The notes beneath the pieces were generated by a model that made no database searches, was not told where the DNA came from, and saw only the letters and a program-made list of their open reading frames with translations. The position numbers were made by a program, and so were the translations under genes. From an uncultured Clostridia bacterium (GTDB lineage: Bacteria > Bacillota > Clostridia > Christensenellales > UBA1242), in contig CALVTR010000001.1 of NCBI GenBank assembly GCA_944362965.1, positions 90,529-154,528 on the forward strand: DNA of 64,000 nt. Direction: 5' to 3'. Shown one piece after another: positions 1-64,000 of the stretch; position 1 is the first letter of the stretch; every line of letters begins with the position of its first letter.

Positions 1-32
1 CTTTGATATAATAAGCCTAATAGGAGCAAAAA

Positions 33-734
33 TTGAGACGATTTTTCGGACGAGAACAAAACGGCAAAATTATAATTGAGAACAGCGAATACTTCCACCT
101 TAGCAAAGTGCTGAGAATGAAAGAAGGAGAAGAAGTGATTGCTTCTATAAATGACGAAAATGACTATTATTGCAAAATAGCAAGCCTAAATAAAAATAAC
201 TGCGTTCTTGCAATAGAAAGGGTTGAAAAATGCCCTGCTCTTCCTAAAAATAATATAGTGCTTTTTCAAATGATGCCTAAAAAAGAATATTTTGATAGCA
301 TTTTGCCAAAGGCTATAGAGCTAGGCGTAAGTGAAATCTATTTCTTTACAAGCAGCCGCGTTATGATAAAGAACTTCAAAAGAGAGCGAGTGGACAGCCA
401 AGTGAGCTCTGCCTGCAAACAATGCGAACGGTCAATTCTTCCTATTGTGCATGATATGATAACTTTTGAGCAAATGCTTGGAAAGTTAAAAGAGTTTGAA
501 TGCGTGATATTCCCAAACGAACATGAAAAAGAGCAACATTTTGAACCTAAGTTTGTGGAAGGCAAAAAGGATATCGCAGTTGTTGTTGGAAATGAAGGCG
601 GCTTCAGCGAAGAAGAAGCAGAGAAAATTATAGAGCGTGGCGGAAAATCATTTTCGCTTGGCACAAGGATACTACGCTGTGACACTGCAGTTACTGCCTC
701 GCTAACCCTTGCAAGCATTTTCTCAAATAATTAA
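33..734 (+). CDS. rsmE: 16S rRNA (uracil1498-N3)-methyltransferase RsmE
   Basis: 233-aa ORF with a TTG start after a TAGGAG RBS. C-terminal SPOUT-type motifs VVVGNEGGFSEEE and LGTRILRCDTA are typical of RsmE. Confidence 0.85.
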   Translation: MRRFFGREQNGKIIIENSEYFHLSKVLRMKEGEEVIASINDENDYYCKIASLNKNNCVLAIERVEKCPALPKNNIVLFQMMPKKEYFDSILPKAIELGVSEIYFFTSSRVMIKNFKRERVDSQVSSACKQCERSILPIVHDMITFEQMLGKLKEFECVIFPNEHEKEQHFEPKFVEGKKDIAVVVGNEGGFSEEEAEKIIERGGKSFSLGTRILRCDTAVTASLTLASIFSNN

Positions 735-885
735 AAAATAATTATTTTATCAATAAATAAAAATATAAAATAATTAAAATAAAAAATAGAAAAAAATATA
801 AAATTATAATAAAATCAAAATAAAAAAAATTCAAATTAAATAATCAAATTAAATAAAATTAAATTTATAATTTAAGGAGATATAT

Positions 886-1407
886 ATGATTTTATTTGTG
901 AGACATGGTCAAACAAATTGTAATGTGCAAAAAATATTGCAAGGTCAACTTGACGAAGCTTTAAACTCAAAAGGTATAGAGCAATCTGAAGAGACCGCTG
1001 AAAAGCTAAAAAGTGAAAAGATAGATGTTATCTACTGCTCTCCCCTTATCAGAGCTAGGCTAACCGCCGATATAATCAACAAATATCATGACGTTGAAAT
1101 AATTGAAGATGAGCGGCTACTTGAGCAAAATGCAGGTGACGCAACGGGAAGGCAAGAATACACAATCACCAAAGAAGAATTTGATGATTTTATGGCTGAC
1201 CCACACAAGTATAATGCAGAAAGCTTCCAAGATTTATATGACCGCAACATAGATTTCTTTAAAGAAATTGAAAACAGTGACAAAAACATCTTGATAGTTT
1301 CCCATAGTGGCGTGTGGAAGATGCTCTATAGATATGTTCATGGGCTATCAATAGACGACAAAGTAGAGTCTATTGGAAACGGCGAAGTTAAAATCTTGAA
1401 AAATTAA
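886..1407 (+). CDS. histidine phosphatase family protein (phosphoglycerate mutase-like)
   Basis: N-terminal LFVRHGQTNCN (RHG catalytic motif) and a later SHSGV histidine. AAGGAG RBS upstream. Confidence 0.8.
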   Translation: MILFVRHGQTNCNVQKILQGQLDEALNSKGIEQSEETAEKLKSEKIDVIYCSPLIRARLTADIINKYHDVEIIEDERLLEQNAGDATGRQEYTITKEEFDDFMADPHKYNAESFQDLYDRNIDFFKEIENSDKNILIVSHSGVWKMLYRYVHGLSIDDKVESIGNGEVKILKN

Positions 1408-1485
1408 AAATTTAAAATTTTTATAACTTTTTATAAAAATTTAAGGAATTTGGCAACAATTTTATATCAAATTTAATATAAAAAC

Positions 1486-1520
1486 AAAAAAGCATCTTAC
1501 AAAATCGTAAGATGCTTTTT
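1486..1520. terminator. bidirectional rho-independent terminator between convergent genes
   Basis: 10-bp stem AGCATCTTAC/GTAAGATGCT (1491-1500 / 1507-1516), flanked by an A-run and a T-run. Confidence 0.75.
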
Positions 1521-1549
1521 AATTTAATCATGCTCTTTGTTTTTAATTT

Positions 1550-1861
1550 TTACTCATGCCCGCCACATTCATAATCATAGGCATCACTTGATGGTTTAGA
1601 TTCATAAAGAACAGCCTTGTTTACCGATGTCCAAATGTAATTTCCACAACAAGAAGTTCTGAACATTGCAGAATCACTTTCACTATCACTCCATGATTCA
1701 ATGGTATGCAAAACGTCATGTCCATTTTCTTCAAGCACTGCATAACGAAGTGTATAGTTTGTGTCCCATAAATCCATATTACCGCAGGCAGTTAAACCTG
1801 CCATTGAAGCAAGAGTCAAAGCACTTGCAAGTGTGATTGTTGCTATCTTCTTTTTTATCAT
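1550..1861 (-). CDS. small lipoprotein, unknown function
   Basis: Signal peptide ending in the lipobox LTAC (MIKKKIATITLASALTLASMAGLTAC). Confidence 0.6.
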   Translation of the reverse strand: MIKKKIATITLASALTLASMAGLTACGNMDLWDTNYTLRYAVLEENGHDVLHTIESWSDSESDSAMFRTSCCGNYIWTSVNKAVLYESKPSSDAYDYECGGHE

Positions 1862-1930
1862 TTTTCGTCCCCTTTTATGAGCATATTATATCATATAATA
1901 AAGGGGTTGTCAATATTGATTTTTAAGATT

Positions 1931-2401
1931 TTAATCTGCTTTAAATAATCCTTGCATAATCTTCAAAGCAAAATCATAAGTTTTTTCAAAGTTTTCCTTA
2001 TCAGAGCTGCAATTACATATTATCACATTATCATCTATGCGGGAAAAAATAGTTGTTGTAAAGGTGTTTTGCAGCTTATACACCTGAACGTAAAGTTCTC
2101 TTCCATCTTGAGAGCCCAGTCTGTCATGAGAATATATTGTCATGCCTAAATTTTTGTTTTCTTGTGCAGAAGCATTCACAATATCTTTAAATTCTTCCTG
2201 ACTGCTGACCTTGCCTAAATAGTTTATAATTGCAAAAGTTTTAAGTCCGCTGTTTCCTAAAACCATTATACAATTTTTTCTTAGCGCTTCGTTATACTCA
2301 AGCAATTTAAGCACATCATTTTTGTTATAATAGATAACGCCTTCTGGCAGGTCAAACTTTACGCCATAATCTTTAAACACAACTTCCATTTTTCTCTCCA
2401 T
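1931..2401 (-). CDS. hypothetical protein
   Basis: 156-aa ORF with no motif I recognise. Confidence 0.5.
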   Translation of the reverse strand: MERKMEVVFKDYGVKFDLPEGVIYYNKNDVLKLLEYNEALRKNCIMVLGNSGLKTFAIINYLGKVSSQEEFKDIVNASAQENKNLGMTIYSHDRLGSQDGRELYVQVYKLQNTFTTTIFSRIDDNVIICNCSSDKENFEKTYDFALKIMQGLFKAD

Positions 2402-2443
2402 ATGGTATATTAAAAAATTTTGTCATTAAAAGCAATTCTATTT

Positions 2444-3577
2444 TTATTTCATTTTTTTGAGGTAATTTGTATATTTTGTGTAAGAGTTGTCTCCAATATC
2501 TTTTGCAAGCTCTTGAAGTTTTGCCTTTGTTTGTTTGTCAAGGCTCTTAGGAGTTTCAGCCTTAACTGTTACATAAAGGTCACCATAGGCTTCTCTATTG
2601 AGCTCTTTCACACCTTTATTTTTTAGTTTAAAAACTGTTCCGCTGGCAGTAAGCTCTGGAATATTTAGAGAATACAAACCTTCTAGCGTTGGAATATCTA
2701 CCTTTCCACCAAGAAGGGTTGTTGTGAAAGGCAAATATAAATCAATATAAAGGTCACTTCCTTTTCTCACAAGTATCTTATGAGGGCTTACTGATACTTT
2801 GATATTAAGGTCACCATTCACTCCATCTCGCGTTGGAGCATTGCCTTCCCCACGCATTCTTAAGGTTTGACCATTGTCAATTCCTGCAGGGAACTTTACT
2901 TTTATTGTCTTGTTTGTTCTTATAGTTCCCTTACCATTACATACCGAACATTTTTCTTTGATGATTTTTCCTGTCCCATTACATTTAGGGCAGCCTGCTT
3001 CTCGTATTGTAGTGCTAAAGAGTGTGTTTTGTTGATATCTTACTCTGCCCGTGCCGTTACATTCAGGACATACTGAAAACTCTCTGCCGTCTTTAGCGCC
3101 TGTGCCTTTGCAAGACGAACATTTGTCAAGTTTTCCTATGGTGATATTTTTCTCACAGCCAAAGCATGCTTCTTCAAAGGTAAGATTGATTGAAGTGTTG
3201 ATATCTTGACCACGCTCTCTTGTTCTGCTTTCAGCTCTACCGCTTCCGCCAAATGCAGAAAAGATGTCGGAGAAGATATCAGAAAAACCACCGCCGCCAC
3301 CGAAGAAGTCACCAAAACCACCACCGCTGCTTGCTCCGCCTCCAGCTCCAAAAGGATTGCCGTCAGCCGAGCCGAATTGGTCATAGTTCGCTCTCTTCTT
3401 TGCGTCGCCGAGCACGCTATAAGCTTCATTTATCTCTTTAAATTTTTCTGCTGCTTCTGGTGTTTTGTTAAGGTCTGGGTGATATTTCTTTGCAAGTCTG
3501 CGATATGCCGACTTGATTTCATCTTCACTAGCACTTTTATCAACACCAAGCACTGAATAATAATCTTTATTTGCCAT
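2444..3577 (-). CDS. dnaJ: molecular chaperone DnaJ
   Basis: J-domain with HPD (KKYHPDLN), a G/F-rich linker and four CxxCxGxG zinc-finger repeats. Confidence 0.97.
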
Positions 3578-3644
3578 AATCGTCCTTATATTTAATTTAT
3601 GTCACAATAATTTTAAAAACTATTTTCCCTTGTTAAAAACAATT

Positions 3645-4001
3645 TTATCGCTGCTGCTGTTGTTCGTCTCTTATTATTTCGCTTTCAAAAAAGCGTTCTT
3701 GAAACTCAGTTAAAGCACGGATCTGCTCGTCTGAATAGTCTTTATCTTGGCTCATCACAACCAGTTTGTCATCATTATCGTTTGTTCTATGAATGACAGC
3801 TTTAACAACACCTTCAAAAGCTTCAAGCGGTTTAAATTCACCAAGAACATAGGCATCAAGCTCTTCGCCATCACCTGAGATAGTCCCTGGAATGTAGCCA
3901 TAGTTGACAGGATAGATAAACCCATGCTTAGGATGTTTGCTCCCAAGCGGTCTATCCATTTTGACTATAACCTTTTTATTTAGATAATCTCTTGCATCCA
4001 T
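3645..4001 (-). CDS. short inorganic-pyrophosphatase-like protein
   Basis: 118 aa. The PVNYGYIPGT...GDGEELDAYVLG segment resembles the family I PPase acidic core, but the protein is much shorter than canonical PPase. Confidence 0.5.
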   Translation of the reverse strand: MDARDYLNKKVIVKMDRPLGSKHPKHGFIYPVNYGYIPGTISGDGEELDAYVLGEFKPLEAFEGVVKAVIHRTNDNDDKLVVMSQDKDYSDEQIRALTEFQERFFESEIIRDEQQQQR

Positions 4002-4004
4002 AAC

Positions 4005-4535
4005 TTACTCCATATCTTTTATTAGGCAATCCTTGCCGAAGTTTCTTATTGCAATATTTTTAAACTGCTTTAAAGGCATAGGGTTATTATTTGCTGAGCC
4101 AAGGCAGTTTTCAATAAATATTGGTTGCAAGCCCATGTCAAATAGCTGAAATCCTATTGCAAGAAGGCAGGCATCATAGTCTGTTCCACAAAGGTATACC
4201 TTCTCGCTACCCGCTTGCTTTAATCGCTGAGTAAAATCTAATGGCAAAGCGTAGGAATGTTTTTCTATTATCTCTAAATTTTCGGGCTCGTCAAACGCTA
4301 GGTCAATATCAGGGCTTTCTGTCATTTTGTGCCAATCTAAAAATCTTTGATATTGACCGCCATTCAAGTTGACAAATTTTGTTGCAAAAATTCTATCAAA
4401 ATGAGAGCGCTCAAGGAGTTTATTTATATTTTCAAGCATATTTTTATTGCTATTTGTAATAAACCCCTTCTGCACATCAACAATTATTAGAATTTTCTTT
4501 CCCCCGTCCATGTTATTTGTTGTCATCGTCAACAA
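4005..4535 (-). CDS. isochorismatase/cysteine-hydrolase family protein
   Basis: [13 protein letters not shown]-terminal motif and a later [10 protein letters not shown]. The start is uncertain: an ATG at 4511 lies 1 nt after the dnaK stop, while the longest ORF starts at 4535. Confidence 0.7.
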
Positions 4536-6354
4536 CTACTTCTGGGTCGCCGTCGTTGTTTCCGTTGTTGCCATTGCCGTTGCTGCCATCAGTTGTTCCG
4601 TTTGTTCCGTTTGGATTAGCTGATTGATACATCTTAGAAACAATGCCGTTTGAAACATTTGTAAGCTCGTCAATAGCTTTCTTTACAGTGTCAATGTCAT
4701 CGCTAGCCATATCGGTCTTAGCTTTTTCAATGGCATCTTGAAGCTTTTTCTTGTCATCTTCTTGAAGCTTATCACCATTTTCTTTTATCATCTTTTCAAG
4801 ACCATAGACGAGGTTGTCTGCTTGGTTCTTTGTTTCAACAAGTTCCTTACGCTTCTTATCTTCTTCAGCGTGAGCTTCAGCTTCTTTGATAGCGTTTTGA
4901 ATATCTTCTTCCTTAAGGTTTGAAGATGCTGTGATTGTGATATTTTGTTCCTTATTTGTTCCAAGATCCTTTGCAGAAACTTTAACTATACCGTTTGCAT
5001 CAATATCAAAGGTAACTTCGATTTGTGGAACGCCTCTTGGTGCTGGTGGAATATCTGTAAGTTGGAATCTTCCAAGAGTTTTGTTTTGATTTGCAAATTC
5101 TCTTTCACCTTGAAGAACGTGGATATCTACGGCTGGTTGGTTATCAACTGCAGTTGAGAATACTTGAGATTTTCTTGTAGGTATTGTTGTGTTTCTTTCA
5201 ATAAGTTTTGTAAACACGCCGCCAAGAGTTTCAATGCCAAGTGAAAGTGGAGTTACATCAAGAAGAAGAACATCTTTAACTTCTCCGCCAAGAACACCTG
5301 CTTGAATTGCAGCACCAATAGCAACGCATTCATCAGGGTTGATGCCCTTGTATGGATCTTTGCCGATAAATTCTTTAACAGCTTCTTGAACAGCAGGAAT
5401 ACGTGTTGAACCACCAACTAAGATAACTTTATCAATTTGATTCTTGTCAAGTTTAGCGTCAGCAAGAGCTCTTACTGTGCAGTCGATTGTTTCTTTAACA
5501 AGGTCTTCAGTAAGTTGGTCAAACTTAGCACGAGTAAGTTCATATTCCATATGTTTAGGACCTGTTGCGTCAGCAGAAATGAATGGAAGTGATATTGTTG
5601 TCTTTGGAGTTGCTGAAAGGTCTATCTTAGCCTTTTCTGCAGCTTCCTTGAGTCTTTGCATAGCAAGTTTATCAGTTGAAAGGTCTATATTGTTTGTCTT
5701 TTTGAACTCTTCAACAAGAAGGTCAATAATTCTATTATCAAAGTCATCGCCACCAAGACGAGTGTTGCCATTTGTTGAAAGAACTTCAAACACACCGTCA
5801 CCTATTTCAAGAATAGATACATCGAATGTTCCACCGCCCAGGTCGTAAACTAAAATCTTTTGATTTGCGTTTTCACCTTTGTCAAGACCATAAGCAAGAG
5901 CGGCTGCAGTAGGCTCGTTGATGATACGAAGAACATCAAGTCCTGCAATCTTACCAGCGTCTTTTGTTGCTTGACGTTGTGAGTCGTTAAAGTATGCAGG
6001 CACTGTGATAACAGCCTGAGTAACAGGTCCACCAAGATAGCTTTCTGCATCAGCCTTCAATTTTGAAAGTATCATAGCAGAGATTTCTTGTGGTGTGTAT
6101 TCTTTGCCGTTAAGAGTAACCTTATAGTTTGTTCCCATTTCACGTTTAATTGATTGAACTGTGTTTTCAGCATTTACTATCGCTTGACGCTTAGCAACTT
6201 TGCCGACAAGTCTTTCTCCTTCCTTTGTGTAAGCTACAACTGAAGGCGTTGTTCTATCTCCTTCAGCATTTGCTATAACGGTTGGTTTTCCACCTTCCAT
6301 AACAGCTACACATGAGTTTGTTGTTCCTAAGTCTATTCCAATAATTTTTCCCAT
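4513..6354 (-). CDS. dnaK: molecular chaperone DnaK (Hsp70)
   Basis: [17 protein letters not shown] and [11 protein letters not shown] motifs, full length at 613 aa. Confidence 0.98.
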
Positions 6355-6357
6355 AAT

Positions 6358-7140
6358 CTAATCCTCCTTTTTATTGACAGAGACTATAGCATATCGTATA
6401 ACTTTATCATTAAATTTATATCCAGCTTGGTATTCTTCCAAGATGATATCATTTTCTTTGCTGTCGTCTTTTCGAACAGCTATTGCATTGTGCAAATGTG
6501 GATTGTATTTTTCACCAACGGTGCTAATTTTTTCAACGCCTAAGCTTTTCAAAGCTCCGTTGATACTTTCTTCAATCATTTCAACACCTTTAAGCACATT
6601 TTCGTCGGTGATTGATTTCTTTGCTTCCTTAAAAGTGTCAAGGCATGGCAAGAACACTTCTATCACTGATGCCTGCCCGCTGATTTTGGCTTGTTTGATA
6701 TCTTCAACAGCATGACGTCTGAAGTTTTCAAAGTCAGCTTGAATTTGCTTTGCAAGATTTAAGTATTCAAGGCTTTTGTCATGTTCATGCTCACAGCAAG
6801 AACACTCGCTGTCACCTTCTTTTTCGCAAGTGCCTTCTTCGCAGGTGCAATTTTCGCACTCACAATTCTCTCCGCAAGTGCATTCCTGCCCGTCCTTACA
6901 ACCACAATTTTTCTCGTGGTCGCACTCGCATTCTTCGCCGCACGCGCATTCGTCATCATGAGCGCAGCACTTTTCTTTATCGCATTCGCAGCCATCCGAG
7001 CATTTATTTTCGCTGTCACACTTGCAATTCTCACCACAAGTGCAGTTTTCATTGCAATCGCAGTTTTTTTCTTGCTCGCAGCCGCATCCATTTTCGTCAC
7101 AGTGACTTGACGCGTTTTCTTCATCAAAATATTGTGACAT
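6358..7140 (-). CDS. grpE: nucleotide exchange factor GrpE with a Cys-rich N-terminal extension
   Basis: The C-terminal ~140 aa is GrpE-like (FENFRRH...GEKYNPHLHNAI). The start ATG directly abuts the hrcA stop (TAG-ATG), with AAAGGAG upstream. The N-terminal ~120 aa contains 30 Cys. Confidence 0.9.
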   Translation of the reverse strand: MSQYFDEENASSHCDENGCGCEQEKNCDCNENCTCGENCKCDSENKCSDGCECDKEKCCAHDDECACGEECECDHEKNCGCKDGQECTCGENCECENCTCEEGTCEKEGDSECSCCEHEHDKSLEYLNLAKQIQADFENFRRHAVEDIKQAKISGQASVIEVFLPCLDTFKEAKKSITDENVLKGVEMIEESINGALKSLGVEKISTVGEKYNPHLHNAIAVRKDDSKENDIILEEYQAGYKFNDKVIRYAIVSVNKKED

Positions 7141-8142
7141 CTATTCTCCTTTTAAGTTGTTTAGGTTATCTATAACAACTTTTAATGCAGAGGCTATTCC
7201 CGCATAATCCATTCGCTGCGGCCCAATCACACCAATAGAGGCAAGTTGATGTCCTTTCAAAACAATAGGTGCTTTGACGACTGAGCAACTTGCATCATTT
7301 TCGTCTGCAACCGTCACTTCGATGTCGCCCTTGCCTTCAAGTTCCATCATGTTTGAAAGTTCTTTTTCATTTTCAAGCACATCAAGAACTTTTTTAGCAG
7401 CTTCAACATCATTCTTGTTTTCAAGAAGTTTTGCACTGCCTTGACGGCGGACATTGAGCAGTTTTTGCTTGTTCAATTTCTTAAGACCATCTATAAGCGA
7501 ACTTACCACATTTTCAAAGGCTTCAATTTCGCTGTGCATACCTTCTTCAAGCTGCTCAATGTTGTCTATCATAAACCCGATTGTCTCACCTTTGAAGTGT
7601 TTTGTAAGATAGTTTGAAGCGTCATTGCAGTCTTCCACGCTCGCCTTAACGTCCAGCGTTTGATTGATGTAACCGGCTATTGTTCCAATCAGCACCATGA
7701 TTTTATCTTCAAGAAGGGGTATGATTTTAAAATCAGTTAGCACTAAATTTTCAACGCCGTCCACCATAACAACCGTTGGGTAGTTTGTGGCTTCAGAAAC
7801 AATCTTTGCAATTCCTGAAACAATCTCGTTTAAACTGCTTGTGCGTGAAGAGATAAGGTTTTGCACTTCGTCAAGCTGTCTGTCACTTGCTGTAGAATTT
7901 TCAAGCAAATGCTCCACATAGTAGCGATAGCCCTGCGCAGTAGGCACACGCCCACCAGATGTGTGCAGCTGTCTTAAAAATCCCATAGCTTCAAGTGCGT
8001 TAAGCTCACTTCGAAGTGTTGCAGTTGAACAGCCTATTGAAGAAGCTTCCTTGATTCCACCACTTGTGATGGGACTGCAATCTTTGATGTATTCTTCAAC
8101 AGCCATGCATAAGATTTTTTGTTTGCGGTCAGATAATTCCAT
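7141..8142 (-). CDS. hrcA: heat-inducible transcription repressor HrcA
   Basis: N-terminal winged-helix (LSDRKQKIL...PITSGGI...STATLRSELNALE). Sits first in the operon, downstream of CIRCE. Confidence 0.93.
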   Translation of the reverse strand: MELSDRKQKILCMAVEEYIKDCSPITSGGIKEASSIGCSTATLRSELNALEAMGFLRQLHTSGGRVPTAQGYRYYVEHLLENSTASDRQLDEVQNLISSRTSSLNEIVSGIAKIVSEATNYPTVVMVDGVENLVLTDFKIIPLLEDKIMVLIGTIAGYINQTLDVKASVEDCNDASNYLTKHFKGETIGFMIDNIEQLEEGMHSEIEAFENVVSSLIDGLKKLNKQKLLNVRRQGSAKLLENKNDVEAAKKVLDVLENEKELSNMMELEGKGDIEVTVADENDASCSVVKAPIVLKGHQLASIGVIGPQRMDYAGIASALKVVIDNLNNLKGE

Positions 8143-8347
8143 CTTTTCTCCGTTTGCATAAAATGTGTAGACCGAACTTTTAAATAAATCTAATTTTAAA
8201 TAGGATTGTAAGGCTGTTATTATAAGTCAAAGTGAATATGTTGCCGTCTTGCAATGCCAATTTAAAAAGAGTTTATTTAGTCAATGGTCATTTTATGCAG
8301 TTTAGATTACCCTAAGCAACCTCTAACTTTTCGACTTTTAGTATTTT

Positions 8348-8374
8348 TTAGCACTCTAATCTTTTAAGCGCTAG
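8348..8374 (-). promoter_or_regulatory. CIRCE operator (HrcA binding site), degenerate in one arm
   Basis: TTAGCACTC-N9-AAGCGCTAG versus the consensus TTAGCACTC-N9-GAGTGCTAA. One arm is perfect and the other matches 6/9. It lies 4 nt from the -10 box. Confidence 0.75.
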
Positions 8375-8378
8375 CACT

Positions 8379-8407
8379 ATTATATGCAGTTTTTTCAAAA
8401 TAGTCAA
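8379..8407 (-). promoter_or_regulatory. sigmaA-type promoter of the hrcA operon
   Basis: Minus strand reads TTGACT (8402-8407), a 17-nt spacer, then TATAAT (8379-8384). Confidence 0.65.
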
Positions 8408-8432
8408 CTAATTTTGCCAAAAATTTAAAATT

Positions 8433-8473
8433 TTTTAAAAAAAATGTCTTACACTTAAGTAAGACACTTTTTT
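8433..8473. terminator. rho-independent terminator downstream of the LRR gene
   Basis: Stem TGTCTTAC/GTAAGACA (8445-8452 / 8459-8466), with a T-run on the minus strand (A-run 8433-8444 on plus). Confidence 0.7.
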
Positions 8474-8475
8474 AT

Positions 8476-10395
8476 TTATACAATCGCAGTCCAATCTCGT
8501 TTATAATAAGTAGAACTTCCTAAATACTCTAAAGCATTCACAGGAATTGACGAAGCTTGAACAGTTGTTGAAGCGTAACCATTGCCTGACACCCTCCAAT
8601 TACATGTTGTATTTAGTGTTATCGTTTCAAGCCCTGTTACACTTTGGAAAGCATAGTAGCCTATAAATGTAACGCTTTCTGGGATTACTAGAGAAGTTAC
8701 AGCAAATCCACAATAATAAAAGGCAAGTCTACCTATACCTGTCACATTTGAAGATAGTTCTATCGTGATATTATCAAGCCCTGCGAAAGCACCAATTTCA
8801 ATATACGTGATTATACTATAAAGATAGCTTCCTTCGGTTATTGTTGTATTATCTGTTGCACGTATTAAAGCCATATCTTCAAGTCTAATTAAGCAGTTCA
8901 GTTCATTACCATCACTATCTCGACTTGTAAAGTATTGATTTTCAGGGTCTACATATATAGTTTTGATATTTTGGCACCCTGAAAATGCATATTCACTAGT
9001 AATATCATTAACATTTTTCCCTATATGGATGTTGCTAATAGATATGTTATTATAGTATTTATCATGACTATCTTCTTCAAGATATGATCTAAATAAATTT
9101 GGTATAGTTTCAACACTATCACCAAAAATGAAATTTGTTATAGTAGAGCCACTAAAAGTAGCAATGGTTGTTCCATCATACAAATAATTAAGACTCGCAT
9201 TTTTTGCATTATAATAAATTGTGTTTACACTTAAATCACTAAAAGCCTTGTGACCTATCCTTTCTACATTTGCACCTATAGTCAATTCTTCAAGATTGTC
9301 GCAAGCACAGAAAGCATATCCATCTATATCTGTCACGCTATCTGGAATTGTTATATTTGTTAAACTACTGCAATAATAGAAAGCATAATTACCTATACTT
9401 GTCACACTGTCTGGAATTACTATACTTGTTAAACTATCGCAACCAGAGAAAGCACGATCTCCTATACTTGTCACACTAAAAGTATAAGGTGATACTTCTG
9501 AGTTATAGGTTTCTGTTGGTATTTTTAATCCAATCACACTTGTATCACAGCCTGTAACACTTGCTGTGCCATCTGTGCCATCTTCGTTATAAGAATATGT
9601 TAAATAATTATCTGGCTCTTCAAATATTGCATAATAGGTTGCGGCAGAAGTATCGTCATATGTAAATTCATAATCAAAACTTGTTGATACAAGCTCTCCT
9701 GTTTCACTACCTGCTCTCCAACCTAAGAAAGCTGCTCCGTCAACGTCTGTAAAGTTGGCTGAAAGTGCAACTTGCTGCCCTATTTCTACTACTCCACCAC
9801 CTGTTGCTGTGCCTAGTGTTTCATTAGTCGATATCGCTGTCACTGATAGTGCTTCTTTTATTGTGATAACTATTTCTCCTAAATCTATGCTGTCAGAGTT
9901 TGGTGCCATGATTGTCAGCTCAAGTGTGCCGTCTGCTTGCGTAGTTGCAGGGTCAAATTCTTTAAAATCGTCACCATCTGAATCGGTTAAGTCATTCACA
10001 CCAATAATTCCGCTATGCCTTTCTGACACGCCGTCATTTGTAAGGGAGCTCAAGTCTACGTCCGCTATTTGCCAATAACTATCCGTTGCATTGATTATAT
10101 CAAAATACAAGGTAAAAGAGCCGTGACCATTCTCTTCTGTGTTTAAAGACGTTAAATCCATATTAAAGTTTCCGTTTATGTAACCCGGTGTAAAACTATC
10201 AACAACTATCTCTTCTCCGCCCGCTTCTTGATACCTGACTTCTTTAACATACAAGCTCTTGTCTGGAACTACAAAACTTAAACTTCCTTGCATGCTTATC
10301 TGTTGCTGCGTCGCTGCATATACCCCAAGTATCAATACACCAAGCATAAGCATAAATAACGAAATACATGATATTAGTTTTAATTTTAATGACAT
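8476..10395 (-). CDS. secreted/surface BspA-type leucine-rich-repeat protein (locus 1)
   Basis: The likely start is the MSLKLKL Met at 10395, preceded by AAGGAGAG; the 26 codons upstream run through the leader and are rejected. N-terminal K-rich and hydrophobic signal. The C-terminal half has ~23-aa repeats (SLTSIVIPDSVTSIGNYAFYYC). Confidence 0.85.
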   Translation of the reverse strand: MSLKLKLISCISLFMLMLGVLILGVYAATQQQISMQGSLSFVVPDKSLYVKEVRYQEAGGEEIVVDSFTPGYINGNFNMDLTSLNTEENGHGSFTLYFDIINATDSYWQIADVDLSSLTNDGVSERHSGIIGVNDLTDSDGDDFKEFDPATTQADGTLELTIMAPNSDSIDLGEIVITIKEALSVTAISTNETLGTATGGGVVEIGQQVALSANFTDVDGAAFLGWRAGSETGELVSTSFDYEFTYDDTSAATYYAIFEEPDNYLTYSYNEDGTDGTASVTGCDTSVIGLKIPTETYNSEVSPYTFSVTSIGDRAFSGCDSLTSIVIPDSVTSIGNYAFYYCSSLTNITIPDSVTDIDGYAFCACDNLEELTIGANVERIGHKAFSDLSVNTIYYNAKNASLNYLYDGTTIATFSGSTITNFIFGDSVETIPNLFRSYLEEDSHDKYYNNISISNIHIGKNVNDITSEYAFSGCQNIKTIYVDPENQYFTSRDSDGNELNCLIRLEDMALIRATDNTTITEGSYLYSIITYIEIGAFAGLDNITIELSSNVTGIGRLAFYYCGFAVTSLVIPESVTFIGYYAFQSVTGLETITLNTTCNWRVSGNGYASTTVQASSIPVNALEYLGSSTYYKRDWTAIV

Positions 10396-10435
10396 AACAC
10401 ACTCTCCTTTTTTTGCGAGCAAGCTTCGCCTAAGC

Positions 10436-10539
10436 GAGAAGGCATAAAGGCTGATAAGCCTTTCAGAAGGCAAAAGCTTTTGCCTTGTTGTGCATTTTGG
10501 AAAAATGCACGTGCCTTCTCACACTCGCGGCGAAGCCGC
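10436..10539 (-). promoter_or_regulatory. structured 5' leader of locus 1 (four-way junction plus GC hairpin)
   Basis: Outer stem GAGAAGGCA/TGCCTTCTC (10436-10444 / 10512-10520) encloses three hairpins at 10446-10463, 10467-10486 and 10490-10510. A GCGGC-GAA-GCCGC hairpin follows at 10527-10539. Confidence 0.55.
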
Positions 10540-10581
10540 TCGCTCGCGATAGCCGCTTGACGCGTCTATCTTTATGCTATT

Positions 10582-10609
10582 AGTATACCCCCCCCGCAAC
10601 CCACGTCAA
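10582..10609 (-). promoter_or_regulatory. promoter P1 with a G8 tract in the spacer
   Basis: Minus strand reads TTGACG (10604-10609), TGGGTTGC, G8 (10588-10595), then TATACT (10582-10587), giving a 16-nt spacer. An A/T-rich UP-like region lies upstream. Confidence 0.65.
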
Positions 10610-10707
10610 GCAAATTTAACAAATTTTTTAAATTTTTTTGAAAAATTTTGTGCCTTAGGCACTTTTTATCGTGTGACTTGTCTATAATGCCGAGTTTATC
10701 TGTTCCA

Positions 10708-10826
10708 AGAGAGCGGTGATAAAGTTTATTTTTGAAACAACCTAATCTGACAATCGTCAAACATTTGGTTTGCGGACAGTGATGCAAACTAAGTTTGCCG
10801 GATAGTCGTCGAACATTTGGTTCGGT
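10708..10826 (-). repeat. copy of the hairpin-repeat family, inverted relative to the 21.4-21.8 kb array
   Basis: 10774-10821 matches the reverse complement of 21494-21541 at about 45/48 nt. Contains two AAAC/GAAC-CAAAT-GTTT/GTTC-GACG hairpin units. Confidence 0.7.
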
Positions 10827-10874
10827 GGCTTAGCCACTTTTTATCGACAAGTGTATCTATAACAAAGCATTTTT

Positions 10875-10900
10875 AAAAAAAGCAGGCTTTGGAAACCTGC
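10875..10900 (-). terminator. probable sigG terminator
   Basis: Minus strand reads GCAGG...CCTGC hairpin followed by T7. Confidence 0.5.
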
Positions 10901-10933
10901 AAATCTAATTAGAAATTATAAAATCACACAAAT

Positions 10934-11704
10934 TTACACTAAAAACTCTTTGATGATTTTTAGGGCGTTCTTTTCAAGGCGGGAAACTTGGGCTTGGCTT
11001 ATGCCTATCTCTTCACTGACTTCGGTTTGCGTCTTGCCAATGTAATAGCGCATAAGCAAAATTTCCTTCTCTTTTTCTGGCAACACTTTGATTGCGTCCT
11101 TGATTGATATGTTTTCATAAAGATGCTCATCAGTGTTCTTCGTGTCAGCTATCTGGTCAAGCAGTTCTATAGTTTCAGTTCCGTCACTGTATATAGGGTC
11201 GCTGAGAGACACTGTATCGCTTATAGCGTCAAGTGCAAAGGTGACAGTCTTGAGCGGAACGTCAATCTCTTTTGCAATTTCTTCTAGCGTAGGCTCTTCA
11301 ACCGATTTTTTCATCAATCTTTCCTTAGCCTGCAATGCCTTATAAGCAATATCACGCATAGAACGAGAGACACGCACTGAATTGTTGTCACGAAGATAGC
11401 GTTTAATCTCACCTATAATCATAGGCACGGCATAGGTTGAAAACTTGACGTTCAAGTTTTCATCAAAATTATCGATAGCCTTCATAAGCCCAACGCAGCC
11501 AACTTGAAACATATCGTCAGCCTTTTCGCCTTTGCTGCCAAACCTATGAACAACAGACAGCACCAGTCTTAAATTTGCAACTATAAAGTAGTCGCGAGCT
11601 TTTTCATCACCCGCCTTAATCTTTTTTATAAACTCAAGCATATCTTCGTTTGTAAGTTTTGGCAATTTGTTTGTGTCAACCCCTGAAATACTGACTTTAG
11701 ACAT
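10934..11704 (-). CDS. sigG: sporulation sigma factor SigG
   Basis: ISGVDTNKLP, NLRLVLSVVHRF, KFSTYAVPMIIGEIKRYLRDN and VRVSRSMRDIAYKALQ closely match SigG. It follows sigE as in Bacilli and Clostridia. The start is taken at MSKVSISG after AAAGGGAG. Confidence 0.9.
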   Translation of the reverse strand: MSKVSISGVDTNKLPKLTNEDMLEFIKKIKAGDEKARDYFIVANLRLVLSVVHRFGSKGEKADDMFQVGCVGLMKAIDNFDENLNVKFSTYAVPMIIGEIKRYLRDNNSVRVSRSMRDIAYKALQAKERLMKKSVEEPTLEEIAKEIDVPLKTVTFALDAISDTVSLSDPIYSDGTETIELLDQIADTKNTDEHLYENISIKDAIKVLPEKEKEILLMRYYIGKTQTEVSEEIGISQAQVSRLEKNALKIIKEFLV

Positions 11705-12034
11705 ACCCCTGCTCCCTTTAAGGTATATCTTTTGCAAACAAAATAAAAAGTATACAAGGTCGACAAAAAATTATAAAAAAATTAAATAAATTAAATTAAA
11801 AATCAATATTTAAATAAATATTTAAATATAAAATTATAAAAATTTAAAAATAATTAAATAATTAAATAAAAACAATATAGAAACTTATAAAAAAATTAAA
11901 AAAATCAATAAAATAAAATTAAAAATTGAAATAATTATAAAAATTTATAAAAATTAAATAAAAAAACAATAATTATTTATTTTTTAAATATTATTGCTTT
12001 TTTAAATTATTTTTAATTATTATTTTTATTTATT

Positions 12035-12760
12035 TTAAGATAATCTTTCTATTTCTTCTTTCATATCATTTAAAATTCTTTTTTCTAGGCGAGAAATATA
12101 GCTTTGACTTATTCCAAGTTTTAAGGCAACTTCTCTTTGCGTCAGTTCTTGATGCCCCATAAGTCCATAGCGGAGAATCATTATCTCGCGTTCACGATGA
12201 TTGAGTTTGCCAATAAGCTCGTTTATTATCTGCTTATCGGCAGGCTCGTCCACCGCCTGCGTTATAACATCATCTTCACCCGGCAAGATATCTGCAAGCA
12301 CAAGTTGATTGCCATCACTATCTTCACAAAGCGGTTTGTCAAGGCTTATATCATTCTTTATCTTAGACGTTTTTCTGATTTGCATAAGAATTTCATTCTC
12401 TATACAACGCGACGCATAGGTTGCAAGCCTGATATTCTTATCAACCTTAAAAGTTCTAACTGCTTTGATAAGCCCTATTGCACCTATTGAAATCAAATCT
12501 TCAAACTCGATGCCCGTATTTTCAAACTTCTTTGCAATATAGGCAACAAGTCTTAGGTTGTGTTCTATAAGCTTTTCGGTGGCAGTCATATCACCGCTTT
12601 CTTTTAGGATGAGAAGTCTGTTTTCTTCGTCCGGTTCAAGTGGTGGCAAAAACTCATCATTTCCACAGACATAGCACACAATATTCTTTACATTTAAAAG
12701 ATTGTGCTTATGAAACAAATTATAGACAAAAAGTTTTATTTTAAAGATAAGATTTTTCAT
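12035..12760 (-). CDS. sigE: sporulation sigma factor SigE (pro-sigmaE)
   Basis: A pro-sequence followed by YVCGNDEFLPPL, HNLRLVAYIAKKFENTGIEFEDLISIGAIGLIKAV and ATYASRCIENEILM. Confidence 0.92.
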   Translation of the reverse strand: MKNLIFKIKLFVYNLFHKHNLLNVKNIVCYVCGNDEFLPPLEPDEENRLLILKESGDMTATEKLIEHNLRLVAYIAKKFENTGIEFEDLISIGAIGLIKAVRTFKVDKNIRLATYASRCIENEILMQIRKTSKIKNDISLDKPLCEDSDGNQLVLADILPGEDDVITQAVDEPADKQIINELIGKLNHREREIMILRYGLMGHQELTQREVALKLGISQSYISRLEKRILNDMKEEIERLS

Positions 12761-12768
12761 ATAACCCC

Positions 12769-13569
12769 CTATATAAGTGCTTGATTTAAAAGCACACGTT
12801 TCCCAAAACTCTTGTCAAAGCCTGAAAAGGACAGCCCAAGAGCCACATCCTTATAGCATTTGTCTTTGCCAACATGCACTTCATCCACTCTGAACACCAA
12901 AATGCTGCTGCTTGAGCCGACGCCTTTTATTTGAACAAAGTGCCCGTCTTTTATTGCGTTTTTATCATAATTTTTTGTGACAGCATTTATATAATTTATA
13001 TTAGAGTAGAGCTTGTGAAATACATCAAAAGTCACAAGAATAATAGGTTTTTTTGTAAGAGTATCGTAAAGCACGTTGCCGCTGTCAAGATAGCCTTCTT
13101 CATAAAAAGTTTTGCCATTATCAACAAGTGTGACTTGATATGTAAACTTTTCTATCATACTTTTTCTCTGCTGAACCTTGACAATAATTTTTGTTATTAT
13201 ATAAATAACCATCACAACGATTGCCACAACAAAAAGCGGAAAACTTCCTATGAGATTTGAAAGCGCATAGCACGCCCCACCAAAAAGAAAGGTTGAGGCA
13301 AATAGCGAGCAAAAATAAATCAAAAATTTTTTGAAAGATTTAACCTGAAAAGATATACAAACCATAAGAGAACACATTGCAAGCGTAATCACGATTTTTA
13401 ACGCCCAACTTAAATTATAAAGTGGCAAGATAATGGCAACGATGCTCCCTATCAATGCAGATATCATCCAAAGTCTTGGCGGCTCTTTCAATAAAAGCCC
13501 AGTCAATTTTAATATTAATGAATTTACAAAAAAGTTTATTACAAAAGAATATTCTATAATAATTTCCAT
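12769..13569 (-). CDS. spoIIGA: sigma-E processing aspartic peptidase SpoIIGA
   Basis: Polytopic N-terminus and the C-terminal GYLDSGNVLYDTLTKKPI motif (DSGN). Positioned upstream of sigE. The start is taken at MEIIIEY (13569); the ORF extends to 13680. Confidence 0.85.
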   Translation of the reverse strand: MEIIIEYSFVINFFVNSLILKLTGLLLKEPPRLWMISALIGSIVAIILPLYNLSWALKIVITLAMCSLMVCISFQVKSFKKFLIYFCSLFASTFLFGGACYALSNLIGSFPLFVVAIVVMVIYIITKIIVKVQQRKSMIEKFTYQVTLVDNGKTFYEEGYLDSGNVLYDTLTKKPIILVTFDVFHKLYSNINYINAVTKNYDKNAIKDGHFVQIKGVGSSSSILVFRVDEVHVGKDKCYKDVALGLSFSGFDKSFGKRVLLNQALI

Positions 13570-13707
13570 TTTTGCCTCGCTTGAAAAAATTATAAAATAA
13601 ACTTTTAAAAATAAATAAATAAAATATTTTATAAATTTGTTGAAATTTTGATTTTTTAAATAAAAAAAGACGACTTGCAATTTGTCGCCTTTTTATGTAT
13701 TATTTAA

Positions 13708-14910
13708 TTATTTTTTATTTCTTCTTAATTTTTCAATCCATGGTGGAACGTTTGTTGATTTTACGTCAACTCTTGAAGAAGAAAGGTCATCATGACGCTC
13801 AAGCGAAACATTTGGTTTTGCTTCTTCCATTTCTCTTTCCTTTTGAACATAGTTTGAGAACATGCTGCGAGTGTCATATTTAGCTTTAGCCTGCCCCATA
13901 TTGCCTATAGAACGAGCACTTTCCATCTCCTTCTTTCTCTCATCTTCCTTAGCTTTTTCGTCATTTGCATTTTTAAAGCCTGTGGCAATAAGAGTGATTT
14001 CAACTTCATCATGCATATTATCGTCAATGCAAGTTCCAACAATGATATTGCACCCTTCGTCAGCAACTTCTCGAACAAGTGCAGCAGACTCACTGACATC
14101 GTCTTGAGTTAAATCGCCACCACCTTTGATATTGATAAGCACACCTGTTGCTCCTTCAATCGTTGTTTCAAGAAGTGGGCTGGCAACTGCCTGTTTAACG
14201 GCATCAAGAGCTTTGCTGTCGCCTGTGCCATAACCTATACCCATGTGTGCAAGACCTTTGTCTTTCATAACTGTTGTTACATCGGCAAAGTCAAGGTTGA
14301 TAAGACCTGGATATGCAATAAGGTCTGAAATTCCCTGAACACCTTGTCTTAGCACGTCGTCAGCAAATCTAAAGGAATCTTTGATAGGCGTCTTCTTAGG
14401 CATTATTTCAATCAATTTTTGATTTGGTATAACAACAAGAGCATCGACATATTTTCTTAATTTCTCAAGCCCTTCTTCAGCATTGTTCGCCCTAACCTTT
14501 CCTTCAAAATCAAATGGCTTTGTTACTACTGCAATGGTTAAAATACCAAGCTCTTTTGCAATTTGTGCAATAACAGGAGCAGCACCTGTTCCTGTTCCGC
14601 CACCCATACCTGCTGTGATAAATAAAAGGTTTGTGCCCTTCAACATTTCAGTGATAGAGGTCTTGCTTTCTTCTGCAGCCTTTTGTCCTATTTCTGGCTT
14701 TGCCCCCGCACCTTGTCCATCTGTAAGGCGTTCCCCTATTTGAAGTCTTGTTTCAGCCTTGCTGATAAGAAGTGCCTGTTGGTCTGTGTTGACAGCGATA
14801 AACTCAGCAGAGCTTACCCCAGCTTCAATCATGCGGTTCACAGCGTTGTTTCCACCGCCACCTACACCAATAACTTTAATCTTTGTGACAGAAGTTGCTA
14901 AATTATCCAT
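13708..14910 (-). CDS. ftsZ: cell division GTPase FtsZ
   Basis: [13 protein letters not shown] and the tubulin signature [11 protein letters not shown]. Confidence 0.98.
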
Positions 14911-15189
14911 AATTTTCTCCTTAAACTCCCCTTTTTCTAGAGATTTGTTTATATTTAAAAAGCCTTACTTTGGCTTTTAAATATCACTTATGCATATTGT
15001 AATACATTTTGAATAAATTTGCAATCAAATCTATAAAAATTTTTAAAATTTTGCTAAAAACCACTTTTTCAAGTTAAATCATGCATAATTATTCATTTCT
15101 ATTATAACAAACTTTTTGCAAATATCAAGAGTTTTTTCAAAGATTTTTTATAAACTTTTTTTAAATGTCTTATCTTGCAGACTATAAAA

Positions 15190-16314
15190 TTATTGATTAA
15201 GCTCTAGTGCACTGTTTGTAAGTGACAAAATAGACGCAAGCTCGGGCTTATCTTTGCCCGGAAGTGGTGGAAGTCCATAACTTACATTGCGGCCGAGACA
15301 CTTGCCAAGATAATCTCGTCCGCCTTTTATCTTGCTAATTCCTGCACCTGTCAGATATACAGGAAGATAGGATAGAAATTCTTTTGTATTCATTTGAACA
15401 CACTTTGATATAACCTGAGCTATCTCTTCAATGCGATAGCCAACAACTTCGTTTGCACTGTTGAGCGGAATCTTGATAACCTTGCCAACGTCTGCGGTGA
15501 GCTCATAGAAGTCACTTTGCTTGCCCTTAACTGACAGCACTATCAGTCTTTTTAGTTTGTCCGCCTCATTTATTGAAATATCAAAGGCATCTGCAAGGTC
15601 ATTGGTTATAAAACCGCCACCACGTGAAAAACTTGTGAGTGCGTAAAGTCCGTCGCCTTTGACAAAGGATATACTTGAAGTCAAATCACCAACGTCTATC
15701 AAAAGCGCAAGGTCTTCCCGTCTTTCTTTAGGTATAATAAAAAGTGCTTGGGCAAGCGGCTCTGAAATATATTCAACACTTGAATAGTCAAGACCTGCAA
15801 CTATTGTGTTGAACATTTCTATAAACTTTTTATCCGCATATATTATAGACAGGTTTGCAGTGATAGAAAGTGCATTTTCCCCAATGGGCTCTAGCGTAAC
15901 CCTGCCATCATCTATTATATAGGATATAGGATTTACTGAAACAACTTCAACTGAGCTATCCTTTGCCTTCTCACTTGCCATATAGAAAAGAGAATCTATG
16001 TCCGCTTGTTTAATCTTTCGTCTTGTGCCAAAATTGATAGAAACTTCGCTGCGTTTAACTGATGAAAATTCTGCAGGCACGCCTATATAAATCTTATCGA
16101 GTTCGCGTGACCTTGAAACGTCTAGCTCTGATGTGAGCTGCTCGAAAAGCGGAGAGATTTTTTCTGGTCTTATAAACTCCCCTTGATAGAATCCGTCATA
16201 CTCATATTCCTTAAAGCCTTTTATATTAAATGTGTTGTTAAGCCCCCTTCCTGCATAAATTGCACGAAGTTTTAACGAGCCAATATCAATTACCAAACAA
16301 AAATCATCTTTCAT
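15190..16314 (-). CDS. ftsA: cell division protein FtsA (actin-like ATPase)
   Basis: N-terminal VIDIGSLKLR phosphate-1 motif and LIDVGDLTSS. Position upstream of ftsZ. Confidence 0.8.
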   Translation of the reverse strand: MKDDFCLVIDIGSLKLRAIYAGRGLNNTFNIKGFKEYEYDGFYQGEFIRPEKISPLFEQLTSELDVSRSRELDKIYIGVPAEFSSVKRSEVSINFGTRRKIKQADIDSLFYMASEKAKDSSVEVVSVNPISYIIDDGRVTLEPIGENALSITANLSIIYADKKFIEMFNTIVAGLDYSSVEYISEPLAQALFIIPKERREDLALLIDVGDLTSSISFVKGDGLYALTSFSRGGGFITNDLADAFDISINEADKLKRLIVLSVKGKQSDFYELTADVGKVIKIPLNSANEVVGYRIEEIAQVISKCVQMNTKEFLSYLPVYLTGAGISKIKGGRDYLGKCLGRNVSYGLPPLPGKDKPELASILSLTNSALELNQ

Positions 16315-16505
16315 CTTTCACCCGCAAAAATCTTTATAAAAATTGTAACGCAAAAATGCTTGATTGTCAAGCAGCTTAATCTATTATAATGCTTCTTTCG
16401 ACAAAAAAATCTTGATAAAAGATAATAAATCCCACAAAATGCTATTTGGTTTGACTTAAAATGAATAAAGTGATATAATGGCATAGCTAATAGTTAGGAG
16501 GAATA

Positions 16506-17579
16506 ATGAGATCACTTGAAAAGTGTGTTGAAGATATTATAAACTCAAAAAACATAGCTATTTTTTGTCACACAGCTCCTGATGCCGACACTCTAGCATC
16601 TGCAGTTGCTCTCAAAAAGATTATAAAACAAAATATAGATATAGAGACAAACCCAAAACAGATTGACATATTTGTTGATGCCGAAGAGATTGGTGATATA
16701 AACCAAGCTATTATTAAGGGTGTTAACATAAACCAGCAAACGGTAGAAAAGTATGACCTTGCCATAAGCGTTGATGCTGCGTCTTTATCAAGGCTTGGCA
16801 AGTGGCAAGAGCTTTTTACAAGCACTATAAACACCATAAATATCGACCACCACCAAAGTAACACACAATTTGCAAAGAATAATCTCGTGCTTAAAACTTC
16901 GTCAACTTGCGAGGCAATATATATGCTTTCAAAGATAAAAAATCTCACCATGTCGGACGACGTTTTAAATCTTTTATATTCTGGTATAATAACCGATACG
17001 AACAACTTGACGCAGGGCGTGATAACCGTCAACACCCATAAGGTTATAGCTGAAATGATGCTACGACATATTAATATAGATGCACTAAAAACTCACTTTT
17101 TCCAAAATAACCCTAAGTCAAAGGCTTATCTTCTTCAAAAGGCACTTGGCTCTCTTAGATTTTTAGCATCTGACCGAATAGCCTTTATGAAAATCACTAA
17201 GCAAGACTTGCAAGATGCTGAGGCTTCTTTTGATGACAGCGTTGGCATTGTCAATCACGGCATCGATATTAAGGGAGTTGACATCGCAATACTTGCAATC
17301 AAACAGGAAGACAATTCATATTATGTCAGTCTGCGTGGCAAGAATGGAATTGACGTAAGCCGTATTGCAAAAGAATTTGGTGGCGGCGGACATGACAGTA
17401 TGGCAGCATTTCAATATAACGGACTTTTAACTGAGCTTAATCCACTTCTTACTAAAGCATGCAAGGAAGAGCTTGCACTGCACCCAAGAGAAGAGCTTGG
17501 CGAAAACTTATTCTTTGGCGATGATGACGAAATTAGCAATGATAAAAAAGAAGAAAACAATAGTGAAAATGATAAATAA
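16506..17579 (+). CDS. nrnA: DHH/DHHA1 phosphoesterase (NrnA-like oligoribonuclease/pAp phosphatase)
   Basis: HTAPDADTLAS, NIDHHQSN and GGGGHDSMAAF motifs. Acidic C-terminal tail. Confidence 0.8.
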   Translation: MRSLEKCVEDIINSKNIAIFCHTAPDADTLASAVALKKIIKQNIDIETNPKQIDIFVDAEEIGDINQAIIKGVNINQQTVEKYDLAISVDAASLSRLGKWQELFTSTINTINIDHHQSNTQFAKNNLVLKTSSTCEAIYMLSKIKNLTMSDDVLNLLYSGIITDTNNLTQGVITVNTHKVIAEMMLRHINIDALKTHFFQNNPKSKAYLLQKALGSLRFLASDRIAFMKITKQDLQDAEASFDDSVGIVNHGIDIKGVDIAILAIKQEDNSYYVSLRGKNGIDVSRIAKEFGGGGHDSMAAFQYNGLLTELNPLLTKACKEELALHPREELGENLFFGDDDEISNDKKEENNSENDK

Positions 17580-17614
17580 ACTATAAATTATTAATCTAAT
17601 AAAAACTTATTATT

Positions 17615-17645
17615 AAAAAAATCGCGAAAAATTCGCGATTTTTCT
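17615..17645. terminator. bidirectional terminator
   Basis: ATCGCGAA-AAA-TTCGCGAT hairpin flanked by an A-run and a T-run. Confidence 0.75.
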
Positions 17646-17713
17646 TTGTTTTTTCTTAAATTTTCTTTAATTTTCTCATATTTTAATTAAAATTATATTT
17701 ATTTTATTTTTTA

Positions 17714-18574
17714 TTAAATTGTTGCAGGAATTATATCAAAATAACAATCTTCCTGCCCATGCTCTCTATAGTCATAATAGTTTTTTATCACAATGGTGGC
17801 GGTTTTAAGATTATCTTCTGTTAAAACCACATCTTCGCCGCTGACCTTTATAGTCTGCCCAATATATGTGTATATCTGCGAAAAGACATCAAGCATAAGT
17901 TCTACTTTATAGGTAAGCCCATAGGTTGAATTATATATAATATAGGTTTGTCCATTAAAAAACTTAAGTTCTATTGCGCTTTGATTTGTTTGCAGCACGT
18001 CGTCATAAATTTCAGTCAAATTGATGCTTTCAATAAGCGTTATTTGCTCGCTAAGTGGTCTATTGTTTTCAAAAAGGGCATCATATATTGGTTGATAGCC
18101 ACTCACGTTCATAAACTGCCCGACCGCATAGTTTTCGTCCGCCACTTGCAAACCTTCAAGGAGTATAGCGTTGGTTTGGTCTGAAATATAGCTATCTGTT
18201 ATTTTCAGCACCTTAAACTCATCATCTGTGATATAGAATTGGTCGTTGTGCTCTATTGCAAAGATTTCCTGCCTTTCGGCAACATGAATAACAAATTTTG
18301 ACGGAAAAACTGTCTCAATATTGATAACCTTTATATATGGATTTTTGCTCTCGATTTTTTCTATATATTTATTTTTATTGCAGAAGAACACCGAACCGCC
18401 CATTTTTATCTCTCCGCTTTCAATAATCTCTTCGTCAGTTGCAGTGATATAGGTCTTATTTGTTCGATAGTCAAGCTCAATCGTTCTAAGTGAAAACAAA
18501 GTAAAAGATAGTATCACAAAGATTACTATCACGGCGACAATGGCACTAAGAGCAATTATCCACTTTTTTTTCAC
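17714..18574 (-). CDS. ftsQ: FtsQ/DivIB-type cell division protein
   Basis: A single N-terminal TM helix followed by a POTRA-like region. Lies between murA and ftsA. Confidence 0.6.
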   Translation of the reverse strand: MKKKWIIALSAIVAVIVIFVILSFTLFSLRTIELDYRTNKTYITATDEEIIESGEIKMGGSVFFCNKNKYIEKIESKNPYIKVINIETVFPSKFVIHVAERQEIFAIEHNDQFYITDDEFKVLKITDSYISDQTNAILLEGLQVADENYAVGQFMNVSGYQPIYDALFENNRPLSEQITLIESINLTEIYDDVLQTNQSAIELKFFNGQTYIIYNSTYGLTYKVELMLDVFSQIYTYIGQTIKVSGEDVVLTEDNLKTATIVIKNYYDYREHGQEDCYFDIIPATI

Positions 18575-19841
18575 ATTTTATCCTTTTAACGTGTGCACCA
18601 AGTGAAGAGAGCTTATCTTCTAAATGGAAATAGCCACGATCTATAAGCTCAACATTATTTATCGTTGTATACCCTTCAGCAACAAGCCCTGCCAGTGTGA
18701 GAGCCGCCCCACCGCGAAGGTCAGGCACATTTACTTCTGCACCATATATTTTTTCCTTTCCTTTAACGATACATACCCCATTTTTGCATCTTATATCACA
18801 CCCCATTTTGAGAAGCTCTCCAATATGCTTAAAACGGGCTTCAAAAAGGTTTTCAATTATAAGGCTGTAGCCATCACTTATCGACGCAAGGGCAAACATA
18901 GGTGCTTGCAAGTCGGTTGGAAAGCCCGGATATACCGCAGTTTCCACTTCGCCAAAAGAAAGCGGACGGCGAGTTCTGCTTATTATTATTCTATCATCAT
19001 CGCAAATTAAATTGCAAACGGTTTTTGAAAGTTTTGCAAGCAGCTCTTGATTATGCTCTTGATTAACGTTTTTAACGACAAGCTCTTTCCCGCACATAGC
19101 ACCAGCAATCAAAAATGTCCCCGCTTCTATTCTGTCACTTATCGCCTGATACTCACAGCCATGCAGTTTTTTCACGCCCTTTATTGTTATAAGGTTGCTT
19201 CCCGCACCTGTTATCTTTGCCCCGCAAGAATTTAGGAAGTTTTGAAGGTCAACAATCTCAGGCTCTCTTGCGGGGTTAAAAATACGGCTCTCGCCTTCTG
19301 TAAGAGTGGCAAGCATCATAATATTTTCAGTCGCACCCACACTTGGGAAGGACAGCATAACATCACCAGACCTTAGCTTGCTTCCGTCTGCATATATGTA
19401 GCCATTTTTGTCAACAACCTTGCACCCCATCTGCTTAAGCCCGCTTAAGTGTATATCAATCGGTCTAAGCCCAATGTCGCACCCGCCCGGATATGAGACC
19501 TTTGCAATCTTTTTACGCCCGAGTATTGAGCCAAGCGTAAAGATAGAAGAGCGAACCTTGCAGGCAAGTTCATTTGGCACATCGCTATAGATTATATCTC
19601 GGCAATCTATGTAAAGGTCTTGATTTGCAAATTTCCCTTGAGTAAACTTAGTTTTCCCGCCAAGATGCTCAAGTATCATGCACATATAGAGAACATCACT
19701 ATACTTCGGCACATTTTCAAGCAAGATTTCGCCGTCAACCAATATGCAACCTGCCAAGATTGGAAGAAGTGAATTTTTTGCCGTGTCAATTTCAACTTCC
19801 CCTTCAAGTGAGCTTCCGCCCACAATATAAAAACTTTCCAT
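18546..19841 (-). CDS. murA: UDP-N-acetylglucosamine 1-carboxyvinyltransferase MurA
   Basis: Full-length EPSP-synthase-fold protein with the catalytic loop PGGCDIGLRPID. Confidence 0.93.
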   Translation of the reverse strand: MESFYIVGGSSLEGEVEIDTAKNSLLPILAGCILVDGEILLENVPKYSDVLYMCMILEHLGGKTKFTQGKFANQDLYIDCRDIIYSDVPNELACKVRSSIFTLGSILGRKKIAKVSYPGGCDIGLRPIDIHLSGLKQMGCKVVDKNGYIYADGSKLRSGDVMLSFPSVGATENIMMLATLTEGESRIFNPAREPEIVDLQNFLNSCGAKITGAGSNLITIKGVKKLHGCEYQAISDRIEAGTFLIAGAMCGKELVVKNVNQEHNQELLAKLSKTVCNLICDDDRIIISRTRRPLSFGEVETAVYPGFPTDLQAPMFALASISDGYSLIIENLFEARFKHIGELLKMGCDIRCKNGVCIVKGKEKIYGAEVNVPDLRGGAALTLAGLVAEGYTTINNVELIDRGYFHLEDKLSSLGAHVKRIKCEKKVDNCS

Positions 19842-19979
19842 ATAAGAGTATATGCCAAGACAAAAAAGAATGATAAAAATAAATAATTTTTAAAACAATC
19901 ACCATTCACTAACAAAAAATCCCATGTCTAAACATGAGATTTTGTTAGCTTTTATTTTGTAGTTTTAATAATCATATTT

Positions 19980-21196
19980 TTATTCAACAATAGCCCGCCA
20001 ATATCTATTGTAATAAGTATCTGTTAAATAAGTCAATGCATTTGTTTGAACTTCTGAAGCCGTTGACGTTGCTATAATTGATGAATCTGAGAAAGAACTG
20101 CTACTTGCTATTTCCCAGTTATATGGCGTATTGAATGTTATTGCTGTGAGTCTACCGCAACCATAGAAAGCTTCCCTACCTATACTTGTCACACTGTCTG
20201 GGATTGTTATACTTGTTAAACTACTGCAACCTCGGAAAGCACCTTCAAGTATACTTGTCACTCCTTCTGGGATTGTTATACTTGTTAAACTAGAGCAATT
20301 TTGGAAAGTAAAACTACCTATACTTGTCACTCCTTCTGGAATTACTATACTTGTTAAACTAGAGCAATTTTGGAAAGTAAAACTACCTATACTTGTCACT
20401 CCTTCTGGAATTACTATACTTGTTAAACTATCGCAACCAGAGAAAGCACGATCACACTAAATTCGTAAGGTGAACGAGAAGTTCTATATATTGTTGACGG
20501 GGTTACTAATTCTCCTGTTGCACTTGTATTACAATCTGATACTCTTGCTGTGCCTGGTGAAGTTGTATAACTATATTTTAAATTACTATTTGCTGTTTCA
20601 AATATTGCATAATAGGTTGTTGGTGAATTCTCTGTGAAGGTGAAATTATAGTCTGTAAGAGTTGATACAAGCTCTAGTATAGGAGATCGTGCTTTCTCTG
20701 GTTGCGATAGTTTAACAAGTATAGTAATTCCAGAAGGAGTGACAAGTATAGGGTCAAATTCTTTAAAGCCGTCTTCATCTGCGTCGGTTAGGTCATTCAC
20801 GCCAATTATCCCGCCATGTCTTTCTGACACACCATCATTTGCAAGAGCTCCTAAATCTACACTTTCTATTGACCACAGAATATCCGTTGCATTGATTATA
20901 TCAAAATACAAGATAAAAGAACCGTGACCATTCTCTTCTGTCTCTAAAGACGTTAAGTCCATATTAAAGTTTCCATTTATGTAACCCGGTGTGAAGCTAT
21001 CAACAACAATCTCTTCACCACCCGCTTCTTGATACCTGACTTCTTTAACAAACAAGCTTCTATCAGGCACGACAAAGCTTAAATTGCCTTGTATGCTTAT
21101 ATGCTGTTGCGTCGCTGCATATACCCCAAGTATCAACGCCCCTAGCATAAGCATAAATAATGAAATTGTGGATATCAATTTTACTTTTAATGACAT
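19980..21196 (-). pseudogene. rearranged BspA-type LRR surface protein paralog (locus 2)
   Basis: The N-terminal 150 aa are near-identical to locus 1. After KEFDP, about 85 codons are replaced by an antisense LRR unit. A 13-nt deletion at the FSV/DRAFSG junction causes a frameshift and stop at 20423. The LRR C-terminus continues in ORF 19980-20399. Confidence 0.8.
20386..20752. repeat. perfect 68-bp inverted repeat flanking a 231-bp segment
   Basis: 20386-20453 is the exact reverse complement of 20685-20752, checked base by base. Both arms encode one LRR unit (DRAFSGCDSLTSIVIPEGVTSIG). Confidence 0.9.
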
Positions 21197-21354
21197 AAAT
21201 CTCTCCTTAACGCAAAAATTTTATTTTTATTTTGTTTAATCACTGCTGTTTTTATGCAAATTTCGACCTTACTTGCATATCTTAGCCACATTTTAGCATT
21301 TTTGCAATCCCTTTGTCTCAAGGGTGACGGCACGATGCCGTCAAATCACGACCC

Positions 21355-21780
21355 GAATTTTCGAACCATATGTTCGACGATTGTTCGATTAAGAGTGTCT
21401 AAGTTTTAAACTACATCTCCGCTCTCTAAGCCTAACGCTTGGCGGTTATACGGCAGAGTGAGAATAAGAGATAAGCTATGTCTCCGCTCTTAAGCCAAAT
21501 GTTTGACGGCTGTCCGGCAAACTTAGTTTGCATCACTGTCCGATAAAGTGAATATAAGAAACAAACTTTATCTCCGCTCTCTAAGCCTAACGCTTGGCGA
21601 CTATCCGGCAGAGTAAGTTGAAAAAATAAACTTTGTCGCCGCTCTCAAACCTTACGTTTGACGATCGTCCGCGAGCCAGATGCTCGGCGTTTGTCCGGCA
21701 GAGTGACATAAAAGAATAGTCTTTATTCCCGCTCTCTTTAACCATATGTTCGACGGCTGTCTATGTGAGCGAGCTTTGTC
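21355..21780 (+). repeat. tandem array with alternating 65/90-bp units
   Basis: Unit heads T(C/T)(T/G/C)CCGCTCT at 21416, 21481, 21571, 21636 and 21726, giving spacings of 65, 90, 65 and 90. Each unit carries a 4-5 bp hairpin with a 5-nt loop followed by G(G/A)CG. Confidence 0.8.
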
Positions 21781-21788
21781 GCAGATAT

Positions 21789-21874
21789 GAGAAGGCATAA
21801 AGGCTGACAAGCCTTTTGGAAGGCAAAAAGTTTTTGCCTTCTTGTGCATTTTGAAAAAATGCACATGCCTTCTC
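21789..21874 (-). promoter_or_regulatory. locus 2 copy of the four-way-junction leader
   Basis: About 90% identical to 10436-10520, with the same outer stem GAGAAGGCA/TGCCTTCTC and three hairpins. Here about 590 bp of repeats separate it from the gene. Confidence 0.55.
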
Positions 21875-21928
21875 ACACTCGCGGCGAAGCCGCTCGCGAT
21901 GGACATAGTATGTCCATCTTTTGCTATT

Positions 21929-21956
21929 AGTATACCCCCCCCGCAACCCTTGTCAA
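21929..21956 (-). promoter_or_regulatory. promoter P2 with a G8 tract in the spacer
   Basis: Minus strand reads TTGACA (21951-21956), AGGGTTGC, G8 (21935-21942), then TATACT (21929-21934), giving a 16-nt spacer. Confidence 0.6.
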
Positions 21957-22112
21957 CAAATTTTAAGCATTTTTTTAAAAAATTTTTATTTTTTTTGTGG
22001 ATTTGTCTTATATTGATAAATTTTCCCTATCTCCACTTTATATGAATATCTTTTCATATAACTATAATTCCATTGTATACTCCCTTTCTTTTTCATTACA
22101 GCTTATAATTTG

Positions 22113-22230
22113 TTTCTCCGCCGCAGGCAAGCGAATGAGGGATTTTTATTAAAAAATCACAATAGGCAAAATATGTTTTGCCTATAAAAACTCTAGTGAG
22201 TTTTTCATTCGCTTGCCTGCGGCGGAGAAA
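22113..22230. other. nested palindrome D: 26-bp outer stem plus three hairpins
   Basis: TTTCTCCGCCGCAGGCAAGCGAATGA (22113-22138) pairs perfectly with 22205-22230. Inner hairpins lie at 22141-22158, 22162-22185 and 22187-22204. Confidence 0.7.
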
Positions 22231-22336
22231 ACTCAAAACCAGTTCTGTTCTATAAATTCCATCCTTATTATCTCTTCACCTTTCACTCTTCATTTTTCAC
22301 TCCCGCGTCAGCGGTATGTCGCCAAGCGTCCGGCTT

Positions 22337-22365
22337 AAAAAAAAGGTAGCCAATTCTGGCTACCC
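22337..22365 (-). terminator. ftsW terminator
   Basis: Minus strand reads GGTAGCC-loop-GGCTACC followed by T8. Confidence 0.75.
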
Positions 22366-22451
22366 ATAAATTAAATTTAAAGTTAAATTTATTTTTTATC
22401 ATAATTTTCACTAAAAAATGCAAAAATATGTGGTTATTTTGTCATTTTTAT

Positions 22452-23618
22452 TTAATTTTGCTTTGATTTTGAGAATTTCAGCTTTTTAAATTTTATCACT
22501 TTCACATCTCCGCCCTTTGACTGACGCAAGACGTTAAGACAAATTCCAATGCCTGCCATAAACACCATAACAGACGTCCCACCACTTGAAATAAACGGAA
22601 GTGGCAAGCCTGTTGGCGGGATTGAGCCTGTGACTACCGCAATATTAAGCAGTGTTTGAACGGCGATTATAAATGCAACACCGCTGACCAGCATTGAGCC
22701 AAACCTATCTTTTGCGTTTAGTGCAATTTTGATAAGCCTGTAGACAAGCACAAAGAACACAATCATCAAAATTGTCACACCAACAAAACCAATCTCTTCG
22801 CCGATGATTGACAAAATAAAGTCTGATTCAGCAAAAGGAAGAAAAAGGTATTTTTGACGAGAGTTGAAAAGTCCAACACCAAACCACCCGCCGTCACCAA
22901 GCGAATAGAGCGACTGAATAAGCTGAAAGCCTTCTCCTTGCGGTGACGCCCATGGGTCTATGAAGGCAAGCAGTCTTCTTAGGCGGTATGGCTCAAGCAC
23001 CACAAGCAGCGGAACGCAAGCAGCGGCAGGAATTGAGAACATAAGGGTGTGTTTTTTGCTCATTCCACCGATAATCAGCATAAAAAGAGTTACAAACGCG
23101 ATACACATAGTCACGCTCATTGACGGCTCTAGCATGATAAGCACGCACATCAGCCCGCCAACTATCAAAACAGACAGAAGCCCTTTAAAGGTTTTGACCT
23201 TGTCATGATTGTCGGACATATAGGCGGCAGTGAAAATCACTAGTGCAAACTTTGCTATCTCTGATGGCTGAATTGAAAACCCAAGTATTGACACCCAGCG
23301 TTTTGCACCATAACTTTCCATTCCAAGTCCAGGCACAAAGACAAGCACTAAAAGCACAAAAGTTCCGCCAACAATCCACCATTTATATTTTTTTAGCAGA
23401 TGATAGTCAAAAAAGGTGAAAAATATCATTGCGATAACGCCAAGCACCACACCAAAAATTTGTTTTATAAGAAAGAAATATTTGTTGCCATAGTGATAAT
23501 TTGCACTATAATATGACGCGCTATAAACCATTAAGCACCCAAAAATCACAAGTGCCATAACAAGTAGCGCAATTACTATAATATCAGTTCTGCATTTCGA
23601 TTTTTTCAAAGTTATCAA
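22452..23618 (-). CDS. ftsW: SEDS-family peptidoglycan polymerase FtsW/SpoVE
   Basis: Polytopic protein with LPFISSGGTS and ESDFI motifs. The start is uncertain: I favour the TTG at 23618, 7 nt after AAGGAG; the ORF extends to 23681, overlapping murD. Confidence 0.85.
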   Translation of the reverse strand: MITLKKSKCRTDIIVIALLVMALVIFGCLMVYSASYYSANYHYGNKYFFLIKQIFGVVLGVIAMIFFTFFDYHLLKKYKWWIVGGTFVLLVLVFVPGLGMESYGAKRWVSILGFSIQPSEIAKFALVIFTAAYMSDNHDKVKTFKGLLSVLIVGGLMCVLIMLEPSMSVTMCIAFVTLFMLIIGGMSKKHTLMFSIPAAACVPLLVVLEPYRLRRLLAFIDPWASPQGEGFQLIQSLYSLGDGGWFGVGLFNSRQKYLFLPFAESDFILSIIGEEIGFVGVTILMIVFFVLVYRLIKIALNAKDRFGSMLVSGVAFIIAVQTLLNIAVVTGSIPPTGLPLPFISSGGTSVMVFMAGIGICLNVLRQSKGGDVKVIKFKKLKFSKSKQN

Positions 23619-24897
23619 ACATAATCTCCTTAAAGATTTCACCGCGAACAGCATAGGATGAAAATTCATCAAAACTTGCACACGCAGGGGCTAGCAGTAT
23701 CTTCTGCCCAGGCTGTGCATTCGCCTTTGCATAAAAGGCAGCTTCTTTCATGCTTGCAAAAAGCAAGGGCTGATAGCCGTAACCTACTGCACAATCAAAA
23801 ATCTCCTGTCCCGCCTGACCAAAGCAGAGAACCTGCTCAAAGTTATAATTTTTATTGAAAATTTCATCAAACTTGAATCCCTTATTTTGTCCGCCAAGCA
23901 AAAGCACAAGCCCATTTTCTCCAAGTGAGCTGATTGAAGCAAGAGCGGCAGAGATATTGGTTGCCTTAGAATCGTCAAAGACGTCAGCCCCACCGACCTG
24001 TCCAAGATATTCAAGGCGGTGCGGCGGAGCTTTAAAACTGACAATAGCCGCCTTAATAACTGCTGGCTTTACTTTCATTTTTACCGCAATAGACACCGCA
24101 GCCAAAACGTTTTCAAGATTTTTTTCACCAAAAAGCGGCAAGTCATTTAGTGAAATAATTTTTGTTTTATTATGAAAAATTGCATTATTTTTCACAAAAA
24201 CACCTTTATTCAGCATTTTTTTTGAAAAAAACAGCACTTTTTTATCAATTAACAATTTATTTGTGTTTTCATCATCATAGTTTAGCACCACCTTTTGTCT
24301 GTGTTTGCCTGTCAAAATTTTCTTCTTGACGCGCAGATATTCTTCAAAACTGCCATGCCTGTCTATATGGTCAGGTGCAAGATTTAAAATGCAGGCAACA
24401 TCTGCCGCAAAATAGCTTGAAAGTTCAAGCTGAAAGTTGCTAACTTCACACACTATAACTGAATTTTTGTCAGTTTTTAGTGCTATATTTGATATTGGCT
24501 GTCCGATATTTCCACAGACAAAGGTTTGCTTGTTCGACTTTTTCATGATGTCACCAACAAGAGAAGTTGTTGTTGTCTTGCCGTTAGTGCCTGTTATGCC
24601 AATAATCTTGCCCTTTGAAAAAAGATAGCCGAGGTCAAGTTCACTTATAACCGGTGTATTATTCATAAAAAAATGCGATATAAGCCCGTTGCCAATAACC
24701 TTTATGCCAGGACTGACAACAACAAAATCATATTTCTTTTGAAGTGGCTCCTTTTCATAGTTAAAAATATTTGAAAACCTGTTCTCATCGTCATAGATGC
24801 TAACGCACGCACCCTTCTCATGAAGCAGTTTGCAAGCAGCTTGCCCACTTATACCCATGCCATACACAAGCACATTTTTACCTTTTAATTTTATCAT
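23584..24897 (-). CDS. murD: UDP-N-acetylmuramoylalanine--D-glutamate ligase MurD
   Basis: VLVYGMGISGQA, GITGTNGKTTTT and the Mur ligase domains. The start is taken at MIKLKGKN, overlapping the mraY stop by 4 nt. Confidence 0.92.
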   Translation of the reverse strand: MIKLKGKNVLVYGMGISGQAACKLLHEKGACVSIYDDENRFSNIFNYEKEPLQKKYDFVVVSPGIKVIGNGLISHFFMNNTPVISELDLGYLFSKGKIIGITGTNGKTTTTSLVGDIMKKSNKQTFVCGNIGQPISNIALKTDKNSVIVCEVSNFQLELSSYFAADVACILNLAPDHIDRHGSFEEYLRVKKKILTGKHRQKVVLNYDDENTNKLLIDKKVLFFSKKMLNKGVFVKNNAIFHNKTKIISLNDLPLFGEKNLENVLAAVSIAVKMKVKPAVIKAAIVSFKAPPHRLEYLGQVGGADVFDDSKATNISAALASISSLGENGLVLLLGGQNKGFKFDEIFNKNYNFEQVLCFGQAGQEIFDCAVGYGYQPLLFASMKEAAFYAKANAQPGQKILLAPACASFDEFSSYAVRGEIFKEIMFDNFEKIEMQN

Positions 24898-25856
24898 AAC
24901 ACCCCTGTGACAAATAGATAGCCGATAAGCGTGCCTAGTCCGCACACCATCGTTATTACTATATATACTGCCACAATGCGATTTTCATGCACACCGCTTT
25001 TCTCAAAATGATGATGAAGCGGCGCCATTTTGAATACCCTTTTATGTGTCTTTTTATAGTAGCCCACTTGAATAATATCTGAAAGCGCCGTAAGCACATA
25101 CAAAATGCCGATTATTGGAAGGATAAGCTCAAGCTTTGTGAATACCGCGAGCGACGCAATCGCACCGCCGAGTGCAAGCGAGCCTGTATCTCCCATAAAT
25201 ATCTTTGCGGGAAAGCAGTTGAAAAGAAAAAAGCCTACAAGAGCCCCTAAGAGTGCAAAAGCAATTATTGAATAGTTATAACCGCCTGCAAGTAATGCTG
25301 TGATTATGCCAAAGAATAACAGATAGGTTCCGCTCACCCCTGTGGCGAGTCCATCAAGTCCGTCAGTCAAATTGACTGCATTTGTGACCGCAACATAAAA
25401 AATTATAATAAATGGTATGATAAAAAGCCCTAAATCTAGCTGTAACCCGAAGAAATTCAGGTCGCTTCCAACCTTAAAATAAGCAAAAATTGCAATTATT
25501 GTTGCAATAGATACTTGTCCAATAATCTTCTGATAAGGCTTTAACCCTTCATTTTTATGATATTTTATCTTGATAAAGTCGTCCATAAAGCCAAGAAGCC
25601 CATAGCCAAGCATAGTTAAAAGCACAAGCACCGGCATATAAACTTCGCCACGTAGAAATATTCCGCAAGCAAAAAGCGTGGCTAGAATAAAAATCCACCC
25701 GCCCATAGTTGGCGTTCCGCTTTTCCCTGCATGCTTGTCCACATAATGCAAAATAGTCTGCGAAAGGTGAAATTTCTTGCATAATTTAAGTATTGGCACA
25801 CCTAAAATAAGTGCCAGACTCAACCCCACTAAAAATACTAAAAAAAATTCAAGCAT
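24894..25856 (-). CDS. mraY: phospho-N-acetylmuramoyl-pentapeptide transferase MraY
   Basis: Ten-TM protein with NAVNLTDGLDGLA, MGDTGSLALGG and APLHHHFE motifs. Confidence 0.96.
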   Translation of the reverse strand: MLEFFLVFLVGLSLALILGVPILKLCKKFHLSQTILHYVDKHAGKSGTPTMGGWIFILATLFACGIFLRGEVYMPVLVLLTMLGYGLLGFMDDFIKIKYHKNEGLKPYQKIIGQVSIATIIAIFAYFKVGSDLNFFGLQLDLGLFIIPFIIIFYVAVTNAVNLTDGLDGLATGVSGTYLLFFGIITALLAGGYNYSIIAFALLGALVGFFLFNCFPAKIFMGDTGSLALGGAIASLAVFTKLELILPIIGILYVLTALSDIIQVGYYKKTHKRVFKMAPLHHHFEKSGVHENRIVAVYIVITMVCGLGTLIGYLFVTGVL

Positions 25857-26000
25857 ATGTCGCTCCTAAATATATTTATTATTTAGTTTACGCAAGTATG
25901 CCTGAATTATAAGAAAAAATAGAATAAAGAGAATTTATAAATATAGATTTTTTAAATTTACAAAATAAGATTAAATAAATATTGTATAGCTTTTGTATAT

Positions 26001-26119
26001 GGGCGGCGACAAAATTTTAAAACAAAAGTTTTAAAATTTAAAAAGAGAAACTTTTTATCGCTCCGAGATAAAAAGTTTCTCTTTTTTGCTCGCTTTTTCA
26101 AAGCGAGCGGTCGCCGCCC
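26001..26119. other. nested palindrome A: 10-bp GC outer stem plus three perfect hairpins
   Basis: GGGCGGCGAC (26001-26010) pairs with GTCGCCGCCC (26110-26119). Inner stems of 12, 16 and 9 bp lie at 26012-26039, 26044-26082 and 26088-26108. Confidence 0.7.
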
Positions 26120-26145
26120 TGCTTATAAGCTAAACATACACACAT

Positions 26146-26176
26146 AAAAAAACAAGAAACAAAAATGTTTCTTGTT
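26146..26176 (-). terminator. terminator of the 26305-27444 gene
   Basis: AACAAGAAAC/GTTTCTTGTT 10-bp stem with a T-run on the minus strand. Confidence 0.7.
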
Positions 26177-26304
26177 TTAACTAAAAGTTTTTAAGTTATT
26201 ATTTTTTCTTAATTTTATTGATTTTTTACTTATTTTTATGTAATTTTTGTGTTTTTAAGATAAATTTTATAATATTTTATTAAACTTCATCTTATAAGCA
26301 ATGA

Positions 26305-27444
26305 CTACACGCTCTCCGGATCGCCGCCAACTACTTCATCACCAATATAGGCATAGAGCTTATTTATAAGAGACTTTCTCTTTATTCTTGGCTCAAGAAT
26401 AGTAAGTAATTTTACAATTTTATCACCGTTTGCTATAACATCTTCTGTCCTTGCATATTCTAAAATGCCTTCAAGAAGCTCATCAATACTGATATTTCTT
26501 ACATATAAATTCTTTTCTTTATCGCCACGCGTTAAAATCTCAAGCACATTGCAGATATATTCAACATCCCCGCTCTCAGCAAGCTTGCTTGTGGCTTCCA
26601 CTCTACAATATCCAGTTGAGAGAGCAAATTGCATGCAGGCTCTTGGATTCTTGCATTTTTGCATAAATTTTTCAGCAATAACCTGTGAATACACCGGAGT
26701 ATAAGCATTTGCATACCTAATAACCTTATAAGGCTCCATTTCACTTACAATTTCTGCAATGGCGTTGATAAGAAATTTGCGACTTGCTCCCTTGATAGCA
26801 GGTCCATTATTTCCTATATAATCACAAAGTTTATGCAGGTATTCAACATTTCCTATCTCAACAAGCGCATCAATAATCCTATCTAATTTTGTTCTTCCAA
26901 GTCTTGCAAGGTGGTATATTGCTCGCGGGTTTTTGCTTTTAAGTATTGCACTTTCAAGTTTTATAAAATCATCACCATCTACTTGAGAAGCAACTTCAAG
27001 CATAAGCATTGGGTCATTTTTTTGAATAACCGAATCTATATATAAATCTTTGCTTATATTCTTTATATTTGCGGTAAAGCGTGCAAGTGCATTTGTATCG
27101 TTTGATTTTAGCACAATTTGTCCAATAATTTCTTTTTCTTCTTCAAAAAGACACTCTTGATTTTTTTCGGTATACTCAACTATACTATTTGGAGAATAAA
27201 CATAACTTAATAGACTAACAGGTATATGAAGATTATAAAACTTAACGCTTGGCAAATTTGCAAAAGCTTTAGCGTTAGATTGGCGAGCCACCTTTTGAAC
27301 TATTCCATCAGTCTCTTGTGGGCGAATATAAGCTTCAATATCTTTAAGCACATAAGTTATCTCGGCATCATTCCATGCGCGCGTTATAATCCCCACTCTA
27401 TTTACTCTGTCTGTCAATTTGCTTAATAATTCTTTAAATTCCAT
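26305..27444 (-). CDS. hypothetical alpha-helical repeat protein
   Basis: The start is taken at MEFKELL; the ORF extends to 27507. Internal repeats KNPRA...(A/L) and G(N/D)VEY(L/I). No catalytic motif recognised. Confidence 0.55.
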   Translation of the reverse strand: MEFKELLSKLTDRVNRVGIITRAWNDAEITYVLKDIEAYIRPQETDGIVQKVARQSNAKAFANLPSVKFYNLHIPVSLLSYVYSPNSIVEYTEKNQECLFEEEKEIIGQIVLKSNDTNALARFTANIKNISKDLYIDSVIQKNDPMLMLEVASQVDGDDFIKLESAILKSKNPRAIYHLARLGRTKLDRIIDALVEIGNVEYLHKLCDYIGNNGPAIKGASRKFLINAIAEIVSEMEPYKVIRYANAYTPVYSQVIAEKFMQKCKNPRACMQFALSTGYCRVEATSKLAESGDVEYICNVLEILTRGDKEKNLYVRNISIDELLEGILEYARTEDVIANGDKIVKLLTILEPRIKRKSLINKLYAYIGDEVVGGDPESV

Positions 27445-27570
27445 ATTTTTTTCTCCCTTTGTAATATTTCTATAAGTATATTTTACTACAATATTAAAAA
27501 TAGTCAATACTAAAATTGTAATTTTTTATCATTGACATGACCGGCTTTTTATGTTATAACAAACTGGTAG

Positions 27571-28269
27571 GTGAAAATCATGGAAGAAGCTTTTTTAAAA
27601 CTTAAAAAAATTGATGAATTTATTGAGAAAAAATATAGAATTTCAGATAGCCGCGACTTTAAAATTATCAAACTTTATGCGGACGCTGTCTATGATTTTT
27701 TAGTCCACTATTGCACCTATGATAGTAGTTCTGCTAGCATTGTTAAAGCAAACAACAACGACACCGAAATATATAATAGACTTTTAAACTTAAAAAACTG
27801 CGTCTTGACAGGCAAAGGAGTGTGTGGACAGTTTGCTCAATTTTTTACCACTCTTGTGGCAAATAGAATTTATAAGGTATGTGGAAAAGCAAGATGCGGC
27901 ATTCTTAACGCAAAGATATACTTTACAGACAAAAATGGAAATAACAAAATAGACCCGCATAGCTTAAACTTTCTTTCCTTTGACGGCAGGCTTTATCTAT
28001 ATGACATTTCAATGGGCTTAAAACAAGCTGTAAAAGCACAAGAGCCTAACGCTTTCTGCGGAATTGACAGTGAGCTCTATCAAACTCGCCTTGCAAAGTT
28101 TGACAATAATTCCACTATAGAGTCAACAAATATGCTATATATTGAGCCTAAGCCAATGAAAGCAGTGTTTGAACTTTTCTATCCACATAAAAGTTTTTAT
28201 ATCAAAAAGACGGAAGATTATGAAGGCGTTAAAGCCCCAGATATCTTCACATCTCCAGAAAATTATTAA
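27571..28269 (+). CDS. transglutaminase-like cysteine peptidase-fold protein
   Basis: GKGVCGQFAQFF (the G-x-C-x-x-FA core), then DPHS and LYDIS about 16 aa apart, fit a Cys-His-Asp triad. The ATG at 27580 is a likelier start than the GTG at 27571. Confidence 0.55.
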   Translation: MKIMEEAFLKLKKIDEFIEKKYRISDSRDFKIIKLYADAVYDFLVHYCTYDSSSASIVKANNNDTEIYNRLLNLKNCVLTGKGVCGQFAQFFTTLVANRIYKVCGKARCGILNAKIYFTDKNGNNKIDPHSLNFLSFDGRLYLYDISMGLKQAVKAQEPNAFCGIDSELYQTRLAKFDNNSTIESTNMLYIEPKPMKAVFELFYPHKSFYIKKTEDYEGVKAPDIFTSPENY

Positions 28270-28283
28270 AAAATGAACATAAA

Positions 28284-28316
28284 AAACTCTATTAGAATTG
28301 ATAGAGTTTTATTTTT
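28284..28316 (+). terminator. rho-independent terminator
   Basis: AAACTCTAT/ATAGAGTTT stem followed by a T-rich run. Confidence 0.6.
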
Positions 28317-28386
28317 ATAAAAAATTTACTAAAAAACAACTAAAATTTAAGTTTTTTATGAATTTTTTGTTGATTTTTTATTATTT

Positions 28387-29886
28387 TTAATTATTTCCAT
28401 GATTTTCAATATTTTCGTCATCTTCTGGAGACTCATTATTAATAACACACGAAAGTTGCTTTCTAAAATAATCATACACCACATCAAAGTCATTATATGG
28501 GTATTTTTTGCCTTTTATCTCTTGATACTTTTCAGCACCTTTTCCAGCTATAACTATTGTCTGCCCGTCAGTATATTTTTTGAGAGCATACTCTATCGCA
28601 CGCTTTCTATTCTCTATAATATCACAATGCTTGTTCACCCCTTGTAAAATCTCCCCTATAATCACATAAGGGTCTTCAAAACGCGGATTGTCACTAGTTA
28701 AAATAACGTCGTCAGCGAGCCTACTTGCAATTTCCCCCATTATAGGACGTTTTTGCCTGTCTCTATTTCCACCGCATCCAAATATAGTAACAAGCGGTTT
28801 GTCTGAAAGCTCTCTTGCCGTTTTTAAAATCTTTTCAAGCCCGTCTGGAGTGTGAGCATAGTCTATCACAACATTGCTGCGACCTGTTTTTATTATATTG
28901 AATCTGCCTTCAACTGGGTTTATGCAGCTTAGTCCTAGACGCACAAGCTCTTTAGGCACGCCAAGACTTCGACATATAGCAATAGAGGCAAGTGCGTTTT
29001 GAACGTTATAATCTCCCACCAAATTTGTTTTAATATCTATTTTCTCGCCCATGTAGTCACATTGAAATTTTGAGCCATCAAAAGATTTCTTTATATTCTC
29101 GGCCTTCACATCGCAAAAATGTTCTTCACCATAAGAGATGCATGGCACATGCGGATGAATTAAAAACTCTCGGCAACGCTCGTCATCGCCACAAATTATG
29201 CCAAGTTTAACCTTGCCATACTCAAAAAGTTTAAATTTTGCCTTTGCGTAGCTATCCATGTCCCTAAAAAAGTCAAGGTGGTCTTCTGTGATATTTGTTA
29301 GCACGCCTATTTCAAATTTAATTCCGTCAAGCTTGTTTAGTGCAAGCGCATGGGCGGAGGCTTCCATAACAACATACTCGCACCCCTTTTCTTCCATCTC
29401 CTTAAAAAGTTTGTGGAGCATATATGGGTCTGGCGTAGTGAGACCTGTGTCCACAATTTCGTCATCAATCTTTGCTCCAAGCGTGCCAATCGTTCCAACC
29501 TTGCCGCTCGCATACCTTAAAATATCAGTCGTGATATTTGCTATTGTAGTCTTCCCATTTGTGCCAGTGACGGCAATTATTTTAAGTTTATCGCAAGCCC
29601 TATCAAAAAAGTTTTTAGAGATTAGTGCATAGGCAGACCTTGCATCTTCAACTTGCACCACTCTTGCGTCTGGGAATTTTTCTTCACTTAAAACCGCAGC
29701 CGCCCCACGCGACAGGGCATTTTGAATAAAATCATTTCCGTTGAATTTGCTGCCTTTAAGTGCAATATAAATATCGCCTTCTTCAACATCTTTGTCTGAA
29801 ATCTTAATGTCCTTAATATGCGTTTGATAAAGGTTGCTATTAATATTTTTAATTCTAACATCTTTTAAAAGGTCATCTAAAAGCAT
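28387..29886 (-). CDS. murE: UDP-MurNAc-L-Ala-D-Glu--2,6-diaminopimelate ligase MurE
   Basis: VTGTNGKTT and the DNPR motif (LTSDNPRFEDP) typical of meso-DAP-adding MurE. Acidic C-terminal tail. Confidence 0.93.
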   Translation of the reverse strand: MLLDDLLKDVRIKNINSNLYQTHIKDIKISDKDVEEGDIYIALKGSKFNGNDFIQNALSRGAAAVLSEEKFPDARVVQVEDARSAYALISKNFFDRACDKLKIIAVTGTNGKTTIANITTDILRYASGKVGTIGTLGAKIDDEIVDTGLTTPDPYMLHKLFKEMEEKGCEYVVMEASAHALALNKLDGIKFEIGVLTNITEDHLDFFRDMDSYAKAKFKLFEYGKVKLGIICGDDERCREFLIHPHVPCISYGEEHFCDVKAENIKKSFDGSKFQCDYMGEKIDIKTNLVGDYNVQNALASIAICRSLGVPKELVRLGLSCINPVEGRFNIIKTGRSNVVIDYAHTPDGLEKILKTARELSDKPLVTIFGCGGNRDRQKRPIMGEIASRLADDVILTSDNPRFEDPYVIIGEILQGVNKHCDIIENRKRAIEYALKKYTDGQTIVIAGKGAEKYQEIKGKKYPYNDFDVVYDYFRKQLSCVINNESPEDDENIENHGNN

Positions 29887-29992
29887 AACACCCCCGTTTT
29901 ATAGATATTTTACTTTGCAAAAGAAAAAATTTAACCATAATCTTAAAAATAGTTAAAATAAGACATTAAAATCTCACTTTTTCAATTTTGAC

Positions 29993-31108
29993 TTAATTCA
30001 TTTTATACTTCAAGTGGTCAGCCATATCAATAAACGCCTTGATTGCCTGGCTTGAAAAGGTATAGACGATATCTTTCTTCTTTTGATATTTTGCTATGCC
30101 TTCGTCTATTAGATTATTTAATAAGTCAGCAATAGGAAGCTTGAATAGATTGAAAGCCAGTGAGCCAGGAATAGAGTTGGCTTCATTGACATAAAGCGTT
30201 TCGCCGCCATATAGGAAATCCACTCGCACCACCCCATCACACTCCAAGATGTTATAAGTTTTCACGGCGAGAGCCTTGATTTGTTTGTCAAGAGTTTGAG
30301 AGACCGTGCTTTCTTCATCATCATGAGCGGTCAAATATTTTTCTGAAAAAGTATAGATTTTGCTCTTTTTTACTTCTTGAACGTTGCTTGCAAGCACCTT
30401 TTCGCCAACTTTCATAACCGCACAGCAAAATTCTCGTGCATTTGTTATATATTTTTCAACAATAATCTTCTCGTCATAATTAAAAGCTTCGCTGATAGCT
30501 TTTTCTAAATTTGTTTCATCTTCACATATGCTGATACCTACACTACTGCCTAGTGATGCAGGTTTTATAATGCAAGGAAAGGCTAAAGTCTCACAAATTT
30601 TATTTAAAATTTCTCTCTTCTTTGCCTTATATTCACTTATGTTAAAATGCACATATGCTGGCGACTTGATTTTGTTTGCCTTAAGCATAATCTTCGTCAA
30701 AACCTTATCCATGCAGATGGCACTAGACGCAAGAGAGCAAGAAGTGAACGGAATTTCGGCAAGTTCAAGCAGACCTTGCAAAGTGCCATCTTCGCCGCCA
30801 TGTCCATGATTGCAAAGCAGGGCACAATCAATTTTTATTTTGTCCTTAATTTTTTTGTTTTTGATGATAAGAAGCTGCGATGTGCCAAACTCAAAACTCA
30901 CTTCTTTAACGTTCTTGGCAAACCTAGAAAAATTCAAATAGGTTTTTGCATCGCATAAATTATCTCCAGTGCAAAACTTACCGTCAGGTTTTATATAGAT
31001 AGGAATAATTTTATAATTTTTTAAGCCTTTTATTGCCTGCATGGCAGAAATAACAGAAATATCATGTTCAACACTTTTACCACCAAAAAACACTGCAATA
31101 TTTTTCAT
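29993..31108 (-). CDS. ddl: D-alanine--D-alanine ligase
   Basis: FGGKSVEHDISVIS N-terminus, an ATP-grasp core and EANSIPG near the C-terminus. Confidence 0.92.
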   Translation of the reverse strand: MKNIAVFFGGKSVEHDISVISAMQAIKGLKNYKIIPIYIKPDGKFCTGDNLCDAKTYLNFSRFAKNVKEVSFEFGTSQLLIIKNKKIKDKIKIDCALLCNHGHGGEDGTLQGLLELAEIPFTSCSLASSAICMDKVLTKIMLKANKIKSPAYVHFNISEYKAKKREILNKICETLAFPCIIKPASLGSSVGISICEDETNLEKAISEAFNYDEKIIVEKYITNAREFCCAVMKVGEKVLASNVQEVKKSKIYTFSEKYLTAHDDEESTVSQTLDKQIKALAVKTYNILECDGVVRVDFLYGGETLYVNEANSIPGSLAFNLFKLPIADLLNNLIDEGIAKYQKKKDIVYTFSSQAIKAFIDMADHLKYKMN

Positions 31109-31250
31109 AAAAACTCCTTTAAAAAATAACTAATTAAAATTAAATATTAAAAATTAAAAAATAAATAAAATTAATAAAAATTTGAATAAAATTTATAAAA
31201 AACAATAAAAAAACATAAAAAATATTAAAATTAAAGTCGAATTTATTTAA

Positions 31251-32669
31251 TTATTTATAATTATCTGGCAAATCGTTTTCAAATAAAATCACACAGCCTT
31301 TCATGGTAAGTGTTTGCAAAATTTCCTTTTGTTTCTTTCGCGTGGATGCAAAATAGATTTTATTTCTGTCAAAATTGTGAGATATCGCGCCTGAGAGAAG
31401 ATAATTTTTGTTCACTTCATTCATTATTATAATATAGTCAGCAACGTCAGCTATCAGTCCACCAAGTTTAAAATTTGCATCTGACTGCTCACTTCCCATT
31501 TCAACAAGACCTGGTGTGACAACAATTTTGATTCCACTAAACTTTGATAGCACTTCAAGTGCTTCTCGGCTTCCAACAATATTTGAATTGTATGAGTCAT
31601 CTATTATAGTTGCATAATTATTTTTTAAAATCTCAAGTCTGTGCGGGGGTGGAGAAAGTGATTTTATTGCTGCAATTATATCTTCATCTGTTATACCTAA
31701 GATGTGCGCAAGAGTGCTTGCAGTGACAATATTGTCAATATTACATTTACCAAGCAGCCTTGTTGAAGCTTTCAAAGTCTTTCCGTCTAGAACAAGGTCA
31801 AAAGTGCTTCCATGCTCATTCATGCATATATTATCGGCATAGGCAAAGGCATTTTTGTGGTTTGTTAGATATTTATTTCCTTGAAATTTTTGATAAAGCC
31901 TATATGAGATAGGGCTGTCACCATTAAAGACCATAGTGCCATCTTTTGATATATTCTCTGGAAGTTCGTTCTTCGTCTCTTCTATATTTGCAAGCGTTCC
32001 AAAGGTTTCTATATGCTGGCTGCCTATTGTGGTGATTATGCCATATTTAGGTTTGACAAGTTTCGCAAGCGTCTCAATATCACCTTTGTGTTTTGCTCCC
32101 ATTTCAGCTATAAAAACATCGTGGTCATCTAGGTTTTTGAGTATTGCCTTTGTCACACCCATTTCGGTGTTGTAGTTCTTAGGGGTGGTGCAAACCTTAT
32201 ATTCCTTTTCAAGCATGGCGGCAAGAAAATCCTTTGTGGACGTTTTGCCAAAGCTTCCAGTTATGCCTATCTTTATAATATTAAGCTTTGCAAGTTTTTT
32301 TCTTGCTTTATGCACATAATATTTTTTTATAAGCTTTTCAATAGGAAGCAAACAGTAGTGAGAAAGCACTATCAAAAGTGGAGCAAAGAGAAAGATAATT
32401 GCAGCGTCAAGAATTTTTAGAAAGATGTTATCCACAAAAAAGTTGACCAAAAAGAAGAGCGCAGCAGCTAAAATCAGATAAAAAATCCAAAACCTTATCA
32501 TTCTTTTTGTGAAAACAAGCTTATTTTTATCACCAAAAGCTAGTTTAAACTCAAAAACATGGTTTAAAAACACTTGAACAAAATAGCCGTCAAGCTGATA
32601 GGTTTTAACTAAAATATAACTCCAAATTGCAAAGATGATAACACATACACAAATGTTCACATAAAGCAT
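31251..32669 (-). CDS. murF: MurF-type Mur ligase with a membrane-spanning N-terminal region
   Basis: GITGSFGKTSTKDF P-loop with Mur ligase middle and C-terminal domains, positioned next to ddl and murE. The first ~105 aa are strongly hydrophobic (3-4 predicted TM helices). Confidence 0.8.
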   Translation of the reverse strand: MLYVNICVCVIIFAIWSYILVKTYQLDGYFVQVFLNHVFEFKLAFGDKNKLVFTKRMIRFWIFYLILAAALFFLVNFFVDNIFLKILDAAIIFLFAPLLIVLSHYCLLPIEKLIKKYYVHKARKKLAKLNIIKIGITGSFGKTSTKDFLAAMLEKEYKVCTTPKNYNTEMGVTKAILKNLDDHDVFIAEMGAKHKGDIETLAKLVKPKYGIITTIGSQHIETFGTLANIEETKNELPENISKDGTMVFNGDSPISYRLYQKFQGNKYLTNHKNAFAYADNICMNEHGSTFDLVLDGKTLKASTRLLGKCNIDNIVTASTLAHILGITDEDIIAAIKSLSPPPHRLEILKNNYATIIDDSYNSNIVGSREALEVLSKFSGIKIVVTPGLVEMGSEQSDANFKLGGLIADVADYIIIMNEVNKNYLLSGAISHNFDRNKIYFASTRKKQKEILQTLTMKGCVILFENDLPDNYK

Positions 32670-33392
32670 CTATTCCTCCCAAAATTTTGAAATTAACTTA
32701 TAAAACTCAAGCGGTCTATCTAAAAAGCAAAAATGTCCTGCATCTTTTATCACCTTGAGCTGAGAATTTTTTATAAACTTATTTAATTTTTTTGCCATGT
32801 AAAGTGGGGTGTCATTGTCTTTTTCGCCCCATATAATAAGTGTTCTGGTGGACATTTTTCGCGCATAATCGTCAAGATAGGTGTTCACTATGCTGACAAA
32901 AGTCTTCTTCATGTCGGGTGAGAGCTGCTGATAGTCGGTTGAGCCCATGCCAGCAGTGCTTTTGCCAAGCTTCTTTTTTATCTTATATGAGCATATCTTC
33001 ATATAATACTTTATCGTTCTATGCGGCTTCATTCCAGCACTATCAACAAGTATGCATGAATGCACAAGCGAACGTTTAACGCAAGATAGTATGATTGCAA
33101 TTCGTCCGCCAAAGGAGTGACCCAAGATGTCACATTTATCTATGTGCAAATAATCACATAAACTCATGAGCATACCAACATATGTAAATATGTTCCAATC
33201 TTTGATAGTTTTGTCACTTTTGCCAAAAGGTGGAAAATCTACCACCAAAAAGGATTTTTTAGGGAAACTCTCTATAATGCTCTTAAAAATGTCGCTATTG
33301 CAACCCCACCCGTGCAATAAAAGGATAGGTCTCTGCGACCTTCCGTTATAAAATCTATAATAGATTTTCTTGCCATTATAAAGATACACCAT
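32670..33392 (-). CDS. alpha/beta hydrolase
   Basis: HGWG oxyanion region and the GHSFGG nucleophile elbow. Confidence 0.8.
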   Translation of the reverse strand: MVYLYNGKKIYYRFYNGRSQRPILLLHGWGCNSDIFKSIIESFPKKSFLVVDFPPFGKSDKTIKDWNIFTYVGMLMSLCDYLHIDKCDILGHSFGGRIAIILSCVKRSLVHSCILVDSAGMKPHRTIKYYMKICSYKIKKKLGKSTAGMGSTDYQQLSPDMKKTFVSIVNTYLDDYARKMSTRTLIIWGEKDNDTPLYMAKKLNKFIKNSQLKVIKDAGHFCFLDRPLEFYKLISKFWEE

Positions 33393-33533
33393 ATCTTTTT
33401 TTATGAAAATATCTTCAAGAAGTTGTAAATATAAGAAAAATTTATTAAAAATGTTTTGTTTTTCTTTGAAAACATTGTAAAATATAGTTAGGTTTTAAAA
33501 GACCAAAATTTACTAAAAGGAAGGTATAAAGAC

Positions 33534-33809
33534 TTGAAAATTACTGATGTTAGAATTAGACTTAAAGACGAAACAAAATTAAAGGGAGTTGCTTCAATAA
33601 CAATCGATGAATGCTTTGTTATTCATGACATCAAAGTTATCGAAGGAAAGGATGGACTTTTTATCTCTATGCCAAACAAGAAGACAGCAAGTGGAGAACA
33701 TAAAGACATTGCTCACCCAATCAACACTGAAACAAGAGAAATGATTAAAAATACAGTGCTTGAAGCCTACAACAAAGCATTAGAAGAAAAGAAAGAAAGT
33801 GCTGAATAA
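33534..33809 (+). CDS. spoVG: septation/sporulation regulator SpoVG
   Basis: MKITDVRIRL...ASITIDECFVIHDIKVIEGKDGLFISMP is a typical SpoVG sequence. TTG start. Confidence 0.93.
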   Translation: MKITDVRIRLKDETKLKGVASITIDECFVIHDIKVIEGKDGLFISMPNKKTASGEHKDIAHPINTETREMIKNTVLEAYNKALEEKKESAE

Positions 33810-33888
33810 TTAAAAATAAAAAAATAATTTATAAGGCTATTACTAATCATTTTGACATCCTGCATGCCAAAACTTTATTAGCCGCAAC

Positions 33889-33918
33889 AAAAAAAACAGG
33901 GAACTCCCCTGTTTTTTG
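33889..33918. terminator. bidirectional terminator
   Basis: ACAGGG-loop-CCCTGT hairpin between an A8 run and a T6 run. Confidence 0.7.
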
Positions 33919-33944
33919 TTTATATTATATTCATCTTCACCAAT

Positions 33945-34148
33945 TTATTCGTCCTCGCCAAAGAGATAGCCAATAGGAACTTTGAAATATTTTGCAATTT
34001 TTAGAATTATTTCTAAACTTGGGTCTATTTTGTTCGTTTCATATTTAGCTATTGTTGATTTATCTACCTTAATCTCTATCGCCAATTTCTCTTGACTTAA
34101 ATTTTGTTCTTTTCTTAATTCTTTTAATCTTTTTGCGAAAATTTCCAT
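33945..34148 (-). CDS. XRE-family helix-turn-helix regulator
   Basis: 67 aa. LKELRKEQNLSQEKLA...STIAKYE is a typical HTH_3 motif. Confidence 0.85.
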   Translation of the reverse strand: MEIFAKRLKELRKEQNLSQEKLAIEIKVDKSTIAKYETNKIDPSLEIILKIAKYFKVPIGYLFGEDE

Positions 34149-34164
34149 TTTAACCTTCTTTCAC

Positions 34165-34219
34165 TTTACATTCTGACACAAAATCAGTATAATTACTTAA
34201 AAACTGACTAATAATCAGT
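34165..34219 (+). promoter_or_regulatory. sigmaA promoter overlapped by two operator-like palindromes
   Basis: TTTACA (34165-34170), a 17-nt spacer, then TATAAT (34188-34193). Palindromes CTGAC-N5-ATCAG at 34173-34187 and ACTGA-N7-TCAGT at 34203-34219. Confidence 0.6.
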
Positions 34220-34234
34220 GCTTAGGAGTTTATT

Positions 34235-34474
34235 ATGGACTTAATTAAAGATATTATGCGTGATTTAGATAAATATAAGAAGATAATATTTCAAAATAGA
34301 TATGATTTTATATTTCTACACTATTCATTGGGTTTATATATAAGAAATAAATATATATGGGAAAATCCTAAAAACTTTGAATTTCTTAAAAATTATTTTT
34401 CAATAGATGATGCTGATGGAATTAGCTTAAAACTTATAAAACTTTATTTAACAAAAAATTCTAGTCCTTTGTAG
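34235..34474 (+). CDS. hypothetical small protein divergent from the XRE gene
   Basis: 79-aa ORF with a TAGGAG RBS. Confidence 0.5.
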   Translation: MDLIKDIMRDLDKYKKIIFQNRYDFIFLHYSLGLYIRNKYIWENPKNFEFLKNYFSIDDADGISLKLIKLYLTKNSSPL

Positions 34475-34546
34475 ACTAGAATTTTGAACGGCAATTTACT
34501 GATTAAAAAAAAGGATTTAAAAATTAAAATTAAAAATAAAATTAGG

Positions 34547-34662
34547 TTTTTGAGTTTAAAGGTTTTAAATTTGAGTTTAAAAATTATAAATTTTGAGTTT
34601 AAAAGTGTAAAATTGATTTCATAAAATTAAAATTTTGAGTTTAAAAGTAAAATTGATTTCAT
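34547..34662 (+). repeat. four direct TTTGAGTTTAAA(A) repeats, two extended to ~30 nt
   Basis: Copies at 34547, 34569, 34591 and 34633. The last two continue as AAAGT(G)TAAAATTGATTTCAT. They are embedded in an AT-only spacer. Confidence 0.75.
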
Positions 34663-34717
34663 TATTATTTAAAAATTAAAAATAAAAATTTAAGGAGTTT
34701 TTGTCTAAAAATAAAAC

Positions 34718-36235
34718 TTACATCAATAAATTGCCGTTGTCTGTTTCAATAACTTTCAAAACATTTTCCATTATGCCGTTTTCAACATTGTAATAAAAAT
34801 AATATGTGTTGCCTTCGTCATGTGCCTGCACTTCAACGCAAACAACTTCTCTATTATAGTCAAGTGGTGATAGTGCGTAACGTGATGAGATAACACTAAA
34901 CCTTGTTGGCACTTTCTCTTCAGCTTGTGATAGGCTTAAAGAGCCTTTGCTTAGAGTTCTATCCACGTGGTTTGTGAAATATGACGTTGCATCATACCCG
35001 ACAATCGTTCCACTTGTCATATTTACCTTGACTTTCACAAGGTCTGGATATAGCACGATGTTTTGACTTTGCGGAGCAATATTCAAATAGACATCACTTC
35101 CTATTGAATCTGACCACACAACAGCAGCATCTTCAATGCCATTTTGCGTTGCAAAGTCAAGTGCAATATTCTTCGCCTTTTCTATATCTATATTCTCCGC
35201 GCCACTTTGCCCTGCACCGCTTATAGTCAAAATGTGTCCGCCAATCTTTGTGACTTGAACATAAAGCATTTCATCATCGGCATTCTTAACAGTAAAATTA
35301 TATGTTTCAAAACGCCCTTTTGTTTCGCCATTGTTCTCTATTGTTGTTGCAGTTTTAAAGAATTTTTCAACATTCTGTTTAGCTTCGCTCTTTGTAACCT
35401 TGTCACCGCTCAAGCCTTTAACCTTACTGTTGACAACTGAATCAGAGAAAGGTCCATCATATATCATGCTTGGGTATTCAACGTCATTATCTTTGAGCGA
35501 TGCAAGTGAGCGAGAAAATGCATTTGAATTTGTGTCGATATCCATACTTGCGTCTATGATTGAATAATCATCTTTGATTTTATTTGCAAACTGGTTAAGC
35601 TGAGTTTTCAAACTCATAACGCTTTGCTCAATATCTTCAAGTGTTGCAATATCTTCTTGTGTTAAACTGCCACCATTTGCAAGATTATCTGCAAGCGTTG
35701 ACGTGTAACCTGATATTTGATTAACCATTTTCACTGTCTCATCTATATCACTTTGTGAGAATGGCAAGCTCGCCACAGCAATTTCGGCTTCACTTGCGTT
35801 CTTTGAAGCTTCAAGAAGGGTCTTTCTTTGATAAGACGATGAAGAAGAATTTAATATCTTTGTCATTTTTGTTTCAAGATTGTTTACGTTGTCAAGCAAG
35901 CTATAGAAGTTGCTTTGATAAACGTTTTCAAGGTCAGTCTTGTATTCCATTGCCATGCTGTCAGTGATTGCAAAGCCTATGCCAAGACCTATTGTTGAAA
36001 GACCTAGCACTGCCGTTGCTATGGAAAGAGCTGTGATAACTTTATTCTTTTTCTTGATTGATTTATCTTTGTCATTTTGTATTTTTTTGCTATTTTTGTT
36101 CTCTGTTGCACCTTCTAAGCCTAAATATTCTTGTTTTTTGTTCTTTTCTGCTGAATTTAACTTCAAAATGCTGTTTTTGTTTTCTTTTTCGCGAATATTT
36201 TTGCTTGTGCTTTTTACGTCTAATATATCACTCAT
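34718..36235 (-). CDS. ypeB: germination protein YpeB (PepSY domains)
   Basis: N-terminal TM helix and C-terminal PepSY-like repeats, immediately downstream of sleB. The start is taken at MSDILDV after GGGGGAG. Confidence 0.7.
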   Translation of the reverse strand: MSDILDVKSTSKNIREKENKNSILKLNSAEKNKKQEYLGLEGATENKNSKKIQNDKDKSIKKKNKVITALSIATAVLGLSTIGLGIGFAITDSMAMEYKTDLENVYQSNFYSLLDNVNNLETKMTKILNSSSSSYQRKTLLEASKNASEAEIAVASLPFSQSDIDETVKMVNQISGYTSTLADNLANGGSLTQEDIATLEDIEQSVMSLKTQLNQFANKIKDDYSIIDASMDIDTNSNAFSRSLASLKDNDVEYPSMIYDGPFSDSVVNSKVKGLSGDKVTKSEAKQNVEKFFKTATTIENNGETKGRFETYNFTVKNADDEMLYVQVTKIGGHILTISGAGQSGAENIDIEKAKNIALDFATQNGIEDAAVVWSDSIGSDVYLNIAPQSQNIVLYPDLVKVKVNMTSGTIVGYDATSYFTNHVDRTLSKGSLSLSQAEEKVPTRFSVISSRYALSPLDYNREVVCVEVQAHDEGNTYYFYYNVENGIMENVLKVIETDNGNLLM

Positions 36236-36246
36236 TACACTCCCCC

Positions 36247-36936
36247 TTATAAGCAGAATACATGGTTGCCAATCGTAACTACCACCTGTCTTGACCAAAT
36301 CCATGAGCTTGTTGCAGTTGCTGGGTTATAATAATAGATGCAACCATACGTTGGGTCCCAACCATTTAGGGCATCTTGAGCGGCTTTGTATGCAGTTGAG
36401 TCAGGTGTTAAATTTATTTGCCCGTCAGTCACCGCAGTGAATGCACCCTTTTGATAGATTACACCAGAGATAGTGTTCGGAAAAGATGCATTCTCCACCC
36501 TATTTAATATAACCGCTGCCACTGCCACCTGCCCTGTATAAGGCTCGCCACGTGCTTCAGCATATACACATTTTGCAAGAAGGTAAAGGTCGCTTGAAGA
36601 CTGTGATGAAGTAGAGCTTGAAAGCGTCATACCAAGTGCGGCTGCAGTGTTCGGCCCGACAATACCATCAACAGCAAGTCCGTTCTTCTGTTGAAAGTAT
36701 CTTACGGCAGCCCTTGTTTGAGATCCATAAATACCATCTATTGCACCGTTATAATAGCCCCATCTTTTAAGTTTTGTCTGAATTGTTCTGTTTTCTGCAG
36801 TTGTTGTTGCAGCATCTGTCACTATATCTCTGTCACGAGCGTCAATCACTTTAGGTTTCATGTTAAGTCCAAAACCTGTAAGTGCTATTGCCAAAACAAA
36901 CACAAGTGAAAATATAGCAAATAGTGTTTTTCTCAT
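36247..36936 (-). CDS. sleB: spore cortex-lytic enzyme SleB
   Basis: Signal peptide, a PG-binding domain (LKRWGYYNGAIDGIYGSQT) and a Hydrolase_2 core (YAEARGEPYTGQVAVAAVILNR). The start is taken at MRKTLF after AGGAGG. Confidence 0.88.
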   Translation of the reverse strand: MRKTLFAIFSLVFVLAIALTGFGLNMKPKVIDARDRDIVTDAATTTAENRTIQTKLKRWGYYNGAIDGIYGSQTRAAVRYFQQKNGLAVDGIVGPNTAAALGMTLSSSTSSQSSSDLYLLAKCVYAEARGEPYTGQVAVAAVILNRVENASFPNTISGVIYQKGAFTAVTDGQINLTPDSTAYKAAQDALNGWDPTYGCIYYYNPATATSSWIWSRQVVVTIGNHVFCL

Positions 36937-36944
36937 GTCTCCTC

Positions 36945-37463
36945 CTAGATTACACTTTGTATTATCTCCCAAATTCGCGAAATATATACAACATTATCCG
37001 ATTTTTTTGTTTTTGTAAAACAAAATGCAGGAAAGACTATACACCACCAGTTGTCACCCGTCCCACTGCCGAGCTCCAAAATAAGGGCGTCATAATAGCC
37101 TTCTTCTAGCGTGATATTCTCATAGGTTCTTGTTGGGAAATACTCATTATCAAGCTTTGCATTTGATTTATATGTAAATCCATTTTGAGCAAGCACGCTA
37201 TCTGCCGTATTTTCTATTAAGGCAAAGTTCTGAGATACTTTTTCTTTTGTTTCGTCAAAGGTTTCAACTTCGCTTAGCACTGGTATTAAAGCTTCAACTA
37301 TTGCATCTTTAACCTTATACTTAACATTCTGGTCGCACTCCAAGTTAGAGTTTGCCCTTATATGTATTCTCAGATATTCAACTTCCACATCACTGCCGGT
37401 AGGACAAAATATTAAAACTGCCACGATAACAAGCGCCGACAAAATTCCAAGCACATATTTCAT
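36945..37463 (-). CDS. spoIIR: stage II sporulation protein R
   Basis: LRIHIRANSN...QNVKYKVKDAIV and GDNWWCIVFPAFCF are SpoIIR hallmarks. Confidence 0.88.
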   Translation of the reverse strand: MKYVLGILSALVIVAVLIFCPTGSDVEVEYLRIHIRANSNLECDQNVKYKVKDAIVEALIPVLSEVETFDETKEKVSQNFALIENTADSVLAQNGFTYKSNAKLDNEYFPTRTYENITLEEGYYDALILELGSGTGDNWWCIVFPAFCFTKTKKSDNVVYISRIWEIIQSVI

Positions 37464-37645
37464 AATTTAACTCCGTGACAATATAATTGACTTAATTTAT
37501 AGATAAAATTCTGTGAAAACAATAAAAAATAGGTATTTTTTGTCTATTTTTGTGTTATTTTTATTTTGCACGATGAAAAATAAATAGTTTTTTAATTAAT
37601 TTAAAAAATAAGTTTAAATTTCCCTTAGTGTTATTTATGTTTTTT

Positions 37646-37787
37646 CCGCACCTTAGCGGAAGCTGTTTGACAAATTCTTGTCAAACCTTGCTTTTAAATA
37701 GCTCCCTAGAAAATCTAGGGGGCTATCTAAAAACAATAAAGCTTAAACGCTATTTGCGTTTAAGCTTTGCTTCCGCTAAGGTGCAGG
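37646..37787. other. nested palindrome B: 16-18 bp outer stem plus three hairpins
   Basis: 37648-37663 pairs with 37769-37784, plus 2 further bp beyond a bulge. Inner hairpins at 37665-37686 (9 bp), 37698-37726 (12 bp with one T-G) and 37738-37768 (13 bp). Confidence 0.7.
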
Positions 37788-37897
37788 TAAAAACACTTCT
37801 CTTCACATTTTTATAAAACTTTAATCAATAAACTTAAAATCTATACTTTCACCGTTTTTTCTTTAAATTTATGATTAATATTTATAAATTCTTAATA

Positions 37898-39409
37898 TTA
37901 AACTCTTTGATAGAAAAGTATCAAAGACGTGTCATCTGCAAGTGGGAAAGCAACGTCCGCGTTTTGAGTGACAATCTGCTCTTCTTTAACTTTCACACTC
38001 TTTGCAATCTCCCATAGCTCCTGACCAGCACGTGCAAAGACAACTTCCATAGCGTAATCTCTTGGTGGATACTCTTCGGTTTCCACAGCTTCAGTGATTA
38101 CTGCTGAGAGTTTGTCATAGCAGCAATTTACGCAAGCTTTGACCTTTGCATCATAGAAAAGTTCTCTACCCTTTTTAACCGCAACGTCAACGTCATCAGC
38201 GATTGCATCAACAACCAATATTCCACCTTCAGGGCAAGAAAATTTGTCAGAAATTGTGAACGGCACATCAATTTGAGCAGAATATAGTGCATTATCTTCG
38301 TCATTTAGATATACCACTGTGGTCTTTGCAATGCCTTCGATAAATATCTCGCCATCATTTATATAGCTGTTTGTCACTGTGACAGCGTTGCCGCCGCTGA
38401 ATAAAATCTTATCAACTCTTGGTTTATCTTCATCAAGCACAAGTGAGCCTTCAATCTTGCCTTCCACAACTTCCATAGGGCAAACATAGCTGTTATCAAA
38501 AGACTCAGTTGTAACTTTGATATCACTCTTTGTGCTATAAAGGTCTTGCACAACCATCAAACTCTCTTCGCTATAGGCTGTCGCATGAAGCTCAATAGGA
38601 ACTTTTATGGCTATCTTGCAACCTTTTTCATCTTCAACAATCTCTGCTGTAACATTTTCTTGTTTAACCTCGCCGCGTCCTTCCACAAGACTATCACGAG
38701 TCGTTCCTTCTATCTCAAGCTCTTCTTTGAACGTGTCGTAAACATATCCACTTTCAAACTTGTCGTTATCATTTAAAAATATCACTCTTGTGGAAACTTC
38801 GCCGCTCATTGTCACAAAATTGACACCACTTTCCACAGATTTTACTAGCACATTGCTTTCAGATAAGATGATTTTCTTGACCTTGTCACGAATGTTGATT
38901 TCACTTGACACTTCTATGCTTTCACTTGCATGACCTATAAATCTTACAACATTGATTTCGTCATTTTTCAGACAAACATCATCGTCGTTACTTCTTATAC
39001 TGTGCACTTCTTTATTGCAAGCGACAAAACCTGATTGCTGCACGCTGACAACTATTTTAATATTTTCGCCATTTATGCTATCAATGTTGTAGTCAATAAT
39101 CTTTAATTTTATATCAGCAAAGCAGCCATTTTCTATATTCTCACTTTCAAACTTGGAAGAAAATGGGCAGGTTGAACAAACTGTGTTTAATTGTCCATCT
39201 TCTGACAAGAACACAATCTTGGTGTCAATAACGCCAGAATAGTTTATCACCCCATTTAAAGTTTCACTGCTTGACAGGTGACTCCCAAGCGAAACTGACA
39301 AAACTTTTGCGACATTTTCCCCTGCACTGACATTGCATTCAACAGAAAATTCGCTTTTTGCTAAACAATATTTTTTAGCCACATTAAAATTATTTGTTTC
39401 AAATGCCAT
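37898..39409 (-). CDS. SipL-like spore morphogenesis protein (repeated beta-rich domain plus LysM-like C-terminus)
   Basis: The size, the repetitive domain and the C-terminal LysM-like segment (GQELWEIAKSVKVKEEQIVTQN) resemble clostridial SipL/DUF3794 proteins. The start is taken at MAFETNN after GGAGGG. Confidence 0.55.
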   Translation of the reverse strand: MAFETNNFNVAKKYCLAKSEFSVECNVSAGENVAKVLSVSLGSHLSSSETLNGVINYSGVIDTKIVFLSEDGQLNTVCSTCPFSSKFESENIENGCFADIKLKIIDYNIDSINGENIKIVVSVQQSGFVACNKEVHSIRSNDDDVCLKNDEINVVRFIGHASESIEVSSEINIRDKVKKIILSESNVLVKSVESGVNFVTMSGEVSTRVIFLNDNDKFESGYVYDTFKEELEIEGTTRDSLVEGRGEVKQENVTAEIVEDEKGCKIAIKVPIELHATAYSEESLMVVQDLYSTKSDIKVTTESFDNSYVCPMEVVEGKIEGSLVLDEDKPRVDKILFSGGNAVTVTNSYINDGEIFIEGIAKTTVVYLNDEDNALYSAQIDVPFTISDKFSCPEGGILVVDAIADDVDVAVKKGRELFYDAKVKACVNCCYDKLSAVITEAVETEEYPPRDYAMEVVFARAGQELWEIAKSVKVKEEQIVTQNADVAFPLADDTSLILFYQRV

Positions 39410-39531
39410 CTTACCCTCCAACATTTACAAGATATAACTACTCACTGATGCTAGAAAATATGACTAAAAAGTTTAAAAAGTTTTAATTTTGTCAATAATC
39501 GTTTTAACAAGCAGATTCAAGGAGAAAAAAA

Positions 39532-39759
39532 ATGAAAAGAAATATATTAAATATAGAAGATATAAAACTTAAGATTTTATCATTAAAAGGCGAAGAGGTT
39601 GAGATGAAATATAATCGCGGACGCAAAAAGTTTGACACTATAAGCGGAACAATAAAGGACGTCTACCCTAGCGTGTTCACGGTCAGCGTCAATGGGCAGT
39701 CCCAAGTGCAAACCTTTTCCTACTACGACGTCCTTTGCGGAAATGTTATAATTTTGTAA
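39532..39759 (+). CDS. veg: Veg family protein
   Basis: 75 aa. LKGEEVEMKYNRGRKKF...GTIKDVYPSVFTV...FSYYDVLCGNV matches Veg. Confidence 0.88.
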   Translation: MKRNILNIEDIKLKILSLKGEEVEMKYNRGRKKFDTISGTIKDVYPSVFTVSVNGQSQVQTFSYYDVLCGNVIIL

Positions 39760-39833
39760 ATAGATAAACCATACTTTTTCATTTATTTTACTGCTAAAGC
39801 TAAAGTTTCAAAAACATTTATTAAACAAAATAT

Positions 39834-39861
39834 AAAAAGGCAACCTTTGGTTACCTTTTTT
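39834..39861. terminator. terminator between convergent genes
   Basis: AAGGCAACC/GGTTACCTT stem with one mismatch, followed by T6. Confidence 0.6.
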
Positions 39862-39880
39862 ATAAATTGCAAATATTTTT

Positions 39881-40861
39881 CTAAGCCACTTCACCTATAT
39901 CTATAGTGACATTTTTTGTTATTTTACAAGTCAATATACTTTCATCGTCTGCTGTCGATGTTTCTATCTCATCATTTTCAACAGCGTGAGCAGTGATGTC
40001 GTAATCTACTTCGTCTGATGGCGTGACAATAGCCGTTGCATTTGTTGATGAAGCCGTGCTTGGGGATGAAGAAGCTTGCACATATGAAAGATATCCAATA
40101 ATCGCAGTGCCATTTGCATAAACAGTATATGAGTGAACATATCTACGTGGCTCTACGGAACTAGAATTTTCTTCCTGAGTTGAAACTTCATCTTGGAAAG
40201 GATTAGAAGCAAGTGTGAGATATAAATTAGAGCTTACATAAACTTCTGCACTGCCTTTTTCTTCAATAGTATAATACATTGAACTTCCTAAATCAGTTTT
40301 GAAACAAATCTCAATATCGCTCCTATAATTATTTATAGTAACCTTATACATAGTCGTTTCTGACAATTCTATGAAAATATTATTTAAGCTTATTGTTGTT
40401 GAGCTTGTTGCTTGAATATTAATATATATTGTGCCAGAAACCCCATCATATGTTGCTACTTCAGAAATTGGAACACCATCACCAGCTATTGTTCCGCTGA
40501 CGGTTAATGTTGCATTTGATATGTTAGATTGACTGCTTGCACTGTATGCTGTTGTGGTTGTATTGACAACATCTATTGCAACAGTTACTTTCCCACTATC
40601 TGTTAAAACTGTGCCGATATCAAGATCAAAGCTGTCTTGAACAAAGCCTGGAAAGAAATTTCCCATAGTCTGACCATCTGTCATGTCGGTGGATATCCTT
40701 ATGTCTTTTACATACAACGTTGAACCTTCTATATTAAATTGCACATTTCCTTTTAAATTTATGGTTATGTTACCAGTTACAGCCAAAACTCCCACCAAAA
40801 GCATACTAAATACTAACACAAAAGCTGAAATCATAGATACTAATTTTACTTTTAAACTCAT
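39881..40861 (-). CDS. secreted surface protein paralog without LRRs (locus 3)
   Basis: The N-terminal MSLKVKLVSMISAFVLVFSMLLVGVLAVTG and the following beta-rich domain (LYVKDIRIS...FFPGFV) are homologous to loci 1 and 2. The C-terminal part is Ser/Thr-rich. Confidence 0.8.
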   Translation of the reverse strand: MSLKVKLVSMISAFVLVFSMLLVGVLAVTGNITINLKGNVQFNIEGSTLYVKDIRISTDMTDGQTMGNFFPGFVQDSFDLDIGTVLTDSGKVTVAIDVVNTTTTAYSASSQSNISNATLTVSGTIAGDGVPISEVATYDGVSGTIYINIQATSSTTISLNNIFIELSETTMYKVTINNYRSDIEICFKTDLGSSMYYTIEEKGSAEVYVSSNLYLTLASNPFQDEVSTQEENSSSVEPRRYVHSYTVYANGTAIIGYLSYVQASSSPSTASSTNATAIVTPSDEVDYDITAHAVENDEIETSTADDESILTCKITKNVTIDIGEVA

Positions 40862-40926
40862 CTTTTCACTCCTTTTCTTTTTTATTTTTAGTTAAAGCTT
40901 TGTGAACATAGCTACGTGCTTTGCCC

Positions 40927-41032
40927 GTGCCTTAAGAAAACGTGCGAATTTTTAATTCGCACAGGCTGCAAATATTTGCAGCCTAAGAAACTCATTCGAG
41001 TTTCTGTTTTCTTAAGGCGCGGCCAAAGCCGC
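40927..41032 (-). promoter_or_regulatory. structured 5' leader of locus 3 (four-way junction plus GC hairpin)
   Basis: A 15-bp outer stem (40927-40941 / 41006-41020, one T-G pair) encloses hairpins at 40942-40962, 40963-40984 and 40986-41005, with 0-1 nt linkers. A GCGGC-CAAA-GCCGC hairpin lies at 41019-41032. Confidence 0.6.
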
Positions 41033-41076
41033 AGCCTATCCATTAAGAATAGAATATTATATCTTAATTCTCTTCT

Positions 41077-41103
41077 ATTATACCCCCCCGCAACCCACGT
41101 CAA
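41077..41103 (-). promoter_or_regulatory. promoter P3 with a G7 tract in the spacer
   Basis: Minus strand reads TTGACG (41098-41103), TGGGTTGC, G7 (41083-41089), then TATAAT (41077-41082), giving a 15-nt spacer. The upstream ~35 nt are identical to P1. Confidence 0.65.
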
Positions 41104-41349
41104 GCAAATTTAACAAATTTTTAAAAATTTTTTAAATTTTTTTATATTTTTTTATATTTTTTATTATTTTTATTATTTTTATTATTTGTATTATTAAAAA
41201 ATATTATACTCGATTTATATATCAAAAATCCAAATTAAACAAACATGGGTGCAAATAAAAAATATTACAAAGACATTTCATTGTGCTTTCTGTGTTTAAA
41301 AAAACCCAAAATTCTTGCTTTCTATAAACTTTTATACGCAAAGTTGACA

Positions 41350-41377
41350 CAAAAAAATAATGCCATTTCGGCATTAT
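41350..41377 (-). terminator. terminator of the coupling-protein gene
   Basis: ATAATGCC/GGCATTAT stem directly after the stop codon, with a T-run on the minus strand. Confidence 0.7.
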
Positions 41378-41378
41378 T

Positions 41379-43388
41379 TTAATTATCATTAAGAACAATG
41401 GCATTTCTTCTATCAATGTCGTAGAAGATTTTATCAACCTCAAGTTTTTTAGAAATTCCCATAGGTTCAGGAGCTGATGACTTAACCATACATTTAGTTG
41501 CATAGAACGGTGTCATGGTGTCCATCATGATTTCCTTTCTGAATATCTTTGCAACAACCGTCCATTGTTTAAGCTGTCTTAATTGTTGTTTATCAAGCAG
41601 CGGTCTGCGTGTTCGCTGAACAGAAGTCGAGATATTTTCTCCAGAATCTGATTCTTTTGTATTACGCGACCTATTCTCTTCTTCGTGGAATACCGTTGTT
41701 TCACCGCAGGCTTCTGAGAAGGCTTGAATAGTTGACGGGTCTTCTGAGCCTAAGAACACTTCCATCTGGAAGTTACCACGAATGTTTTGAGCTTCATCAG
41801 CACCATACTTAATATCAAGTTGTTTATATGATTGAAGAACTATTTCAAAGAACACGTTTCTTGAACGAGCAACTGTAACCATAGTTCCAAACTTAGGAAC
41901 AGGTGGCATATTACCAAACTCATCAAGAATGAAATATACAGGACGTTTAAGTTTTCCTGTCTTGCCATTCTTAGGATTTACTGTTCTGTTTGCGACATCG
42001 ACAAGCACCTTATAGAGCTGACTTATACAAAGCACGCCTAGTGGGTGACGTTCAGTTTTGTGGTCTGGAATACGAATGAAGAATGCTGTTGGACGTTCTG
42101 GGATATCTTCAAAATCAATATCCGTTCCGCTTGTCATATAGAAGATACCTTCGTCGCCGAGCATATTACCAATAGAAGAGCCAAGTGTTGAAATAAATGA
42201 CCTTTGTGTAACAGGGCTGGCAAGACAAACTGTTGACATAAGGTCATGCACGGTGCTAAGTCTTGGGTCTCTGCCTTCGCTATATTTTGTCAAAGTTTTA
42301 AGAGCATTTTCTCTATCACCCGCAGGATCACGGCGCATACAAATCTTATATAGATTATAGAAATTAAATTTGTCAAGAGTCATGCCCAGTCTCGGGTCGC
42401 GGCTATCTTCAAGCATACCTTCCATAATACCAAGAATAAAGTCACGACAACCATCAGGCCACATCTTATCTTTGGCATTAGGATCATCTGGAATAAGAGA
42501 AAGCGAAATGTTTTTTAAGTTAGATTTTGCTTCATCTTCAAGTTGAACACGTCTTGCTTCAAGTTCCTGTTGAAGGATGTCGTTATTTGGGAAAGCTTTT
42601 CCTTCAAAACCAAACCAAGTGTCGCCATAGGTTGCTCCACCAATTTGATCTGGCGAAAATCTTTTATAGCCCATCTCTTCAGGGGTTGCATTGCTTATCT
42701 TCTTTACTTCTTTTGCAAGATTTCCTGCTCTTTCATAAGTTTTATAAGCAATTTCCATAGGATTCCAACGTGATGACGCATAAGGATTTTCAAGGTTTAG
42801 AACGATAATATTATAGCCTTCTTCTCTTAAAGCGTTTGCATTATCGGCGTAAAGTTCGCCCTTAGGGTCAGTCATAACAAGGCTAGGCTTTTGCCCAGTG
42901 TGAGCAAGTATTCTAATTGTTGGATTTGCGAAAATCTGTGTCTTACCAGTACCAGTAGTACCTAAAACCAATGCGTGAGTTTCAGGTTTCATATTGACTT
43001 CATAATGCCCGCCAACTTCCTTATTTCTAAAAACAAAGCCTGTTTTCTTAAGCGATGGAAGATTGTTCCATGTTGAAAAGATAAGGTCTGGGTCAGTGCG
43101 TAATCTTTCAGTTGTGATAAATTTAGAGTCAAAGTTGATATCAGTCTTTTCGCCTTCAGCCGTAGTTCCAACATTAGAGCCCATACCTTTTTTCTCTTTT
43201 GATAAGAGCGCTGTGCATAGTCCTGCAATAACGCCTATCGCAAGCATAGCAAGTGATATAACATTGACAAGTGCATCCGTTATCTCTCTTGTGCCTTCTT
43301 GGGTAAAATAAGAAATTGCAACACCAATTCCATAACCAAGAATGCCAAATACCAACATTAAAATGACACTAAGCTTGAATTTCTTCAT
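41379..43388 (-). CDS. VirD4/TraG-type type IV coupling protein (membrane-anchored P-loop ATPase)
   Basis: Two N-terminal TM helices, Walker A LGTTGTGKTQ, the DPKGEL motif and Walker B YFILDEFGNM. Confidence 0.85.
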   Translation of the reverse strand: MKKFKLSVILMLVFGILGYGIGVAISYFTQEGTREITDALVNVISLAMLAIGVIAGLCTALLSKEKKGMGSNVGTTAEGEKTDINFDSKFITTERLRTDPDLIFSTWNNLPSLKKTGFVFRNKEVGGHYEVNMKPETHALVLGTTGTGKTQIFANPTIRILAHTGQKPSLVMTDPKGELYADNANALREEGYNIIVLNLENPYASSRWNPMEIAYKTYERAGNLAKEVKKISNATPEEMGYKRFSPDQIGGATYGDTWFGFEGKAFPNNDILQQELEARRVQLEDEAKSNLKNISLSLIPDDPNAKDKMWPDGCRDFILGIMEGMLEDSRDPRLGMTLDKFNFYNLYKICMRRDPAGDRENALKTLTKYSEGRDPRLSTVHDLMSTVCLASPVTQRSFISTLGSSIGNMLGDEGIFYMTSGTDIDFEDIPERPTAFFIRIPDHKTERHPLGVLCISQLYKVLVDVANRTVNPKNGKTGKLKRPVYFILDEFGNMPPVPKFGTMVTVARSRNVFFEIVLQSYKQLDIKYGADEAQNIRGNFQMEVFLGSEDPSTIQAFSEACGETTVFHEEENRSRNTKESDSGENISTSVQRTRRPLLDKQQLRQLKQWTVVAKIFRKEIMMDTMTPFYATKCMVKSSAPEPMGISKKLEVDKIFYDIDRRNAIVLNDN

Positions 43389-43565
43389 ACAACTCCCCCA
43401 ATATAATTTGTTCCTTCTTTACAAAAAATATAAGAAAAAACAATCTTTTCATAATTAAAATAACACTTTTAGTGAGTTTTGTCAATTAAATATGGTTACT
43501 ATAATAATAATTTTAAAATGATACTATTAATACCCTTTTTTGCTAAATAACTTTTTAGTAGTCAA

Positions 43566-43600
43566 TTAAAAATGGCACTTTTTACTTAGTGCCATTTTTA
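43566..43600 (-). terminator. terminator after the 163-aa membrane protein gene
   Basis: AATGGCACT/AGTGCCATT 9-bp stem. Confidence 0.6.
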
Positions 43601-43612
43601 TTTATTATAAAG

Positions 43613-44104
43613 TTAATTTATTTCAACTTCGTCATCTTCAAGAGGTTTGTTAATTTTTTGTTCGCCTTTGTTTTCAGCAATTTTCATACTCATTTGAGCA
43701 CCAAAAAGTGCTATAGTAGAAATAAGTCCTGCACCCATTCCGCCCAATAATCCAATGGAAAATACACTTTGACTTGCATATGAAGCATTGTATTGATTTA
43801 AAACATCGGTTGGGACAGAAGTGTCTGCATTCATGTAATCATGAACATTTAAATTTTTTAAGTTGTCTATCTCACTTTGATATTCTTGTGATGTAATCTC
43901 GCCATTGTTATACTGTTGATTAAGGTCGTCAATCTGCACTTGTTTATACAAAATATTAGCATTTTCATAATTTGTTTTTGACTTTGCATCTTCTTGAATC
44001 CCTGCATTTATTAAACAACCGATAAATGAAGCACCCAAAATCGTGGCTCCAACAAACAACCCAATTTTTGCAATTTTTAGTATTTTTTCACTCTTTTTTA
44101 TCAT
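43613..44104 (-). CDS. two-TM membrane protein, unknown function
   Basis: Hydrophobic segments at the N- and C-termini with a polar Q/N-rich middle. Confidence 0.55.
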   Translation of the reverse strand: MIKKSEKILKIAKIGLFVGATILGASFIGCLINAGIQEDAKSKTNYENANILYKQVQIDDLNQQYNNGEITSQEYQSEIDNLKNLNVHDYMNADTSVPTDVLNQYNASYASQSVFSIGLLGGMGAGLISTIALFGAQMSMKIAENKGEQKINKPLEDDEVEIN

Positions 44105-44329
44105 ACTATCTCCTATACTTAAATTTTAACATACAATGGTGTATTTGTCAATATACACATTTTTAAAAATTATCACTATTTGTTTTAAAAATAAAAAAAG
44201 TCAAACAGCATCATTTATCTCCACTAATTTAATAAGAGTATCCTTTTTTGCTATTTGACTTTAAACATAAATTTTAATTCTAATATATTTAGTTTTTAAT
44301 TCTAATATATTTTAGTTTATAAATAGAAA

Positions 44330-45040
44330 TTATATAAGTTTTATTAGTGTGTAGCCTGTTCGCCACTCATAATTTTTGCTTAGCAAATTGAAGGCTTGAG
44401 CTTCTCCCATTCCGCCTAATTTTAAAGATGTATGTTTGTCATAAGGCGTGGAAGAGAGTATTCTTAATGCTGAATAGCAGGCATCGCTAACCGCTATACA
44501 CGACGAAGTTTTGCAAGCAGGACATACAAGCTCACCGATATCAAGGTTGAGATATCTGCTTCCTAAAGTTGCTCCACATGATGAACATTTATCTGTTATA
44601 AAACTGCAACCCATTGCACTAAAAATATCTAGTAAGAATTTGTCAATCACATAAAATTTTTTCACATCTTCGTAACAAAGCGTTTCAAGTGCTTTAATTA
44701 TTGTTATAAATAGTTGCGGGTCGGGTTCTTTAACCACTTTATCAACTATATCTAAAATAGCACAAGCTTCATAATATTTCTCTATATTCTTTGAAAGGTC
44801 ATAGAAAGAATCAATTATAGAAACAGACGTCACTATATTTGCATTTTTTGTTGTCTCAATTATAAATTCACCGAAACAAAATATCTCTTTTGCTGATTTC
44901 AATTTTGCCTTATCACCGCGAACACCACGCATAGACACAACCATCTTGCCCTGTTCTAAGCTGTATAAGTGCAAGAGTTTGTCTTTGTCTTTAACGTTTG
45001 CCGCACGAATAACTATTGCTTTGACTTTTGTAGATGCCAT
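44330..45040 (-). CDS. recO: DNA repair protein RecO
   Basis: N-terminal OB-fold pattern (KAIVIRAANVKDKDKLLHLYS) and a C-terminal CxxC...CxxC zinc motif. Confidence 0.88.
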   Translation of the reverse strand: MASTKVKAIVIRAANVKDKDKLLHLYSLEQGKMVVSMRGVRGDKAKLKSAKEIFCFGEFIIETTKNANIVTSVSIIDSFYDLSKNIEKYYEACAILDIVDKVVKEPDPQLFITIIKALETLCYEDVKKFYVIDKFLLDIFSAMGCSFITDKCSSCGATLGSRYLNLDIGELVCPACKTSSCIAVSDACYSALRILSSTPYDKHTSLKLGGMGEAQAFNLLSKNYEWRTGYTLIKLI

Positions 45041-45041
45041 A

Positions 45042-45278
45042 TTAGTTCAGTTCTGGCTCCTCTTGGTCAATTTCATGTTGGGAATCTTGCAAAATAGTTT
45101 CTTCGCTCTGCTTAGCCTTCTCTTCTTCGTATTCTCTTAAAAGTGTGGTATATTTCTCGTAGTATTCAATAAGCAAACGGCAATCTTGGCAGTCCATAGT
45201 CACACTTGTGATATCTGTCCAACAACTCAACCATTCATCATGTGCAGCCTTCACTTGCTGTTCAAGAGTATTTGCCAT
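45042..45278 (-). CDS. hypothetical small acidic protein upstream of recO
   Basis: 78-aa ORF whose stop abuts the recO start. Confidence 0.5.
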   Translation of the reverse strand: MANTLEQQVKAAHDEWLSCWTDITSVTMDCQDCRLLIEYYEKYTTLLREYEEEKAKQSEETILQDSQHEIDQEEPELN

Positions 45279-45520
45279 AATCCCCTCCTGTTAGTTTTAG
45301 TATATACCAAAAATTTTAAAATCTGCAACAAAATTTAAGGGGATTTTAAAAATTCTTTGTCAGTTTTTAATGCTAAACTTTTAGGCAAAAATAGATAATT
45401 TCGTTAAAAATATATTAAAAATCATTTAAATTTAAACTAAAAGTGATAATTTAATAATCACCTTTTAAAAAATCGTTTATAGCTATGCAAAACTTTAAGA
45501 CATCAAAGTCACCAGAAACT

Positions 45521-46042
45521 CTAGTTTATCTTTTGAATGGTCACACTGCCACTATTCACAAGTTGTGGATTTGAATTTGTGTTTCTTATTGTTATAGCGC
45601 CCGTTGGAGCAGTTATTTGAACAAATGTGCTACCCGATACAGATGCCCCACTTCCTATTGTTCCAGAAGCAACCGCTGCTGAAGCTGGCAAAATATTCCC
45701 ATCTAAATATATGGCGTAACTGTTAAGTCCATTTGCGGAAATAACACCACTCAAGTTATAACTTACAAGGTATCTTCCGTTTATAAGAGTGAATGTGCCT
45801 GCATTGTCGTAGCTGATGGCACTCCCTTGACTGAAAGAAATGGTTGGAATAACATTTCCACCTGACGCAACTGTTTGCGGCGACGCGATTTCACTTATTG
45901 TATTTGACGCTTCTATAACAGGGTTGACTATTATGTTGCCAGATTGATTGAAAAGTGAAATGAAGTTTTGAAAACAGGTAAAAATAGGTCTTGGATAACT
46001 GCAACCTGTGAAACACTGGTTGAAATTTAAATTACAAGGCAT
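45521..46042 (-). CDS. hypothetical protein, possibly BclA-C-terminal (C1q/TNF-like) fold
   Basis: Cys-rich N-terminus. The C-terminal beta-rich segment (GTFTLINGRYLVSYNLSG...ITIRNTNS) is reminiscent of exosporium BclA C-terminal domains. This is a weak call. Confidence 0.4.
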   Translation of the reverse strand: MPCNLNFNQCFTGCSYPRPIFTCFQNFISLFNQSGNIIVNPVIEASNTISEIASPQTVASGGNVIPTISFSQGSAISYDNAGTFTLINGRYLVSYNLSGVISANGLNSYAIYLDGNILPASAAVASGTIGSGASVSGSTFVQITAPTGAITIRNTNSNPQLVNSGSVTIQKIN

Positions 46043-46409
46043 AATGTTCTCCTTAAATCACAGCCCTAATACATTATATTAAAAGGAAAGATATTTGTAT
46101 CAAAATTTTATTTAAAACATATATAGACATAAAGATACTGCAAATCTTAAAACAAATTTGCCATTCTTATTACACTGAAAAACTAAACAGGAAGAAAGCC
46201 AAGTGCATTTTTGAAAAACATTAACGTTTTATTTTGAATTACTATCTGTCTCAGCCTTGCAAGTAAGTTCGACTTTCAATATTATGATAACGAACAAAAT
46301 CATAACTTTGCCTCGTCCGCCCTAATATAATATAGGTTTTTAACTTATCTTTCAACATTAGTAAAAAATATTACAATAGAAAAAATATTAAATAAATTTA
46401 GAAAAATAG

Positions 46410-46438
46410 TTGACAAATACTTATAATTTTGGTATAGT
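46410..46438 (+). promoter_or_regulatory. sigmaA promoter for tRNA-Val
   Basis: TTGACA (46410-46415), a 17-nt spacer, then TATAGT (46433-46438). Confidence 0.6.
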
Positions 46439-46505
46439 AATAAGGCAAGCTTAATAAAGGTTTATAGTAGATGAAATCAAAAAAGCTTTGCAGAAAACTA
46501 AAAAC

Positions 46506-46581
46506 GGAAGTTTAGCTCAGCTGGGAGAGCATCTGCCTTACAAGCAGAGGGTCATAGGTTCGAGCCCTATAACTTCCACCA
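46506..46581 (+). tRNA. tRNA-Val (anticodon UAC) with encoded CCA
   Basis: Acceptor stem GGAAGTT/AACTTCC, D-loop AGCTCAGCTGGGAGAGC, anticodon loop CTTACAA, T-arm GGTTCGAGCCC and a 3' ACCA. Confidence 0.95.
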
Positions 46582-46586
46582 TGTTA

Positions 46587-46617
46587 AAATCATACTACAT
46601 ATAGTGGTATGATTTTT
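46587..46617 (+). terminator. tRNA terminator
   Basis: 12-bp stem AAATCATACTAC/GTGGTATGATTT followed by a T-run. Confidence 0.8.
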
Positions 46618-46693
46618 ATTTTATCACTATATATAGTGTCTTTAAAAATTTAGGAACATTTTAGGAACAAAAATAAAAAATAAGGGAAAGATT

Positions 46694-47419
46694 TTACTCT
46701 TTCCCTTTGTTTTTCTTATCTTTAATTTTCTTTTCTAATTTGTCAGCAAGTATATAGATAATGTATAGGTCAATTAAGCAAACTGATATAAAAACAAACC
46801 AATCAATGATTGTTAGCGCTGACCAATCTATTAGGTCGCTGCCAAGAAAACAGGTCATAGCCACGCAGACAGTTCGGCAAAATACAACTATCAGTAGGAA
46901 CTCCCACCAACGCATCTTAGTTATGCCAGCAACCATGCAAAGTGCGTCATCTGGAAAGAATGGAAATAAGAACATAAGCGGCAAGTATATCTTAGATTTT
47001 ACTGCTACTAAGTCTTGAGCTTTCTTTAGACTTTCTTCCCCTACCATTCTAATAGCTATTTTTTCTCCGCCGAATCTACCGATTAAAAACATAGCCATAC
47101 TTGATAGAACAACGCCAACAGAAGATATGACAAAGCCCTGCCATGCTCCAAATAGGATGATTGAAACAATAATAAAGGTCATGCTTGTTGCTGGGACTAA
47201 GCATAGCAACGTTGTCACTAGAACCTGTAATAATATAAACACTACCCATCCCCAAGCGCCACAGTCTGCTATTAGCGTTCGAAGACCATCAACTGATGTT
47301 ATACCAAGACTATCAAGAGTAATCCATGCTATGCCAGAGATAAAAACAATGCATGCAATTAGAATAACCCATTTAACCCACGTTTTCAGTTTCATTAGTG
47401 TCCTCGTCTTCAATAACAA
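46694..47419 (-). CDS. TVP38/TMEM64 (DedA-related) family membrane protein
   Basis: Polytopic protein with a pattern like the SNARE-associated/TVP38 family (LLQVLVTTLLCLVPATSM...GRFGGEKI). Overlaps the upstream gene; an alternative start lies at 47395. Confidence 0.65.
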   Translation of the reverse strand: MLLKTRTLMKLKTWVKWVILIACIVFISGIAWITLDSLGITSVDGLRTLIADCGAWGWVVFILLQVLVTTLLCLVPATSMTFIIVSIILFGAWQGFVISSVGVVLSSMAMFLIGRFGGEKIAIRMVGEESLKKAQDLVAVKSKIYLPLMFLFPFFPDDALCMVAGITKMRWWEFLLIVVFCRTVCVAMTCFLGSDLIDWSALTIIDWFVFISVCLIDLYIIYILADKLEKKIKDKKNKGKE

Positions 47420-48401
47420 TCTTTGATATTCCTAAGTCCTTAAGCATTTTAGTGTAAATCGATTTTCGGCTCTCAAGAGCTTTGTAGTATTTGCCAAGTA
47501 TGATTTTATTTGACAAACCTATTCCTTTAATCATAAACACAATTAAAGTCACAAGATTGATAAGCAGGCTTAAAACAGTGTTCCAACCTAAAGAATTAAA
47601 CGTTGGAAAGATTAAGCAGCTAACAAACCCTGCTGAAATTAAGCCTGTAGCGACATACTTCATTACACTTGCAGTAAGTTCTCTTTTTTCGTCAAAGAAG
47701 GCAGATGCAGGCTTAGTTCTTGTTTCTTCCACGTCTGATAATAAATTCCCCCAATAGATAGGCTTATAGTGCAGCTTTATTGTGCGAAACTTATACTCGT
47801 CAGTATTTAGCTCTTCACTCAGCTTTGAGATTTCATTAGCGTCACCTTTGTTTACAATTAGACTAATGCGTTTTCTGTCCTTCTTGACGTAATCTAATTG
47901 TTTTAAGAGTTCTTGCTTTTTCTGGGTTGTTTTATCAAACTCTAATTTCTTCTTGTCGTAATTTTTGTCACTTTTTTGCGGATCAACGCAGTGCAGCTTT
48001 TCATATAAAGATTTTATTTTATCTTCATAAATATCAAGTTTAATTTGATAGTTATAGACTTCCTTAAGCCAATTTTCCGCATCTGCAACCTTGTCCAGTG
48101 CATAGATAGTTTTTCTTTGCCCGTCAATCTCGTCTTGTATATCAGTAATCTTCTTTTTCTTTAAATCTCTACCTTTCTGTATGAGATACATGCCAAACAA
48201 AACTGAAAGTTCTGATGCAAGCAATATCGAAAAGCTTGCCCAATATGAGGCAGTAAGTATCTTGCTAAAATCAAAGCCTACCGTAATAAACGACATAAAA
48301 CCGTTAGCAATAAGAACTAAGATTATTATGAGCGTTCCAGAAATGCCACGAAGTAAATCCTTTTTGTTAATACTACTTATCTTGTCTTTCAGATTGTTCA
48401 T
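47373..48401 (-). CDS. membrane protein with a long central coiled coil
   Basis: Two N-terminal and about three C-terminal hydrophobic helices around a K/E-rich heptad region. Confidence 0.55.
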   Translation of the reverse strand: MNNLKDKISSINKKDLLRGISGTLIIILVLIANGFMSFITVGFDFSKILTASYWASFSILLASELSVLFGMYLIQKGRDLKKKKITDIQDEIDGQRKTIYALDKVADAENWLKEVYNYQIKLDIYEDKIKSLYEKLHCVDPQKSDKNYDKKKLEFDKTTQKKQELLKQLDYVKKDRKRISLIVNKGDANEISKLSEELNTDEYKFRTIKLHYKPIYWGNLLSDVEETRTKPASAFFDEKRELTASVMKYVATGLISAGFVSCLIFPTFNSLGWNTVLSLLINLVTLIVFMIKGIGLSNKIILGKYYKALESRKSIYTKMLKDLGISKIVIEDEDTNETENVG

Positions 48402-48897
48402 TTACCTTAACCCCACTTTTAGTCTTAATCCACTGAGCGACTCCATTAAAACCTAAGCCAACGCACATTGAGATTGACACAACCATGAGAGTGCCACGAA
48501 GTGATACAACTTGTTTTTCAATCATAGCAACAATAAACCATGCAAGCACAAATGGAGCTACAAAGCATGCATTTCTAAACATCTCTTGTTTTGCTTCCCA
48601 TTTTTTCTTTTGTGTAACAAGTTCGGATTTTTGATTATTGTCCACGCACTCAATACATTGATTAGTTATATCGTTTATCTTCTTTTTTAGGTGTCGCCCA
48701 TAAAAGAACACGGCTATAACCACCATAAGAGCGACAACAAATATCGCACTGCAACTGACCTTGTCCCACACGCTTGTTTGCTCGCTTATGAGAGTATCAA
48801 TTAAAAATGCATAGAGTGCATAGCCACCTGGAACGATATAACAAAAAACTCTGTATAACCATGTAAACAGAGTTAGTTTCCAATTCTTTTCTTTCAT
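48373..48897 (-). CDS. four-TM membrane protein
   Basis: 174-aa ORF with four hydrophobic segments, overlapping both neighbouring genes. Confidence 0.55.
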   Translation of the reverse strand: MKEKNWKLTLFTWLYRVFCYIVPGGYALYAFLIDTLISEQTSVWDKVSCSAIFVVALMVVIAVFFYGRHLKKKINDITNQCIECVDNNQKSELVTQKKKWEAKQEMFRNACFVAPFVLAWFIVAMIEKQVVSLRGTLMVVSISMCVGLGFNGVAQWIKTKSGVKVNEQSERQDK

Positions 48898-48900
48898 TTT

Positions 48901-49515
48901 TTACTCCACTATAACTCGTCTTGCTTTCTTGACTTTTTTAGACTTTGTGGCTGGCTGTGTTTGTGTTTCTAACTCTTTTTGCTCTTCTGTTGTCACCTGT
49001 TCGGGCTCTTGCGTTTCTTCGCTTACAGGCTCAATTTCAGGCTCATTTTTGCCTTCTTCTAGTGTATTTTGAGCTTCTTCAATTTTTGAGTTTAAGTCGT
49101 CAAGCAATTCTTGTGCACTCTCGCCTTCTGTTATAAGTTTATCGTAGAGCGCAACCTTTATCTTTTGAGCTTTCTTTAAAAGTTTTTGTATGTAAATTTT
49201 TAATTCTTCTTTCGTTTTTTCGGTTTGTTCATTTAGCAGCGTTTGCAATGACAACTGAAATTCGCTTATTGCTGATGTAACTTGAGCTCTTAGTGTTTCA
49301 AACGAAATTTGCAGCGGTGTTCCATTCTTTTTGTTGATTCTGCCCTGAACACATACAAGTATGAGTTTAGCAATAAAAGTAAGTATTGCAATTATACCAC
49401 TTGTTCCGCCAAGCACGCCTAAAAGCTTGTCCCAATTTTGTGTTATAAAATCGCTAGCTTCTGTAACCCACTGTGCCTGTAATAGTAAACCTATCATAGT
49501 CCCTCCTCCTTCCAT
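48901..49515 (-). CDS. membrane-anchored coiled-coil/acidic protein
   Basis: One TM helix near the N-terminus, then a coiled coil and an E/Q/T-rich tail ending in a basic KKVKKARR. Confidence 0.55.
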   Translation of the reverse strand: MEGGGTMIGLLLQAQWVTEASDFITQNWDKLLGVLGGTSGIIAILTFIAKLILVCVQGRINKKNGTPLQISFETLRAQVTSAISEFQLSLQTLLNEQTEKTKEELKIYIQKLLKKAQKIKVALYDKLITEGESAQELLDDLNSKIEEAQNTLEEGKNEPEIEPVSEETQEPEQVTTEEQKELETQTQPATKSKKVKKARRVIVE

Positions 49516-49928
49516 AACTTAATAAAAAAGTCCAACTTGGTGCTGAGCTCTTCTACTTTACTTTTAAGTTCTTTTATTGTGTCCCCCTGTTCTTCAATGA
49601 TTGATTTTAAAGCGTCAACTTCGGGTATTGCTTTAATCTCGTTATCTGTGTCTTGAATAATAAGTCTGTCGCATGGTATACGTTTAACGAGCGTGCCTTG
49701 ATAGTATATTTCAACATTTGTTTCAAGCACTCCATCAATGAACACTTCACTTGGCAAGGCAAAAGTATAATTTGCTTTGATTTTCGCACTTTTGTTACCA
49801 TTTTTAAAGCACAGATACACGTCATATTTATTGTCAATGTTGCGAACAAGAGTTATTATTTCATTGCAGACTATCGTTTTCTGTGACCAAAATCCCCTAT
49901 TATTTTCTATTCTTAGTTCCATATTCAC
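49494..49928 (-). CDS. phage hypothetical protein
   Basis: 144-aa ORF translationally coupled to its neighbours, with a C-terminal coiled coil. Confidence 0.5.
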   Translation of the reverse strand: MNMELRIENNRGFWSQKTIVCNEIITLVRNIDNKYDVYLCFKNGNKSAKIKANYTFALPSEVFIDGVLETNVEIYYQGTLVKRIPCDRLIIQDTDNEIKAIPEVDALKSIIEEQGDTIKELKSKVEELSTKLDFFIKLWKEEGL

Positions 49929-50257
49929 TCCTTAACTGCTCTAGGTTCTTTACCTAAAAGCTCTCTTAATTCATTATGGAGCTCAACAAATTCGGCTTTT
50001 CGCTCTTCGATATCTGGCACGACTTCGCCTGCCATATCTTGAATAATATCTTGGTCAAGCTGAGTTAAACGTTCTTGAATTTCATATTTTCTTTTATTGC
50101 CCAATTCTTTTTGAGTTGGCTCAATTTTTTGAATTTGAAATCTTCTGCCTTGCTCGTCTGGCTCGAGTTCAACAATCGTAAGTCCGTTTTGATTACAATA
50201 ATTCGCTCTTGCTGAATATTCGCCGTCTAAATAAAAAATATCTCCTACATTATACAT
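49925..50257 (-). CDS. phage hypothetical protein
   Basis: The start is taken at MYNVGD after AAGGAG, directly downstream of the fibre gene stop. Confidence 0.5.
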   Translation of the reverse strand: MYNVGDIFYLDGEYSARANYCNQNGLTIVELEPDEQGRRFQIQKIEPTQKELGNKRKYEIQERLTQLDQDIIQDMAGEVVPDIEERKAEFVELHNELRELLGKEPRAVKE

Positions 50258-50268
50258 AATTTCTCCTT

Positions 50269-51255
50269 TTATTTGCCTATAGCAACCCAATAAACATCAA
50301 CAGTAGAACTTGCTGTTATTTTAAAACCTGTTAAATTTGGATTACTAATTGACAAATCATAATTCGAAGCCTTACTGAAAGAAACTGGGGACACAATTAT
50401 AGACGAAACACTTTCAGTATAAGGTGTTTCATAGTTCGCAGTATAATTAAGAGCCCCAATAACAATCCCCCAGTTAACAATAGTTTCTCCTATTTTTACT
50501 GAATTAGTTCCTTGTTGAATTAAATTTATGATTTTATTGTTTAAGTTATTGAACTGCGTTTGTGGGTCACTGTCAAAGTTTAAATTTTGTTGTAATTCTC
50601 CACCAACATTGACTGCGGTTTTAGTTTCAACAGCAGAATCTACTTCCGTCTGCGTCACATAACCTGCTCCATTCGTAAGCTGATTATTATTTGTTGGAAG
50701 CTGTGACGTAGTGGCATACCCTGCACCATTTGAAAGTTGTGAGTTATCTGTAGGTATGGTTGGCTTGCCTGTTAAGTCTTCATAAGAACCACTTGTTGCA
50801 ACTGAAGCAAGAGATGATACATCTGCTTTTAAATCTGCATCCCATGTAGTTTGTGGTTGTCCACCTACAATAACAGTCGTTCCACCTTCAGTTAGAGTTT
50901 GCGGTGTTAGGTTTCCGTCGTCACCAACAAGCATTACTTTGCCTGCATTTGCGATACCTTGATTTTTGTCTAGTTTGTCAGTTTCAAGATTGGTTATATC
51001 AGTCGTATTTGATTGAACGCCACTTTGCAATGTTGATACATTATCTTCCAGAGTTGACACATCAGTCTTGAGCTGTGCAATATCACTTGTGTTTTGTGCA
51101 ACCTGCTCTGTCATATTGTCCTCGACAACATAAGTTGTGTCCTTAGGTGAATATGTGTAAACTATGCTATTAACCGTTATAGTCCCGTTTTCTTTTAACT
51201 CGTCAAACTGCTCTTTTGTTAGTTTAACGACACCTTTATATAGATTGTTGCTCAT
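50269..51255 (-). CDS. phage tail fibre protein
   Basis: Coiled-coil N-terminal part plus two N-x-QL-x-NGAGY-x-T repeats typical of phage tail-fibre repeats. Confidence 0.7.
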   Translation of the reverse strand: MSNNLYKGVVKLTKEQFDELKENGTITVNSIVYTYSPKDTTYVVEDNMTEQVAQNTSDIAQLKTDVSTLEDNVSTLQSGVQSNTTDITNLETDKLDKNQGIANAGKVMLVGDDGNLTPQTLTEGGTTVIVGGQPQTTWDADLKADVSSLASVATSGSYEDLTGKPTIPTDNSQLSNGAGYATTSQLPTNNNQLTNGAGYVTQTEVDSAVETKTAVNVGGELQQNLNFDSDPQTQFNNLNNKIINLIQQGTNSVKIGETIVNWGIVIGALNYTANYETPYTESVSSIIVSPVSFSKASNYDLSISNPNLTGFKITASSTVDVYWVAIGK

Positions 51256-51433
51256 CTTCGTTTATCTCCTTAGGTAATTCTTCATCACTCTCAATATAAG
51301 TGTATTTATTAGGAATATCTATTGCTTCAACATACTTCTTGCCCGTTTCGTTTTGAATAATATACTTATTAGCGTCACTGTATGTCTTTATAAGTTGTCT
51401 GTCGTTTACAATTATTGTTTCTTGTTTAATCAT
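51236..51433 (-). CDS. small phage protein
   Basis: 65-aa ORF overlapping both neighbouring genes. Confidence 0.45.
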   Translation of the reverse strand: MIKQETIIVNDRQLIKTYSDANKYIIQNETGKKYVEAIDIPNKYTYIESDEELPKEINEDEQQSI

Positions 51434-53262
51434 TCGCTCACCTCACTTGCTTTTACCCATTCTACATTTGTTAATGATACCCAGTTCGTTGCAGTTGTCC
51501 ACTCATCGTATAGTGCGTCTGGAATTATTATTTGACAGTTTGTAGCATGTCCTAAATAACTCACATTCGACAAGGTTGGAATAGTTGTGCAATATCTAAA
51601 ATCATACTTAGTAATTGCATTGCAGCTGCTATATTGTGATGAGTTTATATTTGGCGCCTGTCCTAGATAAGTTACAGACAACAAACTACTACAGCTTTGA
51701 AAGCATTGCCCTCCAACGTTTTCTACGCTTGATGGAATAGTTATGCTTGTTAAACCACTACAACTCATAAATACTGCATTATCTATATCTTTTAAAGAAT
51801 TAGGCAATATAACAGATTGCAATTCACGACATTGATGAAACGCACCATAACCTAACTGTAATAAGCCATCTGGAAGTGACACAGTTTTTAGATAATAACA
51901 ATTTTCAAACGCATCAGATAATATTATTTTACAATCTTTGTGAACTACGCATGAAGAAATGTGAGTATTTACGCAAGATTTTAATACAAGATATGAATTA
52001 TTCTTGCTAGAAAGATACCCTGCGTTGTCATAAACTTTTACATTTAAACTATAGCAATAATCAAAAGCACTAGAACCTATATCTTTTAAATTATCAGGAA
52101 GAGTTATATTTTTAAGGTTATGACAGCCATTAAATGCACTTATGTTTATTGTTGTTAAATTGTCGCAATCGGATAAATCAACTGTATTTAGACTATAGCA
52201 ATTTTGAAAGGCATAATTACCAATTTCTGTTATCGGCAACGATAGTTCTATATCTTTTATCTTTTTACAACCATTGCAAAGGTCACTTTCTATTTCTGTT
52301 ATATTTGTTTTCTCTAAATTTAAAGAATTTAAGCTATTACATTGCGAAAAAGCATTTGTATCTAATTCTGATATGTTGTTAGATATGCTTATTGATTCTA
52401 AGTTACTACAATTACAAAACGCATCACTTTTTATTGAATTGACAGATTGTGGCAACACAATATTTTTTAAATTATAGCAACTATAAAAACTATACTGCCC
52501 AATTTCAGTAATAGAATTAGGAATAACACAAGCTTTAAGATTGTAACAATAATAAAACATTCTTTCAAGATTAGTATATGGTTGCGTTCTCTTTGGTATC
52601 GTTATTGTTTCTAACGAGACCGCATATTGACACATTCTTAATAATGATGTATGTTGTTCGAGTCCAAGCCTGATATTTTTGCAACAATATAGATTGTTAT
52701 AAGCAATATTTGTGAATAAACTATAAGCACCATTAGAAACACTAAAATAAAACTCAAATGAGCCTGTAGCACTGACTTCAATGGTATAATTACCTTTCTG
52801 CTGATAAGTATGGCTATAGATAGTTGAATTAGCTCCCGACCTAACAGCATAAGTATCTGTTGTTCCATCACCCCAAGACACACTTATTGAACAATTATTA
52901 TCTACCATACTTGTTACGTTTATATTGCGAAATTGAACATATAGTCCAGTGCTATCATTTAGTTCAATATCAAACTCATCATTTTCGCTTGTTGTGATGT
53001 ATGTCGCACCAATAGTTATGTCGCTATCTTCAACTATTATTTGTCCATCAACGATATCTACAGGGCTCGTCCACTCTTGAAATGTCAATCTATCATGTGC
53101 TGGTGGCTCTGTAGGCAGCGTAAACGTATCGCCCGTGTCAAGCCAATCTTCTTTTAAGATTGTTCCATCGTAGTCAATTACTTTAATCCAATACTTGCCA
53201 TTGTGCATTTTGTCAGTATTGACTACAACTCCAACTTCCTTTCCATCTATGTATACTGGCAT
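51430..53262 (-). CDS. phage tail/receptor-binding protein with a PKD-like domain and BspA-type LRRs
   Basis: VSWGDGTTD...HTYQQKGNYTIEV is a PKD-like signature. About 13 repeats of the L-x-x-I-x-(L/I)P-x-S(V/I)-x-x-I-x-x-x-AF-x-x-C type follow. Confidence 0.7.
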   Translation of the reverse strand: MPVYIDGKEVGVVVNTDKMHNGKYWIKVIDYDGTILKEDWLDTGDTFTLPTEPPAHDRLTFQEWTSPVDIVDGQIIVEDSDITIGATYITTSENDEFDIELNDSTGLYVQFRNINVTSMVDNNCSISVSWGDGTTDTYAVRSGANSTIYSHTYQQKGNYTIEVSATGSFEFYFSVSNGAYSLFTNIAYNNLYCCKNIRLGLEQHTSLLRMCQYAVSLETITIPKRTQPYTNLERMFYYCYNLKACVIPNSITEIGQYSFYSCYNLKNIVLPQSVNSIKSDAFCNCSNLESISISNNISELDTNAFSQCNSLNSLNLEKTNITEIESDLCNGCKKIKDIELSLPITEIGNYAFQNCYSLNTVDLSDCDNLTTINISAFNGCHNLKNITLPDNLKDIGSSAFDYCYSLNVKVYDNAGYLSSKNNSYLVLKSCVNTHISSCVVHKDCKIILSDAFENCYYLKTVSLPDGLLQLGYGAFHQCRELQSVILPNSLKDIDNAVFMSCSGLTSITIPSSVENVGGQCFQSCSSLLSVTYLGQAPNINSSQYSSCNAITKYDFRYCTTIPTLSNVSYLGHATNCQIIIPDALYDEWTTATNWVSLTNVEWVKASEVSE

Positions 53263-53263
53263 A

Positions 53264-54676
53264 TCAATTCTCCTCGTCTAAAATTATTATTCTTGGCAGC
53301 TCTGAAGCATTAGCTTTCAAAACAAGCTGAGCATCAACATAAGAAGTGTCGGCTTTCTCATCAATAGCAGAGTTAAACTCTTCCTTAGTGACATAGTCAC
53401 CAATGTTAATTCGAGTTGAGCCTATACACTCATACCTGCTCTCTTCTGCAAGCCAGATATATTCGTCATAATAATCTTCAACTACAGCTTCTTCATCTTC
53501 AGCGAGCGGTGTTGGCTGTGGAACAGGCACGAGATATATCTTTGTTGGGTCACCTTGAACTGGAAGTTCATCTACAACTACAAACTGAAAACCTGCAGCA
53601 GTTCCAAGCAGACTTTTTATTTCGTCTTTGGTGTAAGTTTGTGACTTGGTGTAATAGTTATTTGCCAAGTTATTTCTTGTGTCTTGGATTAAACTTGCAT
53701 TGCTATTCACCTGCACTGTCAAGTTGCTTATGTTGGTGGCATTAGCATCAATCCTGTTAGAGTTGCTTGAGATATCACTTGTATTTTTAGTAACTTGACT
53801 TGTAAGCTGAGAAATAAGATTTCTTATATCAGAATGAGCAGTTCCGCTTGTGTTATGGGCTGTTATTTTATCATCTGTATAGTCTAAGAAGGTATCGTTG
53901 ACAAGTGATACGTCGTAAAAATCACCTGCATCAGTGGTCGTAATATTGTTTATGGTTTGTTGAAGTATTGTTCGTGCATAAATCTTATTCTCCGTGAACA
54001 AATACTCATATTGCTTTATTGTGTTAGTGTCTATGTTTTCTGCAAACACAAATAAATTGCCTTGAACGTTAGATGCTCGATATTCTTCATGCTCCCAGTC
54101 AAAAAATTTAACTTGATGCGAATAGCCCATATAAATAGCAGGGGCTTCCTTAACACCATTTTCAGTATAAGGTATCAATACTTGCCCACTTTGAATATCA
54201 GAAACATTGTATTTCTTTACTGTATATTTCTCAATATCGTTTAAATGTTCTTCAAAATTTGTAAGCACGCTATCATCAACTATTCCCGGAACGAATTGAC
54301 TTCCTGGATAAACATTGACAGCAACACTTGCTTGTGATTTGATGGCTGAAACATTAGTAATAATGTCTCTTGTTTTAATAATAACATTGATAGTCATTTC
54401 TTCTATTGTAGTCAAATTGTAATCAAGCTCTTCCCCTGTTGACAACAACCTAAATCTGTTATCAAGTATTCGTTCGCAGATAAGTGGTGCAAGTTTTTGA
54501 TTATCTGGTCTTGTAAATGAGATATATACCAAGTCATTTGCTGATAGATTTTCAGTAAAATCAACATAATACTCAACACTTGCAACGCTGCCTGCATAAA
54601 TTTTGTTGCTGTTTTCTTGCAACGATAAAAAATTACCGCTCATATCGAACGACAATAAAACTTTATTGTTTTGCAT
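53264..54676 (-). CDS. phage tail fibre/baseplate-associated protein
   Basis: 470 aa with a central Asn/Ser-rich coiled coil (NTSDISSNSNRIDANATNISNLTVQVNSN). Called from its position in the tail module. Confidence 0.55.
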   Translation of the reverse strand: MQNNKVLLSFDMSGNFLSLQENSNKIYAGSVASVEYYVDFTENLSANDLVYISFTRPDNQKLAPLICERILDNRFRLLSTGEELDYNLTTIEEMTINVIIKTRDIITNVSAIKSQASVAVNVYPGSQFVPGIVDDSVLTNFEEHLNDIEKYTVKKYNVSDIQSGQVLIPYTENGVKEAPAIYMGYSHQVKFFDWEHEEYRASNVQGNLFVFAENIDTNTIKQYEYLFTENKIYARTILQQTINNITTTDAGDFYDVSLVNDTFLDYTDDKITAHNTSGTAHSDIRNLISQLTSQVTKNTSDISSNSNRIDANATNISNLTVQVNSNASLIQDTRNNLANNYYTKSQTYTKDEIKSLLGTAAGFQFVVVDELPVQGDPTKIYLVPVPQPTPLAEDEEAVVEDYYDEYIWLAEESRYECIGSTRINIGDYVTKEEFNSAIDEKADTSYVDAQLVLKANASELPRIIILDEEN

Positions 54677-54704
54677 ATTTTCTCCTTAAATTAAAAAAGC
54701 AAGA

Positions 54705-55190
54705 CTACTTGTCCTGCTTTGTTTCGTTATTTTTTAATCTCTGTTTTGCTTCATCATGTTTAAATACATTACTTGACAATCTTACAAGCAAATCATCTTC
54801 TTCTTTCGGAAATAGATATTCCGCTATTATTTTAGGAATTTTTATCAATGCTGTTATTATACTTGCAATTGCTGCTACTACGCTAGGAACGATTGTATAC
54901 CATTCACTAGCAAAGATAGGAACAATTATAGTAGTCGCTATTCCACCTAATATTACAACAACATACATAATCATTACTATCAAGAAAAATGGTTTTTTTA
55001 ACTTTCTTTTCTGCTCATGGTTTTTTATGCTTGATTCAGCTACATTTTTAAGGATTTCATTATGTAAATCGTTATCGGGATGTTCATTTGCTATCTCTTT
55101 AGATATAGATACATCTTTAACCTGCATTACATTATTAGAAATTAACTCTTGTAATTCTTTTATTTGGTCTTGTAAATTAGTAGGAGTCAT
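54705..55190 (-). CDS. two-TM membrane protein, translationally coupled to the ImmA-like gene
   Basis: ATGA overlap with 55187-55726. Central hydrophobic hairpin. Confidence 0.55.
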   Translation of the reverse strand: MTPTNLQDQIKELQELISNNVMQVKDVSISKEIANEHPDNDLHNEILKNVAESSIKNHEQKRKLKKPFFLIVMIMYVVVILGGIATTIIVPIFASEWYTIVPSVVAAIASIITALIKIPKIIAEYLFPKEEDDLLVRLSSNVFKHDEAKQRLKNNETKQDK

Positions 55191-55726
55191 CTCTGCCTCC
55201 TGCTATATTCATCAAACTTAATCTTTGCAGCTGAATATGAAACTTGGAATTTGTTAGATATAAATCTTGGTATATCTGAAAAAAGTAAATCAACGTTTTT
55301 AATATTCCTTAATTCATACTTTAAAAAATCAATTGGCATTAAAAGTTCACTAGCAAATTTATCGGCTTCTCTTTCTTTTTTATAATCATCAATAATTTGT
55401 TCTCTATGAACATAATAATATGGAATTGTATCTTCTTTTTCGTGTATTTCTAAAAAATAATGTCCAAGTTCATGTGCAATGGTAAATCTCTTTCTTAAGG
55501 GATTCTCGGATGTGTTTATAGCAATAATTTTATTGTATTTTTTCTCATTGTAAAGTAACCCATTTTTGCTATAAATTAAAAACCCTGATTCATCATCTTC
55601 CATTACTTTTTCAATTACCAAAAAACCATAATTTTCAGCAATTTCTACTATAGGAACAGGAGCTTTTACGACATTACATGCTTTTAGAATTTCTCTGACT
55701 AACTCTTCTATTTTTCTGTTTTCCAT
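55187..55726 (-). CDS. ImmA/IrrE-family zinc metallopeptidase
   Basis: HEXXH motif in FTIAHELGHYFL, plus a downstream E...READKFASELLMP typical of COG2856. Confidence 0.8.
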   Translation of the reverse strand: MENRKIEELVREILKACNVVKAPVPIVEIAENYGFLVIEKVMEDDESGFLIYSKNGLLYNEKKYNKIIAINTSENPLRKRFTIAHELGHYFLEIHEKEDTIPYYYVHREQIIDDYKKEREADKFASELLMPIDFLKYELRNIKNVDLLFSDIPRFISNKFQVSYSAAKIKFDEYSRRQR

Positions 55727-55743
55727 GCTCCCTCCTTTTTATT

Positions 55744-55773
55744 ATTATAGTATTTTATCATAAAATTTGTCAA
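55744..55773 (-). promoter_or_regulatory. internal sigmaA-type promoter in front of the ImmA-like gene
   Basis: Minus strand reads TTGACA (55768-55773), an 18-nt spacer, then TATAAT (55744-55749), followed by an AAAGGAGGGAG RBS. Confidence 0.55.
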
Positions 55774-55874
55774 GTACAAGATTTAATTTTATAAGAAATG
55801 GAATTTTGCCCAATATTTTTGCGATTTTTGCACTTTTTATGCAAATATTTAAAAAATAATATCAACTTTCCCCT

Positions 55875-56363
55875 TTATTTCTCCATTTTATCAATGTCTT
55901 GTGGAGTTGTATTCTCTTTAGACGATAGATGAAGTTTTGAAATAAATTCATTTTTATGATTTATTATATAAAATACATTAAACAAACAAATTGCTTCAGT
56001 AATAAGCATAATTAGAATAAAACAAATAAAAGGCAAGATGCTATAAATTAGTTCAAACTTCCAATCAATTGTATATTCGGGAAGAGGTGTATTATAATCA
56101 ACTGAAAGAACAAAGAGTACAATAAACATTATAATTGCAATAACAACATTCAATAACTCTAAAATATTATTATTCTTTAAAAATATATTAAGTATTAGAA
56201 AAATTACAGAAATACATAATATAGTTATAAATAATATATCTGTGTTTGCAATTTCCCCGAAATACAATGAATAACCATTAGTTACAATAACAGTGATTAA
56301 GATATCTATAAGAGCAACGACTGATATAATGCTAAACAGAATATAATTCAATTTATTTTTCAT
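55875..56363 (-). CDS. polytopic membrane protein
   Basis: 162 aa with about five hydrophobic helices; very AT-rich coding sequence. Confidence 0.55.
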   Translation of the reverse strand: MKNKLNYILFSIISVVALIDILITVIVTNGYSLYFGEIANTDILFITILCISVIFLILNIFLKNNNILELLNVVIAIIMFIVLFVLSVDYNTPLPEYTIDWKFELIYSILPFICFILIMLITEAICLFNVFYIINHKNEFISKLHLSSKENTTPQDIDKMEK

Positions 56364-56408
56364 AAACTAATGATAATATATTGGCAATATTTTGTCAACG
56401 GAAAATTT

Positions 56409-56960
56409 TTATTCATCCAGCTTATTTATCTTGTCCTGTAAATGTTTGCGGCGTTTTTCTTTCCAAGATTGCCTAAATTGAGTAAAATCTATGCGTGGGA
56501 AATTTTTATTTTTTATATCAACAATGACTTGAACTGCAACAAAAACAAAAGCCATAAATAAGAATATTGTTGCAAATAATTGAGTCAACATAAAAGTTGT
56601 TAATTCATTATTTGAAAAAATTTCATTCCAACTTAACGACATTTTGCTTAAGTAAAAAGTAAAGTCATCAATTGTGTATGTTAAAGATAAAATAAAACTT
56701 ATAATAAGAAATATCAAAGATGCAACCTTTAATAATATTAGCCATGAAAAATTTTTATGTTTTGTAAAATAAAAACATATTACACAATACATAATAGTTG
56801 CAAGCAACAAAAACACAAACATAAAAATCAATCGTAATAAATCACTTCCGGTAATACCATATTTTATAAAATAATCCACATGGTATGAAAGTAAACCTAT
56901 AGAAACGATTAAAAACACGCATGTTGTAATTAGAAATGTTTGATTTATATATTTTTTCAT
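56409..56960 (-). CDS. polytopic membrane protein
   Basis: 183 aa with about five hydrophobic helices and a basic C-terminal tail. Confidence 0.55.
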   Translation of the reverse strand: MKKYINQTFLITTCVFLIVSIGLLSYHVDYFIKYGITGSDLLRLIFMFVFLLLATIMYCVICFYFTKHKNFSWLILLKVASLIFLIISFILSLTYTIDDFTFYLSKMSLSWNEIFSNNELTTFMLTQLFATIFLFMAFVFVAVQVIVDIKNKNFPRIDFTQFRQSWKEKRRKHLQDKINKLDE

Positions 56961-57005
56961 AAAACCTCTTATTTTATTTTAATAAATAATTAGTTTATAT
57001 GTCAA

Positions 57006-59696
57006 CTAAATACAAATATTTAAAGAATTGTTGTAAATATGTTTATCTATATTATTTATAATCAATAACGGATTGTTTAGATTATCTAAAAAAACAACGG
57101 ATGCTTGATTACTAAAATCACCGTCTATTTTTATTACTAAACTATTATTTGTTTCTTCAACTGTAACATTGAATGTTTGGTTACTTGCATCTTTAAAACT
57201 GTCATATTCTGTTTTATTTTTAGAGAAACATTTAACTATATAATTAACATTAGAGTTGTTGCCATTTAATATAGAATCTTGTAAAAACTGTTGACAAAAG
57301 ATTATATCTTCATTGTCTAACTGAAACGACAATGTTATATTTAATCTCTCAAGCATGTCTTTATAGTAATTTATATTATTTAAAGCATATATATTTGATA
57401 ACTTTAATGAATCTATAAAACTATCATTGATTTGTGGTATCCCTGCAGCAAATATAAAACTATCAACTAACGTTTGATAAATTTCTTCTGTTACGTTATC
57501 AGTATCTATAGCATCTCCATTAGATGCATTACCATTTGTTAGATATTGAGTTACATCAATATTTGGTAGATTGCATAGAAATATATTCAGCAAACCTATT
57601 TCTCCAAGTGGGTCTGTATATAAAACTGGTATTTGTGCTTGAACACTTCCATATTCATGAACAAACCTTGTAGATGAAGAACTACTAGTATAATTTAATG
57701 TTTTACTATTTCCACAATAAGCATTATTTGGCATAAGTATATTAAAACAAATTGTATTATTTGAGAAAAAAGTGTTTATAGGATACGCAATAGTCCTTTC
57801 ATAATTTTCTATTGTTGCATCATTTTTTGTTAATACACTTTTAATTTCAAATAGAGCAATTTGTGGATTTGCTTGTCCTATTTGAGATTTATCTAAAAGA
57901 CTAGAAAATACAAGTTTTTTGAGATTTATCCCAATATCACTATTTTGCTGATTATTTTCAAAACCAATTTTAATAATTTTATTAAAACTAGTCTTTCTTT
58001 CCTGTATATTTTGATAACTTATAGCTATATTACTTCTTATAGATTTATTGGCTTTAACTGAGTTATTCCTTCTAAAATGATTTTCATTAAGTTGATAAAC
58101 TGCTAATAGTTCAAAGTTAAGATTTTGATAAGAAGAACCTGTAATCATATATCTTTTATCATTTTCCTCATCATAAACCAAGCTACCTATTTCATACATT
58201 TCTTCTGGATGGTAATGCTTTTTTATAATAGTCAAATCACTTTTTCCCATTGACTGTAAATATTTGTGAAGATATTTATAATATTTAAAAGCATCAAGTT
58301 GACTATCTACTTGGTTATAAATAGTTTGATATTCAGTATTCCCTAACTCTAATTTGGGGTTAATAAAAGGTTCAAACTCTATATAATACCAATAAGAATA
58401 ATCTTTACGTCCATCAGTTCCATTAGAAGCATAATAATAATTTTTAATATATAAAAAATCATCCCCTTCTGCATAATGGTATAACTCAGTCATACTTTCC
58501 TTTTCATCATCTGTCAAAACGAGATATTGTTGGTCTTCATAACAAAATTTTTCCAATCCATCACTAATTACAGCACCTACTTTGTATTCATCTGGTAATA
58601 AATTATAATTTTCATATCTTAACCTAATTTTTAATATTTTTATCTTATTTATCTTCTTTATAGGGCATGGAAACTTAATACCCCAACCGCTATCTGGCGT
58701 ATCAGCTGCAGTTGTATCTCTTTGTGTTGAATTAAGTTCAGGTGCTGCCCAAAAGTTTTGAGAAGGAAACGCAAGATTAGAACCCGTCACAAGATTTTCT
58801 ACGTTGCTGACAACGCCTGTGGCGAAGTTTGATAGACTTGATTTATAAGTTACATTTTGTGCGTTTGCGGTGATATCTGATAAGTTAAGAACAGGTTTAT
58901 CAAAACCGTCTTGGCGAAGAAATTTAAGTATATACTCATCTCTGTCTAGGTTGCGAGGCAGGTCAGTTTCTGTGTCCATGTCAAAAAACATGCATGGTGT
59001 TCTTCCTGTGCTTTTGTCATACTTAAACAAAATGGTATACAAATCAGGTTCGGTGAATGAGTCACTGTCAAAAGGTATATTCTTTAAAAAGTCCTTATCA
59101 AGAATTTTTATTCTATTAAACCAAGACTTATTGTTATGCGGATTGTATCCTTCGTCATAGTTATCGCAGTTCGCAGGTGTAACCTTTAAAAAACGCTCTA
59201 GAGCGGTCAAATGATTATAAGGCTCTTTAATATATGTTACAGTGTTTCCTGAGCCATCTGTGACTGTTTTTGACGTCTGATTAGTATAGGCTAAAGTTTC
59301 GCCAACAACAAATCGCATACGTTCTATAGGCTCAAGTAATGACAGTTTAACAAGCCAATATGATTTATCTTTACTCTGAGCCATTTGAAAGTCGCCGATA
59401 ACATATTGACTATGATTTAGTGGCAATCCGTTTTCATCATAGGTCGCCACCATATTGTCACCTTTATGAAAGTGCAATATTCTTGCCCACTGCATGTGTT
59501 TTATATTAGGCTTTGCGGAACTTCGCCACTTAAAGTTTAAGCTTGCATCATCAGTTGTTTCATCTTGAACAAATGTTTCACCAAAGCCAATTTGTGGTGC
59601 AAGCAAACTCGACCACTGCCCTGTATCTCTGTCGAAAAACTGAAATTTGCAAAGCCAGTCTTGTGTATTTTTACCCTCTGTTGTAGACATACTCAT
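57006..59696 (-). CDS. large phage tail structural protein
   Basis: About 896 aa, the largest protein of the module, positioned after the putative tail proteins. The start is taken at MSMSTTEG after GGGGGAGAG. Confidence 0.55.
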   Translation of the reverse strand: MSMSTTEGKNTQDWLCKFQFFDRDTGQWSSLLAPQIGFGETFVQDETTDDASLNFKWRSSAKPNIKHMQWARILHFHKGDNMVATYDENGLPLNHSQYVIGDFQMAQSKDKSYWLVKLSLLEPIERMRFVVGETLAYTNQTSKTVTDGSGNTVTYIKEPYNHLTALERFLKVTPANCDNYDEGYNPHNNKSWFNRIKILDKDFLKNIPFDSDSFTEPDLYTILFKYDKSTGRTPCMFFDMDTETDLPRNLDRDEYILKFLRQDGFDKPVLNLSDITANAQNVTYKSSLSNFATGVVSNVENLVTGSNLAFPSQNFWAAPELNSTQRDTTAADTPDSGWGIKFPCPIKKINKIKILKIRLRYENYNLLPDEYKVGAVISDGLEKFCYEDQQYLVLTDDEKESMTELYHYAEGDDFLYIKNYYYASNGTDGRKDYSYWYYIEFEPFINPKLELGNTEYQTIYNQVDSQLDAFKYYKYLHKYLQSMGKSDLTIIKKHYHPEEMYEIGSLVYDEENDKRYMITGSSYQNLNFELLAVYQLNENHFRRNNSVKANKSIRSNIAISYQNIQERKTSFNKIIKIGFENNQQNSDIGINLKKLVFSSLLDKSQIGQANPQIALFEIKSVLTKNDATIENYERTIAYPINTFFSNNTICFNILMPNNAYCGNSKTLNYTSSSSSTRFVHEYGSVQAQIPVLYTDPLGEIGLLNIFLCNLPNIDVTQYLTNGNASNGDAIDTDNVTEEIYQTLVDSFIFAAGIPQINDSFIDSLKLSNIYALNNINYYKDMLERLNITLSFQLDNEDIIFCQQFLQDSILNGNNSNVNYIVKCFSKNKTEYDSFKDASNQTFNVTVEETNNSLVIKIDGDFSNQASVVFLDNLNNPLLIINNIDKHIYNNSLNICI

Positions 59697-60150
59697 CTCT
59701 CCCCCATTTACCTTTTTGTATCGTGTAACCATATAAGTCTAAACTGCCAGCAAGAACAAGGCTATTATCACGCTCATTTGCTTCCGCAGCTTCCTGTCTA
59801 AGCTCGGCAATTCTATTCTGTATAGCTGAAATTATAGACGTTATGGCTTGAGTTGCTATTCCAAGAATTGCTCCTGTTATTGCTCCTGCCCCAGCACCTG
59901 TGATTATAGCTTTACCTAAGCTTACAACAGGTGACAAATTAAAGCCTATTTGAGATGACACTTGGCTTATCATTTGCCCTGAAAGTTGTCCAATAAGCTT
60001 GCCTGTTGCTTCTTCAAAACCGCTTTTCTTACCTTTGTTTTGCTGACCTATGCTGTTTAGTGAAGTTGTGCCTTCTTGAATGTTTGTCTGTCTTAAAACA
60101 CCATCTTCTGTGTTGTCAACAAAAGAGATAGTATAGTATTTCTGTTGCAT
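59671..60150 (-). CDS. phage protein with a Gly/Ala-rich hydrophobic core
   Basis: 159 aa. The segment GKAIITGAGAGAITGAILGIATQAITSIISAI resembles tape-measure or internal-protein segments, but the protein is far too short for a canonical tape measure. Confidence 0.45.
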   Translation of the reverse strand: MQQKYYTISFVDNTEDGVLRQTNIQEGTTSLNSIGQQNKGKKSGFEEATGKLIGQLSGQMISQVSSQIGFNLSPVVSLGKAIITGAGAGAITGAILGIATQAITSIISAIQNRIAELRQEAAEANERDNSLVLAGSLDLYGYTIQKGKWGRDEYVYNRG

Positions 60151-61068
60151 CTATTCTTCCTTCCTTGTGCATGATATTGTAAACGAGCCAACGTCAGAGT
60201 CACCATAGCTATAAATAAGACTTGCAGACAATACAGCTGCATAACTTACTTGTTCGGTATATTCACCATTCTTTTTCTTGCTAATCCTAAGCCAGAAATC
60301 TTGCTTAGACGTTTCTCCACTTAATGCAAGCTTAGTCAGTAGTTCGTTAAGTTCTTCATCTTCACTAGAGTCGTCAACTGAAAAGACGCAACCCTGTTTG
60401 ACAGCTTCAACTGTTTCTTCAGGTATTATCTCGCCCTGTTCGTGATTTTCAATTGTGGAAGGCTGTGGATTGAAGCTTAAGCTTGTGATGTCCTTTACGG
60501 TCAAATATTCAAGCTCACCTTCGTCATTAAGCCTGCCTATTTCTATTTTATAGTCACGCCCATAATAACCTTTAGTTGTGAAGTTTATTTTCCCTGTGAC
60601 AACTAAAATCTTGCGTTTATAACTGCCACTATTCTCTTGTCCGCCACCTACGGATGTTGGCTCGCTAAAGGTCATTTCACCCTTATAGCCATCACCAAAA
60701 TCAATAGTTGTATTGTTTAATGTTTCTCGTAAGGTTTTTATATCACTATCAACATTGAATTTATCTGGCTTCAACAGTTCGCCGTTTGCATTTACAAGTT
60801 TATAATTTACAGGCACCCACAATGTAAGCGAATAAGTAGAATTTAATGCAGCAAATGAAGTTACTGAATATTGAGCAGTCTGCACCTGCACGACACCTAT
60901 TATCTTATCTTTATGCCTTTCAAATGCATCATAGTTGATAAGTTGAGTATATTGTCCATTTACAGGTATAACGGTTGTGAAATTTCTGTCAAAATAGTCA
61001 TTATCATAGAGTTCATACTGATTGCCAAGTATATTTTTAAATTTATTTATTATAAGTTTTTCTATCAT
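60151..61068 (-). CDS. phage structural protein (candidate major tail protein)
   Basis: 305 aa. Called from position only. Confidence 0.45.
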   Translation of the reverse strand: MIEKLIINKFKNILGNQYELYDNDYFDRNFTTVIPVNGQYTQLINYDAFERHKDKIIGVVQVQTAQYSVTSFAALNSTYSLTLWVPVNYKLVNANGELLKPDKFNVDSDIKTLRETLNNTTIDFGDGYKGEMTFSEPTSVGGGQENSGSYKRKILVVTGKINFTTKGYYGRDYKIEIGRLNDEGELEYLTVKDITSLSFNPQPSTIENHEQGEIIPEETVEAVKQGCVFSVDDSSEDEELNELLTKLALSGETSKQDFWLRISKKKNGEYTEQVSYAAVLSASLIYSYGDSDVGSFTISCTRKEE

Positions 61069-61397
61069 ATCAAAGTGCCTCCAAGTCTAGTTGCAAGCAT
61101 GCTCGCATAAGAATCAAAAAAGTTGTCAAAATAGCCATAGTGTCTATTTGTATAACTTCCCTTTCTACCATTTAAGTTGTAATTTATAGTAGGATACTCG
61201 TTTAAAATAATGCCGTATTGCAAACCTTTATTTCTGCAAAAATCAAAGCCAAGAGAGTTGTCGCCTTGCGGGTTATAAAAATCAGTACTCATGCCTGTAG
61301 TAGCAAGTCTGCCCGTTCGCCAGGGAATGTGTGGAAAAAATGATGATTGATAGTCAACGGCTATATCAAGCAAATTCATTAGGCACTCCACCATCAA
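61065..61397 (-). CDS. phage head-tail joining candidate
   Basis: Small overlapping ORF between the capsid and tail genes. Confidence 0.45.
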   Translation of the reverse strand: MMVECLMNLLDIAVDYQSSFFPHIPWRTGRLATTGMSTDFYNPQGDNSLGFDFCRNKGLQYGIILNEYPTINYNLNGRKGSYTNRHYGYFDNFFDSYASMLATRLGGTLI

Positions 61398-61725
61398 GAT
61401 AAATAGTATAAGCCATAAGTTTGCCTGTGCTAGCGTTTAACACTCTATCAATATCACGTATAGTCATAGTGCAGTTGTCGTCCATGATAATCTGCCCACC
61501 CTTCGTGAAAGGCAAATCTATTTGTGTTGTATAGATAGTTTCTGTAGGCTCTATAAACTCGCCAGGCAAAGCAGAAGTCATGCTCGCATACTTTCTATTA
61601 GCCATACTTGCATACTTAAAAGGCATCTTGTCTAAACGATTATCTCGCAGAACTATAACATATCCACTCAAGTTTTCATTATAAGTCATGCTATTTTTAG
61701 CTGTCACTTGTTTCCAATAATTCAT
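61366..61725 (-). CDS. phage head-tail joining candidate
   Basis: Small overlapping ORF between the capsid and tail genes. Confidence 0.45.
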   Translation of the reverse strand: MNYWKQVTAKNSMTYNENLSGYVIVLRDNRLDKMPFKYASMANRKYASMTSALPGEFIEPTETIYTTQIDLPFTKGGQIIMDDNCTMTIRDIDRVLNASTGKLMAYTIYLDGGVPNEFA

Positions 61726-62141
61726 TTGCCCACCCTTGAGAACTTGCCTGTTTGAACAAATCCTAAAAACGATAAATTACTTTTAAATTCTGGGCACACA
61801 TCATAAGTTTGGTCAGCTCTTTGCATGGTAACTCGTCCATTTTCTAGGTCATATATAATCTGCTTTGCCATTGCAAGTTTGAATAGATATTTCCTAAAAT
61901 TTATATCATCTATGGAGCAAATAATGCTGTTTAACTTATCGGTCGGTAAATATAATCCGTTGAGCACTCTTTCTATAGTTTGTGGAGTTGGTCTTGTAAA
62001 ATGATTTTCATAAATATAGTTGCAGGTTTTGATATAGTAATCTTTAAAAATAGTCTTTTCTTCCTTATCCGTTGTTGGCATTTTATAACCCACTTCATTT
62101 AGCATAAAATTATTGTCTAGCATAGTTGCGTCTTCTAACAT
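61722..62141 (-). CDS. phage head-tail connector candidate
   Basis: 139-aa ORF with an AAGGAG RBS, first gene after the capsid gene. Confidence 0.45.
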   Translation of the reverse strand: MLEDATMLDNNFMLNEVGYKMPTTDKEEKTIFKDYYIKTCNYIYENHFTRPTPQTIERVLNGLYLPTDKLNSIICSIDDINFRKYLFKLAMAKQIIYDLENGRVTMQRADQTYDVCPEFKSNLSFLGFVQTGKFSRVGK

Positions 62142-62189
62142 ACTTTCTCCTTATATAAGAATAAAGGCTCCCACTTTGAGAGCCTTATA

Positions 62190-63146
62190 TTATTCTAAAT
62201 CATCCTCTGGTTCAGTTGGAGTTGCAGCTTTCTTTGTAACAACATAGATACCTTCAATCTTGCCATCTTTACCATTAGGGAATACAAAAGTGTCCCACAT
62301 AGAACGGTTTGCATACCAGTCGCCATCACCTTCAGTATGTTCGCCTGCTTTCTTGATATAGATAGCATTTGTTTTAGGAACAGTTTTAACAACGTCAGTT
62401 GAAGCAAAAACAATAGCAAGTGCTTTTGCATCAGATGCAGCCTCGAAACCATCAGTGTAATCAAATTTAGAGTAGAATCTCTCATCATCAATAACTTCGA
62501 AGAGATAAACTCCGTCAATATTGGTTACGCGGGTTTCAATACCTATTCCGCCGTCTGCAATAGTTGTAAGTTCTACTTTAAGCTTACTCTCTGTTGAAAG
62601 TTCAAGCATATTCATTATTTCGCTTGTCACATAAGCAATAAGAGAGCCTCTTGCTATGTATCTACGAAGTTTGCCTTTAAGCATATAGTTTTTAATAGTT
62701 GAAAGAACATTGTCCTTTGTAAGAGTAGACACATCAAGTTCTTCGGTAAGTGTATTTGTGTTTGCAACGTTATATACTTGTTCAAAGAAACGTGCATCAA
62801 CTTCTGGAGCTTCTTGAGTTGCAGTAAACACCTTTGATACATTATCTATAGATGCAGTTCCATTAGATTCGTCAATGTCTATTCTATCTACAAGGAAAGA
62901 TATGTCACGATCATGTGCGATTGTGTAATCAACGTCAGATTGAGTTACGTTGCCCTTATTCCAACCACCATCTCGTGAGTGTGCTTTGAACCCGCTTGTT
63001 GCAGCTTGTGTAAAGTGGAGTGTTTTAGCTCCTGTCCATTCAACTGAATCTGCATCAGCAATAAATGGACTTGTGATTGTGTTTTGATTTAAGATTTCTA
63101 AAATCTCTGGTTGCCATTTTTCAGCATAATTTATTGTATTTGCCAT
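62190..63146 (-). CDS. phage major capsid protein
   Basis: 318 aa, immediately downstream of the scaffold gene, with a strong RBS. Size and position are typical of a capsid protein. Confidence 0.65.
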   Translation of the reverse strand: MANTINYAEKWQPEILEILNQNTITSPFIADADSVEWTGAKTLHFTQAATSGFKAHSRDGGWNKGNVTQSDVDYTIAHDRDISFLVDRIDIDESNGTASIDNVSKVFTATQEAPEVDARFFEQVYNVANTNTLTEELDVSTLTKDNVLSTIKNYMLKGKLRRYIARGSLIAYVTSEIMNMLELSTESKLKVELTTIADGGIGIETRVTNIDGVYLFEVIDDERFYSKFDYTDGFEAASDAKALAIVFASTDVVKTVPKTNAIYIKKAGEHTEGDGDWYANRSMWDTFVFPNGKDGKIEGIYVVTKKAATPTEPEDDLE

Positions 63147-63161
63147 TTTTATTCTCCTTTA

Positions 63162-63689
63162 TTACTTATTTTTGTTCCAAGCCTTTGAATTGGTGGGCTT
63201 GGCTGACACCTTTGTTGTTGACGTCATAGGCGGATTTTTGCCACGAATTTTATCAGCAACGGCATTTTCAATAGAAGAGCGAAACATTTTTTCAAAGCTA
63301 TCAAGATTTTGTTTTGTAGTTTCTGCGTTGTCTGTAACTAAAAAAGATGCGAACTCTGCAGGCAACTTTCGATTTATAAGTTCCTTTGATGTTTGCATCT
63401 TCATTTTTTCAATTTCAAACGCTTTCTTTTCAGCTTCAAAATCCGCCCTTTCTTTGTCGCGTTCTCTAATTTTTTGAGCCATACGCTCTTTTGTGCGTTC
63501 CGCTTCTGTCATCTTTGCAAGTCTTTCGTATTCGGCTATCGCCTTTTTCTTTTCGGTTGCAATCATTTTGTTAACTTCGTCACGTGTGAATGATTTTTCA
63601 GCCTTTGTTTCAACTTGCTTGTTTTCTTTGTTTTCTTGTGAGTTGATATCAGTCTCAACCCCATTGTCTTGAGTTATTTCCTCTGACAT
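63162..63689 (-). CDS. phage capsid scaffolding protein (DUF4355-like)
   Basis: E/K-rich coiled coil (FTRDEVNKMIATEKKKAIAEYERLAKMTEAERTKER). The start is taken at MSEEITQ after AAGGAGAAAAAC. Confidence 0.7.
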   Translation of the reverse strand: MSEEITQDNGVETDINSQENKENKQVETKAEKSFTRDEVNKMIATEKKKAIAEYERLAKMTEAERTKERMAQKIRERDKERADFEAEKKAFEIEKMKMQTSKELINRKLPAEFASFLVTDNAETTKQNLDSFEKMFRSSIENAVADKIRGKNPPMTSTTKVSAKPTNSKAWNKNK

Positions 63690-63836
63690 GTTTTTCTCCT
63701 TGTGTTTTACGCCCACACGGCAAATTTTGGAAAACGCTCCATAACGAAATAGTTTTACGCCATATTTAGGGCAAAATATATCAAAAAAGAGCAAGCATTA
63801 AACTTACTTTTTTCATTACTTAAAGTTGGTTCTATT

Positions 63837-64000
63837 TTAGTCATGGTGTTTGTGATAATATTCTAGTTTCTCTTCTATAGTCCAAGAATCGTCAAATTCA
63901 AGTAGCATCATAAATTGCCTTTCGGACATTTCTCGCGCCAACTTTTCAAGGTTATTTTTTCTTCTTGATTTTTCTGCTACATATCGAATGAGTCTTTTTT
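63837..64000 (-). CDS. 3' end of a phage gene truncated by the window edge
   Basis: An open minus-strand frame ...LAREMSERQFMMLLEFDDSWTIEEKLEYYHKHHD-stop runs from the window edge. Confidence 0.3.
   Translation of the reverse strand, partial: KRLIRYVAEKSRRKNNLEKLAREMSERQFMMLLEFDDSWTIEEKLEYYHKHHD

Follow-up and report, generated by a model that had tools for sequence, protein, structure and literature searches.

Homopolymeric tracts in the spacer of a promoter are known from several bacterial genes: vlp of Mycoplasma hyorhinis (poly-A), porA and opc of Neisseria meningitidis (poly-G and poly-C, respectively) and fim of Bordetella pertussis (poly-C). Bacterial genomes also carry interspersed structured repeats, among them REP/BIME, ERIC/IRU, the pneumococcal BOX and RUP elements, the Neisseria Correia elements and bcr of B. 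cereus; BIMEs are bound by gyrase and IHF. Nested palindromes that occur in flip and flop orders are found in the ITRs of AAV and other parvoviruses, and hairpin-loop inversions are found in chloroplast non-coding DNA. Stem-loops that stabilise transcripts at their 5′ ends are known from Firmicutes, as in ermC, the aprE leader and the cryIIIA STAB-SD. Here, we compare these systems with a locus of an uncultured Clostridia bacterium, the third of three paralogous loci (loci 1–3) in a stretch of 64,000 nt (the window). A switch-like promoter and a branched leader junction lie side by side at this locus; they are two separate things, which the first-pass annotation had merged into one.

The locus 3 gene is a member of a multigene family in a lineage of uncultured, spore-forming Clostridia; the family encodes secreted or surface proteins whose C-terminal cargo varies. 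The features of the locus are as follows.

39881–40861, minus strand: locus 3 gene (ORF), 326 aa, N-terminus MSLKVKLVSMISAF
40869–40874, minus strand: Shine-Dalgarno sequence AAGGAG, unpaired in the predicted fold
40904–41041, minus strand: extended imperfect outer stem of the leader, with the module at its apex
40929–41018, minus strand: core X-Y-Z module, a 13-bp outer stem around hairpins X, Y and Z
40942–40962, minus strand: hairpin Z, GTGCGAATT
40963–40984, minus strand: hairpin Y, AGGCTGCAAAT
40986–41005, minus strand: hairpin X, AGAAACTC
41042–41068, minus strand: 5′-proximal leader hairpin ATTAAGA / TCTTAAT, loop TATAATATTCTAT
41077–41082, minus strand: −10 hexamer TATAAT
41083–41089, minus strand: G7 tract within the promoter spacer
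41098–41103, minus strand: −35 hexamer TTGACG, with a 15-nt spacer to the −10 hexamer in the window
41104–41200, minus strand: A/T-rich, UP-element-like upstream tract, partly common to promoters P1 and P2

The encoded protein starts with the family signal peptide (MSLKVKL) and a shared N-terminal domain of about 170 aa, and is a secreted or surface, all-beta protein. Signal peptide and N-terminal domain recur in all three paralogues of the window and in 49 relatives from databases, with divergent C-terminal parts. For the locus 1 paralogue (8476–10395), Pfam reports a BspA-type LRR_5 match at 1.6e-44. Pfam finds no LRR in the locus 3 protein, as had been noted at first, and neither Pfam nor NCBIfam gives any other significant match; the locus 2 protein is likewise without any match in NCBIfam, which leaves a TasA/SipW-type signal for the family unsupported. 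For the locus 3 protein, AlphaFold predicts an all-beta fold (pLDDT 75) that includes two disordered linkers and has no significant structural neighbour in the PDB. A Ser/Thr-rich stretch (QASSSPSTASSTNAT, about residues 265–285), originally taken for the C-terminus, corresponds to one of these low-confidence linkers and is followed by the last beta domain. Genes neighbouring the family loci encode TraG-like, Veg, SipL, SigG, HrcA and SpoVE proteins.

Transcription of the gene is predicted to start at a sigma-70-type promoter with a slippage-prone G run between the −35 and −10 hexamers (tgggttgc followed by G7, together 15 nt). The first-pass annotation described a promoter shared with locus 1 apart from the G tract, and the promoter is indeed shared, with a spacer G tract of differing length at all three loci; P3, with its G7 tract and perfect TATAAT, is a copy of P1 that is identical over the 33 nt preceding the tract. 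Runs of at least seven G residues in the window are confined to the three family promoters (five overlapping matches, with 0.78 expected). Among assemblies encoding the locus 3 protein, the tract reads G7 (window and L002), G9 (L001) or G8AG (L037), resulting in spacers of 15, 17 and 18 nt, respectively, with the caveat that homopolymer lengths may be mis-called in MAG assemblies. Apart from the tract, the upstream region is identical to the window in L001 and L002, and the 13 further nucleotide differences of L037 are confined to the coding sequence. At locus 2, a G8 tract in the window corresponds to GCGGGGG in L052 within otherwise identical DNA. In a survey of 31 family loci from at least six uncultured-Clostridia MAGs, about 14 show the layout TTGACx, 7–9 nt, G7–G10 and TAnAnT, interrupted tracts occur in L005 (where the spacer stays at 17 nt) and L032, and the remaining loci have ordinary promoters, some of them with short leaders. 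Spacers of 15–16 nt are frequent among the surveyed loci. The exact promoter pattern had no match in species-representative genomes or viral contigs.

The anatomy of the G tract and its length polymorphism are those of classical promoter-spacer phase variation, with an effect on transcription that we infer from sequence. The G7 tract of the window, with its 15-nt spacer, is predicted to leave the promoter weak or OFF, a G9 tract would restore the optimal 17 nt, and slippage in the run may confer ON/OFF or graded control. On/off control of the locus 3 gene is thus likely to lie in the G run inside the promoter and not in the junction. As in the vlp, porA, opc and fim systems, the homopolymer is located between the −35 and −10 hexamers of surface-protein genes and varies in length between isolates; as in vlp, a multigene family has a common promoter, leader and signal peptide in front of divergent mature proteins. 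Unlike these systems, the present one is found in uncultured Clostridia of a spore-forming lineage, its leaders contain palindromic modules, and switching is a prediction. The poly-G promoter family would be the regulatory novelty of this locus: it extends Mycoplasma- and Neisseria-style contingency promoters to BspA-LRR and other surface proteins of gut-type Clostridia, and bears on surface variation in uncultured spore-forming Clostridia.

The 215-nt leader of locus 3 is predicted to fold with a minimum free energy (MFE) of −91.6 kcal/mol (z = −11.85; none of 200 shuffles was as good). The fold consists of the small 5′ hairpin and a long imperfect stem, at the apex of which a perfect stem encloses three hairpins; the core contributes a predicted −52 kcal/mol, and core and extended stem together −85 to −92 kcal/mol. 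The four-way junction with linkers of 0–1 nt is as drawn in the first-pass annotation, with slightly different stem lengths: the outer stem has 13 perfect bp instead of 15 (40929–40941 pairing with 41006–41018), inside 24-nt arms that are 92% complementary, and the hairpin stems measure 8, 11 (effectively 9 + 4) and 9 bp, with loops of 4, 0 and 3 nt, respectively, instead of 9, 10 and 8 bp. The left arm of the extended stem can form an alternative GCGGC..GCCGC hairpin (GCGGCTTTGGCCGC, 41019–41032), and its reported resemblance to a hairpin at locus 1 (GCGGCTTCGCCGC) holds. The 5′-proximal hairpin is kept in the L026 leader with one compensatory pair.

No U-tract follows the structure at locus 3 (GTTCACAAAGC) or locus 1 (AAAAAAAGGAG), and a role as intrinsic terminator or attenuator was therefore rejected. 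A search of Rfam gave no family at the gathering threshold and, at permissive settings, only spurious long-hairpin matches (E about 0.1). Resemblances to attC sites, tRNA-like structures and retrons were dropped, the defining motifs or neighbouring genes being absent. Like the ermC, aprE and cryIIIA stabilisers, this long leader has a stable structure close to its 5′ end and leaves the Shine-Dalgarno sequence free. Unlike in those cases, the junction begins about 35–60 nt from the predicted 5′ end, with the small hairpin nearer to it, and stabilisation would follow by analogy.

Further copies of the junction were searched for by scanning for adjacent perfect hairpins inside an outer stem, and with a covariance model (R1) built from a hairpin-by-hairpin alignment of 14 copies, locus 3 included. 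The copies at loci 1 and 2 (W1 and W2; W3 is that of locus 3) and those of L009, L012, L020, L011, L050:3875 and L054:385 lie outside the training set of this model. R1 matches five copies in the window and about 27 in 287 kb. Besides the locus 3 core, the window holds the following modules.

10434–10522, plus strand: module in the locus 1 leader, X-Y-Z antisense to the gene
21787–21876, plus strand: module in the locus 2 leader, paralogous to the locus 1 copy and antisense to the gene
22113–22230, minus strand: module C, with a 26-bp perfect outer stem, of a multi-copy subfamily with outer stem GGCAAGCGAATG
26001–26119, plus strand: module between an accessory gene and mraY, unrelated to family genes

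Module C is located about 170 nt upstream of promoter P2, hence outside the locus 2 leader. In the 14 aligned copies, hairpin X contains A[A/C/G]AAACTC, Y contains AGGC or AGCC, and Z contains GT[G/A]nATTTT. The statement that the junction stems of locus 3 cannot be aligned was therefore too strong, as each hairpin of W3 can be aligned with its counterparts in a multi-copy module family. The claim of a conserved architecture with replaced sequence is borne out, since an outer stem (9–31 bp) around three hairpins recurs with an inner span of about 64–67 nt, in copies of about 90–120 bp. The loops of 0–4 nt differ in sequence, and no conserved unpaired nucleotides were found in the module copies.

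The modules occupy diverse positions. Copies are found in leaders (W1, W2, W3, L005/6 and L009), upstream of promoters (module C, L021/22, L020 and L012:1645), between convergent rplS and HTH genes (L003), before rubrerythrin (L012) and inside an operon, between nrdD and nrdG (L050). The L021/22 copy lies between divergent rpmH and family genes, upstream of both promoters, and the L020 copy also follows a peptidase gene. Of the five window copies, four are less than 1 kb upstream of the three family genes, two of these four being paralogous duplicates. Upstream of poly-G promoters, modules form mosaics with GAGCGG-type units in both orientations. The flanks of copies sharing one core are different, themselves palindromic, or unrelated. 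Around same-core copies, no direct target-site duplications (TSDs) were seen (their flanks are inverted repeats or unrelated), and the loci compared yielded neither empty sites (palindromic flanks without a module) within a species nor a transposase, so that mobility would be read from the distribution of the copies. No RAYT (Y1 HUH) gene is present among the window ORFs scanned, which make up a small part of the genome.

The presence of the junction also varies between relatives. In L003, veg and sipL match the window without a single difference over 570 nt, and the promoter, leader and 5′ coding sequence have given way to a divergent HTH gene and an operator-type promoter whose upstream region is 83 nt long; the same gene thus lies behind an HTH-regulated promoter without the junction leader. 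Poly-G promoters without a junction are found in L008, L010, L012, L025, L029 and L032, while six leaders behind poly-G promoters do carry one. Family members lacking the leader, which the first-pass annotation had named as evidence against its own reading, are therefore numerous. At the apex of homologous leader hairpins, W1, L005 and W3 have the three-hairpin module, L026 a single hairpin, L008 and L010 other repeat units, and L012 nothing. Upstream of mraY, the module is absent in L062 and L063 (MraY 78–84% identical), and L060 (MraY 87%) has another cluster of hairpins there. Strains also differ in how many copies the leader repeat array contains. In L037 and L038, the leader is 100% identical, as are all non-coding flanks, and variation is confined to the coding sequence; leader identity between strains was rejected as a sign of constraint, since neutral flanks show the same identity.

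Sense and antisense strands fold with equal MFE. Across the 14 copies, 541 of 547 pairs are Watson-Crick and six are G·U (about 1%), a share far below that usual for functional RNAs. All six are found on the X-Y-Z strand (6:0), which is a weak hint of a strand-specific constraint. The structure-preserving substitutions that the first-pass annotation proposed to look for do exist: 12 pairs are changed on both sides with pairing kept, and 93% of cells are paired, versus 31–55% when partners are slid (none of 500 shuffles was as high). Stem changes without compensation, the other observation named as contrary, also occur. Because both strands fold equally and G·U pairs are nearly absent, the covariation may reflect either DNA-level palindrome maintenance or RNA selection; compensatory changes in perfect palindromes are no proof of the latter.

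The order of the hairpins had been described as flipped between loci 3 and 1, and R1 independently confirms this, with loci 1 and 2 outside its training set. W3 scores 62.5 bits on the gene strand versus 27 on the opposite strand, and loci 1 and 2 score 52 and 49 bits in antisense versus 33 and 35 in sense; the L009 copy also scores best on the strand opposite to its gene. Among paralogous copies with conserved flanks, the inner segment of L054 is inverted relative to L050, L051, L048 and L052. All assemblies compared (five for locus 3, three for locus 1 and two for locus 2) agree on one orientation per locus, so flipping appears to be rare and not a fast switch. Neither a promoter inside the module nor a nearby recombinase gene was found, the promoter lying outside the module. 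Like the AAV and parvovirus ITRs and the chloroplast inversions, the inner palindromes occur in both orders relative to the outer stem. Unlike the ITRs, the modules reside at internal chromosomal sites and not at replicon termini, with no sign of hairpin-primed replication.

Taken as a whole, we consider it probable that X-Y-Z is a nested palindromic repeat of the REP/BIME, ERIC or MITE kind, acting as a generic stabiliser or insulator once transcribed into RNA, with the G run as the switch. The locus 3 junction would be one copy of a genome-wide DNA repeat family in which an outer inverted repeat encloses three short palindromes, and which is multi-copy, intergenic, variably present, not bound to one orientation or to a given place with respect to promoters, and often nested at a hairpin apex. 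Perfect two-strand complementarity, compensatory double changes and the inner flip/flop would fit palindrome dynamics at the DNA level. Template switching or recombination between arms could drive such dynamics, as could transposition or insertion into the apexes of hairpins. Sitting at the apex of a leader hairpin and co-transcribed with the gene, the locus 3 copy would form a very stable RNA junction, a nuclease-resistant block that may stabilise the downstream message or insulate the transcript. Such a generic RNase-block effect, and not a gene-specific sensor, seems the most probable role by analogy with REP elements and Firmicutes 5′ stabiliser hairpins; the free Shine-Dalgarno sequence and the missing U-tract at locus 3 are counted in its favour. 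The repeat reading does not explain why four of the five window copies cluster upstream of family genes, why the G·U pairs are biased 6:0 or why the insertion flanks are palindromic, and the clustering hints that the module may be linked to the family genes functionally or mechanistically. Multi-copy, intergenic and palindromic in either orientation, the modules resemble REP/BIME, ERIC, BOX, RUP, Correia and bcr elements; like REP/BIME-type repeats, they are transcribed as part of UTRs, mingle with other repeat units in mosaics and are present in some relatives but not in others. They differ from those repeats in their nested four-way junction of nearly constant size, in outer stems that change with the subfamily, in the flip/flop of the inner segment, and in that no TSD, RAYT or transposase was identified. 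Terminal inverted repeats and similar copies at unrelated sites are shared with MITEs, which differ in their direct TSDs.

The view of the first-pass annotation, in which the junction is a dedicated cis-regulatory RNA leader selected to control stability, translation or antitermination of the family mRNAs, now appears improbable. The very stable fold, the pairing that survives double substitutions, the six poly-G leaders with a junction, the G·U pairs on one strand only and the enrichment near family genes in the window all speak for it, but copies occur outside leaders too (upstream of promoters, within unrelated operons, between convergent genes), those within leaders take both orientations, and both strands can fold. 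Conserved unpaired nucleotides, a terminator, Shine-Dalgarno sequestration and an Rfam match are all missing, many poly-G leaders do without the junction, and L003 seems to drive the same gene from another promoter in its absence; moreover, the position and strand of the module vary, unlike those of riboswitches or curated cis-regulatory RNAs. Alternatively, the module might be a DNA element that forms cruciforms from its palindromes or is bound by a dimeric or architectural protein, thereby buffering local supercoiling and tuning twist-sensitive promoters. Within about 300 bp of a promoter, such an element would act whatever its position or orientation, the two strands are perfectly complementary with the very short loops that cruciform extrusion needs, and the non-optimal spacers of 15–16 nt are common in the family. 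Intra-operon and 3′-end copies are far from promoters, though, the proposal is made purely by analogy and no binding protein is known, and we hold it to be as improbable as the RNA leader.

Two further explanations concern rearrangement. Modules, together with conserved promoter and signal-peptide blocks, could be a recombination hot spot that promotes exchange of 5′ cassettes and cargo, thereby diversifying the surface repertoire. This would suit the L003 swap of promoter, leader and 5′ coding sequence between identical flanks, the coding-only variation of L037 and L038, the mosaic upstream regions with several repeat types in both orientations, and the varying repeat array of the leader. As the breakpoints of the L003 swap are not placed at a module, and modules are present at unrelated loci too, it seems quite improbable. 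An invertible switch, in which a recombinase would flip the 64–66-bp inner segment between the outer inverted repeats and thereby change expression, is very improbable: promoter-like hexamers are absent from this segment, its length leaves very little room for recombinase synapsis, the genes next to the loci include no recombinase, and each locus has one orientation in all assemblies compared, even though perfect inverted repeats of 26–31 bp are available and both inner orientations occur, among paralogous sites with conserved flanks and also between loci 1 and 2 and locus 3.

Returning to the repeat reading, the junction is best viewed as a case, unusually nested, of a lineage-wide structured repeat, and the modules offer a handle on the origin and spread of such repeats in low-GC genomes. 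If they were mobile or protein-bound, they would form a new repeat class. A stronger version is conceivable, though we think it unlikely: a new, structure-defined class of elements that home to hairpin apexes, flip their inner segment, are maintained by hairpin-templated correction, and preferentially colonise and reshuffle or tune the control regions of phase-variable surface genes, or else a junction that a protein recognises as RNA or DNA. A metagenome scan with the outer stem of module C returned high-GC matches, which were 15-nt tandem arrays and judged unrelated, and eight low-GC contigs from a single assembly (ERZ1090861, about 24x coverage). One of the eight contigs is identical to the locus 2 region of the window, which indicates that the same species has this core in many copies, set in three or more different flank contexts.

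In the locus 3 gene of the surface-protein family (39881-40861, minus strand), differences between the window and related loci from other assemblies (L037 and L038) amount to 13-18 nt and lie only inside the coding sequence, while the flanks are identical over more than 1 kb. In L003, a related locus from a further assembly, an HTH-regulated cassette takes the place of the locus 3 promoter, leader and 5′ coding region. Judged from sequence, these two observations together point to diversification or cassette exchange limited to the locus 3 gene. Two further features lie in the region of this gene:

41379-43388, minus strand: lone VirD4/TraG-type coupling protein gene, immediately upstream of locus 3
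34545-34665, plus strand: tandem non-coding fragments similar to the 5′ end of the family coding sequences

The genes around the coupling protein gene have core functions in sporulation and the cell wall. Its place upstream of locus 3 is taken by rplS in L003. The tandem fragments (TTGAGTTTAAAAGTAAAATTGATTTCA, two mismatches to the start of locus 3) are flanked by a small ORF and a ypeB-like gene.

At locus 2, the window gene (19980-21196, minus strand) is broken into a 257-aa ORF and a separate 139-aa LRR_5 fragment, whereas its counterpart in L052, from the same species, is intact (616 aa). The two versions differ by internal deletions; one of these, 13 nt long, lies near 20455, and others change the number of LRR copies. 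A second repeat family, distinct from the palindromic module of the leaders, has units of ~65-90 nt with the pattern GAGAGCGGAGATAAAG...CTGCCGGA..CGCCAAGCGTTAGGCTTA, occurs also in L008, L010, L033, L050 and L051, and is found in the window at two places:

21350-21780, minus strand: array inside the 741-nt locus 2 leader; 155 nt longer in L052
10700-10830: inverted units upstream of P1, the locus 1 promoter

The locus 1 leader varies between strains that are 99% identical. Between the window and L040 and L041, the apex of its first hairpin (10545-10570) is swapped as a block (CGC..GCG to CACC..GGTG) that remains paired, and an uncompensated A·C mismatch arises in the middle hairpin of the junction.

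A further module copy lies between a Mur ligase gene and mraY (26001-28269), together with two accessory genes:

26305-27507: accessory gene 1, without a Pfam match
27571-28269, plus strand: accessory gene 2

In the relatives L062 and L063, this intergenic region is short and lacks both the accessory genes and the module.

One family promoter has an interruption in its G run that results in a fixed 17-nt spacer:

L005:3005-3035: family promoter with interrupted G run, TGGGTTGGGGTGGGTGG, whose composition is also G-quadruplex-like

Related species carry a different family of hairpin repeats, CCCCACAAATC...GATTTGTGGGG and similar (L060:2000-2210; the L017 leader), in comparable positions, both intergenic and within leaders. 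High-GC metagenome contigs (GC 0.58-0.67; L042, L043, L045, L046, L049 and L055-L059) contain 15-nt tandem arrays of CTGGCAAGCGAATGA followed by inverted copies; these contigs share the 12-mer found in the outer stem of the module, which is probably a coincidence.

What the first reader, a model, noticed from the sequence alone, without database searches (positions are those of the whole stretch)
54705..56960. Four-gene cassette (ImmA-like peptidase plus three membrane proteins) with its own promoter inside the tail module
Four genes are inserted between the large tail protein (57006-59696) and the fibre genes. They are two polytopic membrane proteins, then an ImmA/IrrE HEXXH metallopeptidase that is translationally coupled (ATGA overlap) to a two-TM protein. 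By eye the coding sequence is more AT-rich than the flanking structural genes. A near-consensus promoter (TTGACA-18-TATAAT) precedes the peptidase gene, which implies expression independent of the late operon, as expected for a lysogeny-expressed insert (moron). ImmA peptidases normally pair with an XRE repressor. Here the partner is a membrane protein, an arrangement reminiscent of abortive-infection or exclusion modules, but not one I can assign to a described system.
Basis: partly seen in the sequence, partly recalled or inferred. Interest (0 to 1): 0.6.

Follow-up and report, generated by a model that had tools for sequence, protein, structure and literature searches.

The report
Rosmer-like toxin–antitoxin insert in prophage hotspot
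A prophage of a gut Clostridia bacterium carries, in a slot of its tail-gene region where related phages carry other defence genes, a self-contained two-gene unit (a small zinc peptidase plus a two-helix membrane protein) that most resembles the known RosmerTA anti-phage toxin–antitoxin systems, so it is real and well defined but not a new kind of system.

Summary
The four genes are not one cassette. G1 (56409-56960, 4 TM) is a core gene of this prophage lineage. G2 (55875-56363, 4 TM) is an orphan in a conserved position. Only the promoter plus G3 and G4 (55814-54719) form the exchangeable unit. It lies between a 65-nt junction shared with relatives and a 26-nt hairpin that is conserved (one base change in L017/L018) before the fibre gene in the 15 relatives that reach that point. 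In that slot relatives carry AbiL (four loci), a PIN/DUF4325 trio, a HicB module and others. Two phages with an identical tail protein carry different cargo. The slot is therefore a defence or accessory hotspot, and the "moron" reading holds. G3 is a 179-aa stand-alone M78 peptidase. G4 belongs to a large unannotated 2-TM family, and 12 of 13 IMG/VR members have an M78-like gene immediately upstream. The closest described system is RosmerTA of Gordonia phage Kita: a 178-aa M78 antitoxin overlapping a small 2-TM membrane-depolarising toxin, located after tail genes. I conclude this is a Rosmer-like toxin–antitoxin or abortive-infection module, a new member of a known kind. Function, expression and trigger are untested.

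The parts
56976..57005 (-). Promoter-like site (TTGACA-18-TAAAAT) that overlaps the stop codon of the 894-aa gene and precedes G1.
   Evidence: 11/12 match. An equivalent TTGACA site precedes the first gene of the slot in L009, L034 and L017, and TTGACT in L010, L015/L037 and L035.
56409..56960 (-). G1: a 183-aa protein with 4 TM segments. It is a core gene of the lineage and not part of the exchangeable insert. Its function is unknown; superinfection exclusion is one candidate.
   Evidence: ORF and TM scan. Homologues sit in the same slot in L009, L015, L011/L012, L034, L037 and L010, and indirectly in L035 through the L010 protein. There is no Pfam, PHROG or PADLOC match.
56370..56398 (-). 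Promoter-like site (TTGACA-17-TATCAT) before G2.
   Evidence: 11/12 match.
55875..56363 (-). G2: a 162-aa protein with 4 TM segments and no detectable relatives. In L015, L037 and L038 a 162-aa 4-TM protein with no detectable similarity occupies the same position.
   Evidence: Among 5.8 billion proteins only a 98%-identical copy of G2 itself was found. BLASTP against the L015 162-aa protein gives E = 0.24.
55815..55879 (-). Conserved left junction of 65 nt. It starts at the G2 stop codon and contains the palindrome TTTGCA-N7-TGCAAA (55845-55824). Identity with AbiL-carrying relatives ends here.
   Evidence: Alignment A7. The 22-nt core matches exactly in L015, L035, L036 and L038. It occurs once in the window.
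55744..55773 (-). Perfect sigma-70/sigma-A-type consensus promoter (TTGACA-18-TATAAT) of the G3-G4 unit.
   Evidence: The homologous pair in L013 has TTGACA-18-TATAAT, and the pair in L014 has TTGACA-18-CATAAT.
55187..55726 (-). G3: a 179-aa stand-alone ImmA/IrrE-type (M78) zinc peptidase with HELGH at 85-89 and the EREADKFASELLMP motif. It has no HTH, no GAF domain and no cysteine switch. It is the predicted RmrA-like antitoxin or regulator.
   Evidence: Pfam 1.7e-17. PADLOC capP 2.8e-32 over model positions 3-155 of 242, and RmrA models down to 4e-13. PDB 7T5T CapP matches the peptidase domain only. G3 is 27% identical to Kita RmrA, E = 2e-12.
54705..55190 (-). G4: a 161-aa 2-TM protein with a cytoplasmic N-terminal region (about 67 aa) and a cytoplasmic C-terminal helix, and the motifs K..LK..FF-TM1-TM2-IPKIIAEYLFPKEED. 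It is the predicted membrane-perturbing toxin or effector. Its start overlaps the G3 stop (ATGA).
   Evidence: The AF2 model has pLDDT 81. Family members give weak SLATT_1, Csx27 and 2TM-effector hits.
54693..54718 (-). Conserved hairpin plus T-run (AGCAGGACAAGTAGTCTTGCTTTTTT). It is the right junction of the exchangeable unit and a likely terminator of the insert's transcript. It supplies the last codons and the stop codon of G4 and lies 16 nt before the fibre-gene ATG (54676).
   Evidence: The sequence is identical, with one wobble-preserving change in L017/L018, in the 12 relatives with DNA homology or a printed junction, and each different cargo ends exactly at it. It is also present in L041-L044.

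Best explanation
The ORF positions, the comparative pattern and the pairing are shown. All functional and mechanistic steps are inferred by analogy.

The promoter, G3 and G4 (55814-54719) form an autonomous, horizontally exchanged two-gene module of the RosmerTA type, sitting in a defence or accessory-gene hotspot of a temperate Clostridia phage.

G4 is the effector. It is a small inner-membrane protein with a 2-TM hairpin (remotely SLATT-like) that, when unrestrained, perturbs or depolarises the membrane and stops growth. G3 is a minimal ImmA-type zinc peptidase. It is made first from the same transcript and is translationally coupled to G4. It keeps G4 harmless, either by binding its cytoplasmic segments or by cleaving them.

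In a lysogen the unit would be transcribed from its own consensus promoter and stopped at the conserved hairpin, so the downstream fibre genes stay silent. Infection by another phage would upset the G3:G4 balance, for example through loss or inhibition of G3. G4 would then be freed and the infection aborted.

G1 and G2 are separate. G1 is a conserved 4-TM protein of the lineage. G2 is a lineage-specific 4-TM orphan in a second variable position. Their roles are unknown.
For: 1. Hotspot.
- In relatives the same interval holds AbiLi+AbiLii (PADLOC 3e-78/8e-24 and 8e-89/2e-23) in L011 and L015, and AAA_21+RloB in L035 and L038.
- It holds a 289-aa + DUF4325 + PIN trio in L009, L017/18 and L042, and a HicB module in L034.
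- It holds an 82-aa protein with a SEC-C/aspartic-protease protein in L010, L041 and L044, and a 381+92+147-aa trio in L012 and L037.
- The identical tail protein P0010 is found with two different cargos (L037 and L038).

2. Exact swap boundaries. DNA homology to relatives stops at the end of G1 (or, for AbiL-carrying relatives, at 55815) and resumes at 54719, the conserved hairpin.

3. Autonomy. The G3+G4 pair, with 51-66% identical proteins and its own TTGACA-18-TATAAT or CATAAT promoter, also occurs next to gidA/gidB in a bacterial genome contig (L013) and in another contig (L014).

4. Obligate pairing.
- The G4 family has 98 cluster representatives at E <= 1e-10 and 649 at E <= 1e-3.
- In 12 of 13 IMG/VR loci with a family member, an M78-like gene lies directly upstream on the same strand, with spacing from a 17-nt overlap to a 19-nt gap.
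- The surrounding contexts differ: a lysogeny region, after lysis genes, and inside structural genes.

5. Known analogue.
- Gordonia phage Kita genes 32 and 33 are a 178-aa M78 peptidase and a 119-aa 2-TM protein with a 4-nt overlap, placed after the minor tail genes.
- They are a validated RosmerTA: the toxin depolarises the membrane, the antitoxin neutralises it partly, and the pair defends against Bas54 according to both the text and the Fig. 5E legend, which disagree on whether Bas59 or Bas60 is the second phage (PMC10440598).
- G3 is 27% identical to Kita RmrA.
- The two pairs give the same PADLOC pattern: capP is the best hit, RmrA models follow, and the toxin hits nothing.

6. Effector nature of G4. 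Nine of 60 family members hit NCBIfam SLATT_1 (best 5e-8). There are sporadic hits to Csx27, CARF_TM, PycTM and 2TM-effector models.

7. Consistent with G4 being costly. An A7-to-A8 frameshift truncates G4 before TM1, with G3 intact, in two independent assemblies (L002 and L003). P0045 is another frameshifted allele.

8. The partner in L024 is an M78 homologue (hhalign 87%) with AHELGH replaced by AYQIAI. This suggests neutralisation need not require catalysis.
Against: - No experiment supports toxicity, neutralisation, defence or lysogenic expression for this pair.
- G4 is not detectably homologous to Kita RmrT (hhalign probability 2%) or to any PADLOC RmrT model.
- The SLATT signal is weak and comes from only 15% of the family members tested. 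TM-rich profiles are prone to spurious matches.
- Foldseek found nothing significant for the G4 model.
- G3 lacks the N-terminal HTH of the classical RmrA models, which are about 360-400 positions long.
- Catalytic residues are conserved in 11 of the 12 partner peptidases, so proteolysis probably matters. Its direction (inactivating or activating G4) is unknown.
- The frameshifts lie in a homopolymer and could be assembly errors.
- Placement in a hotspot is guilt by association.
Confidence: 0.55

Rival explanations
1. Protease-activated pore. G4 is made as an inactive pro-form. G3 senses infection or DNA damage, as ImmA, IrrE and CapP do, and cleaves off G4's cytoplasmic N- or C-terminal segment. 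This releases a pore-forming 2-TM core, a logic similar to bacterial gasdermin activation.
For: All characterised ImmA/IrrE/CapP peptidases act by signal-dependent cleavage of a partner (PMC13228613). HEXXH is intact in G3 and in 11 of the 12 partner peptidases. G4 has a poorly conserved, partly disordered N-terminal region (pLDDT below 50 at residues 22-37) ahead of a highly conserved core.
Against: G3 lacks the HTH/GAF sensor domains and the cysteine switch that couple CapP and IrrE to ssDNA. One partner (L024) has lost the catalytic motif yet keeps an intact ORF. In Rosmer systems the peptidase behaves as an antitoxin: an rmrA deletion could not be transformed, and the Kita toxin is toxic on its own.
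Confidence: 0.2
2. Superinfection-exclusion unit. G4, possibly together with G1 and G2, is a prophage-expressed membrane protein that blocks DNA entry of competing phages without killing the cell. G3 only matures it or regulates its turnover.
For: Three membrane proteins lie in a row, each with a promoter-like site, in a prophage. Small membrane proteins are found at the start of the slot in every close relative examined.
Against: The strict coupling of the G4 family to an M78 peptidase (12 of 13 loci) and the independence of the pair from G1 and G2 in L013, L014 and the IMG/VR loci fit a two-component TA or Abi unit better. The closest validated analogue is a depolarising toxin.
Confidence: 0.1
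3. G3 is the prophage's own anti-repressor protease (ImmA proper). It cleaves an XRE-type repressor encoded elsewhere in the prophage to trigger induction, and G4 is an unrelated neighbour.
For: G3 is a minimal ImmA-like protein, similar in size to B. subtilis ImmA (from my own knowledge). The lysogeny module of this prophage lies outside the window and could not be inspected.
Against: No HTH gene is adjacent. G3 is absent from all close relatives of the phage, which must still regulate induction. G3 moves together with G4 into non-phage and unrelated phage contexts. Its position equals that of AbiL in relatives.
Confidence: 0.05
4. A purely selfish addiction module. The pair is a toxin-antitoxin that stabilises itself or the prophage and has no anti-phage role.
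For: It has TA-like architecture. A HicB-containing module occupies the same slot in L034.
Against: The same slot carries a bona fide abortive-infection system, AbiL, in four relatives. Rosmer systems tested so far do defend.
Confidence: 0.1

Closest known systems
RosmerTA of Gordonia phage Kita (genes 32/33; RmrA YP_009301393 and RmrT YP_009301394; Ernits et al. 2023, PMC10440598)
   Same: Both have a stand-alone M78 peptidase of 178-179 aa without an HTH, followed by a small 2-TM protein with a cytoplasmic N-terminal region. In both the genes overlap by 4 nt, the peptidase comes first, the host is a temperate phage, and the pair lies directly after tail genes. The peptidases are 27% identical and give the same PADLOC hit pattern.
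   Different: The toxins are not detectably homologous (hhalign probability 2%). There is only a motif-level resemblance: LPxIIAxYLF aligns with LAYIITSDLF. G4 is 161 aa and has an extra C-terminal helix, whereas the Kita toxin is 119 aa. The host phyla differ (Bacillota and Actinomycetota). Nothing has been tested experimentally for the window's pair.
Classical RosmerTA (Millman et al. 2022; PADLOC RmrA/RmrT models)
   Same: Both are two-gene units in which a zinc-peptidase antitoxin is paired with a toxin of unknown or variable fold, and both are linked to phage defence.
   Different: The RmrA models are 357-400 positions long and G3 matches only their peptidase core, roughly positions 125-285. 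According to Ernits et al. 2023, proteins of this antitoxin node often carry an N-terminal HTH, which G3 lacks. No RmrT model matches G4 or 60 of its relatives.
CapP/CapH, IrrE/DdrO and ImmA/ImmR peptidase-repressor pairs
   Same: They share the same peptidase fold and catalytic motif. CapP is the best PADLOC hit (2.8e-32) and the only PDB sequence hit (7T5T, 5.5e-8).
   Different: G3 has no central HTH, no C-terminal GAF domain and no cysteine between the zinc ligands. The partner is a 2-TM membrane protein and not an HTH repressor.
SLATT-domain 2-TM effectors (partners of SMODS/CBASS, SLOG, CARF, reverse transcriptases; Csx27)
   Same: G4 has a 2-TM hairpin flanked by cytoplasmic helices. 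Nine of 60 family members hit NCBIfam SLATT_1 (best 5e-8). Others hit Csx27, CARF_TM or RTasSLATT weakly.
   Different: G4 itself does not reach any SLATT model. The family has its own invariant motif, (L/I)PxIIAxYLFPxxED. Its partner is an M78 peptidase and not a nucleotide-signalling enzyme.
Morons and defence hotspots of temperate phages (HK97/lambda morons; P2/P4 hotspots, Rousset et al. 2022, cited from my own knowledge)
   Same: The unit consists of a promoter, genes and a terminator inserted between late genes. Its base composition is deviant. Related phages carry different defence cargo at one fixed position.
   Different: This is a different phage lineage (uncultured Clostridia/Eubacteriales prophages with no match in GenBank phages). 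The junctions are unusually sharp: a 65-nt left sequence and a 26-nt right hairpin.

Membership tests
ImmA/IrrE (Peptidase_M78, PF06114) | Sequence match above the curated threshold, and an HEXXH motif with a downstream Glu ligand in an E..A(D/N).FA..LLMP motif. | tested here: met
   63.8 bits against a cut-off of 22. HELGH at residues 85-89 and EREADKFASELLMP at 118-131.
CapP (CBASS-associated peptidase) | A peptidase domain with a central HTH and a C-terminal GAF domain that together form the ssDNA groove. Many members also have a cysteine-switch loop. | tested here: not met
   G3 has 179 aa and covers only positions 3-155 of the 242-position capP model, and residues 72-183 of the 291-aa chain 7T5T. 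There is no Cys between H89 and E120. The features are as defined in PMC13228613.
CapP/CapH, ImmA/ImmR, IrrE/DdrO pairs | An adjacent HTH (XRE-type) repressor as the substrate. | tested here: not met
   There is no HTH ORF next to G3, and the neighbours are membrane proteins. The repressor of this prophage lies outside the window and was not examined.
RosmerTA (broad sense: M78-peptidase antitoxin + toxin) | A two-gene operon with an M78/zinc-peptidase protein next to a second, non-HTH protein, and conservation of this pairing across genomes. | tested here: met
   ATGA overlap. The pairing is found in L013, L014 and 12 of 13 IMG/VR loci. The PADLOC pattern is the same as for the validated Kita RmrA.
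RosmerTA (broad sense) | The toxin is toxic alone and neutralised by the peptidase protein, and the system protects against phage. | not testable with these tools
   This needs expression and plaque assays. The only indirect hints are the frameshifted G4 alleles.
RosmerTA (PADLOC/Millman models) | RmrA with the full architecture of the 357-400-position models (per Ernits et al. 2023 often including an N-terminal HTH), and RmrT matching a known RmrT model. | tested here: not met
   G3 matches only the peptidase core of the RmrA models. G4 and 60 of its relatives hit no RmrT model at E <= 0.01.
Kita RmrT (NetFlax node D5) | Sequence or profile homology of the toxin. | tested here: inconclusive
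   hhalign of A6 against Kita gp33 gives probability 2% and E = 0.024, but the alignment places the conserved post-TM2 motifs on each other. The template is a single sequence, so the test has low power.
SLATT 2-TM effector superfamily | A match to SLATT profiles, and a 2-TM hairpin with flanking helices. | tested here: inconclusive
   Nine of 60 family members hit NF033634 SLATT_1 (best 5e-8), two hit Pfam SLATT_1, and G4 itself hits none. The topology is compatible. Foldseek was uninformative.
Phage moron | Own promoter and terminator, located between late genes, absent from close relatives, and deviant composition. | tested here: met
   The promoter and terminator are sequence predictions, and transcription was not measured.
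Defence hotspot / island | Different known defence systems occupy the same locus in related genomes. | tested here: met
   AbiL is present in L011, L015, L035 and L038. HicB, PIN and other cargos are found elsewhere. The identical tail protein occurs with two different cargos.

The most novel reading that the evidence does not exclude
G3 is not an antitoxin but an infection-triggered protease. It would cleave the cytoplasmic N- or C-terminal segment of a SLATT-like 2-TM pro-toxin and so open a membrane pore. That would be a gasdermin-like, protease-gated suicide switch made of two proteins totalling only 340 aa, and it would be widespread: 98 cluster representatives at E <= 1e-10, and 649 at the looser E <= 1e-3, which for a TM-rich profile may include false positives. 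A second, less likely novelty is that the 65-nt left junction and the 26-nt hairpin are recognition sites of a dedicated cassette-exchange mechanism, not merely flanks for homologous recombination.
Probability: 0.2. Interest if true: 0.7.

Novelty: new member of a known kind. Interest (0 to 1): 0.42.

Why it matters
- It maps a defence or accessory hotspot, with nucleotide-precise boundaries, in a lineage of uncultured gut Clostridia prophages that has no relative in GenBank phage records. The conserved hairpin and the 65-nt junction can serve as probes to collect more cargo. Three of the cargos found at this slot (289 aa + DUF4325 + PIN; 381 + 92 + 147 aa; 82 aa + a SEC-C/aspartic-protease protein) match no complete PADLOC system and are candidates for new defence systems.
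- It links a sizeable unannotated 2-TM protein family (motif LPxIIAxYLFPxxED), which has no significant match of its own in Pfam, PADLOC or NCBIfam and only a marginal PHROG hit of unknown function, to M78 peptidases. This extends the membrane-toxin branch of Rosmer-type systems, for which only one validated example (phage Kita) came up in the papers I read, into Bacillota.
- It gives a compact pair on which to ask how a peptidase controls a membrane toxin.

Tried and rejected
- DNA and tblastn searches of GenBank phages found nothing. I queried the 12-kb region, the 894-aa protein, G4 and three other G4-family members.
- Single-sequence scans of IMG/VR with the tail protein and with G3 found nothing. 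Alignment-based scans worked.
- The first AF2 model of G4, built from 5 sequences, was poor (pLDDT 57). The 60-sequence model was usable (pLDDT 81). Foldseek against PDB and BFVD gave no significant match, and the afdb50 library was unavailable.
- G2 has no homologues and no detectable similarity to the positional 162-aa counterpart in relatives.
- The 894-aa protein family and the 470-aa fibre-like protein have no PDB sequence match, so their structural roles remain positional guesses.
- There is no Rfam family in 53-60 kb.
- I considered the A7 tract in G4 as a phase-variation device and rejected that as unsupported, because the tract is not conserved in homologues.
- I had read the L025 upstream gene by eye as a degenerate peptidase. 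hhalign gives probability 0.8%, so homology is not established.
- Sbash gp30/31 and RexAB came up in the literature search. They are a different two-component membrane system (DUF4747 protein + 4-TM protein) and are not related to this pair.
Full report
**1. What is in the sequence**

| Gene | Coordinates | Length | TM segments |
|---|---|---|---|
| G1 | 56409-56960 | 183 aa | 4 |
| G2 | 55875-56363 | 162 aa | 4 |
| G3 | 55187-55726 | 179 aa | 0 |
| G4 | 54705-55190 | 161 aa | 2 (residues about 68-93 and 97-118) |

- Both ends of G4 are predicted to be cytoplasmic, because the sequence before TM1 is rich in Lys and Arg.
- G3 matches Peptidase_M78 (1.7e-17). It has HELGH and the downstream EREADKFASELLMP motif.
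- The G3 stop and the G4 start overlap as ATGA.
- TTGACA-18-TATAAT lies at 55773-55744. A perfect consensus of this type occurs twice in 64 kb, against 0.11 expected.
- 11/12 promoter matches also precede G1 and G2.
- A hairpin with a T-run (54718-54693, -12.6 kcal/mol, z = -3.8) follows G4 and ends 16 nt before the ATG of the next gene.
- GC is 0.258 across the four genes, 0.358 in the bacterial part of the window and 0.35-0.365 in the rest of the prophage. The low-GC tract also covers the 3' 1.5 kb of the upstream 894-aa gene.

**2. What the window is**

ORFs in 1-45 kb encode DnaK, DnaJ, GrpE, HrcA, FtsZ, FtsW, Mur ligases, SpoIIGA, sporulation sigma factors and SpoIIR. RecO is at 44330-45040. 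tRNA-Val lies at 46506-46581, and phage genes start at 46694.

The phage part carries a major head protein (phrog_422). On the matching metagenome scaffold it also carries an SPP1-type portal, a Phage_min_cap2 protein and a DUF4355 protein.

The element is therefore a prophage integrated in a spore-forming Clostridia chromosome. Two relatives come from genome bins (MAGs) labelled uncultured Clostridia and Eubacteriales. GenBank phages contain nothing similar at the DNA or protein level.

The labels 'tail protein' for the 894-aa gene and 'fibre' for the 470-aa gene rest on gene order, a weak PHROG hit and the neighbouring BspA-type LRR protein. PDB sequence searches were empty.

**3. The interval is a hotspot, and the four genes are not one unit**

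Forty homologues of the 894-aa protein were found. I read the gene neighbourhoods of eight of them and of further relatives from genome, viral and metagenome collections.

Head and connector genes, the 894-aa gene and the fibre-like gene are syntenic throughout. The interval between the last two always begins with one to four small membrane proteins and then holds different cargo:

| Cargo | Loci | Evidence |
|---|---|---|
| AbiLi+AbiLii (AAA_21 + RloB) | L011, L015, L035, L038 | PADLOC 3e-78/8e-24 and 8e-89/2e-23 for L011 and L015; Pfam AAA_21 + RloB for L035 and L038 |
| 289 aa + DUF4325 + PIN | L009, L017/18, L042 | |
| 381 + 92 + 147 aa | L012, L037 | |
| 82 aa + SEC-C/aspartic-protease protein | L010, L041, L044 | |
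| HicB module | L034 | |
| G3+G4 | window | |

- Two contigs that encode the identical tail protein P0010 differ only in cargo (L037 and L038).
- G1 has homologues in the same place in all close relatives. Identity is about 61% to the closest copies and about 35-40% in L010 and L034. In L035 the link is indirect, through the fused 8-TM protein of L010.
- G2 has no homologue anywhere. In L015, L037 and L038 a 162-aa 4-TM protein with no detectable similarity sits at the equivalent position.

**4. Breakpoints**

DNA homology between the window and the 12 relatives aligned or inspected at this junction resumes at window 54718-54719 (54740 in L009). That is where the hairpin AGCAGGACAAGTAGTCTTGCTTTTTT begins.

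The hairpin is identical in these relatives, apart from one A-to-G change in L017/L018 that keeps the base pair. Sequences immediately 5' of it are unrelated between cargo types. G4's last codons and its stop codon lie inside this conserved element.

On the other side, homology to most relatives ends at the G1 stop codon. A 65-nt block starts at the G2 stop codon (55879-55815) and contains the palindrome TTTGCA-N7-TGCAAA. This block is nearly identical in the AbiL-carrying relatives L015, L035, L036 and L038. Identity ends exactly where the cargo-specific promoters begin.

The exchangeable unit in the window is therefore 55814-54719: the promoter, G3 and G4. It occupies precisely the place of AbiL in these relatives.

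**5. The pair is an autonomous, recurrent module**

- Close homologues of G4 are rare: six were found in 5.8 billion proteins.
- In the two homologues whose context I looked up, an M78 peptidase overlaps the G4 homologue. One is next to gidA/gidB in a bacterial genome contig (L013). The other is in an unrelated contig (L014).
- Both have their own consensus promoter (TTGACA-18-TATAAT or CATAAT), and L013 has flanking terminators.
- A profile search of 1.84 billion representatives shows a much larger family: 98 representatives at E <= 1e-10 and 649 at E <= 1e-3, with lengths of 150-200 aa.
- The family has invariant motifs around the hairpin: K..LK..FF-TM1-TM2-(L/I)PxIIAxYLFPxxED.
- Of 13 IMG/VR loci with a family member, 12 have an M78-like gene directly upstream on the same strand, with spacing from a 17-nt overlap to a 19-nt gap. 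The surrounding contexts differ.
- One of these partners (L024) is a clear M78 homologue (hhalign 87%) that has lost the catalytic motif (AHELGH replaced by AYQIAI).
- The upstream gene in L025 is not demonstrably related.

**6. What the proteins resemble**

- *G3.* The best PADLOC hit is capP (2.8e-32), followed by many RmrA models, always over the peptidase core only. The only PDB sequence hit is CapP 7T5T, residues 72-183 of 291.
- *What G3 lacks.* It has none of the HTH, GAF or cysteine-switch elements that make CapP and IrrE ssDNA sensors. It is a minimal ImmA-like enzyme.
- *G4 in family libraries.* G4 and its family have no significant match of their own in Pfam, PADLOC or NCBIfam, and only a marginal hit to an unknown-function PHROG. 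Nine of 60 members hit NCBIfam SLATT_1 (best 5e-8), and a few hit Csx27, CARF_TM, PycTM, RTasSLATT or 2TM-effector models.
- *G4 structure.* An AF2 model (pLDDT 81) shows a short N-terminal helix, a low-confidence linker, a long helix running into TM1, a tight turn, TM2 continuing through IIAEYLF, a kink at Pro128 and a C-terminal helix. Fold searches were uninformative.
- *Reading.* I read G4 as a remote SLATT-like 2-TM effector, with low to moderate confidence.

**7. Comparison with known systems**

RosmerTA was defined as a zinc-peptidase antitoxin with a toxin of unknown function. The rmrA deletion could not be transformed (Millman et al.).

Ernits et al. 2023 (PMC10440598) validated the RosmerTA of Gordonia phage Kita. 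RmrA is annotated only as Peptidase_M78. RmrT is 'transmembrane'. It depolarises and permeabilises E. coli membranes, and RmrA neutralises it partly. The pair protects against Bas54 in both the text and the Fig. 5E legend of that paper. The two disagree on whether Bas59 or Bas60 is the second phage.

In the Kita genome (KU963257), genes 32 (178 aa) and 33 (119 aa) overlap by 4 nt and lie just after the minor tail protein genes.

- G3 is 27% identical to Kita gp32 (E = 2e-12).
- Kita gp32 and gp33 give the same PADLOC pattern as G3 and G4.
- Kita gp33 has the same topology as G4, but homology is not significant (hhalign 2%), although the post-TM2 motifs align.

The window's pair therefore has the architecture of a validated system with a different, or very diverged, toxin.

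**8. Most likely mechanism**

Shown: the ORFs, the coupling, the promoter and terminator consensus, the variability among relatives, the swap boundaries, the recurrence of the pairing, and peptidase family membership.

Inferred by analogy with Kita RosmerTA and with the other cargos of the hotspot:
- G4 is a membrane-perturbing toxin.
- G3 keeps it in check.
- The unit is expressed from the prophage.
- It aborts infection by other phages.

The order (peptidase first), the overlap, the strong promoter, the catalytically dead partner in L024 and the natural frameshifts that hit G4 but not G3 all fit the antitoxin reading better than a protease-activation reading. The frameshifts are A7 to A8 just before TM1 in two independent assemblies and a further allele, P0045. 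None of this is decisive. The conserved HEXXH in most partners says that catalysis usually matters.

The conserved hairpin would stop insert transcripts in the lysogen. Late transcription must read through it to reach the fibre genes. How that happens is unknown.

**9. Rivals**

- Protease-activated pore (0.2).
- Non-lethal superinfection exclusion (0.1).
- Selfish addiction only (0.1).
- G3 as the prophage's own anti-repressor (0.05). This is disfavoured because G3 is absent from close relatives and travels with G4.

**10. Verdict**

The moron and defence interpretation is supported by comparative evidence. The idea of a four-gene cassette is not: only the promoter, G3 and G4 form the insert. 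The pair can be assigned to the RosmerTA kind, membrane-toxin type.

Novelty is modest: a new member of a known kind, with a previously unannotated toxin family and a sharply delimited hotspot in an unstudied gut prophage lineage.

Noticed in passing
window 57006-58500: The 3' 1.5 kb of the 894-aa 'tail' gene has the same low GC (0.254) as the cassette. It has no DNA homology to L011, L012, L015, L035, L037 or L038, although the 5' part is 77% identical. The C-terminal third of this protein is therefore itself a swapped module, possibly a host-range domain.
   Followed up: partly
window 54999-55005 (A7 tract in G4); L002 1560-1568; L003 1516-1523: Two independent metagenome assemblies of the same prophage carry A8 in place of A7. 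This truncates G4 just before TM1 while G3 stays intact. P0045 is another frameshifted allele of a close homologue. The tract is not conserved in other homologues, so it may reflect loss of a costly toxin or a homopolymer assembly error.
   Followed up: partly
window 55815-55879: A 65-nt intergenic block with the palindrome TTTGCA-N7-TGCAAA is nearly identical in the window and in AbiL-carrying relatives. It lies between non-homologous upstream genes (G2 and the unrelated 162-aa or 170-aa proteins) and non-homologous cargo. Its role is unknown; it could be a recombination flank, an operator or a weak terminator.
   Followed up: partly
L009 11439-13207; L017/L018 13187-14969; L042: A three-gene cargo (about 289 aa + DUF4325 + PIN-like protein) recurs at the hotspot in phages whose tail proteins are only 53-82% identical. 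The L009 proteins were scanned and have no PADLOC match. It is a candidate uncharacterised defence system.
   Followed up: no
L012 11899-13765; L037 11584-13450: A second unassigned three-gene cargo (381 + 92 + 147 aa, the last with one TM segment) sits at the same slot. Its 381-aa protein has no PADLOC match; the 92- and 147-aa proteins were not scanned against PADLOC. None of the three has a precomputed Pfam domain.
   Followed up: no
L010 11891-12684; L041; L044: A two-gene cargo consists of an 82-aa protein and a 182-aa protein with a retropepsin-like aspartic protease and a SEC-C motif. Its C-terminus weakly matches PADLOC PDC-S12 and E2-type models.
   Followed up: no
L024 3085-3771: The M78 partner of a G4-family gene has lost the catalytic motif (AHELGH replaced by AYQIAI) but keeps a full-length ORF. 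It is a pseudo-peptidase that presumably still binds its 2-TM partner.
   Followed up: partly
window 46506-46581: tRNA-Val lies directly next to the last prophage gene (a DedA/VTT-domain membrane protein, 46694-47419). This is the probable attachment site.
   Followed up: partly
window 51430-53262: A 610-aa BspA-type leucine-rich-repeat protein (LRR_5, 2e-67) follows the fibre-like gene. Part of it also has low GC (0.27-0.29 at 51750-52750), and it is replaced by other proteins in several relatives. It is a likely receptor-binding module.
   Followed up: no
window 59671-60150: A 159-aa protein with a Gly/Ala/Ile-rich hydrophobic segment precedes the 894-aa gene, and no long tape-measure gene is visible in the window. 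The tail type of this phage lineage is unclear.
   Followed up: no
window 1-45000: The bacterial part includes a TraG/T4SS coupling-protein homologue (T4SS-DNA_transf 1.3e-36, TraG-D_C 1.1e-31) among housekeeping and sporulation genes. A second mobile element may be present. I did not determine which ORF it is.
   Followed up: no
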